Below, piece by piece: positions 1 to 15,484 of a DNA stretch of 15,484 nucleotides. Under the pieces are notes generated by a model. It ran no database searches, was not told the DNA's origin, and saw only the letters and a list, made by a program, of their open reading frames with translations. How positions within the stretch are numbered: position 1 is the first letter of the stretch; every line of letters begins with the position of its first letter. Source of the stretch: a virus (taxonomy: Duplodnaviria; Heunggongvirae; Uroviricota; Caudoviricetes); IMG/VR virus record IMGVR_UViG_3300039384_000089; one strand, written 5' to 3'. A program made the translations under genes and the position numbers.

Positions 1-204
1 ATGGCTAATTACAATTCATTAATTCGTCTCTCTGAAGTTCAAAGGCGAACTGGTTATAGCAAAGCATGGATTTATCGTCTTATTAGTCAGGGGAGGTTCC
101 CTAAACAGGTAAAAATTGGAAGTCGGGCAATTGCTTTTGTTGAGTCTGAAATAGATGAATGGATTGAGAAGTGTATATTAGAATCTAGAGACGAGGTGGC
201 CTGA
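1..204 (+). CDS. alpA: AlpA/Vis-family prophage transcriptional regulator (small HTH, excisionase-like)
   Basis: 67-aa ORF with ATG at position 1. Translation has the AlpA-type HTH pattern (...SEVQRRTGYSKAWIYRLISQGRFPKQVKIG...). Stop overlaps the next start (TGATG). Confidence 0.8.
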   Translation: MANYNSLIRLSEVQRRTGYSKAWIYRLISQGRFPKQVKIGSRAIAFVESEIDEWIEKCILESRDEVA

Positions 205-635
205 TGGAAAAGAAAAACCGCCCATTACAGGCGGCTAATTCAGATATTCGTGTATCTGATGTTACGCCCCTTACAAAATCCCTTCAAGCACCAAAGCGCA
301 CACCGAAAAAGCATCGTGCCAGAGTCTATATGCTGCGTACTGGTATAGAGGGATGGACAGAAAATGACATTCTTCGCTACTGCCGTCTGTCTTCTGGTCG
401 TAACTATGCAACAGAGTTAGAACGCCAGCTTGGAATCACTCTGGAGCGTATCGACGAAAAGAATCCTGATGGTATCGGAACACACCTTCGCTACCGTTTC
501 TCCTGCCGTGGTGATGTTCTGAAAGTGATCACTCATATTAACCATCTTGCGAACATAAATGATCACAACGGACTTTCTCAGCAGGAAATTGCCGACATTC
601 TGAAACTCTACCCGGACGCGTTTAACGCCGCCTAA
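204..635 (+). CDS. hypothetical protein (143 aa), basic N-terminus
   Basis: ATG overlaps the alpA stop, suggesting translational coupling. Long ORF in an operon context. I recognise no domain. Confidence 0.6.
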   Translation: MEKKNRPLQAANSDIRVSDVTPLTKSLQAPKRTPKKHRARVYMLRTGIEGWTENDILRYCRLSSGRNYATELERQLGITLERIDEKNPDGIGTHLRYRFSCRGDVLKVITHINHLANINDHNGLSQQEIADILKLYPDAFNAA

Positions 636-647
636 CGGAGACTGAAA

Positions 648-1565
648 ATGAACATCGAAAAAAGCAGATTAATTTCTGAGGCCGCCCCTCATCTGAACGC
701 CTCTCTGGGCACAATTAACGGTAATGAATTTGCCGCAATTGTCCCGGTTATTCCTGGTCACATCGGTGGGCGTGAAACCAATATTGTTAGCGCAAAAGCG
801 TTACACAAAGCGTTGGGCGTGGGAAAAGACTTCTCTACATGGATCACTGATCGCATCTCTGAATATGACTTCACCATTGGGCACGATTACTCAGTCCATA
901 AAACAATTTCCCCAAATTTGGGGAAAAGCCCGAATGGCACGGCTTACAGCAAGATTAAGCAGTCTGGCAGACCCGGCAAAGACTATCTGTTAAGTGTCGG
1001 AATGGCGAAAGAGCTGGCAATGATCGAACGCAATGATCAGGGTCGCGCTATCCGTCGTTATTTCATCCAGTGCGAGGAAGAATTACAGCGTAGCGTGCCT
1101 GAAATCGCCGCCCGCTATCGTCGCCAGCTAAAAGCCCGTATCAGTGCCGCAAACAACTTTAAGCCAATGTGCGATGCGCTGAATATGGCCCGTGCCGAGA
1201 TGGGTAAAACGACGCAGCAACACCACTACACAAACGAGAGCAATATGATTTCTCGTATCGTTCTTGGTGGGCTAACTGCTAAACAGTGGGCGCGGATAAA
1301 TGGCTATTCTGGCGAACCTCGCGACCATATGAACGCAGAACAGCTTGAGCACCTCTCATATCTCGAAAGCACCAATATCACGTTAATTGATATGGGCATG
1401 GAATATGAGCAGCGCAAAGGAGAACTCACCCGCCTGTCGCAACGCTGGCTCCCCNNNNNNNNNNNNNNNNNNNNNNNNNNNNNNNNNNNNNNNNNNNNNN
1501 NNNNNNNNNNNNNNNNNNNNNNNNNNNNNNNNNNNNNNNNNNNNNNNNGTCTCACAACCGAGTGA
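648..1565 (+). CDS. putative phage antirepressor-like DNA-binding protein, interrupted by an N-run
   Basis: GGAGA 7 nt upstream of ATG at 648. The N-terminal half resembles AntA/KilA-N-type antirepressors by eye. The 3' end at 1565 assumes the N-run preserves frame; if the gap length is arbitrary the gene may instead end at TAA 1639-1641 in another frame. Confidence 0.45.
   Translation: MNIEKSRLISEAAPHLNASLGTINGNEFAAIVPVIPGHIGGRETNIVSAKALHKALGVGKDFSTWITDRISEYDFTIGHDYSVHKTISPNLGKSPNGTAYSKIKQSGRPGKDYLLSVGMAKELAMIERNDQGRAIRRYFIQCEEELQRSVPEIAARYRRQLKARISAANNFKPMCDALNMARAEMGKTTQQHHYTNESNMISRIVLGGLTAKQWARINGYSGEPRDHMNAEQLEHLSYLESTNITLIDMGMEYEQRKGELTRLSQRWLPXXXXXXXXXXXXXXXXXXXXXXXXXXXXXXXXLTTE
1455..1548. 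other. run of 94 N (assembly gap or masked sequence)
   Basis: Directly visible in the sequence; appears as 32 X in the ORF track. Confidence 0.99.
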
Positions 1566-2082
1566 CGTTTTATCGCGACGGGTATCAATCGCCATGCGTA
1601 CAACCGCTGGCGCGCTTCATGAAGGAGTTCGCGGAGGTTAACAAATGCTAACCGTCCAGAAGAAGATATTTTCACTGGCTGGTATGTCGCCAAAATCCAG
1701 CAATATGACAGCAAAGTCAGGCATTAATACAGCAGATACAAGCAAAGTTTGTCATTTGCTGGTGGTAGGAGCGGATGCCTTAACCATGTCAGAAATTACG
1801 GTCGATGGTGTTAGCGTTGAGAAGGTCAGCGGCTGCGCCAGAGAATTTCTGGTCGTAGATGGCTTTCTCTTCTCGCGTAGTGACTCCACAAAAACCTTCG
1901 TCCATGCGCGTGACGTTAACGAAATGAGCGCGATGTATTGTGCATCTGGTGCTTCCAATAGTGAGTTTTCGGAGTCCATAAAAAAGAGCTTGCCGTTATG
2001 CGGCAACACGGTTTATGGTTATAAGGCACCTCATAAAACGGGTGCCGGGTTTCGCAGCCCGGAAATGTACGAGGCGACACAT

Positions 2083-2104
2083 GACGCGCCGAGCGTCTTT
2101 TTTT
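2083..2104 (+). terminator. intrinsic terminator-like hairpin (GACGC-gccga-GCGTC) followed by T7
   Basis: 5-bp stem, 5-nt loop, then TTTTTTT at 2098-2104. Confidence 0.5.
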
Positions 2105-2144
2105 GTGCCGTTAGCCAGACTCACACTTTTTTCAGTGGTGTGGT

Positions 2145-2150
2145 TATAAT
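2145..2150 (+). promoter_or_regulatory. candidate -10 hexamer TATAAT downstream of the terminator
   Basis: Perfect TATAAT about 155 nt upstream of the 2307 start. No convincing -35. Confidence 0.3.
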
Positions 2151-2242
2151 CCGCGTCGCTTGCAAAATTATGGTGGGCTGGACAGGGCAGCCGAAAGGCT
2201 GGCCGGTTTCCTTGTACGCCGGTACTGCGAACTCTGTTCAGT

Positions 2243-2276
2243 CCACCACCAGCGAGTTTCGCAGCTCCGGTGGTGG
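2243..2276 (+). promoter_or_regulatory. leader RNA hairpin (CCACCACC ... GGTGGTGG) just upstream of the RBS of the 2307 gene
   Basis: 8-bp perfect inverted repeat with an 18-nt loop that contains one copy of the GTTTCGCAGC direct repeat. No T-run follows. Confidence 0.4.
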
Positions 2277-2306
2277 GAAGAATTCCCAGTACAAGGAGGC
2301 TGCCAC

Positions 2307-2501
2307 ATGCTGGCTACTACCCCTACCCAAAAACCGCAATTTATCTGGATTATCGCCGCAGTTCGCCGCGATTGCCCGACAATTACCGCCAAAATTCATC
2401 ATATTGCTGCCGAGTCTGAACGCGATGCTCGCCGTTCTCTGGTGCGCGATCACGTCTGCTTTTTTGCTGGTCGTATCCGCATGGAGGTGGCACATGATTA
2501 A
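2307..2501 (+). CDS. small protein (64 aa), possibly Icd-like host cell-division inhibitor
   Basis: AAGGAGG (2293-2299) sits 7 nt before ATG 2307. Stop overlaps the next start (ATGATTAA). The product name is from memory of similar prophage proteins, not a search. Confidence 0.5.
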   Translation: MLATTPTQKPQFIWIIAAVRRDCPTITAKIHHIAAESERDARRSLVRDHVCFFAGRIRMEVAHD

Positions 2502-2712
2502 AACCTACGATGTGCATATGGATCCCCTCGAACGCACAAGCCAGATCATCACACTGACAGAAGTGATTAATGACATTCTGGTGAGCAACTCTCCCTCACG
2601 AGACGAAAAACTGAAGGCGTTACTCGCGATATTGGATCTCGCCGTTCGTGACGTTCATTTCCTGCTGGAAGGTGGCGAAATGCCAGTAAAAACGGGGGCA
2701 ACCAATGAATAA
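2494..2712 (+). CDS. hypothetical small protein (72 aa)
   Basis: GGAGGTGG immediately upstream of ATG 2494. Overlapping stop/start with both neighbours. Confidence 0.55.
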   Translation: MIKTYDVHMDPLERTSQIITLTEVINDILVSNSPSRDEKLKALLAILDLAVRDVHFLLEGGEMPVKTGATNE

Positions 2713-2899
2713 CTCAATTAATACCCCTCGCCTTACGTCCGCACTTCAATTAATCGAGCAAGCAGCGGCTGTCCTGGTTGCTGTCAGTCTTTCGGCTGAA
2801 GAAATGGACGCTGCTGATGTCGTGGATGCGATTAAAGCGTGCTCATCTTTGGTTAACGATGCCCGTGCAGAGCTGGTAATTCTTGGGGGTGAAAAATGA
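2705..2899 (+). CDS. hypothetical small protein (64 aa)
   Basis: ATG overlaps the upstream stop (ATGAATAA), with G-rich RBS-like sequence upstream. Part of the coupled array. Confidence 0.6.
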   Translation: MNNSINTPRLTSALQLIEQAAAVLVAVSLSAEEMDAADVVDAIKACSSLVNDARAELVILGGEK

Positions 2900-3159
2900 A
2901 TATCAACTTAATTTATCGTCATCCGTGTGAGCTGGAAATTGAATCATTGCTGGGGCGTGAAGAGCCATATCCAGACACATTCACTCCCGCAGATTGCGCG
3001 ACTGAACGGCTTACCAGAGCGCGCACAGGTCTGGTTCATGTGATGAATGAGATTGTTCCCTCGGTGGGAGGGGAACAGGCGACAGTAATCAATAGCTGGC
3101 TACAAAAAGTTACCTCCCTGATAGATATCGGTTTAATCGATGTGGAGAGTGCGAAATGA
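2896..3159 (+). CDS. hypothetical small protein (87 aa)
   Basis: GGGGGTG 5 nt before ATG. ATGA overlap with the upstream stop. Confidence 0.65.
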   Translation: MNINLIYRHPCELEIESLLGREEPYPDTFTPADCATERLTRARTGLVHVMNEIVPSVGGEQATVINSWLQKVTSLIDIGLIDVESAK

Positions 3160-3377
3160 CCAACATCCAGCTCATTGAAGCGCAATGTCGCATCGAACAG
3201 GTTCAGACTGTTTTAGGGTTCTGGCTTGAAGGGGCCAGCCCCAGCAACAGAGATAAGTTAATGATTGGCGCGGTTATGTCACTGCTCAATGGCGTACCAG
3301 AAGCTATTCAGGAAGCGGACGAATTGTTGGGCAAATATGAGTTACAGAATCATTCAGGCGAGGCGAAACATGAATAA
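3156..3377 (+). CDS. hypothetical small protein (73 aa)
   Basis: GGAGAG 6 nt before ATG. ATGA overlap with the upstream stop. Confidence 0.65.
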   Translation: MTNIQLIEAQCRIEQVQTVLGFWLEGASPSNRDKLMIGAVMSLLNGVPEAIQEADELLGKYELQNHSGEAKHE

Positions 3378-3972
3378 TTTCTTAACTTTCCATGCAGAAG
3401 CAACGCCTGACGGCGTAAACATCATGTACCGCAGCAACGATGGCATGACAGAACGCGTTGAGACCGTCTCATATATTGATGCCGTAAATCGTCTGGATGC
3501 CGGGGATTATGACGATAAACCAGATGAAGGCATGTTTATACATCTCGCTATTGCCAGTGGCGGCAACCAGGGATATTTCGATTACACATCACAGCATCAC
3601 GTGATTATGTGGCGCTGGCTGATAGCAACAGCATTCATCAATGAAATGAGAAAGGAAAACGGCACCGTCAGCATTATTGATGACAGTGGCAATCATTCCG
3701 TGGTTTCTGTTTATTCCAATGGCATCGTCGCCATGCCGCTGTATCCAGTAGCAGAGCGCCTCGCTATGGCAAACAACATTGAGGGCGCAATGATCGAGAA
3801 ATATGGTGTTGATGTCGGAACAAAGAATGCCATCATTTTTTACAGCAACATGTTCGATGTCGAACAGGGAACACTCACTTCGTTTGGGCGAGAAGTGCTT
3901 GCCGATCTTCACAACAGCTTTATTGCCGAACTAAACGAAAACGGCATCCCAGAAGCACCAGTGACGCACTAA
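3370..3972 (+). CDS. hypothetical protein (200 aa)
   Basis: ATG 3370 overlaps the upstream stop (ATGAATAA). The ORF-track start at 3265 would lie inside the upstream gene, so I prefer the coupled start. Confidence 0.65.
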   Translation: MNNFLTFHAEATPDGVNIMYRSNDGMTERVETVSYIDAVNRLDAGDYDDKPDEGMFIHLAIASGGNQGYFDYTSQHHVIMWRWLIATAFINEMRKENGTVSIIDDSGNHSVVSVYSNGIVAMPLYPVAERLAMANNIEGAMIEKYGVDVGTKNAIIFYSNMFDVEQGTLTSFGREVLADLHNSFIAELNENGIPEAPVTH

Positions 3973-3984
3973 ACGGGGGCCAGA

Positions 3985-6747
3985 ATGCGAAACATTGATC
4001 TTATCCGTCAGGTTATCAGTGCGTCTGAAAACAACTGGCCTCATGTGCTGGGCTGCCTGAACATAAATGTCCCTGACTCTCCGCGCCGTCATGCTCCCTG
4101 CCCTGCATGTGGGGGCAAAGATCGATTCCGGTTCGATGACAACGGGCGCGGTAGCTTCATCTGTAATCAGTGCGGCGCTGGTGATGGGCTGGATTTAATT
4201 AAACGCGTAAATAACTGCGACACAACAGAGGCGGCGCTTCTTGTCGCTGATGTTCTGGGTATTGATTACCGGGCAGCGCAATCCGACCCGGTGGCAGCGA
4301 GCCATAGAAGGGAGCAACTGGAAGCTGACCGCCAGCAGCGTGAGCAGGAGCGCCAGAAACAGGCAGCAGAGGACGCAGAGCAGCGAAGGGCTACGTTTGC
4401 CCATCTGTATGCCGGAATGCGCCAGAGTGCCACACAGGGCGAATCTGATTACCTGCAATCAAAAGGGCTGACCGGGTTTAACTATCCGGTTATGCCGGAT
4501 GGTTCGTTATTGCTGGAGCTGGTGGACGAATCCGGCGCAGTGGCAGCAGCGCAAACCATTACACCGCAGGGAGAGAAGCGACTCCTGACAGGTTCAGCAA
4601 AGCGCGGGGCATATCACGCCGTAAACGCGCCAGAATCGCCGCAGAGCGTTTTAATTGCCGAGGGGCTGGCAACCGCTTTATCAGTCCACCTGATGCGCCC
4701 TGACGCGCTGACAGTGTGCGCCATTGATGCGGGCAACCTGCTACCCGTTGCCGAAGTGATGCGCCGGATATATCCAGCCACGCAGATTATCATTGCCGCA
4801 GATAACGACCACCAGCAGGACGAACAGGCGAACACGGGCAAAGATGCCGCAGAGAAAGCCGCCTTATCCGTGGCTGGCTGGGTGGCACTGCCGCCGACAG
4901 ACTACAAAGCCGACTGGGACGACTACCGCCAGCAAAACGGGCTGGAAGTCGCTACGGCTGCGTTTAACGATTCGATGTACCAGATTCAAGGGGAAGCCGT
5001 GAAACCGCGATTGCAAGCCATTGAGGGCGGTAAAACTGACCATCCAGAGAAAGATCCACTAAAACCCCACATTGAGAGCCGCAAAGATGGCGTTTTCTGG
5101 GTAACGCCGAAGGTGGACAAGGAAAGCGGGGAGATCGTCAACGCTGAAAGCTGGTTATGTTCCCCGTTGGAGGTTATCGGCACGGGACGCGACGACAAAG
5201 ATCAGTATCTTATTATCTCATGGCTGGCATTCGGTGCAGGCATACCGACAACAGCGGCTATCCCGCTGGCTGATATTGGCGAGCGTGAAGGCTGGCGCAC
5301 CCTGAAAGCTGGTGGGGTAAATGTCACGACCAAAAGCAGCCTCAGAGCAATACTGGCAGACTGGCTACAACGCAGTGGCTCTCGTGAATTGTGGCGTGTT
5401 GCTCATGCCACTGGCTGGCAATGCGGAGCGTACATCATGCCTGATGGGGAAATCATCGGAACACCTGAAAATCCTGTGCTGTTCAGCGGGAGAAGCTCAG
5501 CCGCAGCCGGATATACCGTCTCAGGGAGCGCGAAAAGCTGGCGTGATAACGTGGCGCGTCTGGCCTTTGGTAACTATTCAATGATGACCGGGATCGGCGC
5601 AGCACTGGCAGCGCCATTGATTGGGCTGGTGGGCGCTGACGGGTTCGGCATTCATTTCTATGAGCAGTCGAGCGCAGGTAAGACCACCACGGCAAACGTG
5701 GCGAGCAGCTTATACGGCAACCCTGATTTACTGCGGCTGACGTGGTACGGAACCGCGCTGGGGCTGGCAAATGAAGCTGCCGCCCACAATGACGGACTAA
5801 TGCCGCTTGATGAAGTTGGTCAGGGCGCTGATCCTGTCAGTGTTTCACAGTCTGCCTATGCGTTATTTAACGGTGTAGGGAAACTGCAAGGCGCTAAAGA
5901 TGGTGGAAACCGGGATCTAAAACGCTGGCGCACAGTGGCAATCAGCACCGGAGAAATGGATTTAGAAACATTTATCGCTACTTCCGGGCGAAAAACCAAA
6001 GCCGGGCAACTGGTGCGACTGCTGAATATTCCGTTGAGTAAAGCAGTACGCTTTCACGATTACCAGAACGGAAAACAGCACGCAGACGCACTGAAAGACG
6101 CTTACCAGCATCACCATGGCGCAGCCGGGCGTGAGTGGATTAAATGGCTGGCAGACCACCAGCAACAGGCTATTAAAACTGTTCGTGATTGCGAAAGCAG
6201 ATGGAGAAGCCTGATCCCATCCGATTATGGTGAGCAGGTTCACCGTGTAGCCGCGCGATTTGCCATTCTGGAGGCCGCATTGTTGTTAGGCGAGGTTGTA
6301 ACAGGCTGGGATGCTCAGACATGCCGTGATGCGATACAGCACAGCTATAACGCATGGTTGCGCGAGTTCGGCACAGGTAACAAAGAGCATCAGCAGATTA
6401 TTGAACAAACGGAGGCATTTCTTAATGCCTATGGGCTTAGCCGTTTTGCACCATTTCCATACAGCCCGGCAGATTTGCCCATCAAAGATTTAGCCGGATA
6501 CCGTCAGCGTGGAGAACATGACGAAAGCCCAATGATTTTCTACACATTCCCGGCCACATTTGAAAAGGAGATCGCATGTGGTTTCAACGCAAAACAGTTT
6601 GCTGAAGTGTTGAAAAAAGCCGGGATGCTAACCCCACCAAACAGCGGTCGTGGATACCAAAGAAAATCACCACGTATTCAGGGACGACAAATAAACGTTT
6701 ATGTACTCAATTACCAGCCAGGAGATTATAACTCATCTGAAGAATGA
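3985..6747 (+). CDS. P4 alpha-like bifunctional DNA primase/helicase (zinc-binding domain, TOPRIM, P-loop NTPase)
   Basis: 920-aa ORF. Cys cluster CPACGG...CNQCG near the N-terminus. TOPRIM-like acidic motifs (LIAEGLATAL, IIAADNDHQ). Walker A-like SSAGKTT in the C-terminal half. Confidence 0.88.
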   Translation: MRNIDLIRQVISASENNWPHVLGCLNINVPDSPRRHAPCPACGGKDRFRFDDNGRGSFICNQCGAGDGLDLIKRVNNCDTTEAALLVADVLGIDYRAAQSDPVAASHRREQLEADRQQREQERQKQAAEDAEQRRATFAHLYAGMRQSATQGESDYLQSKGLTGFNYPVMPDGSLLLELVDESGAVAAAQTITPQGEKRLLTGSAKRGAYHAVNAPESPQSVLIAEGLATALSVHLMRPDALTVCAIDAGNLLPVAEVMRRIYPATQIIIAADNDHQQDEQANTGKDAAEKAALSVAGWVALPPTDYKADWDDYRQQNGLEVATAAFNDSMYQIQGEAVKPRLQAIEGGKTDHPEKDPLKPHIESRKDGVFWVTPKVDKESGEIVNAESWLCSPLEVIGTGRDDKDQYLIISWLAFGAGIPTTAAIPLADIGEREGWRTLKAGGVNVTTKSSLRAILADWLQRSGSRELWRVAHATGWQCGAYIMPDGEIIGTPENPVLFSGRSSAAAGYTVSGSAKSWRDNVARLAFGNYSMMTGIGAALAAPLIGLVGADGFGIHFYEQSSAGKTTTANVASSLYGNPDLLRLTWYGTALGLANEAAAHNDGLMPLDEVGQGADPVSVSQSAYALFNGVGKLQGAKDGGNRDLKRWRTVAISTGEMDLETFIATSGRKTKAGQLVRLLNIPLSKAVRFHDYQNGKQHADALKDAYQHHHGAAGREWIKWLADHQQQAIKTVRDCESRWRSLIPSDYGEQVHRVAARFAILEAALLLGEVVTGWDAQTCRDAIQHSYNAWLREFGTGNKEHQQIIEQTEAFLNAYGLSRFAPFPYSPADLPIKDLAGYRQRGEHDESPMIFYTFPATFEKEIACGFNAKQFAEVLKKAGMLTPPNSGRGYQRKSPRIQGRQINVYVLNYQPGDYNSSEE

Positions 6748-6766
6748 GCTTCTTCATGTGCGTAGA

Positions 6767-6883
6767 AAAGGTGTTGGTTCAGTTGGTTCAGTTGGTTCAA
6801 TTTGTAAAGAGTATTGTTTTATAAGGATTTTATTCTTTTTATTGAACCAACACTGAACCAACAACACGGCATTTTGAACCAAC
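6767..6883. repeat. iteron cluster 1: 3 tandem GTTGGTTCA, AT-rich spacer, 3 inverted TGAACCAAC (putative origin or cis replication region)
   Basis: GTTGGTTCA at 6773, 6782 and 6791. TGAACCAAC at 6843, 6854 and 6875. Lies immediately downstream of the primase gene. Confidence 0.7.
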
Positions 6884-6934
6884 ACAACGTGACTGAATTG
6901 ATGAGCACAACATCTGGCTGGCATCAGAGAGTGC

Positions 6935-7010
6935 TTTACGAGACTTTCGTAAAATCCTGTGTACAAGGGCGTGACGTTTTTGAAAGTGAGCACTACGAAA
7001 TTTTCGTAGT
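6935..7010. promoter_or_regulatory. two related palindromic operator-like sites (TTTACGAGA-C-TTTCGTAAA and ACTACGAAA-T-TTTCGTAGT)
   Basis: Palindromes at 6935-6953 (8/9 arm match) and 6992-7010 (9/9), with centres 57 bp apart and a shared core TACGA.A...T.TCGTA. Confidence 0.35.
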
Positions 7011-7203
7011 TCAAAAAAACAGCCTCTGAGAAGTTGTTATGCCTGTTCAGCAAACCATCCGCATAGCTGATTTCGAATCAAATTACCAATGGAGCCAGAA
7101 GCAAGGGCAGAACTGGAAAGCGCCTGCCGTGAAGAGTAATGCGACACCATAAATATAGTTTTTAGAGTCCATAAAAAACCTGTCAAAACCTGACATACAG
7201 AAC

Positions 7204-7237
7204 GATGCCACCAGCTAATGAGCGGTGGCATTTTTTT
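7204..7237 (+). terminator. intrinsic terminator (ATGCCACC-loop-GGTGGCAT followed by T7)
   Basis: 8-bp stem with a 12-nt loop, directly followed by TTTTTTT. Plausibly ends transcripts coming from the primase operon or the small ORF at 7039. Confidence 0.55.
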
Positions 7238-7293
7238 GTGCTATTTGTTTCATATTTTGCAATCACAATGATGAATGTTGCGTTTTATGAAAT

Positions 7294-7317
7294 TATAATA
7301 ACTGTTGTTTTATACAG
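7294..7317 (+). promoter_or_regulatory. candidate promoter -10 (TATAAT 7294-7299) overlapped downstream by a LexA-box-like CTGT-N8-ACAG (7302-7317)
   Basis: Sequence is aCTGTtgttttatACAGtt. Both conserved LexA half-sites are present with an AT-rich centre. It lies between the -10 and the RBS (7322-7329) of the cargo operon. Confidence 0.4.
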
Positions 7318-7332
7318 TTCTAAGGGGGCGTT

Positions 7333-7506
7333 ATGGCTATTTCAGTAAAGCCAGTATTGATAAGTGAGAAACAAATGGAAGCGATAAAGAAAATTCAGGA
7401 GGAGCAGCGTAAAAAATCAGAGGTAGGAGTTGCGCCAACGATCCACGAAATTGCTCGGGGATTAATGGATAAGGCGCTGACTTACACTTTAACTGGACGT
7501 GGGTAA
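7333..7506 (+). CDS. small protein (57 aa), possible ribbon-helix-helix-type regulator
   Basis: Below the 60-aa cutoff of the ORF track. AAGGGGG RBS 4-11 nt before ATG 7333. Strand-helix-turn-helix pattern read by eye (KPVLISEKQMEAIKK...GVAPTIHEIARGLMDKAL). Stop lies 4 nt before the next start. Confidence 0.5.
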   Translation: MAISVKPVLISEKQMEAIKKIQEEQRKKSEVGVAPTIHEIARGLMDKALTYTLTGRG

Positions 7507-7510
7507 ATCA

Positions 7511-8977
7511 ATGGCTACGTGGCAACAGGGTATTAATTCTGGTGGTTTTCTGGCTGGCATCGGTACGCAAAATGAGAATGCGCCAAAGGCAAGCGACATT
7601 AACGCAACGCTTGGTCTGATCCGCGAAAACAATGAACTGGCTCGATCAGGTGCAAATAACGTTGCTCTGACAGGTCTTCGTGGTCTGGCTGGAGTTGCTG
7701 ATATTTATAAGCAGCAGCAACAGCAGGAGCGTAAAGCGGCATTCCAGAAAGGTTATGCAGATGCTTATGCGTCCGGCGACAGGGAGAAGATGCGTAATCT
7801 TATTACAGCATTCCCAGAAGAGTTTGAGGAAGTCCGTAAAGGCATGGGGTATGTCGATGACGCCCAGCGGGATGATTTTGGCAATCTGGCGCTTAAAGCA
7901 CAGGTAGCTTCGTCGCTTGGTCCGGGCGCATTTGGCAGGTTCATGATGGATAACGAAAAGGAGATGCGTCGTTTAGGTATCCCTCCAGAAACTATTGCTG
8001 AAATGCAGGTTAATGACCCGCAGGGCTTCCAGCACTTCGCAGGTAATCTGGCACTGTTTTCTCTCGGCCATGAGAAGTACTTCGATATCAAAGATCAAAT
8101 GGAAGGTCGGGATATTGAACGTGGCAAGTTGGCAGAGACAATCCGCAGCAATCAGGCCAGCGAAGCACTTCAGGCGAGAGGGCAGGATATTAGCCGAGCA
8201 AATGCGTTAACGTCAGCATATGCACCAACAGCAGCAATGCAGAATTACAATCAGTACGCTCAAATGTTAAAGGCGGATCCAGAGGGGGCGGCGGCATTTG
8301 CGGCAGCGGCTGGAATTAATACAAACGCCAAAAAATTAATGAGTGTTAGAGAAAACGATGATGGCACTGTCACAAAATACTACACAGACGGAAGTGAAGA
8401 GCAGGGAAAACTAAACCAGCCAATATCTGGAGATGGGTTTCGTCCAATAGCTTTGCCAACAGCCCAAAAGATCATGGAAAAGTCGCCAGAAGGGGCTAAA
8501 AAAGCTGCTGGATTTGCATACAGGGTTAGGGATGCTCTTGATTCAATAGATACACTGAAAGACCAGCTTAGCCCACAGCGAGTGGCGATCATTAATAATG
8601 CTTTGGGTAATGGGACGCTGGCTAACTTAACGCTCAGCCCAACAGAGCAGCAATACGTTGTTAATGCTAATGACGCAATAATGGCAATACTCCGTCAGGA
8701 AACAGGGGCATCTATCCTACCAGCTGAAATGTCCAAATATTATCAAATGTATTTCCCTCAGCCTGGTGATTCCACAAAAACCATTGATACCAAGCGCCGG
8801 AAGATGGAAAACCAGTTCAATTCGCTGAAAGCTGCTTCTGGTCGAGCTTATGATGCTTTGCGGGTTATTTCAGCAGTTGACAGAGGAACTTCTTCTTCGT
8901 CGCAGACATTGCCGCAATCTGAGCAGGTATCACAGCCAGCAGCCAGCAGTAATTTTTCTTCACTATGGGGTGATTAA
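7511..8977 (+). CDS. cargo protein B (488 aa), Ala/Gln-rich, largely helical, unknown function
   Basis: Long ORF; ATG 7511 preferred over the GTG at 7499 used by the ORF track. Stop overlaps the next start (TAATG). No catalytic motif recognised. Confidence 0.8.
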   Translation: MATWQQGINSGGFLAGIGTQNENAPKASDINATLGLIRENNELARSGANNVALTGLRGLAGVADIYKQQQQQERKAAFQKGYADAYASGDREKMRNLITAFPEEFEEVRKGMGYVDDAQRDDFGNLALKAQVASSLGPGAFGRFMMDNEKEMRRLGIPPETIAEMQVNDPQGFQHFAGNLALFSLGHEKYFDIKDQMEGRDIERGKLAETIRSNQASEALQARGQDISRANALTSAYAPTAAMQNYNQYAQMLKADPEGAAAFAAAAGINTNAKKLMSVRENDDGTVTKYYTDGSEEQGKLNQPISGDGFRPIALPTAQKIMEKSPEGAKKAAGFAYRVRDALDSIDTLKDQLSPQRVAIINNALGNGTLANLTLSPTEQQYVVNANDAIMAILRQETGASILPAEMSKYYQMYFPQPGDSTKTIDTKRRKMENQFNSLKAASGRAYDALRVISAVDRGTSSSSQTLPQSEQVSQPAASSNFSSLWGD

Positions 8978-11082
8978 TGGCTAAAGCATGGAAAGATGTT
9001 ATCGCTTCTCCACAGTATCAGGCGTTAGCACCAGAACAAAAAGCGCAGGCTCAGGAGCAATACTTCAATGAAGTCGTGGCCCCGCAAGCCGGAGAAAGTG
9101 TAGAGCAGGCTAAGCAGGCTTTTTATGCTGCCTATCCACTACCATCAACGAATGAAATAGACCGATCCCAATCAGCAACTCAAAATATTCAACATACATC
9201 ATCTGATAATTCTCTTGCGTCAGGGTATGCAAAGTTAGCTACTCAGCAAAGAGAGGGGCTTGAGCGTTCAGCAGAACAGGGAGCCAGTCTTGGGGCTGCG
9301 ATGCGCGATGCTATAACAGGCGAAAGCCGAATGACTCCAGAGATGGAGAGACTGCAAAATGTCGCCTCTGCCCCAGAATTGAACTCACTAAGCATGGATG
9401 CCCTAAAGGCTGGATGGTCTCAACTTTTCGGCTCTGACGCGTCTCAGGAAAAGATTCTTCAGGGGATGGGGGCGACATTAAGGCAGGATGAGAAGGGGAA
9501 TACTATCGTTTCTCTGCCATCAGGTGATTATGCCCTGAACAAGCCGGGTTTATCACCGCAAGACCTGACTTCGTTTCTTGCTAATGCGTTGGCGTTTACA
9601 CCAGCGGGCAGGGCTGGAACGGTGCTTGGTGCCATAGGAAAATCAGCAGCTACAGATTTAGCACTACAGGGAGCCACCAGCCTTGCTGGTGGAGAAGATA
9701 TTGATCCGTTACAAACGGTAATTTCTGCTGGCATTGGTGGTATTGGTAAGGGGCTGGAAAATACAGCGAGTGCGGTTTCGAGGGCTGTTCGTGGTGATAT
9801 GTCGCCTGAAGCAAAGGCTGCTGTCGACTTTGCATCGGAAAGAAATCTGCCGTTAATGACCAGTGACATGCTGAAAGATAAAACCTTTATGCAGAGTCAG
9901 GCTCAGACATTAGGCGAAAGAGTTCCTTTTTTTGGAACCGGTAAGAATCGGCTGAATCAACAACAAGCACGAGAAAATTTAGTCAGAACATTTAGCGATG
10001 GTCTGGGTGGCATTTCTGATAAACAGCTTTATGAATCTGCGACTAAAGGGCAACAAAAATTCATTGAGGCAGCAGGAAAGCGATATAACCGCATAATTGA
10101 CGCTATGGGGGATACCCCTGTCGATCTCTCAAACACGGTAAAAGCTATCGACAATCAGATTGCCGTGTTAAGCCGCCCGGGCAAATCTCAGGATAGAGCC
10201 GCGGTAAAAGTCTTGCAGCAATTTAAAGACGATATCACCAGCGGACCAAATGACCTGCGTCTGGCGAGGGAAAACAGAACCGATCTTCGAAAGCGATTTA
10301 TGGCGTCATCTGACACTGTTGATAAAGATACGCTCCAGAAAGCCAGCGATATTATCTACAAGGCATATACGGCGGATATGAAAAAAGCCGTAGCCAAAAA
10401 TCTTGGAGCAGACGAAGCCATTAATATGGCAAGGGTTGATCGCTCATGGTCTAAATTCAATGACATGATGGGAAGAACGCGCGTTCAAAAGGCAATAGCC
10501 AGCGGCAAGGCCACGCCTGAGGATGTAACAAAACTCGTTTTTAGCCAAAGCCCATCAGAACGTTCTCAGCTTTACAGGCTTCTGGATGACAATGGTAGGC
10601 AAAACGCACGAGCAGCCATAGTTCAGAATGCTGTAGATAAGGCGACTGATCCGTCTGGAAATATCAGTGTTGAGAAGTTTATTAATGCGTTACACCGGAA
10701 CAGGAAGCAATCAGCAACTTTCTTTAAAGGCGTACATGGAAAGGAACTGGACGGCGTTATTAAATACCTCAACGATACAAGACACGCGGCAAAAGCGAAC
10801 GTTCAAAACTTAAATGGTCAGCAGCTTTATGGATTGTTAGTTGGTGGTGGCATCATAAACGCAGCAGTATTAGCGGGGATGCTAAAAACGGCTGCGTTTG
10901 TTGTTCCTGCTGCTGGTGCCGTAGGCGGAGCAGCGAAGGCATACGAAAGCCCTGTTATACGAAATGCCTTGTTACGTCTGGCAAATACGCCAAAAGGTAG
11001 CACAGCATATGACAGAGCGATCAGTACGGTCACACAATCGCTCACCAGAGTCGCACAGGCATCACAAAAAGAAGTTCAATAA
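8977..11082 (+). CDS. cargo protein C (701 aa), unknown function, with a C-terminal Gly/Ala-rich hydrophobic hairpin
   Basis: Long ORF coupled to B. Hydrophobic segment LYGLLVGGGIINAAVLAGMLKTAAFVVPAAGAVGGAA at about nt 10815-10935. A second Gly-rich stretch (ISAGIGGIGKG) mid-protein. No canonical Walker A. Confidence 0.85.
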   Translation: MAKAWKDVIASPQYQALAPEQKAQAQEQYFNEVVAPQAGESVEQAKQAFYAAYPLPSTNEIDRSQSATQNIQHTSSDNSLASGYAKLATQQREGLERSAEQGASLGAAMRDAITGESRMTPEMERLQNVASAPELNSLSMDALKAGWSQLFGSDASQEKILQGMGATLRQDEKGNTIVSLPSGDYALNKPGLSPQDLTSFLANALAFTPAGRAGTVLGAIGKSAATDLALQGATSLAGGEDIDPLQTVISAGIGGIGKGLENTASAVSRAVRGDMSPEAKAAVDFASERNLPLMTSDMLKDKTFMQSQAQTLGERVPFFGTGKNRLNQQQARENLVRTFSDGLGGISDKQLYESATKGQQKFIEAAGKRYNRIIDAMGDTPVDLSNTVKAIDNQIAVLSRPGKSQDRAAVKVLQQFKDDITSGPNDLRLARENRTDLRKRFMASSDTVDKDTLQKASDIIYKAYTADMKKAVAKNLGADEAINMARVDRSWSKFNDMMGRTRVQKAIASGKATPEDVTKLVFSQSPSERSQLYRLLDDNGRQNARAAIVQNAVDKATDPSGNISVEKFINALHRNRKQSATFFKGVHGKELDGVIKYLNDTRHAAKANVQNLNGQQLYGLLVGGGIINAAVLAGMLKTAAFVVPAAGAVGGAAKAYESPVIRNALLRLANTPKGSTAYDRAISTVTQSLTRVAQASQKEVQ

Positions 11083-11100
11083 CTGGTTAGCCACGGATGG

Positions 11101-11451
11101 CTAATTTTTGTTCTTTGCTCTCATCCACAGGTAAAGAAGGGCAAGAACAAGACAAAAAACAGAGAATAGATAACCTACCTCATATGATGCGCCAAAAAAA
11201 TTAGCTATTGATACGGGCAAAAAAGCTGAAGCGATCAAAATTGAAAGGCAAAAAATAAGACCAGTAATATAGTTTATTAAATTCTTAAATGAGAAACGTT
11301 TTGCTTGATTTATGGTCTTAGCGAACGATCGCTTAACGACGGATAAAAGCAAATAGATGGCGACAGTTGCTAATGCCCCTTTCCACCAGTCTGGATATAG
11401 TTTTGCGACAATCAGACCAAGGAAAACCATGATGACAGCCTGAGCATTCAC
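11101..11451 (-). CDS. small polytopic membrane protein (about 116 aa, about 4 predicted TM helices), convergent with protein C
   Basis: GGGAGGG sits 5 nt before the GTG whose codon is 11449-11451 on the minus strand. The ORF track extends to 11688 but upstream ATGs lack an RBS. Four hydrophobic stretches of roughly 15-19 residues. Ends 19 bp from the stop of C. Confidence 0.6.
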   Translation of the reverse strand: MNAQAVIMVFLGLIVAKLYPDWWKGALATVAIYLLLSVVKRSFAKTINQAKRFSFKNLINYITGLIFCLSILIASAFLPVSIANFFGASYEVGYLFSVFCLVLALLYLWMRAKNKN

Positions 11452-11577
11452 ACCAACCCTCCCTTTAGCGTTGTTTAGAATGGCAATCATCATATATCCA
11501 AGACATGGCATTTGGTACATAGCTTGGGTCGGGATTTCAAATCCGCCCCCGTTGATGGGGTCGTTACAGTACGCGCA

Positions 11578-11945
11578 TATCCGCTTTATGTGAAACAGGA
11601 AGATTTTTCTGATATCACTGCCACAGCAAAACACCAATTTCGAGACAAGTACGCGCGCGAGGGGTATCAGTTGCAAAAAGTTTTGCAACTGCGTCCGACT
11701 AGTACGCGCACGATGGCGGGGGATACCATAAAAGTGTTCTCTACATGAGACAGAGTGGTGGTGATGTGTTGATTATCGGCGCATATGCGCACAGGACGCG
11801 CTATGACAATGTTTTATGCGGGTACACCAATCACATGTATCTGGTGTGATAAATCGCGTTACATGACCTCTCATGTTGTGCTGGTGGTTATCACGACTTT
11901 CTGAATCTGGCCTTTGCCTGATATTTTGCGACAAGTACGCGCGCG
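11578..11945. repeat. cluster of direct AGTACGCGC repeats, two extended to GACAAGTACGCGCGCG with palindromic TA(CG)nTA cores
   Basis: Copies at 11578, 11648, 11701 and 11934, all on the same strand. Nearby palindromes TTGCAAAA-AG-TTTTGCAA (11671-11688) and GCGCATATGCGC (11780-11791). About 450 bp without a convincing ORF. Confidence 0.5.
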
Positions 11946-11973
11946 TAGCATCGACAGCATACACATTGGATAT

Positions 11974-12195
11974 TCATTTTGTGACCAATGCGATAAGTAG
12001 CGGGATAAGAATTGATAAAATCAACAGGCCGATGATCCACTTTTGATTTTCACTGGCCTTATCTCTATTTTCATCAATCTTATCAATAATTCGACGCTCC
12101 AATCCGTGCATATCACCGCGAATGGCAATCATCTCATTGCGAACATCAGGGAAGTGGTTGGCTTGATGTTCAATGTGTGGCGTTCTGCCTTTCAT
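11974..12195 (-). CDS. small C-terminally anchored membrane protein (73 aa)
   Basis: GAGGA sits 4 nt before the ATG at 12195 (minus strand). Charged, helical N-terminal half, then one hydrophobic helix (WIIGLLILSILIPLLIALV) at the C-terminus. Confidence 0.55.
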   Translation of the reverse strand: MKGRTPHIEHQANHFPDVRNEMIAIRGDMHGLERRIIDKIDENRDKASENQKWIIGLLILSILIPLLIALVTK

Positions 12196-12274
12196 ATCTG
12201 ATCCTCACCTATCGTCACTACCTGCTGGTGTATAAAGGTATTGGCCCAAGCAACTTTCCAATGGGCACTCATGT

Positions 12275-12730
12275 TTATACGCTGACCTTACAATCAATCA
12301 CTGCTTTTAGCTTTTCAGCATTGCTTCCCTGACGCTTCCACGCGCTGTAAATATCTTTATCCCACGCTTTACCAGCTTTTGTTTGATAGCCTGCTTCATT
12401 GATCCGTTCAGCTATCACACGCCCATTATCAAATCCCTGTTGGATGGTATCGGCAATGATCTTTATAACTGCCGTTTCGTTATATGGTTTTGGTGGGATG
12501 TTCGGCTTTCCGGCAATAAGCGACGCAGCGGCTTTTTCCATGCGCTCCACCAGCCCAAGCATTCGTGAATCAATAGACTTTTCCGGCTGCCCCAGCTTCA
12601 TGCGAATCGCATCAACAAGCCAGGAGGTTTTATCTCCTCCAGAAGCGAGAACAGACCGATTAAACTCATCCTGCAATTCAGATGGGATGCGGAACGCGAC
12701 CAGATTAGATTTGCTCATTGCAAAGACCAT
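12275..12730 (-). CDS. ribbon-helix-helix (Arc/CopG-like) DNA-binding protein with a C-terminal extension (about 147-151 aa)
   Basis: N-terminus NLVAFRIPSELQDEFNRSVLASGGDKTSWLVDAIRMKL fits the RHH beta-alpha-alpha pattern. Start is ambiguous between the ATGs at 12730 and 12718. Palindromic operators lie in its promoter. Confidence 0.65.
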   Translation of the reverse strand: MVFAMSKSNLVAFRIPSELQDEFNRSVLASGGDKTSWLVDAIRMKLGQPEKSIDSRMLGLVERMEKAAASLIAGKPNIPPKPYNETAVIKIIADTIQQGFDNGRVIAERINEAGYQTKAGKAWDKDIYSAWKRQGSNAEKLKAVIDCKVSV

Positions 12731-12747
12731 ATCAGTGAGTAATATCC

Positions 12748-12778
12748 ATACAGTATACCACTGTATAACACTGTTATA
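12748..12778. promoter_or_regulatory. overlapping palindromic operator-like sites (ATACAGT-ATACC-ACTGTAT and TATAACA-C-TGTTATA) upstream of the RHH gene
   Basis: Perfect 7-bp inverted repeat arms, located 18-48 bp upstream of the minus-strand RHH start. Confidence 0.4.
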
Positions 12779-12832
12779 CGCTCAAATATCAGCCAGAAAA
12801 TAACGGACCAATCACAAATCTATCGCTGTGTT

Positions 12833-12960
12833 GTTGGTTCAGAGCTGGGCTGTGTTGGTTCAAAATGAGTTGATGTTGGTTCAATATTTCAGAAAAAACA
12901 CAATAAAAACAACAATCTTTACAAATTGAACCAACTGAACCAACTGAACCAACACCTTTT
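12833..12960. repeat. iteron cluster 2: 3 spaced GTTGGTTCA, AT-rich spacer, 3 tandem TGAACCAAC; inverted copy of cluster 1
   Basis: GTTGGTTCA at 12833, 12854 and 12875. TGAACCAAC at 12927, 12936 and 12945. Positions 12917-12960 are the exact reverse complement of 6767-6810 (44 bp). Confidence 0.7.
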
Positions 12961-12989
12961 TGCTTATCTATATAATCTGAGAGGCAGAA

Positions 12990-13271
12990 ATGATAAGGGA
13001 CAGGAAAGCTGAAGAGCTGGAGTCAAAAGGGCTATACCGGAGAGCTGCCGCACGATGGATGGAAGTCATGCTGTTATGCACCGAGGACGATGATCGGGAA
13101 TGGATAAAGCGCCGCCGTGAAACGTGTCTGGAGAACGTGAAGCGCCCGCCCGTGAAGGTTGAGGAATTTGGCGACCTGCATAAAGCTGTTACCGAAACGC
13201 AACACCGCATGGGGATAGCGCAACCGAACGGTAACGCCTTCCGGTTAAATGGCGGCAAGAGGCAAAGGTAG
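12990..13271 (+). CDS. PerC-family-like transcriptional regulator (93 aa)
   Basis: GAGG 5 nt before the ATG, and TATAAT at 12971-12976. Motif ...LESKGLYRRAAARWMEVM...REWIKRRRETC... matches my recollection of the PerC/Pch family. Confidence 0.6.
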   Translation: MIRDRKAEELESKGLYRRAAARWMEVMLLCTEDDDREWIKRRRETCLENVKRPPVKVEEFGDLHKAVTETQHRMGIAQPNGNAFRLNGGKRQR

Positions 13272-13319
13272 ACCACCAGAGGGAAATCATCCTCTGGCTG
13301 GCGGTTTCTGGTATTTCGG

Positions 13320-13335
13320 GACAAGTACGCGCGCG
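13320..13335. repeat. fifth copy of GACAAGTACGCGCGCG (14-bp palindromic core TACGCGCGCGCGTA)
   Basis: Same orientation and flanking pattern (ctgRtatttYgSgacaagtacgcgcgcg...tagca) as the copy at 11930. Confidence 0.5.
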
Positions 13336-13573
13336 CGTAGCACCCAATCGGTGAGGAAATAGCGTAGCGGCGACCTGAATGGTCAAAATCACAACGCAGC
13401 TATCCCCGTAAGCAGCGCTTAACGGAATAGCAGTAACCTGAATCCAGTGGGGAGGGGGTAGTCAAATCTCTACAGCCCTGACTATCCGGGACTGCCCGCC
13501 CCATCGTTTTTTTATACCCGCGAAAAATGAAATTTAATCCGGGCGTGTTTCATTCTTCCAGAGGGTATGACGT

Positions 13574-13759
13574 ATGACACCACGCGAAATAGCCTTATTG
13601 ACCATCGCCAAACTTGAGCACGGAGGCCACCAGCTTACACAGGCAGATCAACGGGAGATAGAACGATCAGTTAATGCCGATATAGCCCGGCGCGACAGGT
13701 TCCGCGAAATGATGCGAGCACCTGCCTACCAGTGGAAGAAGCCAGCGCCGCGCAGGTAG
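13574..13759 (+). CDS. hypothetical small protein (61 aa)
   Basis: AGAGGG 9 nt before the ATG. Basic C-terminus. No recognised domain. Confidence 0.4.
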   Translation: MTPREIALLTIAKLEHGGHQLTQADQREIERSVNADIARRDRFREMMRAPAYQWKKPAPRR

Positions 13760-13879
13760 ATATGGGATTATTCCACATGTAACTTATGCGTATTAAGCAA
13801 ATTTCCTTTATTCACCTTTACAGAATTGTGAGTACGTCAGTATCGTTATCCTTCCGATTCGCATTTATTCAGGATTTGC

Positions 13880-14422
13880 ATGTACCAGCTAAAGATAACC
13901 ATCCGAGACAGCAAACCACCTATATGGCGGCGTGTGCTGGTTCCAGAGCAAATCCCCTTTAGTAAACTTCATGCCGTGATCCAGTTAGCTTTTGGCTGGA
14001 ATGACGAACACCTGTATATGTTCGAGAAAGGGCGTAAAGGTGATCCAGGTAGCGAGTATCGCGTATGGGGTGAGGATGAAAGCATGGGTAACGCGGCAAT
14101 CACGCCACTATGGGCGGCGCTCCAGAATGAGGGTGGCAAGCTGGTTTACACGTATGACTTTGGCGACTGGTGGGATTGCGTCATTGTGCTGGAGAAGCAA
14201 ACACACGATACGAGTAATCAGCCCATTAGCTGCCTGCGTGGGAAAGGCACCACCCCGGCGGAAAACTCAGGCGGCTTGCATGGTTACAATGAATTGCTAT
14301 TACAGGCCAGAGAGTCTGATAATCCTGAGCAGGCCGAGATCCACAATTTCCTGATGCTGGATATTGAACGCCGGGTTTACGACCTGAGCCGCATCAACGA
14401 CAGATTGCAGGCTATTAACTGA
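13880..14422 (+). CDS. plasmid pRiA4b ORF-3-like family protein (180 aa)
   Basis: N-terminal signature YQLKITIRDSKPPIWRRVLVPEQIPFSKLHAVIQLAFGW..EHLYMF, as I recall it for this family. Confidence 0.7.
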   Translation: MYQLKITIRDSKPPIWRRVLVPEQIPFSKLHAVIQLAFGWNDEHLYMFEKGRKGDPGSEYRVWGEDESMGNAAITPLWAALQNEGGKLVYTYDFGDWWDCVIVLEKQTHDTSNQPISCLRGKGTTPAENSGGLHGYNELLLQARESDNPEQAEIHNFLMLDIERRVYDLSRINDRLQAIN

Positions 14423-14774
14423 CCCGCATGTATTCACCTGATATTGCGTTGTCAGCGCCGCCAGTATCGCGCATAACAGCGCACTGACCGGGTAAACCGT
14501 AGCGCACGACCGTTGCGTTAGTATCACCGCCGCGCCGTATCTGGCGCGATTCATACACTGTCACCCGCTCAAGCAGTCCACCAGCAACCATGCTTTCCAG
14601 TGTGCGCCGGGTTGATTCGAGCTGGTGACGCTTATCGAACGACACCATGCCATGAAGCAGGTAGGCCACACCCGACACATCGAACGGCGGCGCACCAATC
14701 TCACCAGTCACCCATTCGAGGTTATCCGGTTCAAAGTAGCTAAGTATCTCTTTTTTGCGGCTGGTCATTCTCAT
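14415..14774 (-). CDS. hypothetical protein (119 aa)
   Basis: ORF convergent with the preceding gene (8-nt overlap). Weak RBS. No recognised domain. Confidence 0.45.
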   Translation of the reverse strand: MRMTSRKKEILSYFEPDNLEWVTGEIGAPPFDVSGVAYLLHGMVSFDKRHQLESTRRTLESMVAGGLLERVTVYESRQIRRGGDTNATVVRYGLPGQCAVMRDTGGADNAISGEYMRVS

Positions 14775-14894
14775 GGCTGGCTGATTCCTTATTGTGGGAT
14801 AGCACTATCATACAATAAGTGGGTTAAAGGGAGAGCGTTACCGCCTGATATGCTGTATGAATAACAACCAAATTTCAGGGGCGGAAAAAGATAT

Positions 14895-15143
14895 GGGGGT
14901 ACTTTTGGGGGTATCTATAAAAAATGAACAATAAAAAAGGCAACAAAAACAAAGCTTATCGCCTATGTGTATTGTTCCTATTATCGCACCATTCTAACGT
15001 CTCCCCAAGTCTACTAAAGTATTTAAAAACCTCTTATAATCAGTATATTAATGCCCCTTTTAGTCTTTTGACGTCTATTTAAGTACCCCAAACTCTACAA
15101 GCAATTGAGGGGATTTGCTGTTCAGTTTAGTGGAGATACCCCC
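14895..15143. promoter_or_regulatory. integrase upstream region with GGGGTAYCT-type motifs present as inverted pairs
   Basis: GGGGTACT (14896-14903) pairs with AGTACCCC (15082-15089). GGGGTATCT (14908-14916) pairs with AGATACCCC (15134-15142). AT-rich DNA lies between them. Confidence 0.3.
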
Positions 15144-15145
15144 AA

Positions 15146-15484
15146 GTGAAACTCAATGCCCGTCAAATAGACACTGCCAAGCCAAAAGAGAAGGCTTACA
15201 AGTTGGCTGATGGTGGTGGTCTGTACCTCCTGGTAAAACCTGGTGGAGGAGAATATTGGCGTCTCAAGTATCGTGTAGCTGGTAAAGAGAAGCTGTTAGC
15301 ACTAGGTGTGTATCCTGAGGTCACCTTAGCTGATGCTCCTGCAAAACTTGAAGAAGCTAAAAGAGGTATCTCTGGGGGAATCGATCTGATGGAAGTGAAG
15401 CGAGAGGAAAAGATTGCCCGGGAAACGCAGTTAAACAACACCTTCAAAGATATTGCCCTTGAGTGGCACAGTAACAAATTATAA
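15146..15484 (+). CDS. int: tyrosine integrase, P4/CP4-57-type N-terminal arm-binding domain; only 112 codons before an in-frame TAA at the window edge
   Basis: GTG start with GGAG upstream. Translation MKLNARQIDTAKPKEKAYKLADGGGLYLLVKPGGGEYWRLKYR... is the typical N-terminus of this integrase family. Stop is at 15482-15484, where full-length members run to about 400 aa. Confidence 0.75.
   Translation: MKLNARQIDTAKPKEKAYKLADGGGLYLLVKPGGGEYWRLKYRVAGKEKLLALGVYPEVTLADAPAKLEEAKRGISGGIDLMEVKREEKIARETQLNNTFKDIALEWHSNKL

What the first reader, a model, noticed from the sequence alone, without database searches (positions are those of the whole stretch)
1645..2306. Leader region with terminator, promoter-like -10, hairpin and GTTTCGCAGC direct repeats: possible P4-type RNA-mediated immunity region
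Between the antirepressor-like gene and the first RBS-supported small gene lies about 660 bp with several regulatory-looking elements. There is an intrinsic terminator at 2083-2104, a TATAAT at 2145-2150 and a GNRA-loop hairpin (CAGCC-GAAA-GGCTG, about 2195-2208). The 10-nt direct repeat GTTTCGCAGC occurs at 2049 and 2256, the second copy inside the 2243-2276 hairpin loop, and a partly complementary CTGCGAAC sits at 2226-2233. In phage P4, immunity depends on a small CI RNA pairing with repeated seqA/seqB sites to cause premature termination in the leader of the primase operon, and this arrangement is reminiscent of that. Oddly, a strongly RBS-supported ATG at 1645 opens a frame with no stop for 355 codons across all of these elements.
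Basis: partly seen in the sequence, partly recalled or inferred. Interest (0 to 1): 0.5.

Follow-up and report, generated by a model that had tools for sequence, protein, structure and literature searches.

The report
P4-type antisense-RNA immunity switch
This stretch is the RNA-based immunity switch of a phage-satellite island in E. coli, the same kind that phages P4 and P1 use: a small antisense RNA, its repeated target sites and a long reading frame laid over them; it is a well-known system, so the finding is real but ordinary.

Summary
All the listed elements exist; two coordinates are slightly off. They form a textbook P4/P1-type immunity module. Rfam gives two hits above its curated thresholds: isrK (P4 "seqA" leader, 2026-2103, ending in the 2083-2104 terminator) and C4 antisense RNA (P4 "CI RNA", 2166-2253, containing the GAAA hairpin). 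Phage P4 gives the same pair.

The GTTTCGCAGC repeats are the a1 and a2 (seqA/seqC) targets of the C4 segment CUGCGAA.

In 64 diverse relatives all four pairings, the C4 stem and the 2243-2276 hairpin covary (0/500 shuffles).

The "odd" 355-codon frame matches P4's eta, a frame kept open across the RNA elements in 88 of 96 loci. Variation within it shows no codon periodicity. Here a 1-nt deletion shifts it out of the icd frame, and it runs on into the next gene.

The TATAAT is not conserved.

Side finding: 1793-1899 is an antisense fragment of a P22-like small-terminase gene starting at the pac site.

Verdict: interpretation supported; a new member of a known kind; low interest.

The parts
1469..1651 (+). 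DUF4222 gene, partly N-masked. Its TAA stop (1649-1651) overlaps the ATG at 1645 (ATGCTAA). This is the upstream gene to which the long frame is translationally coupled.
   Evidence: RefSeq annotation of 99.6-99.9% identical islands. The overlap is kept as ATGA in the diverged allele L244.
1645..2712 (+). Eta-like 355-codon open frame. It is made of three parts: an N-terminal extension (1645-2013), the frame over the RNA elements (2014-2340, the Pfam Phage_ASH match), and then the +1 frame of icd fused to the small gene at 2494-2712.
   Evidence: phrog_6928 profile 31-149. The frame is open in 88/96 DNA-selected relatives. There is no codon periodicity over 2026-2306. PGAP calls it 'ash family protein' in NZ_CP104117.1.
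1793..1899 (-). Fragment of a P22-like small-terminase gene (gene 3). Its pac-site-equivalent 22-mer is at 1878-1899 (GAAGGTTTTTGTGGAGTCACTA on the minus strand).
   Evidence: 87% identical to P22 gene 3, ending exactly at the annotated pac site. The 22-mer is identical to that of full-length terS genes in L248/L251/L252, and 1793-1910 is 92% identical to them.
1990..2019 (+). Leader promoter equivalent to P4 PLE: -35 TTGCCG (1990-1995), an 18-nt spacer, -10 TATGGT (2014-2019). The predicted transcription start is about 2026.
   Evidence: It aligns with the family consensus GGCTTGC...GTATAGT and with the P4 row in alignment A1. It matches only 8/12 consensus positions, so the simple promoter scan did not report it. 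Function is inferred.
2026..2104 (+). isrK/seqA-like leader RNA. Hairpin 1 is 2026-2045. Hairpin 2 is 2046-2061 and shows target a1 (UUCGCAG, 2051-2057) in its loop. Target b1 is GUACGAGG (2067-2074). The intrinsic terminator is 2083-2097 plus U7 (equivalent to P4 t1).
   Evidence: Rfam RF01394, 69 bits. Hairpin 1 has 6/6 covarying pairs and the terminator is 93.8% paired. a':a1 is 98.2% paired and b':b1 about 95% paired, both with covariation.
2135..2160 (+). Spacer hairpin (2135-2144 / 2151-2160) with TATAAT (2145-2150) in its loop.
   Evidence: Fold energy -10.5 kcal/mol, z = -2.3. Among the 64 aligned relatives TATAAT is present only in this type and in L173; it is also kept in the near-identical E. 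coli island L244.
2166..2253 (+). C4/CI-type antisense RNA. The basal stem is 2171-2187/2232-2248. Hairpin 1 is 2188-2201 (GAAA loop). Hairpin 2 is 2202-2223, with b' in its loop (UUUCCUUGUAC, 2207-2217). The single-stranded a' is CUGCGAA (2225-2231).
   Evidence: Rfam RF01695, 81.1 bits. Minimum free energy -45.8 kcal/mol, z = -4.9. The basal stem is 98.8% paired with 8/17 pairs covarying.
2243..2276 (+). Alternative hairpin. The 3' arm of the C4 stem pairs with 2269-2276 and shows target a2 (UUCGCAG, 2258-2264, inside repeat copy 2256-2265) in the loop. Its position corresponds to P4 t4.
   Evidence: z = -3.8. 96.8% paired with 6/8 pairs covarying. a':a2 is 98.2% paired with 6/7 pairs covarying.
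2289..2299 (+). Target b2, GUACAAGGAGG, which contains the Shine-Dalgarno sequence AAGGAGG (2293-2299) of the icd-like gene.
   Evidence: All 11 positions pair with the C4 loop 2207-2217. The helices are 83-85% paired with covariation. Cognate duplex energy is -13.3 against -7.1 kcal/mol for non-cognate.
2307..2501 (+). Icd/Kil-like gene (64 aa). It is the first gene under C4 control and lies out of frame with the eta-like ORF.
   Evidence: NCBIfam NF033153, 71.7 bits. 44% identical to P4 Kil. RefSeq annotates it as 'host cell division inhibitor Icd-like'.
2494..2712 (+). Small gene (72 aa) that overlaps the end of icd by 8 nt (ATGATTAA). It sits where P4 epsilon sits, and it forms the C-terminus of the 355-codon frame.
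   Evidence: RefSeq CDS in L002. P4 has the same overlap geometry (8175/8168). No family hit.

Best explanation
Window 1990-2306 is the immunity switch of a P4-related (PICI-type) satellite island. It is homologous to P4 PLE-seqA-cI-seqC and to the a1b1-c4-a2b2-icd part of P1 immI.

Quiescent state (inferred by homology to P4 and P1):
- A constitutive leader promoter (-35 at 1990, -10 at 2014) starts transcription near 2026.
- The leader carries targets a1 and b1 and an intrinsic terminator (2083-2104).
- Read-through transcripts are processed into a stable, roughly 80-nt C4/CI-type RNA (about 2171-2250).
- Two single-stranded segments of this RNA, b' (UUUCCUUGUAC) and a' (CUGCGAA), pair in trans with a1/b1 in the leader. 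In P4 this raises termination at the leader terminator and so autoregulates CI.
- The same segments pair with a2/b2 downstream. This covers the ribosome-binding site of the icd/kil-like gene and promotes premature termination. Candidate sites are the 2243-2276 hairpin and Rho-dependent termination on the untranslated RNA.
- As a result, icd and the downstream replication genes (primase 3985-6747) stay off.

Induced state (inferred):
- Transcription enters from the upstream alpA-antA/B-DUF4222 operon.
- Ribosomes cross from DUF4222 into the 355-codon eta-like frame through the ATGCTAA overlap.
- They translate through the terminator, the targets and the C4 sequence. This melts the structures, blocks pairing and prevents termination, so this transcript escapes immunity.

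Shown here: the identity of the parts, their structures, the cognate complementarity, and selection for an open frame. Inferred from P4/P1: the promoter, RNA processing, termination control, and the role of translation.
For: - Rfam C4 and isrK hits above their gathering scores.
- The same pair, plus c4-a1b1, in P4 at the known CI/seqA positions.
- The literature equates IsrK with seqA and C4 with CI RNA, and describes eta/kil, the internal constitutive promoter, coupling to alpA and translation-dependent read-through.
- In 106 unique loci found by a DNA pattern, each element's own a'/b' binds its own four targets far better than a'/b' from other elements. Cognate beats at least 90% of non-cognates in 81-100 of 106 loci.
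- Covariation in a 64-sequence alignment: C4 basal stem 98.8% paired, a':a1 and a':a2 98.2%, b':b1 about 95%, b':b2 about 84%, and the 2243-2276 hairpin 96.8%. In all three counts 0/500 shuffles reached the observed percentage paired or covariation score, and sliding the 3' partner by 1-3 columns dropped pairing to 29-52%.
- b2 contains the icd Shine-Dalgarno sequence.
- The first gene is Icd/Kil-like.
- The eta frame is open for at least 60 codons upstream in 88/96 loci, against 4-5/96 for the other two frames.
- The start codon overlaps or abuts the stop of an upstream ORF in 52/88 loci, most often as ATGA.
- Variation over 2026-2306 has no 3-periodicity (0.80/0.84/0.86 bits by codon position). 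The icd/kil gene, in its own frame, does (0.76/0.70/1.21).
Against: - There are no expression data for this island.
- The leader promoter matches only 8/12 consensus positions and the promoter scan did not call it.
- The c4-a1b1 model scores 22.5 bits here, below its 46.7 threshold.
- The a' pairings are only 7 bp long.
- Unlike P4, the icd/kil gene is not nested in the eta frame, so Eta here cannot end in a Kil domain.
- A Rho-dependent site equivalent to timm cannot be seen in sequence.
- Variation in the N-terminal 1645-1900 part of the frame shows no clear coding signature in the one diverged allele examined.
Confidence: 0.88

Rival explanations
1. The 1645-2712 frame encodes a genuine folded 'Ash family' regulatory protein (a Bro-network member), and the RNA-like motifs inside it are incidental.
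For: Pfam Phage_ASH scores 99.4 bits. phrog_6928 'transcriptional repressor' scores 100.6 bits. PGAP annotates a 355-aa 'ash family protein' in NZ_CP104117.1. The frame is open in 88/96 relatives.
Against: The matched part (aa 124-232) is exactly the isrK and C4 RNA genes. The old P4 'cI protein' ORF matches the same Pfam model. Variation there has no codon periodicity. Instead it follows RNA base-pairing, including compensatory changes between sites up to about 170 nt apart. PGAP usually flags the region as a partial pseudogene. The N-terminal 123 aa have no family hit.
Confidence: 0.03
2. The short terminated leader RNA (2026-2104) acts mainly in trans. It could be a sponge for C4 RNA, or, like Gifsy-1 IsrK, an activator that opens the long read-through transcript for translation. 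On this view it is not merely a cis target for autoregulated termination.
For: In Gifsy-1, IsrK exists as a short sRNA that activates translation of its own read-through isoform, and a processed downstream RNA (STnc1160) shares complementarity with it. IsrK-like sequences are required in S. Typhi P4-like prophages. Here the leader carries both a1 and b1, so it could titrate C4.
Against: Nothing tested here separates cis from trans action. P4 genetics, as summarised and as I recall from Briani et al. 2000, assign seqA a cis role at the t1 terminator. This rival is not exclusive of the main explanation.
Confidence: 0.15
3. TATAAT at 2145-2150 is a second, independent promoter that makes C4 RNA downstream of the leader terminator. 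C4 supply would then not depend on read-through of 2083-2104.
For: It is a perfect -10 hexamer about 20 nt upstream of the C4 stem. It is conserved in the close E. coli relative L244 and in L173. P1 is said to have a constitutive promoter close to c4 (my own recollection, not checked).
Against: There is no acceptable -35 (CACACT), and the scan did not report it. The hexamer sits in the loop of a spacer hairpin. It is absent from 62 of 64 aligned relatives, including P4.
Confidence: 0.25

Closest known systems
Phage P4 immunity region (PLE - seqA - t1 - cI/CI RNA - seqC - t4/timm, with the nested eta/kil genes)
   Same: - Same order of parts and the same two Rfam families, each above its gathering score in both.
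- Targets lie upstream and downstream of the antisense RNA, each shown in a hairpin loop.
- The leader has an intrinsic terminator.
- The first gene is Icd/Kil-like.
- A long open frame starts at the end of an upstream gene and covers all the RNA elements.
- The next gene overlaps by 8 nt.
- A primase operon lies downstream.
   Different: - The specificity sequences differ: a' is CUGCGAA here and UUCUCAC in P4; b' is UUCCUUGUAC here and AUCCUGUGAA in P4. The two elements are therefore expected to be heteroimmune.
- The spacer between terminator and C4 is 62 nt here and about 107 nt in P4.
- icd/kil is shifted out of the eta frame by a 1-nt deletion (CCACCATG to CCACATG). The frame is therefore 355 codons rather than 197-199 and ends in the next gene.
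- The frame is coupled to a DUF4222 gene, not to the alpA homolog.
- It carries an extra N-terminal extension of about 300 nt that includes a terminase/pac fragment.
- The primase is of the TOPRIM/DUF927 type.
- No sid, delta or psu genes appear in the RefSeq annotation of the island.
Phage P1/P7 immI (a1 b1 - c4 - a2 b2 - icd - ant)
   Same: - A C4-family RNA with two recognition segments, a' and b'.
- Two target pairs, with b2 over the ribosome-binding site of icd.
- Nucleotide similarity of 2009-2348 to the P1-like phages RCS47 and D6, including icd.
   Different: No antirepressor gene is coupled downstream of icd. An AntA/AntB gene lies upstream instead. The downstream operon is for replication, as in P4.
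Salmonella Gifsy-1 IsrK - STnc1160 locus
   Same: The leader RNA belongs to the isrK family, and a processed RNA lies downstream of it.
   Different: In Gifsy-1 the module controls orf45-anrP and, through them, AntQ. IsrK is described there as a trans-activator of its own long isoform. No such activity is known or tested here.
Immunity RNAs in the 'Bro zone' of Gram-negative PICIs (Mageeney et al. 2023)
   Same: The island has the same four-zone layout: int and alpA; Bro/Ant genes with C4 and isrK hits inside a Phage_ASH gene; the primase; and captured helper late genes.
   Different: This particular island, next to yicC, was not examined in that paper as far as I read it. The captured late genes here are P22-type ejection proteins (gp20, gp16).

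Membership tests
Rfam RF01695 C4 antisense RNA (includes P4 CI RNA) | Covariance-model score above the curated gathering score | tested here: met
   81.1 bits against a threshold of 45, full-length model 1-87 at 2166-2253.
Rfam RF01695 C4 antisense RNA (includes P4 CI RNA) | A long basal stem enclosing two hairpins, supported by covariation | tested here: met
   The minimum-free-energy fold equals the Rfam consensus, z = -4.9. The basal stem is 98.8% paired and 8/17 pairs change on both sides. The two inner hairpins are invariant because they were used as the search pattern.
Rfam RF01695 C4 antisense RNA (includes P4 CI RNA) | Single-stranded segments a' and b' complementary to targets on the controlled mRNA | tested here: met
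   a':a2 and b':b2 pair in the window and covary across 64 relatives. Cognate pairing is stronger than non-cognate.
Rfam RF01394 isrK / P4 seqA leader | Score above the gathering score; two 5' hairpins followed by an intrinsic terminator | tested here: met
   69 bits against a threshold of 50 at 2026-2103. The terminator was found independently. Hairpin 1 covaries at 6/6 pairs.
Rfam RF03163 c4-a1b1 | Score above the gathering score | tested here: not met
   22.5 bits against a threshold of 46.7 at 2013-2065. Close relatives L173 and L186 reach 50.4, and P4 reaches 44.1. The a1/b1 function is nonetheless supported by covariation.
P4-type immunity system | Target copies both upstream (seqA) and downstream (seqC) of the antisense RNA gene, in one leader | tested here: met
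   a1/b1 are at 2051-2074 and a2/b2 at 2258-2299, on either side of C4.
P4-type immunity system | A constitutive promoter inside eta, upstream of seqA | tested here: inconclusive
   TTGCCG-18-TATGGT aligns with the conserved family and P4 motif. It is only an 8/12 consensus match, and no transcript data exist.
P4-type immunity system | CI RNA produced by processing of the leader transcript (RNase P, PNPase), and antisense-dependent termination at t1, t4 and timm | not testable with these tools
   Only the structural counterparts can be seen: the t1-like terminator, and a t4-like hairpin with covariation.
P4-type immunity system | Nested genes: kil is the C-terminal part of the long eta frame | tested here: not met
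   The long frame is present. The icd/kil homolog, however, is in frame +2 relative to it (8 of 85 loci are like this), against in-frame in 75 of 85 loci including P4.
P1 immI operon | c4 followed by icd and a translationally coupled antirepressor gene | tested here: not met
   icd is present. The genes downstream are small hypotheticals and a primase, and AntA/AntB is upstream.
Pfam PF10554 Phage_ASH (as a protein family) | HMM score above the gathering score | tested here: met
   99.4 bits against a threshold of 26, aa 124-232.
Pfam PF10554 Phage_ASH (as a protein family) | Protein-level purifying selection (excess variation at third codon positions) | tested here: not met
   Entropy by codon position is 0.80/0.84/0.86 bits over 2026-2306, against 0.76/0.70/1.21 in the icd/kil control.

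The most novel reading that the evidence does not exclude
In this island lineage three functions are stacked in one kilobase.

(i) The island has placed the pac site of its P22-like helper (1878-1899, inside a 107-bp antisense terS fragment) within the translated immunity leader. This would let the helper terminase package the island even though the RefSeq annotation of the island shows no terminase gene.

(ii) A 1-nt deletion has uncoupled Eta from Icd/Kil. The anti-termination frame now runs 355 codons, through icd in its +1 frame and into the gene at the epsilon position.

(iii) More generally, Pfam Phage_ASH would not be a protein domain. It would be the shadow of two conserved RNA genes plus selection to keep one frame open.
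Probability: 0.4. Interest if true: 0.5.

Novelty: new member of a known kind. Interest (0 to 1): 0.25.

Why it matters
For annotation:
- This region should be labelled as two RNA genes (isrK/seqA-like and C4/CI-like), their four target sites and an Icd/Kil gene.
- At present PGAP labels it either as an "ash family protein" pseudogene or as a 355-aa protein, depending on the genome.

For biology:
- The a'/b' sequences define an immunity specificity different from P4's.
- The many a'/b' combinations seen among relatives suggest modular reassortment of specificities among satellites and phages.

None of this changes the current understanding of the system.

The pac-site fragment would matter more if it is functional. 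It would name the helper lineage and explain how this island is packaged, given that the RefSeq annotation of the island shows no terminase gene.

Tried and rejected
- My first Pfam scan of the small gene used 2308-2502, which is the wrong frame, and found nothing. The correct gene is 2307-2501 and is Icd-like.
- One Pfam call failed on a wrong frame, and two paper look-ups failed on terms that were too short.
- The pattern GGCTGGCCGGTN{8,13}GCCGGTA is G+C-rich. In genome contigs it returned mostly chance hits in high-GC bacteria, and only about 17 loci were true relatives. The viral-contig scan was much cleaner.
- Folding whole C4 against whole flanks as a duplex was uninformative, because the C4 stem arms themselves pair with the flanks. 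I replaced it with duplexes of the short a'/b' oligos.
- A regular expression for RBS plus ATG missed the icd gene in 58 of 96 loci. I replaced it with tblastn.
- The simple promoter scan reported neither the leader promoter nor the TATAAT. Its only call (1817-1846) is within the number of calls expected by chance.
- Sabbattini 1995 (PMC176756) is not held. Details of the P4 t1/t4 terminators therefore rest on summaries and on my own recollection of Briani et al. 2000.
- I considered that the 355-codon length itself needs a special explanation, and rejected this. The +1 frame of icd/kil genes is stop-free in 44 of 65 unique relatives, and the next gene normally starts in that frame. Any -1 shift before the icd ATG would therefore often create such a fusion.
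- I did not run the large protein searches or structure prediction, because the DNA-based comparison had already answered the ORF question.
Full report
**Context.** The window is part of an E. coli chromosomal island of roughly 16 kb, lying between yicC and dinD. Its gene order is: integrase, AlpA-type regulator, AntA/AntB antirepressor, a DUF4222 gene, the region of the finding, an Icd-like gene, small genes, a TOPRIM/DUF927 primase, and two P22-type ejection-protein genes. This matches the four-zone layout described for Gram-negative phage-inducible chromosomal islands related to satellite P4. DNA similar to 1550-2950 occurs in 1118 of 5426 complete E. coli genomes, and 479 of them have a place that covers at least 80% of the query. 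Bases 1455-1548 are masked by N. Homologous islands show that the mask hides most of a DUF4222 gene (1469-1651).

**The observation.**
- The repeats GTTTCGCAGC are at 2049 and 2256.
- The terminator is at 2083-2104.
- TATAAT is at 2145-2150.
- The hairpin 2243-2276 has the second repeat copy in its loop.
- The 355-codon frame starts at ATG 1645, behind GGAGG.
- Two coordinates are slightly off. The GAAA hairpin is at 2188-2201, and CTGCGAAC is at 2225-2232.

A 10-mer occurring twice is not significant by itself. What follows gives it meaning.

**What the parts are.** Rfam gives two full-length hits above its curated thresholds.
- C4 antisense RNA at 2166-2253 (81.1 bits, threshold 45). The GAAA hairpin is the first inner hairpin of this RNA.
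- isrK at 2026-2103 (69 bits, threshold 50). The terminator is the 3' end of this RNA.

Phage P4 gives the same two hits on its own sequence, at its CI RNA and at its seqA leader. It also gives a hit to the family "a1, b1 targets of C4". Two papers state that IsrK and C4 are the structural homologs of P4 seqA and CI RNA. The C4 sequence folds into the consensus shape at -45.8 kcal/mol, with z = -4.9 against shuffles.

**The pairings.** C4-family RNAs have two recognition segments.
- Segment a' is CUGCGAA (2225-2231). These are a1 (2051-2057), in the loop of the second leader hairpin, and a2 (2258-2264), in the loop of the 2243-2276 hairpin.
- Segment b' is the loop UUUCCUUGUAC (2207-2217). It pairs with GUACGAGG (b1, 2067-2074). 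It also pairs at all eleven positions with GUACAAGGAGG (b2, 2289-2299), which contains the Shine-Dalgarno sequence of the gene starting at 2307.

P4 has different sequences at all six places, yet each remains complementary to its own partner.

**Test across relatives.** I collected relatives using a DNA pattern that fixes only the two inner C4 hairpin stems and leaves the recognition segments free. This gave 113 true loci, 106 of them unique, with dozens of different a'/b' combinations.
- Each element's own a' and b' bind its own four target regions far better than a'/b' from other elements. For b':b2 the duplex energy is -13.3 kcal/mol cognate against -7.1 non-cognate. Cognate beats at least 90% of non-cognates in 81 to 100 of 106 loci, depending on the site.
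- In a 64-sequence alignment with sequences less than 93% identical to each other, I counted pairs for the structures I named.
  - C4 basal stem: 98.8% paired, 8 of 17 pairs changed on both sides.
  - Leader hairpin 1: 6 of 6 pairs covarying.
  - a':a1: 98.2% paired. a':a2: 98.2% paired.
  - b':b1: about 95% paired. b':b2: about 84% paired.
  - The 2243-2276 hairpin: 96.8% paired, 6 of 8 pairs covarying.
  - In all three counts, 0 of 500 shuffles reached the observed percentage paired or covariation score. Sliding the 3' partner by 1 to 3 columns dropped pairing to 29-52%.

The 2243-2276 hairpin re-uses the 3' arm of the C4 stem. The two structures are therefore mutually exclusive, and both are conserved.

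**Promoters.**
- The alignment shows a conserved promoter-like motif just upstream of the leader. The family consensus is GGCTTGC ... GTATAGT. P4 has TTGCCT-18-TATAGT, and the window has TTGCCG (1990-1995)-18-TATGGT (2014-2019). This places the transcription start at about 2026, the first base of the isrK model. It corresponds to the constitutive promoter inside P4 eta. It is a weak consensus match, so its function is inferred.
It has no usable -35. Among the 64 aligned sequences it occurs only in this type and in L173. I rate it a possible but unsupported extra promoter.

**The first controlled gene.** The gene at 2307-2501 matches NCBIfam phage_ICD_like and is 44% identical to P4 Kil. The P4 eta translation matches the same model at its C-terminus. 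P4 Kil and P1 Icd-type proteins therefore belong to one family, and the module here has the order a1 b1 - C4 - a2 b2 - icd, as in both P1 and P4.

**The long frame.** In P4, a frame called eta (197-199 codons) starts at the end of the alpA homolog and runs across the internal promoter, seqA, cI and seqC. It ends as kil. Translation of eta from an upstream late promoter prevents termination (citing Forti et al. 1999). The window's frame is the counterpart.
- Pfam Phage_ASH matches aa 124-232, that is nt 2014-2340, which are exactly the RNA genes. The old P4 "cI protein" ORF matches the same model.
- phrog_6928, a 202-position profile, is matched by ORF aa 106-233 (profile 31-149). Separately, the Icd-like protein matches it at profile 138-194.
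- In the DNA-selected relatives this frame is open for at least 60 codons upstream of C4 in 88 of 96 loci, against 4-5 of 96 for the other two frames.
- Its first ATG lies at the stop of an upstream ORF in 52 of 88 loci, most often as ATGA. Here the overlap is ATGCTAA with the DUF4222 gene. In a diverged E. coli allele it is ATGA.
- Variation over 2026-2306 has no three-base periodicity in this frame (0.80/0.84/0.86 bits by codon position). The icd/kil gene, in its own frame, does (0.76/0.70/1.21).

The frame is therefore kept open, but its amino-acid sequence over the RNA elements is not conserved as a protein would be. This fits a frame whose translation, rather than its product, matters. 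It also suggests that Phage_ASH largely reflects RNA conservation.

**Why 355 codons.** In 75 of 85 relatives icd/kil is in frame with eta, as in P4. In 8, including the window, it is not. Compared with its closest C4 type (L173, CCACCATGGCT), the window reads CCACATGCTGGCT. One base is missing before the ATG, and icd has an extra CTG codon. The eta frame then reads icd in its +1 frame. That frame is stop-free in 44 of 65 unique icd/kil genes (the +2 frame in none). The next gene normally starts in it through an ATGnnTAA overlap, as P4 epsilon does. The fusion down to 2712 is therefore an expected by-product of a single shift. At least two other lineages, L152 and L217, show similar fusions. 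Frames of 355-356 codons occur only in near-identical islands, so there is no widely conserved 355-aa protein.

**Mechanism.** See the best explanation for the full account. Shown here are the identity and structure of the RNAs, the cognate complementarity to four targets (one of which is the icd ribosome-binding site), and selection for an open, coupled frame across them. Inferred from P4 and P1 are constitutive leader transcription, processing to a stable C4 RNA, autoregulation at the leader terminator, repression of icd and the replication operon by pairing at a2/b2, and escape by translation of the long frame when transcription comes from the upstream operon.

**Side finding.**
- Window 1793-1899 is 87% identical to phage P22 gene 3 (small terminase), on the opposite strand. 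The homology ends exactly at the annotated 22-bp P22 pac site.
- The pac-equivalent 22-mer here is GAAGGTTTTTGTGGAGTCACTA. It differs from P22 at 7 positions. It is identical to the same position in full-length 164-aa terS genes on three viral contigs, and 1793-1910 is 92% identical to those genes.
- In all five other satellite contigs with this 22-mer that I scanned with Rfam, it sits in the same place, roughly 130 nt upstream of the isrK leader.
- Together with the P22-type gp20 and gp16 genes in the island, this suggests a P22-like helper whose pac site the island carries. I did not find this described in the one paper I checked for it. I did not search further.

**Verdict.** The region is a standard member of the known IsrK/C4 (P4 seqA/CI, P1 c4) immunity family. 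It has its own specificity sequences and a frame-shifted eta/icd arrangement. It is ordinary for a specialist, and the pac fragment is the only part that may deserve follow-up.

Noticed in passing
window 1793-1899 (minus strand); pac-equivalent 22-mer at 1878-1899: A 107-bp fragment of a P22-like small-terminase gene, beginning at the position of the annotated P22 pac site. Its 22-mer is identical to that of full-length terS genes in IMG/VR contigs L248, L251 and L252. It may be the helper's packaging signal, carried inside the eta-like frame in antisense orientation.
   Followed up: partly
window 7499-8977 and 8977-11082: P22-type DNA-ejection proteins. The first is gp20-like, with Pfam Inj_translocase at 282 bits. 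The second belongs to the gp16 family and is a pseudogene in the near-identical RefSeq island. These late genes look captured from a P22-like helper.
   Followed up: partly
window 1990-2006, with the A/T run at 1980-1989: The palindrome TTGCCG-TTATG-CGGCAA overlaps the -35 of the leader promoter. On the minus strand it reads as a terminator-like hairpin followed by T6. Relatives also have inverted repeats around the -35 (for example CCCCGGC...GCCGGGG in L115 and L152). It could be an operator or a terminator for antisense transcription.
   Followed up: no
window 2307-2501, and 65 related icd/kil genes: The +1 frame of icd/kil genes is free of stop codons in 44 of 65 unique relatives, and the +2 frame in none. 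I did not work out whether this reflects composition or selection.
   Followed up: partly
Pfam PF10554 (Phage_ASH); window 2014-2340; L003 8168-8584: The Pfam family matches the translation of the isrK and C4 RNA genes, and also the obsolete P4 'cI protein' CDS. Variation in it shows no codon periodicity. RefSeq annotation of this region is inconsistent between genomes: a partial pseudogene, a 355-aa protein, or an Icd-like gene that is present or absent.
   Followed up: yes
113 related loci (L004-L243): The a' and b' segments occur in many different combinations; for example, the same a' is found with ten or more different b' loops. This suggests modular reassortment of immunity specificities.
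   Followed up: partly
window 1455-1548: A run of 94 N masks most of the DUF4222 gene and the end of the AntA/AntB gene. As a result the ORF list splits these genes artificially.
   Followed up: yes

What the first reader, a model, noticed from the sequence alone, without database searches (positions are those of the whole stretch)
6767..12960. Two inverted iteron clusters, 44 bp identical, bracket the 6-kb cargo downstream of the primase
Each cluster holds three GTTGGTTCA repeats, an AT-rich spacer and three TGAACCAAC repeats, spaced at 9, 11 or 21 bp. Positions 6767-6810 are the exact reverse complement of 12917-12960. P4 alpha primase/helicase is known to bind iterons at both ori and a distant cis replication region, so these may be the analogous pair for this element. 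Alternatively they could be the recombinogenic ends of an invertible or exchangeable cargo cassette. The second cluster also overlaps the divergent promoters of the RHH and PerC-like genes, which would couple replication-protein binding to cargo regulation.
Basis: partly seen in the sequence, partly recalled or inferred. Interest (0 to 1): 0.65.

Follow-up and report, generated by a model that had tools for sequence, protein, structure and literature searches.

The report
Split replication origin of a phage satellite
The two mirror-image repeat clusters are the two halves of the replication origin of a phage-parasitic island (a PICI), pushed 6 kb apart by inserted phage-derived genes; the origin type is known, but the split layout seems not to have been described.

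Summary
GTTGGTTCA occurs 12 times, only in two clusters (6773-6883 and 12833-12953).

The window is a Gram-negative PICI-type satellite. Cluster 1 is its canonical origin: iterons flanking an AT-rich spacer immediately 3' of the pri-rep gene.

- Iterons covary with the initiator. RKSPRI (residues 893-898) goes with GAACCAAC in 25 loci and GRVRE with AGACAACA in 6. Only 8 of 920 columns discriminate, all in residues 825-912.
- Most relatives carry one compact origin of about 260 bp and 12 iterons, whose outer 3x9 arrays are already inverted repeats.
- In the window and in seven other genera, cargo sits inside that origin, with invariant spacings (9,9,52,11,21 and 21,21,52,9,9).
- Iteron columns are 91-98% conserved against 56% for the other columns, so both clusters appear selected.
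- No inversion was found in 551 E. coli genomes.
- Cargo varies between elements.
- No consensus promoter overlaps cluster 2, and the RHH call is unsupported.
- Intact cluster-2 copies also sit beside non-cognate or truncated primases, so whether it is needed for replication is unproven.

Verdict: a new variant of a known kind, of moderate interest.

The parts
3985..6747 (+). pri-rep gene (920 aa). It has a Zn-ribbon plus TOPRIM primase domain, a DUF927 helicase/initiator domain, and a C-terminal tail that tracks iteron specificity.
   Evidence: Pfam matches Zn_Ribbon_Prim, Toprim_3 and DUF927. Residues 7-331 are 34% identical to P4 alpha (E 2e-42). Residues 413-815 match PDB 8tch_A 'Pathogenicity island protein' (E 2.5e-10) and 5dgk 'Active helicase'.
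6661..6678 (+). Codons for RKSPRI (residues 893-898), the inferred iteron-specificity determinant.
   Evidence: RKSPRI is present in all 25 GAACCAAC-type loci and is replaced by GRVRE in all 6 AGACAACA-type loci. Only 8 of 920 alignment columns separate the two classes, all within residues 825-912.
6766..6890 (.). Cluster 1, the canonical PICI origin unit. It has 3 x GTTGGTTCA (6773-6799, 9-bp steps), a 43-bp spacer at 84% AT (6800-6842), and 3 x TGAACCAAC (6843-6883, steps 11 and 21).
   Evidence: Searches give the anatomy. The same architecture (9,9,52,11,21) is found in 10 loci from 8 genera. Iteron columns are 97.8% identical against 56% for the other columns. It matches the published Gram-negative PICI origin layout (PMC6092414).
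6914..6923 (+). CTGGCTGGCA, a conserved non-iteron motif about 30 bp 3' of cluster 1.
   Evidence: The motif lies at the same offset from the primase stop in loci of six iteron classes. Its function is unknown.
6924..12824 (.). Cargo lying inside the origin. It holds a 57-aa ORF (7333-7506), a P22 gp20-like ejection protein (7499-8977), a gp16-like DNA transfer protein (8977-11082), and three minus-strand ORFs (11101-11688, 11974-12195, 12275-12730).
   Evidence: Pfam matches Inj_translocase, and PHROGs match 917 and 770. No PADLOC or Pfam match was found for the minus-strand ORFs. Content varies among relatives.
12825..12960 (.). Cluster 2, a second origin-like unit in inverted orientation. 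It has 3 x GTTGGTTCA (12833-12883, steps 21 and 21), a 43-bp spacer at 81% AT (12884-12926), and 3 x TGAACCAAC (12927-12953, 9-bp steps).
   Evidence: Searches give the anatomy. The architecture 21(22),21,52,9,9 holds in most of the split loci compared. Iteron columns are 90.9% identical against 55.7% for the other columns. Its terminal 3x9 array and right flank are orthologous to the right end of the compact origin.
12990..13271 (+). perC-family gene, 37 bp after the last iteron.
   Evidence: Pfam PerC, E 3.7e-30. In other genera perC follows cluster 1 instead.

Best explanation
The window is a Gram-negative PICI-type phage satellite. Its Pri-Rep protein fuses a P4-alpha-like primase domain to a SaPI-Rep-like DUF927 helicase/initiator.

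Inferred mechanism: Pri-Rep recognises the 9-bp iteron GTTGGTTCA through its C-terminal ~100 residues, with RKSPRI at 893-898 as the specificity motif. It assembles on oppositely oriented iteron arms either side of a 43-bp AT-rich spacer, melts the spacer, loads itself and primes.

Cluster 1, immediately 3' of pri-rep, is the canonical origin. In the ancestral and commonest form, the origin is one compact palindromic unit of about 260 bp with 12 iterons, whose outer 3x9 arrays are inverted repeats.

In this lineage about 6 kb of phage-derived cargo lies inside that unit. The distal half has become a second complete origin-like unit, cluster 2. Its iterons and spacings are conserved across eight genera, so cluster 2 most likely still binds Pri-Rep. 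It would then act as a second initiation site or as a cis partner of cluster 1, by protein-mediated looping as proposed for P4 ori/crr.

Shown here: the anatomy, the covariation, the conservation and the compact-versus-split homology. Inferred: binding, melting, and the role of cluster 2.
For: - Element identity. Relatives run int, HTH, AntA, Ash, pri-rep, cargo, perC at thrW or yicC/dinD.
- Published model. [quoted passage not shown] SaPI Reps bind 6-12 such iterons through a C-terminal winged-helix domain (PMC9371898).
- Homology. DUF927 residues 413-815 match 8tch_A 'Pathogenicity island protein' and the 5dgk helicase.
- Covariation across primase types. The window's DUF927 protein goes with GTTGGTTCA. 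An 87%-identical primase goes with TGTTGTCTC, a DUF5906 primase with GGTACAGG, and a P4-family primase with GTAGGGAT.
- Covariation within the family. Across 43 loci the C-terminal motif tracks the iteron class, and only 8 of 920 columns discriminate.
- Compact origin. The pattern ---+++ ++- +++ recurs within 250-310 bp in at least 18 loci and in several iteron classes.
- Split form. It occurs in L019, L026, L027, L035, L042, L062, L068 and in E. coli, with invariant spacing. Iteron columns are 91-98% conserved against 56% for the others.
- Junction mapping. L052 (compact) and L019 (split) come from one species and share 94.6% primase identity. Their homology stops after cluster 1 and resumes exactly at the terminal 3x9 array and its right flank.
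Against: - There are no binding or replication data for this allele.
- Intact cluster-2 copies persist next to perC in elements whose primase is DUF5906-type (L092) or truncated (L008, L091). Cluster 2 can therefore survive without a cognate initiator in cis, at least over short times.
- Several relatives show only cluster 1 within 10 kb.
- The inner arm of cluster 2 (---) differs in orientation from the second half of the compact origin (++-), so it is not a simple split.
- The C-terminal domain model was of low confidence (pLDDT 51), so a winged-helix fold is not shown.
Confidence: 0.72

Rival explanations
1. Cluster 2 is an obligatory cis replication region like P4 crr. Initiation at cluster 1 would require Pri-Rep bound at both sites, looping out the cargo.
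For: - The P4 record shows iteron arrays at two sites 4.7 kb apart. One of them (crr, 4291-4590) lies immediately 3' of the alpha gene.
- The window's primase domain is homologous to P4 alpha.
- All compact origins keep both halves, in several iteron classes.
Against: - Published PICI and SaPI data describe a single rep-proximal origin as sufficient.
- Some relatives have only cluster 1 within 10 kb.
- The helicase and origin-binding part is unrelated to P4 alpha.
- In P4 the two sites bracket the replication operon, not cargo.
Confidence: 0.2
2. Cluster 2 is a negative copy-number or timing control array, like the incA array of P1 or the incC array of F. It would titrate or 'handcuff' Pri-Rep bound at cluster 1.
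For: - It has the same iterons as the origin, lies outside the rep-proximal unit, and is under purifying selection.
- Auxiliary iteron arrays with this role are established in iteron plasmids (my own knowledge).
Against: - Cluster 2 keeps a complete origin-like design, with two opposed arms, a 43-bp AT-rich spacer and the same 52-bp arm distance as cluster 1. Titration alone would not need this.
- A satellite that must over-replicate after induction has little obvious need for copy limitation.
Confidence: 0.12
3. Cluster 2 is a non-functional relic or hitch-hiker. It would have arisen from an inverted duplication or from recombination between two satellites, and be carried along with the neighbouring minus-strand gene and perC module.
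For: - Orphan cluster 2 sits beside non-cognate or truncated primases in L092, L091 and L008.
- Split and compact forms are interleaved in primase similarity, which implies frequent module shuffling.
- L006 carries a 99.6% identical direct repeat of its own cluster around its cargo, a sign of recent recombination.
Against: - Across eight genera the cluster-2 iterons are 91% identical while the surrounding columns are 56% identical. The spacings 21,21,52,9,9 are kept. That is not expected for neutral DNA.
Confidence: 0.13
4. The clusters are recombination ends of an invertible cargo cassette.
For: - They form a 45-55 bp inverted repeat.
- Cargo differs between relatives, and module boundaries coincide with cluster edges.
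Against: - A chimeric query built to represent the inverted junction is covered at 80% or more in 0 of 551 E. coli genomes.
- Cargo orientation is the same in every locus examined.
- No recombinase gene lies in the cargo.
- The inverted symmetry exists in compact origins with no cargo between the arrays.
Confidence: 0.03
5. Cluster 2 is mainly a transcriptional operator through which Pri-Rep controls perC and the divergent minus-strand gene.
For: - perC starts 37 bp after the last iteron, and a perfect TATAAT lies at 12971-12976.
- In other genera perC also lies within about 40 bp of an iteron arm, there the arm of cluster 1.
Against: - The consensus scan finds no promoter in 12600-13050.
- The TATAAT is only 13 nt from the ATG and has a poor -35.
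- In L068 and L019 cluster 2 is not in a divergent intergenic region.
- A palindrome likely to be the operator of the minus-strand gene lies outside cluster 2, within 12750-12790 (read directly from the sequence).
Confidence: 0.1

Closest known systems
Replication origin of Gram-negative PICIs (EcCICFT073 and other E. coli PICIs; Fillol-Salom et al. 2018, PMC6092414)
   Same: - The element type is the same: int, alpA-like HTH, pri-rep, origin, accessory and late genes, with some elements carrying perC.
[quoted passage not shown]
- There are several pri-rep alleles, each with its own iterons.
   Different: - The text I could read describes a single rep-proximal origin.
- Here relatives have a larger 12-iteron palindromic unit, and in this lineage it is interrupted by 5-10 kb of cargo, leaving a second complete origin-like unit in inverted orientation.
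- I could not see their Fig. 2a and could not locate EcCICFT073 in the CFT073 record, so I could not compare directly.
SaPI Rep/PriRep self-loading helicases and SaPI origins (PMC9371898)
   Same: - The DUF927 domain matches 8tch_A, deposited as 'Pathogenicity island protein', and the 5dgk helicase by sequence. I take these to be SaPI Rep/Cch relatives.
- There are 6-12 iterons immediately downstream of rep, an AT-rich centre, and opposite orientation on the two sides.
- Specificity resides in the C-terminal domain, shown experimentally in SaPIs and inferred here from covariation.
   Different: - The iterons are 9 bp rather than 5-6 bp.
- The host is Gram-negative.
- The primase domain is of P4-alpha type.
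- There is a second origin unit kilobases away.
Satellite phage P4 ori plus crr (NC_001609)
   Same: - Two iteron-bearing cis sites lie several kb apart, and one is immediately 3' of the primase-helicase gene. Both contain iterons in both orientations.
- The N-terminal primase domains are homologous (34% identity, E 2e-42).
   Different: - The helicase and origin-binding part is unrelated.
- The iteron sequence is different, with no TGTTCACC in the window.
- P4 crr is two direct 120-bp repeats, and the ori/crr pair brackets the alpha operon rather than cargo.
- No sid, delta or psu genes are present.
Auxiliary iteron arrays of iteron plasmids (P1 incA, F incC)
   Same: A second array of the initiator's binding sites lies outside the minimal origin.
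   Different: Those arrays lack an AT-rich unwinding element between opposed arms, and they act negatively. Neither property has been tested here.

Membership tests
Gram-negative PICI | Integrase at one end and a dedicated chromosomal attachment site | tested here: met
   The window starts after int. In close relatives the same island begins with a tyrosine integrase next to tRNA-Thr (L002, L003) or next to yicC (L001, L005). The window's right end abuts a tRNA-Thr-associated integrase fragment.
Gram-negative PICI | AlpA-type regulator heading a unidirectional early operon | tested here: inconclusive
   ORF 1-204 and all early ORFs are on the + strand. RefSeq annotates its homologues as 'helix-turn-helix transcriptional regulator', and the gene at the same position in L004 as 'AlpA family'. 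I did not run a family search on ORF 1-204.
Gram-negative PICI | [quoted passage not shown] | tested here: met
   Cluster 1 starts 19 bp after the pri-rep stop, with three plus three opposed iterons and a spacer at 84% AT.
Gram-negative PICI | Small size (10-20 kb) without a full set of virion genes | tested here: met
   In L002 the island spans about 17 kb between tRNA-Thr and the pao genes. The only virion-type genes found are the two ejection-protein genes.
Gram-negative PICI | Induction by, and packaging by, a helper phage | not testable with these tools
   This needs induction and transfer experiments.
SaPI-type Rep/ori replicon | Self-loading Rep helicase homologous to SaPI Rep/Cch | tested here: met
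   Residues 413-815 match 8tch_A 'Pathogenicity island protein' (E 2.5e-10) and 5dgk_A 'Active helicase' (E 0.007).
SaPI-type Rep/ori replicon | C-terminal winged-helix domain that reads the iterons | tested here: inconclusive
   Covariation puts the specificity in residues 825-912. The AlphaFold model of residues 780-920 has pLDDT 51, so the fold is not established.
P4-like satellite (ori/crr replicon) | P4 alpha-type primase-helicase-origin-binding protein | tested here: not met
   Only residues 7-331 align with P4 alpha (34% identity). The rest gives no significant alignment.
P4-like satellite (ori/crr replicon) | Type-1 iterons TGTTCACC at ori and crr | tested here: not met
   There are 0 matches in the window. 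The P4 record's annotated repeats are listed.
P4-like satellite (ori/crr replicon) | Two iteron-bearing sites kilobases apart, both required in cis | tested here: inconclusive
   Two sites 6.1 kb apart are present. Whether both are required cannot be tested here.
P4-like satellite (ori/crr replicon) | sid, delta and psu capsid-size and late-control genes | tested here: not met
   No such families appear among the Pfam or PHROG hits for the window's ORFs.
Invertible DNA segment | Both orientations present in the population, and an adjacent invertase | tested here: not met
   0 of 551 E. coli genomes match the inverted junction at 80% coverage or more. No recombinase gene lies between or next to the repeats.

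The most novel reading that the evidence does not exclude
The PICI origin of this pri-rep family is a bipartite palindromic 12-iteron machine whose interior is a preferred landing site for accessory and virion-protein genes. When the halves are separated, they are kept as two complete, inverted origin units. These units would still communicate through Pri-Rep, by looping or dual firing. Replication initiation would then physically enclose the cargo and preferentially amplify or regulate it after helper induction. On this reading the origin doubles as the module boundary at which satellites swap cargo.
Probability: 0.25. Interest if true: 0.7.

Novelty: new variant of a known kind. Interest (0 to 1): 0.5.

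Why it matters
PICIs spread virulence and anti-phage genes, and their replication is what lets them outcompete the helper phage.

- The results point to a short C-terminal motif (RKSPRI against GRVRE and others) that predicts which iteron each Pri-Rep reads. That is a directly testable specificity code. It is useful for predicting cross-replication or incompatibility between co-resident satellites, and for engineering PICI-based delivery vectors.
- They also indicate that accessory genes can sit inside the origin, with both halves still under selection. If the two halves cooperate, this would be a second example, alongside P4 ori/crr, of long-range origin architecture in a satellite.
- It would also explain why cargo modules are bounded by iteron arrays.

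If cluster 2 proves dispensable, the finding reduces to an ordinary PICI origin plus a conserved duplicate.

Tried and rejected
- EcCICFT073. I tried to find the model PICI in CFT073 by fetching two 50-kb stretches (1.39-1.49 Mb). They held a lambdoid prophage and core genes but no PICI, so there is no direct comparison with the model origin.
- Structure. I modelled the Pri-Rep C-terminal 141 aa with a 29-sequence alignment. The pLDDT was 51, too low, so I ran no fold search and make no winged-helix claim.
- Promoters and terminators. Scans around both clusters found nothing.
- The 'RHH' gene 12275-12730. It has no Pfam, PADLOC or informative PHROG match.
- Literature. Searches for P4 crr details returned nothing useful, so I used the annotated P4 record instead. 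The tandem iteron string appears in no paper in the library. The PDB code 8TCH gave no relevant paper.
- Invertible-cassette idea. Tested with a synthetic inverted-junction query and rejected.
- GACAAGTACGCGCGCG repeats. I checked whether they are targets of the C4/isrK-like RNAs and found no complementarity of 7 nt or more.
- Simple-split idea. I considered that the split origin is a plain cut of the compact one and rejected it. The inner arm of cluster 2 has orientation --- where the compact form has ++-.
Full report
**1. Observation**

The nonamer GTTGGTTCA and its complement occur 12 times in the 15.5-kb window, all within 6773-6883 and 12833-12953. With one mismatch allowed there are 15 matches against 3.5 expected, and none of 200 shuffles reaches that.

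- Cluster 1 has three direct copies at 9-bp steps, a 43-bp spacer at 84% AT, then three inverted copies at steps of 11 and 21.
- Cluster 2 has three copies at steps of 21 and 21, a 43-bp spacer at 81% AT, then three inverted copies at 9-bp steps.
- The arms 6766-6820 and 12906-12960 are 96% complementary over 55 nt, and 6849-6886 and 12851-12888 are 84% complementary over 38 nt.
- Cluster 2 is therefore the reverse complement of the whole of cluster 1, with a 10-bp indel.
- The exact stretch is 45 bp (6766-6810 against 12916-12960).

**2. What the element is**

The ORFs upstream are an HTH protein, AntA, Ash (which contains C4 and isrK RNA matches), small ORFs, and a 920-aa protein with Zn-ribbon, TOPRIM and DUF927 domains. 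Downstream lie P22 gp20- and gp16-like ejection proteins, three unannotatable minus-strand ORFs, perC, a pRiA4b ORF-3 family gene, and the start of another integrase.

In complete E. coli genomes the same island starts with a tyrosine integrase. It sits at tRNA-Thr next to proA, or between yicC and dinD. This is the gene order and size published for Gram-negative PICIs. [quoted passage not shown] Cluster 1 begins 19 bp after the pri-rep stop and fits that description exactly.

**3. The protein**

- Residues 7-331 are 34% identical to the primase domain of P4 alpha (E 2e-42). Nothing beyond residue 331 aligns.
- Residues 413-815 match PDB 8tch_A, deposited as 'Pathogenicity island protein' (E 2.5e-10), and the 5dgk helicase.
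- SaPI Reps are self-loading helicases. Their C-terminal winged-helix domain reads 6-12 iterons placed just after rep around an AT-rich centre (PMC9371898).
- The window protein is thus a P4-alpha-like primase fused to a SaPI-Rep-like initiator helicase.

**4. The iterons belong to this protein**

In E. coli relatives with other replication proteins, the repeats after the gene change with the protein.

| Replication protein | Iteron |
|---|---|
| DUF927 protein, 87% identical to the window's | TGTTGTCTC |
| DUF5906 primase | GGTACAGG |
| P4-family primase | GTAGGGAT |

I then fetched 78 loci encoding relatives of the window protein from one genome per species and derived the dominant repeat after each gene. 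The extreme C-terminus tracks the repeat.

| C-terminal motif | Iteron |
|---|---|
| RKSPRI | GAACCAAC |
| GRVRE | AGACAACA |
| RKTPRI | TGAACCGA |
| RKALKRI | TAACCCGT |
| TRK(T/S)LRI | GAACCGAC |
| TKKTLV | two further variants |

Among 31 proteins of the first two classes, overall identities interleave (68-88% against 74-87% to the window). Only 8 of 920 columns separate the classes, all within residues 825-912, and five of them are contiguous at 893-898. This is strong comparative evidence, short of an experiment, that the C-terminal tail reads the iterons.

A structure model of residues 780-920 was of low confidence (pLDDT 51), so I do not claim a fold.

**5. The symmetry is a property of the origin, not of the cargo**

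The commonest arrangement in the 78 loci is one compact block of 250-310 bp with 12 iterons in the pattern ---+++ ++- +++. It occurs in several iteron classes and many genera.

- Read out, the block runs: a 3x9 array; an AT-rich spacer; three inverted iterons at steps of 11 and 21; about 40 bp that often contain CTGGCTGGCA; three iterons at 21-bp steps; a spacer; then an inverted 3x9 array followed by ACACCTTTTT.
- The outer 3x9 arrays are therefore inverted repeats even when only about 200 bp apart.
- Two Lonsdalea britannica elements with 94.6% identical primases make the relation explicit. One is compact (L052) and one is split (L019). Their homology runs through the primase and cluster 1, then stops. 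It resumes exactly at the terminal 3x9 array and its right flank.
- The cargo thus lies inside the origin. The inner arm and AT-rich spacer of cluster 2 come with the cargo side.

**6. Cluster 2 is conserved**

The split form is found in Lonsdalea, Chimaeribacter, Rosenbergiella, Pantoea, Serratia, Leclercia and Cedecea, as well as Escherichia. The two clusters lie 4.8-9.9 kb apart.

- Cluster 1 almost always has spacing 9,9,52,11,21. Cluster 2 has 21(22),21,52,9,9.
- Exceptions: L042 has 62 instead of 52 in cluster 1 and one reversed iteron in cluster 2, and for L026 and L035 only five of the six cluster-2 iterons were retrieved.
- Across eight genera, iteron columns are 97.8% identical in cluster 1 and 90.9% in cluster 2. 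The remaining columns of the same clusters are 56% identical in both.
- The two clusters keep their own distinct inner-arm spacing in every element. They are therefore old paralogues with occasional homogenisation, as in the window, not a recent duplication.
- I infer that the spacings 21, 11 and 52 bp (about 2, 1 and 5 helical turns) place the inner iterons on one face of the helix.

**7. Evidence against a necessary role for cluster 2**

- Intact GTTGGTTCA cluster-2 copies lie next to perC in elements whose primase is DUF5906-type with its own GGTACAGG clusters (L092), or truncated by deletion (L008, L091).
- Split and compact forms interleave in primase similarity, so modules are shuffled often.
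- In L006 a 235-bp direct repeat (99.6% identical) of that element's own cluster brackets cargo plus perC.
- Module boundaries thus coincide with iteron clusters, which gives limited support to the 'exchangeable cassette' idea.

**8. No inversion**

I built the junction that inversion between the arms would create and searched 5,426 complete E. coli genomes. Of these, 551 match parts of it. None covers 80% or more; the best coverage is 58-60%, that is one side plus the shared arm. Cargo orientation is the same in every locus I examined, and there is no recombinase gene in the cargo.

**9. Cargo**

Between the clusters, a conserved 57-aa ORF is followed by different virion-internal or DNA-delivery proteins in different elements:

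- P22-type ejection proteins in the window.
- Tape-measure proteins in L026 and L062.
- SLT-domain proteins in L027 and L068.
- Elsewhere between the clusters, a Fic gene (L027) and a P4 Beta-protein gene (L068).

E. coli relatives differ in the minus-strand genes and carry IS insertions.

**10. Promoter coupling**

The consensus scans found no sigma-70-like promoter in 12600-13050 or 6700-7520. A perfect TATAAT lies at 12971-12976, but it is 13 nt from the perC ATG and has a poor -35. In other genera perC directly follows cluster 1, not cluster 2. The 'RHH' label for ORF 12275-12730 has no family support.

**11. Comparison with P4**

The annotated P4 record shows crr (two 120-bp direct repeats, five type-1 iterons each) immediately 3' of alpha. 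The ori lies 4.7 kb away, across the alpha operon. The window resembles this in having two initiator-binding sites kilobases apart, one of them rep-proximal. It fails the membership tests on initiator type, iteron sequence and hallmark genes.

**12. Verdict**

Cluster 1 is an ordinary Gram-negative PICI origin. The pair is that origin split by cargo, with the distal half kept as a second, selected, origin-like unit.

Whether cluster 2 fires, cooperates with cluster 1, limits replication or does little cannot be decided without experiments. I favour a second Pri-Rep-binding site that fires or cooperates. No paper in the library carries these iteron strings, and the text I could read describes only a single rep-proximal origin. 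I therefore rate the finding a new variant of a known kind.

Noticed in passing
window 11644-11659, 11697-11712, 11930-11945, 13320-13335: A motif of about 25 nt, TTTYGNGACAAGTACGCGCGCG, recurs 3-4 times in intergenic DNA. In related elements it is always on the element's + strand, whatever the local gene direction, both in the early Ash/Icd zone and in the right part of the cargo. It shows no complementarity of 7 nt or more to the C4/isrK-like RNAs.
   Followed up: partly
window 6914-6923 and 13294-13303: CTGGCTGGCA lies about 30 bp 3' of cluster 1. The same motif sits at the same offset from the primase stop in loci of six different iteron classes, so it is a conserved non-iteron element of the origin. 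It could be a priming or host-factor site, which is speculation. A second copy (CTGGCTGGCG) lies just before the repeat at 13320.
   Followed up: partly
window 7333-11082; L026 14632-18042; L062 16228-18912; L027 14445-16247; L068 16258-18012: Behind a conserved 57-aa ORF, different satellites carry different DNA-delivery or virion-internal proteins: P22 gp20/gp16-like ejection proteins, tape-measure proteins, or SLT transglycosylase proteins. This suggests the satellites supply their own injection components.
   Followed up: partly
window 2026-2103 and 2166-2253: Rfam isrK (69 bits) and C4 antisense RNA (81 bits) match inside the Ash-family gene. This suggests a P4/P1-type immunity RNA in this PICI.
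   Followed up: no
window 6935-6953 and 6992-7010: Two palindromes, TTTACGAGACTTTCGTAAA and ACTACGAAATTTTCGTAGT, lie between cluster 1 and the 57-aa ORF. The first is conserved at the head of the same cargo in the DUF5906-type element L003. They could be operators or a late-promoter control region.
   Followed up: no
L006 10213-10445 and 18128-18360: In a DUF5906-primase relative, a 235-bp direct repeat (99.6% identical) of its own iteron cluster brackets the whole cargo plus perC. This suggests recent recombination at iteron clusters.
   Followed up: partly
L092 13274-13394; L091 13274-13394; L008 10981-11101: Intact GTTGGTTCA-type cluster 2 persists upstream of perC in elements whose primase is DUF5906-type, with its own GGTACAGG clusters, or truncated. 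These are orphan initiator sites that a co-resident satellite could use in trans.
   Followed up: partly
window 12750-12790: A palindrome, ATACAGTATACCACTGTAT, followed by AACACTGTTATAC, lies between ORF 12275-12730 and cluster 2. It is probably that gene's own operator and lies outside the iteron cluster (read).
   Followed up: no
window 14976-15484: The right end of the window matches a tRNA-Thr-associated Arm-DNA-binding integrase at 99.6% in many E. coli genomes. The PICI therefore sits in tandem with a second integrative element at thrW.
   Followed up: no

What the first reader, a model, noticed from the sequence alone, without database searches (positions are those of the whole stretch)
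7294..11451. Cargo operon of unknown function with a LexA-like box, a C-terminal hydrophobic hairpin protein and a convergent small membrane protein
Four features line up here. A CTGT-N8-ACAG LexA-like box (7302-7317) sits between a TATAAT and the RBS. Three translationally coupled genes follow: a 57-aa RHH-like protein, the 488-aa protein B and the 701-aa protein C. Protein C ends in a roughly 37-residue Gly/Ala-rich hydrophobic hairpin with a central Lys. A gene for a roughly 116-aa, roughly 4-TM protein then converges on the operon 19 bp after the stop of C. This layout resembles pore-forming bacteriocin loci, where the immunity gene lies convergent and downstream of an SOS-regulated toxin. 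It would equally fit a defence module with a membrane effector carried by a satellite. A third, weaker reading is that B and C are phage internal or ejection-type proteins, based only on their Ala/Gln-rich helical composition and sizes. I cannot place B or C in any family from sequence alone.
Basis: partly seen in the sequence, partly recalled or inferred. Interest (0 to 1): 0.8.

Follow-up and report, generated by a model that had tools for sequence, protein, structure and literature searches.

The report
Phage satellite carrying its own DNA-ejection proteins
The "cargo operon" encodes homologues of the phage P22 DNA-ejection proteins gp20 and gp16, not a toxin, and it sits behind an SOS-type operator on a small phage-satellite island, a combination I found in no published description.

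Summary
The favoured readings (bacteriocin plus immunity, or a membrane-effector defence module) are not supported.

- **Protein B** is a full-length P22 gp20 homologue (Pfam PF16928, 4e-84).
- **Protein C** is a full-length P22 gp16 homologue (phrog_770, 2.4e-163). Its hydrophobic hairpin is the family's conserved C-terminal membrane segment. The sites of P22 SieA-escape mutations align with it.
- **The 4-TM gene** sits where sieA sits in true P22-like prophages, but it is not a SieA homologue. Only about a third of related cassettes carry it.

Window 7501-11458 is a phage-derived cassette. It lies downstream of the primase gene of a roughly 17-kb integrative satellite (int, AlpA, primase, no capsid genes).

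A conserved leader precedes the cassette: terminator, TATAAT, CTGT-N8-ACAG box and a small ORF. In relatives the same leader precedes 14-7-20-16 cassettes, T7-type internal virion proteins, tape-measure proteins or baseplate hubs. The box arms are kept while the spacer varies.

Best reading, which is an inference: the satellite re-equips hijacked virions with its own SOS-induced DNA-delivery proteins. The main rival is assembly interference.

The parts
7204..7236 (+). Strong intrinsic terminator upstream of the operon. It insulates the operon from primase transcription.
   Evidence: Hairpin of -23.5 kcal/mol, z = -7.7, followed by U7. Conserved in E. coli satellite copies.
7294..7299 (+). -10 hexamer TATAAT of the operon promoter. 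The -35 element is weak.
   Evidence: Read from the sequence. TATAAT or TAnAAT is conserved directly before the box in all 32 distinct leaders that carry an exact box. The consensus scan did not call this promoter.
7300..7319 (+). LexA-type operator AACTGTTGTTTTATACAGTT; the core CTGT-N8-ACAG is at 7302-7317.
   Evidence: Among relatives, 53 of 54 P22-type cassettes have an exact box 29-32 nt before the small ORF's ATG. Four different spacers occur (TGTTTTAT, ATCGTTAT, GTCTATAT, ATAAAATA) with identical arms.
7333..7506 (+). Small conserved leader ORF of 57 aa, possibly a ribbon-helix-helix regulator. It marks the cargo slot of this satellite family.
   Evidence: Narrow family found in E. coli, Serratia, Klebsiella and metagenomes. 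In relatives it is always the first gene before a virion-protein cargo. The model has an extended N-terminus and two helices; the RHH fold is not proven.
7501..11458 (.). Phage-derived cassette: gene 20, gene 16 and the convergent membrane-protein gene.
   Evidence: DNA homology to phage N7 starts at 7501, 10 nt before B's ATG. Homology to a Yersinia P22-like prophage and to an Edwardsiella satellite ends at 11458.
7511..8977 (+). Protein B, a homologue of P22 ejection protein gp20 (periplasmic conduit), 488 aa.
   Evidence: PF16928 Inj_translocase 4e-84; phrog_917 7e-145, covering the full profile. Matches in 161 phage records. dN/dS of 0.10-0.28 between satellite copies.
8977..11082 (+). Protein C, a homologue of P22 ejection protein gp16 (inner-membrane component), 701 aa.
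   Evidence: phrog_770 2.4e-163, full length. PGAP names its E. coli copy 'P22-gp16 family'. 65% identical to phage N7 gp16 and 28% to P22-like SE1 gp16. dN/dS of 0.14-0.23.
10825..10935 (+). C-terminal hydrophobic hairpin of C (residues 617-653, with K638 at the turn), followed by the conserved motif YES-x-RN-LLRLANT-G-AY-RA.
   Evidence: Hydropathy. It aligns with the equivalent segment in all gp16 homologues. P22 gp16 G532 aligns with the G before the hairpin and P546 with K638; these are the SieA-escape positions in PMC10883804. C-terminal transmembrane helices are reported as conserved in gp16-like proteins (PMC8954989).
11085..11106 (.). Hairpin between the convergent genes. It looks like a terminator on the + strand.
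   Evidence: -10.3 kcal/mol, followed by a U-rich tail on the + strand.
11101..11451 (-). Convergent 116-aa membrane protein (three to four predicted transmembrane helices) in the position that sieA occupies in P22. It is a candidate superinfection-exclusion or moron gene.
   Evidence: GTG start with the Shine-Dalgarno AAGGGAGGG. Four helices in the model, pLDDT 60. Homologues lie directly after gene 16 in true P22-like prophages of Yersinia and E. coli. No similarity to SieA.

Best explanation
Window 7294-11451 is a separate, probably SOS-controlled transcription unit on a roughly 17-kb PICI/P4-like phage satellite. The satellite has int, AlpA, an AntA-type antirepressor, an Ash-family gene with a C4-type RNA and a Toprim/DUF927 primase, and it has no capsid or terminase genes. 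The unit sits in the accessory slot just downstream of the primase gene.

Its cargo is a cassette taken from a P22-like podophage. It holds gene 20 (periplasmic conduit protein), gene 16 (inner-membrane ejection protein, anchored by the C-terminal hydrophobic hairpin) and the small membrane-protein gene that occupies the sieA position.

Proposed mechanism:
1. LexA represses the promoter in the resting cell (inferred).
2. DNA damage, which also induces a resident P22-like helper prophage, releases the operon (inferred).
3. The satellite's gp20 and gp16 are loaded into helper-built procapsids in place of, or alongside, the helper's own (inferred).
4. On the next cell they are ejected and build the trans-envelope channel that delivers the satellite DNA (inferred from the known role of the families).

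The likely benefit is entry that does not depend on the helper's highly variable ejection proteins. In particular it could give escape from SieA-type entry exclusion, which acts on exactly gp16 and gp20.

The 4-TM protein is probably an exchangeable, prophage-style membrane moron, possibly an entry-exclusion protein. It is not an immunity partner of C.

Shown here: protein identities, cassette boundaries, satellite context, purifying selection, conservation of the operator arms, and the family-wide pattern of cargo. Inferred: LexA binding, incorporation into virions, and the benefit.
For: **Identity.** B matches PF16928 at 4e-84 and phrog_917 over its full length. C matches phrog_770 over its full length. 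PGAP names both genes' E. coli copies ejection proteins.

**Hairpin.** It is homologous across the gp16 family and coincides with the P22 SieA-escape positions G532 and P546 (PMC10883804). C-terminal transmembrane helices are a family trait (PMC8954989).

**Layout.** Gene 16 followed by a convergent sieA gene 22 bp downstream is the P22-type layout. The window's 4-TM gene sits in that slot in true prophages.

**Satellite context.** The element lies at tRNA-Thr with int, AlpA and a primase, and has no head genes. The region downstream of pri is a published PICI accessory region (PMC11364771).

**Not a relic.** ORFs are intact and dN/dS is 0.10-0.28 between satellite copies, including E. coli versus Edwardsiella for C. 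314 E. coli genomes hold at least 80% of 7200-11700, and 218 hold the leader/gene-20 junction.

**Same gene pool as functional phage genes.**
- The first 226 nt of B are 93% identical to phage N7.
- The first 50 nt of B, with the 10 nt before its ATG, are 95-98% identical to the start of the ejection-protein gene at other E. coli loci, one of them confirmed as a P22-like prophage.
- C's first 54 aa are 94% identical to the gp16 of phage Bas106.

**Complete delivery modules behind the same leader and small ORF in relatives.**
- gp14-gp7-gp20-gp16.
- Serratia gp20 plus an SLT-gp16 fusion.
- T7-gp14-like internal virion protein plus three large virion proteins.
- SLT/tape-measure-like protein plus Dit, full-length tape-measure proteins, and baseplate hubs.

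**Operator.** An exact CTGT-N8-ACAG box is present in 53 of 54 P22-type cassettes, with four different spacers, always just after TATAAT.

**Independent unit.** A strong terminator lies upstream.

**Precedent.** The SaPI packaging operon I is LexA-controlled (Ubeda 2007, pmid 17581119, cited in PMC6739421).
Against: - No experiment or proteomic data show that the satellite's proteins enter virions.
- The window's version lacks gp7 and gp14, so it must rely on the helper for those.
- No terminase small subunit, pac site or capsid-redirecting gene was found in the window, so the helper relationship is not demonstrated.
- At most 8 of 24 sampled leader-bearing E. coli genomes showed a second locus that could be a P22-like prophage, against roughly 15% background. 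That is a weak enrichment and the second loci were not verified.
- The -35 element is weak, and LexA binding is only a consensus match.
- In Klebsiella-type and T7-type relatives the right arm of the box is lost. Edwardsiella has CTAT in place of CTGT.
- The slot is a published defence hotspot, which fits the interference rival equally well.
- Some copies are pseudogenes: gp16 is truncated in strain EC36.
Confidence: 0.55

Rival explanations
1. Assembly interference or defence. The satellite-encoded gp20 and gp16, and the tape-measure, hub and internal-virion proteins in relatives, are expressed during a phage's lytic cycle. They co-assemble into that phage's virions as mismatched or dominant-negative subunits. 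The released particles cannot deliver DNA, which protects the neighbouring population, much as the Tai systems found in the same PICI slot do.
For: - The cassette lies in the accessory region downstream of pri, where PICIs carry the Tai tail-assembly inhibitors (PMC11364771).
- The window's version holds only two of the four genes of the fuller 14-7-20-16 cassette, gp20 and gp16. That could create a mismatch with the helper's gp7.
- Most satellite-bearing genomes show no P22-like prophage.
Against: - The proteins are full length, including the membrane hairpin and the conserved C-terminal motif, and are under purifying selection along their whole length.
- Many relatives carry complete sets: 14-7-20-16, or four T7-type internal proteins. 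A poison subunit would not need a complete set.
- The N-termini are near-identical to those of functional phage genes.
- Poisoned particles would also kill the satellite's own transfer.
- No PADLOC hit.
Confidence: 0.22
2. Passenger relic. A piece of a P22-like late operon was captured together with the useful sieA-slot membrane gene. B and C have no function for the satellite. Only the membrane protein matters, for example for entry exclusion.
For: - The cassette boundaries match a single phage-derived block.
- Some copies carry a truncated or frameshifted gp16.
- The 4-TM gene occupies a slot known for exclusion genes.
Against: - dN/dS of 0.10-0.28 and intact ORFs across E. coli, Serratia, Edwardsiella and metagenomic satellites.
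- The 4-TM gene is present in only 15 of 42 cassettes, whereas gp20 and gp16 persist.
- The operon has its own conserved promoter, operator and leader ORF placed exactly at gene 20 or gene 14.
- Analogous delivery modules from other phage types sit in the same slot.
Confidence: 0.1
3. SOS-induced pore-forming bacteriocin (C) with a convergent immunity protein (the 4-TM gene).
For: Only the superficial layout supports it: a LexA-like box, a hydrophobic hairpin near the C-terminus and a convergent small membrane protein.
Against: - C is a full-length gp16 ejection protein, and B is gp20.
- No colicin or pore-domain match.
- No lysis gene.
- Satellites whose C is 93-100% identical lack the 4-TM gene.
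- The hairpin is shared by phage gp16 proteins.
Confidence: 0.01
4. Regulation only: the palindrome is the operator of the small leader protein (autoregulation), or of a helper-encoded factor, and not of LexA. Expression would then be tied to satellite or helper signals, not to SOS.
For: - A small, possibly RHH-type protein is encoded immediately downstream.
- Relatives with other cargo keep the left half-site CTGTAT but lose the right arm.
- The Edwardsiella element has a different small ORF and an imperfect box.
Against: - The sequence fits the gamma-proteobacterial LexA consensus (CTGT-N8-ACAG with an AT-rich spacer) in four independent spacer variants. Serratia has TACTGT...ACAGT.
- The position overlapping the transcription start is typical of LexA-repressed promoters (general knowledge).
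- There is a precedent in SaPI operon I.
Confidence: 0.2

Closest known systems
Ejection (E) proteins gp20 and gp16 of phage P22 and its relatives (Sf6, HK620, CUS-3, N7, APSE)
   Same: - Full-length homology for both proteins.
- The same gene order, with an overlapping stop and start.
- The same C-terminal hydrophobic segment and conserved motif in gp16.
- The same mosaic pattern: conserved N-termini and variable remainders.
   Different: - Encoded on a satellite without any head, portal or tail genes, not in a phage late operon.
- Preceded by its own terminator, promoter, LexA-type box and small ORF, not by genes 14 and 7.
- gp7 and gp14 are absent in this copy.
P22 sieA superinfection-exclusion locus (gene 16 followed by convergent sieA; Leavitt et al. 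2024, PMC10883804)
   Same: - A small multi-pass inner-membrane protein gene converges about 20 bp after gene 16.
- The window's family sits in that slot in true P22-like prophages.
- SieA acts on gp16 and gp20, the two proteins carried here.
   Different: - No sequence or profile similarity to SieA.
- The SieA motif FxRYPxEAxxFNK is absent.
- Shorter (116 aa against 164 aa), without the soluble loop.
- No exclusion activity has been tested.
PICI accessory region downstream of pri, carrying Tai tail-assembly inhibitors (He et al. 2024, PMC11364771)
   Same: - The same kind of element (int, AlpA, pri).
- The same position of the variable cargo, directly after the primase gene.
- The cargo concerns virion function.
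   Different: - The cargo here is bona fide structural or ejection proteins, not Tai proteins.
- No defence-database hit.
- The slot has a conserved leader ORF and an SOS-type box, which the passages of that paper I read do not mention.
SaPI operon I, the LexA-controlled packaging/morphogenesis operon of staphylococcal satellites (Ubeda et al. 2007, pmid 17581119)
   Same: A satellite operon encoding virion-related functions, placed under LexA so that it fires together with SOS induction of the helper.
   Different: - A Gram-positive system.
- Its operon encodes terminase small subunit and capsid-size and interference proteins, not ejection proteins.
- LexA control here is only predicted.
Capsid-forming PICIs (cf-PICIs) and P4
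   Same: Satellites that supply some of their own virion parts and take the rest from a helper (my own knowledge of the field).
   Different: cf-PICIs supply heads and P4 supplies capsid-size factors. In this family the supplied part is the genome-delivery device: ejection proteins, tape-measure protein or hub.

Membership tests
P22 gp20 / Inj_translocase (PF16928, phrog_917) | Significant match to the family profile over the conserved N-terminal domain and over the full length | tested here: met
   PF16928 4e-84, residues 16-232 against profile positions 1-217 of 218. phrog_917 7e-145, positions 1-504 of 509.
P22 gp20 / Inj_translocase (PF16928, phrog_917) | Gene lies immediately upstream of gene 16, overlapping it | tested here: met
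   B ends at 8977 and C starts at 8977. Phages L, N7 and SE1 have the same arrangement.
P22 gp20 / Inj_translocase (PF16928, phrog_917) | Packaged in the virion and ejected to form the periplasmic tube | not testable with these tools
   Needs virion proteomics or cryo-ET.
P22 gp16 family (phrog_770; PF26808 in precomputed annotations) | Full-length profile match | tested here: met
   phrog_770 2.4e-163, positions 3-666 of 668. PGAP name. PF26808 is recorded on the Edwardsiella and Yersinia homologues. The local Pfam copy gave no hit.
P22 gp16 family (phrog_770; PF26808 in precomputed annotations) | C-terminal membrane-active segment plus the conserved C-terminal motif | tested here: met
   Hydrophobic arms at 617-635 and 639-653, then YES..RN.LLRLANT..G..AY.RA, aligned in 8 homologues.
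Pore-forming colicin/bacteriocin with immunity | Colicin-type pore domain or any bacteriocin domain | tested here: not met
   No such Pfam, NCBIfam or PHROG hit.
Pore-forming colicin/bacteriocin with immunity | Obligate linkage of the toxin with its immunity gene | tested here: not met
   The 4-TM gene is present in 15 of 42 cassettes. Strain CP53 has a 93%-identical C with a secreted protein in that position.
SieA superinfection exclusion (types A-C) | Sequence similarity and the conserved motif FxRYPxEAxxFNK | tested here: not met
   BLASTP E = 0.28; hhalign probability 0.7%. The motif is absent from the alignment. The motif is taken from PMC10883804.
SieA superinfection exclusion (types A-C) | Located between genes 16 and 9 of a P22-like prophage, convergent with gene 16 | tested here: met
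   Homologues occupy that slot in Yersinia and E. coli prophages. The window copy is in a satellite.
SieA superinfection exclusion (types A-C) | Blocks DNA injection by P22-like phages | not testable with these tools
   Needs plaque and K+ efflux assays.
LexA (SOS) regulon promoter | CTGT-N8-ACAG palindrome with an AT-rich spacer overlapping the core promoter | tested here: met
   7302-7317, 2 nt after TATAAT. Arms conserved with four different spacers among relatives.
LexA (SOS) regulon promoter | LexA binding and RecA-dependent induction | not testable with these tools
   Needs EMSA and a reporter in lexA(Ind-).
Ribbon-helix-helix regulator (small ORF) | RHH fold or profile match | tested here: inconclusive
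   No Pfam, NCBIfam or PDB sequence hit. The model is compatible (strand-like N-terminus and two helices, pLDDT 74), but the best Foldseek hit, ParD RHH, has E = 8.5.
PICI-type phage satellite | int + AlpA + primase/replication module, about 10-20 kb, no capsid, tail or lysis genes, tRNA-adjacent | tested here: met
   AlpA, AntA, Ash and Toprim/DUF927 primase in the window. int at tRNA-Thr and about 17 kb in CP53.
PICI-type phage satellite | Helper-dependent induction, packaging (Rpp, terminase small subunit, or cos/pac site) and transfer | tested here: inconclusive
   No Rpp or terminase small subunit detected in the window. A TerS-like gene occurs in relatives L006 and L100. Mobilisation cannot be tested here.
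Known anti-phage defence systems (PADLOC-DB) | Profile match of any protein in 7333-14774 | tested here: not met
   No hits for 8 proteins.

The most novel reading that the evidence does not exclude
A widespread family of enterobacterial PICI-like satellites keeps one conserved slot downstream of the primase gene: terminator, promoter with a LexA box, then a small leader ORF. The satellites load this slot with the genome-delivery device of whatever helper type they exploit. The devices seen are P22-type ejection proteins, T7-type internal virion proteins, siphovirus tape-measure proteins with Dit, and baseplate hubs. By re-equipping hijacked virions with their own delivery proteins, the satellites would control entry into the next cell. 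For the P22-type version, this would let them bypass SieA-type exclusion in the lysogens that hold future helpers. The satellite's own sieA-slot gene would shut the door behind it.
Probability: 0.3. Interest if true: 0.85.

Novelty: new variant of a known kind. Interest (0 to 1): 0.62.

Why it matters
Satellites are known to steal or remodel capsids, packaging specificity and tails. I found no description of satellites that bring their own DNA-ejection machinery.

If the satellite's gp20 and gp16 are loaded into helper particles, that would add a new layer to satellite-helper conflict: control of genome entry. It would also give a selective explanation for the extreme mosaicism of P22-type ejection proteins and their interplay with SieA-like exclusion. 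And it would identify a conserved, probably SOS-controlled cargo slot, found in an estimated 500 of 5426 complete E. coli genomes, that can be mined systematically.

If the rival holds instead (poisoning of virions), this would be a new class of assembly-interference defence built from structural-protein copies.

Either way, B, C and the hairpin are explained, and the bacteriocin idea can be dropped.

Tried and rejected
- **Bacteriocin/immunity.** Rejected: B and C are gp20 and gp16, there is no colicin domain, and the 4-TM gene is dispensable.
- **Known defence system.** PADLOC gave nothing for 8 proteins.
- **4-TM protein as a SieA homologue.** No similarity by BLASTP or hhalign, and no tblastn hit in 50,697 phage records.
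- **Solved structures.** No PDB sequence relatives for B, C or the small ORF.
- **RHH fold of the small ORF.** Foldseek was inconclusive.
- **Model of the 4-TM protein.** Low confidence (pLDDT 60), so it was not used for fold searches.
- **Rpp-type packaging redirection.** The 151-aa and 143-aa ORFs have no PDB relatives, and RppC is a solved structure.
- **Species-representative genomes scanned with a gp16 alignment.** All 19 loci were ordinary P22-like prophages (17 with flanking virion genes, 2 fragmentary).
- **Co-occurrence with P22-like prophages.** Only a crude 60-row sample was possible. At most 8 of 24 leader-bearing genomes had a second locus, and those loci were not verified.
- **Literature.** Eight of the nine full-text searches looked for satellites carrying ejection, internal-virion or injection proteins and found none. 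The library is incomplete, so a prior description cannot be excluded.
- **Significance of the box from the window alone.** Not significant. Invariance among four close E. coli copies is not significant either, since only about 9% of leader columns vary.

Full report
**1. What is in the sequence**

- The only CTGT-N8-ACAG in the window is at 7302-7317 (20-mer AACTGTTGTTTTATACAGTT). It lies 2 nt after a perfect TATAAT (7294-7299) and before the Shine-Dalgarno AAGGGGG and the ATG at 7333.
- By itself the box is not significant. The chance expectation is 0.15 per window, and 29 of 200 shuffles had a match.
- The -35 element is weak, and the consensus promoter scan did not call this promoter.
- A strong terminator lies just upstream at 7204-7236 (-23.5 kcal/mol, z = -7.7, U7 tail). 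The operon is therefore its own transcription unit.
- The ORFs are the 57-aa small ORF (7333-7506), B (ATG 7511 to 8977, 488 aa) and C (8977-11082, 701 aa). They are tightly coupled: a 4-nt gap, then a 1-nt overlap.
- C has exactly one hydrophobic region, residues 617-653, made of two arms around K638. B has none.
- A 116-aa protein is encoded convergently at 11101-11451. It has a GTG start behind AAGGGAGGG and three to four predicted transmembrane helices. Eighteen nucleotides separate it from C's stop.

**2. Identity of B and C**

- B matches Pfam PF16928 ('DNA/protein translocase of phage P22 injectosome', gp20) at 4e-84, and phrog_917 over the whole profile.
- C matches phrog_770 ('DNA transfer protein', gp16) over the whole profile at 2.4e-163.
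- RefSeq annotation of near-identical E. coli loci reads 'phage DNA ejection protein' and 'P22-gp16 family phage DNA ejection protein'.
- C is 65% identical to the gp16 of coliphage N7, 33% to that of phage L and 28% to that of a P22-like Salmonella phage.
- B has relatives in 161 phage records.
- Neither protein has a solved-structure relative or a defence-database hit.

**3. The hairpin**

In an alignment of eight gp16 homologues, the hydrophobic hairpin and the following motif YES-x-RN-LLRLANT-x-G-x-AY-x-RA are the best-conserved C-terminal features. A review of ejection proteins states that C-terminal transmembrane helices are found in all gp16-like proteins and that these proteins insert in the inner membrane (PMC8954989).

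The two P22 gp16 residues whose mutation lets P22 escape SieA exclusion are G532 and P546 (PMC10883804). G532 aligns with the conserved Gly just before the hairpin. P546 aligns with the hairpin's central Lys. The hairpin is therefore the membrane-proximal business end of an ejection protein, not a colicin-like pore domain.

**4. The convergent membrane gene**

In a P22-like phage, sieA (164 aa, inner membrane) converges on gene 16 with a 22-bp gap. The window has the same layout.

The window's protein belongs to a narrow family found in E. coli, Edwardsiella, Yersinia and Salmonella. Members of that family sit directly after gene 16 in undoubted P22-like prophages:
- in Yersinia enterocolitica, with portal, scaffold, coat, gp4, gp10, gp7, gp20 and gp16 upstream and the tailspike downstream;
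- in E. coli AH21G053.

It is nevertheless not a SieA homologue. BLASTP gives E = 0.28, hhalign gives 0.7% probability, and the SieA motif is absent.

It is also not tied to C. Satellites whose C is 93-100% identical carry a secreted 131-aa protein in that position, sharing only the 5' leader, or carry nothing detectable there. Among 42 P22-type cassettes with enough downstream sequence, 15 have the 4-TM gene, 6 the secreted protein, 3 a Serratia-specific gene and 18 none of these. This argues strongly against a toxin-immunity pair.

**5. Boundaries and context**

- DNA similarity to P22-like phages begins abruptly at 7501, 10 nt before B's ATG. It is 93% over the first 226 nt against phage N7.
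- Similarity to a Yersinia prophage and an Edwardsiella element ends at 11458.
- Window 7501-11458 is therefore a phage-derived block: gene 20, gene 16 and the sieA-slot gene.
- Everything around it is satellite: AlpA, a PM1773-family protein, an AntA antirepressor, an Ash-family ORF with C4/IsrK-type RNAs, and a 920-aa Zn-ribbon/Toprim/DUF927 primase. Downstream lie PerC and a pRiA4b-ORF3-like gene. There are no head, terminase, tail or lysis genes.
- In E. coli CP53 the element is about 17 kb, with its integrase next to tRNA-Thr beside proA.
- No gp7, gp14 or gp26 homologue is present in this version.
- The position directly after the primase gene is a published accessory/immune region of PICIs (PMC11364771).

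**6. It is maintained, not decaying**

- 314 of 5426 complete E. coli genomes hold at least 80% of 7200-11700, and 218 hold the leader/gene-20 junction.
- A 60-row sample suggests about 500 genomes carry the leader with some cargo.
- Between satellite copies, dN/dS is 0.10-0.28 for B and 0.14-0.23 for C. For the E. coli and Edwardsiella satellite copies of C it is 0.20.
- Some copies are broken: gp16 is truncated in EC36 and frameshifted in a prophage.

**7. The family-wide pattern**

This is the key result. The small ORF defines a narrow protein family. I collected 95 further loci with a homologue from metagenomes and IMG/VR, plus Serratia, Klebsiella and E. coli genomes.

Where the upstream sequence is held, nearly all of these loci show a primase of the window's type upstream, and the genome-derived loci also carry int and AlpA. 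In every locus the small ORF is the first gene of the cargo. The cargo classes are as follows.

| Cargo after the small ORF | Evidence | Loci |
|---|---|---|
| gp20-gp16 | as in the window | 25 |
| gp14-gp7-gp20-gp16, some with SLT-gp16 fusions | PF11039; PF25688 at 1.9e-72 | 29 |
| T7-gp14-like internal virion protein plus three large virion proteins | phrog_418, 1044, 3003, 684 | 14 |
| SLT/tape-measure-like protein plus a Dit-like protein | phrog_2276 | 16 |
| Full-length tape-measure proteins of 1046-1209 aa, an SLT protein, or baseplate hubs | phrog_1107, E = 0; phrog_7694; phrog_196 | within the remaining 15 unclassified loci |
| A 223-aa unknown protein | no confident family match | 5 |

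Almost all identifiable cargo is the part of a virion that crosses the envelope and forms or opens the DNA channel.

**8. The box in the light of relatives**

- All 25 gp20-gp16 loci and 28 of 29 14-7-20-16 loci have an exact CTGT-N8-ACAG 29-32 nt before the small ORF's ATG, immediately after TATAAT. Only 1 of 45 loci with other identifiable cargo does.
- Four spacer versions occur with identical arms: TGTTTTAT, ATCGTTAT, GTCTATAT (Serratia, TACTGT...ACAGTT) and ATAAAATA. The flanks have diverged.
- Klebsiella-type and T7-type leaders keep TATAAT-nn-CTGTAT but have replaced the right arm with the Shine-Dalgarno sequence.
- Edwardsiella has CTAT-N8-ACAG before a different small ORF.

Constraint on the arms but not on the spacer is what a LexA operator predicts. 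From memory, the sequence is close to bona fide E. coli SOS boxes such as those of uvrB and dinD. Binding itself is untested. An alternative is that the small protein, or another factor, uses this palindrome.

A LexA-controlled virion-function operon has a precedent in SaPI operon I (pmid 17581119, seen in the reference list of PMC6739421).

**9. How it most likely works**

Steps that are shown:
- B and C are gp20 and gp16.
- They sit on a satellite, in a conserved slot downstream of the primase gene.
- They are under purifying selection.
- They share near-identical N-termini with phage genes.
- Relatives carry whole delivery modules.

Steps that are inferred:
- SOS induction derepresses the operon at the same time as a resident P22-like helper is induced.
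- The satellite's gp20 and gp16 are incorporated into helper procapsids.
- After adsorption they are ejected and build the conduit that delivers satellite DNA.

The attraction of this model is that gp16 and gp20 are the two ejection proteins on which SieA-type exclusion acts, while gp7 is not implicated (PMC10883804). They are also the most variable. A satellite that brings its own pair could enter lysogens that exclude ordinary P22-like particles, and those lysogens are the cells that hold future helpers.

Confidence is about 0.97 in the identities and about 0.5 in the transfer-promoting role.

**10. Rivals**

- *Interference.* The copies poison the invading phage's virions, in the manner of the Tai systems in the same slot. 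This is favoured by the location and by the incomplete set in this window. It is disfavoured by full-length conservation, by the complete sets in relatives, and by the cost to the satellite's own transfer.
- *Passenger relic.* Disfavoured by dN/dS, by the dedicated leader, and by the persistence of gp20 and gp16 where the 4-TM gene is lost.
- *Bacteriocin.* Contradicted.
- *Operator not LexA.* Open.

**11. Weak points**

- No helper has been demonstrated.
- The window has no terminase small subunit, Rpp or pac site. TerS-like genes occur in two relatives.
- Co-residence with P22-like prophages is at best weakly enriched, and the second loci were not verified.
- The 19 loci recovered from species-representative genomes were all ordinary prophages.
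- The literature library is incomplete. I found no description of satellites encoding ejection proteins, but I cannot prove that none exists.

**12. Verdict**

The leading interpretation is rejected and the third reading is confirmed.

The proteins are ordinary members of known families. Their placement is not ordinary: a conserved, probably SOS-controlled slot of a widespread satellite family that collects genome-delivery modules of several phage types. As far as I can tell this has not been described, and it is directly testable.

Noticed in passing
window 2026-2103 and 2166-2253 (+): Rfam matches above the gathering score to the IsrK Hfq-binding sRNA (69 bits) and the C4 antisense RNA (81 bits). 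Both lie inside the annotated 'ash family' ORF (1645-2712). This suggests a P1/P4-style RNA-based immunity or antirepressor switch in the satellite.
   Followed up: no
window 11568, 11648, 11701, 11934 and 13324 (+): The 9-mer AGTACGCGC occurs five times against an expectation of 0.09; no shuffle of 200 reached five. Four copies cluster in the gene-free stretch upstream of the 4-TM gene, as 20-nt repeats GACAAGTACGCGCGCG. A perfect 11-nt palindrome, CAGTTGCAAAA/TTTTGCAACTG, lies at 11668-11691. These could be regulator sites, iterons or a packaging site.
   Followed up: partly
window 6748-7332: About 585 bp lie between the primase stop and the small ORF with no convincing gene. The stretch ends in the strong terminator at 7204-7236. 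In strain EC36 two extra genes are inserted here.
   Followed up: no
L005 18188-18583 (-), L011 11997-12434 (-): In some satellites the 4-TM gene is replaced by a 131-aa protein with a signal peptide (phrog_2651, function unknown). It shares the same 5' leader and Shine-Dalgarno sequence, so the leftward slot after gene 16 is itself an exchange point for envelope-directed morons.
   Followed up: partly
L010 7271-7942; also L051-L054: In some satellites the same leader, box and small ORF are followed by a single 223-aa protein of unknown function. It has only weak metallopeptidase-like matches, and PerC follows. It is the only cargo class that is not recognisably a virion protein.
   Followed up: partly
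L131 7498-10638, L083 7494-11123, L104 7177-8190, L130 7153-8247, L036 9506-16933: Relatives of the satellite carry, behind the same small ORF, full-length tape-measure proteins, baseplate-hub proteins or a set of T7-type internal virion proteins. L036 also has a Rap1a-like gene at the end of the set.
   Followed up: partly
window 11974-12195 (-) and 12275-12730 (-): A 73-aa protein with one predicted C-terminal transmembrane helix (phrog_6324; weak holin-family hit) and a 151-aa protein of unknown function lie upstream of the 4-TM gene on the same strand. Neither has a PDB or defence-database relative.
   Followed up: partly
window 204-635 (+): Residues 101-141 of the 143-aa 'PM1773 family' protein give weak, non-significant PDB matches (E = 0.6-0.9) to tail-spike ('Tail spike protein', 'Tail protein') chains. 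This is probably chance. It is noted only because the suspected helper is P22-like.
   Followed up: no
window 15146-15484 (+): The window ends in an integrase-like fragment (phrog_3423/phrog_1). At the corresponding place in EC36 a truncated Arm-DNA-binding integrase is annotated next to the vat toxin island, which suggests tandem or decayed elements at this site.
   Followed up: no
L006 7008-7508 (-), L100 9033-9641 (+): Two relatives carry a small protein resembling a terminase small subunit near the delivery-protein cargo (Terminase_2 at 1e-9; phrog_57 at 1.3e-9). This hints at how some family members redirect packaging. No counterpart was found in the window.
   Followed up: no
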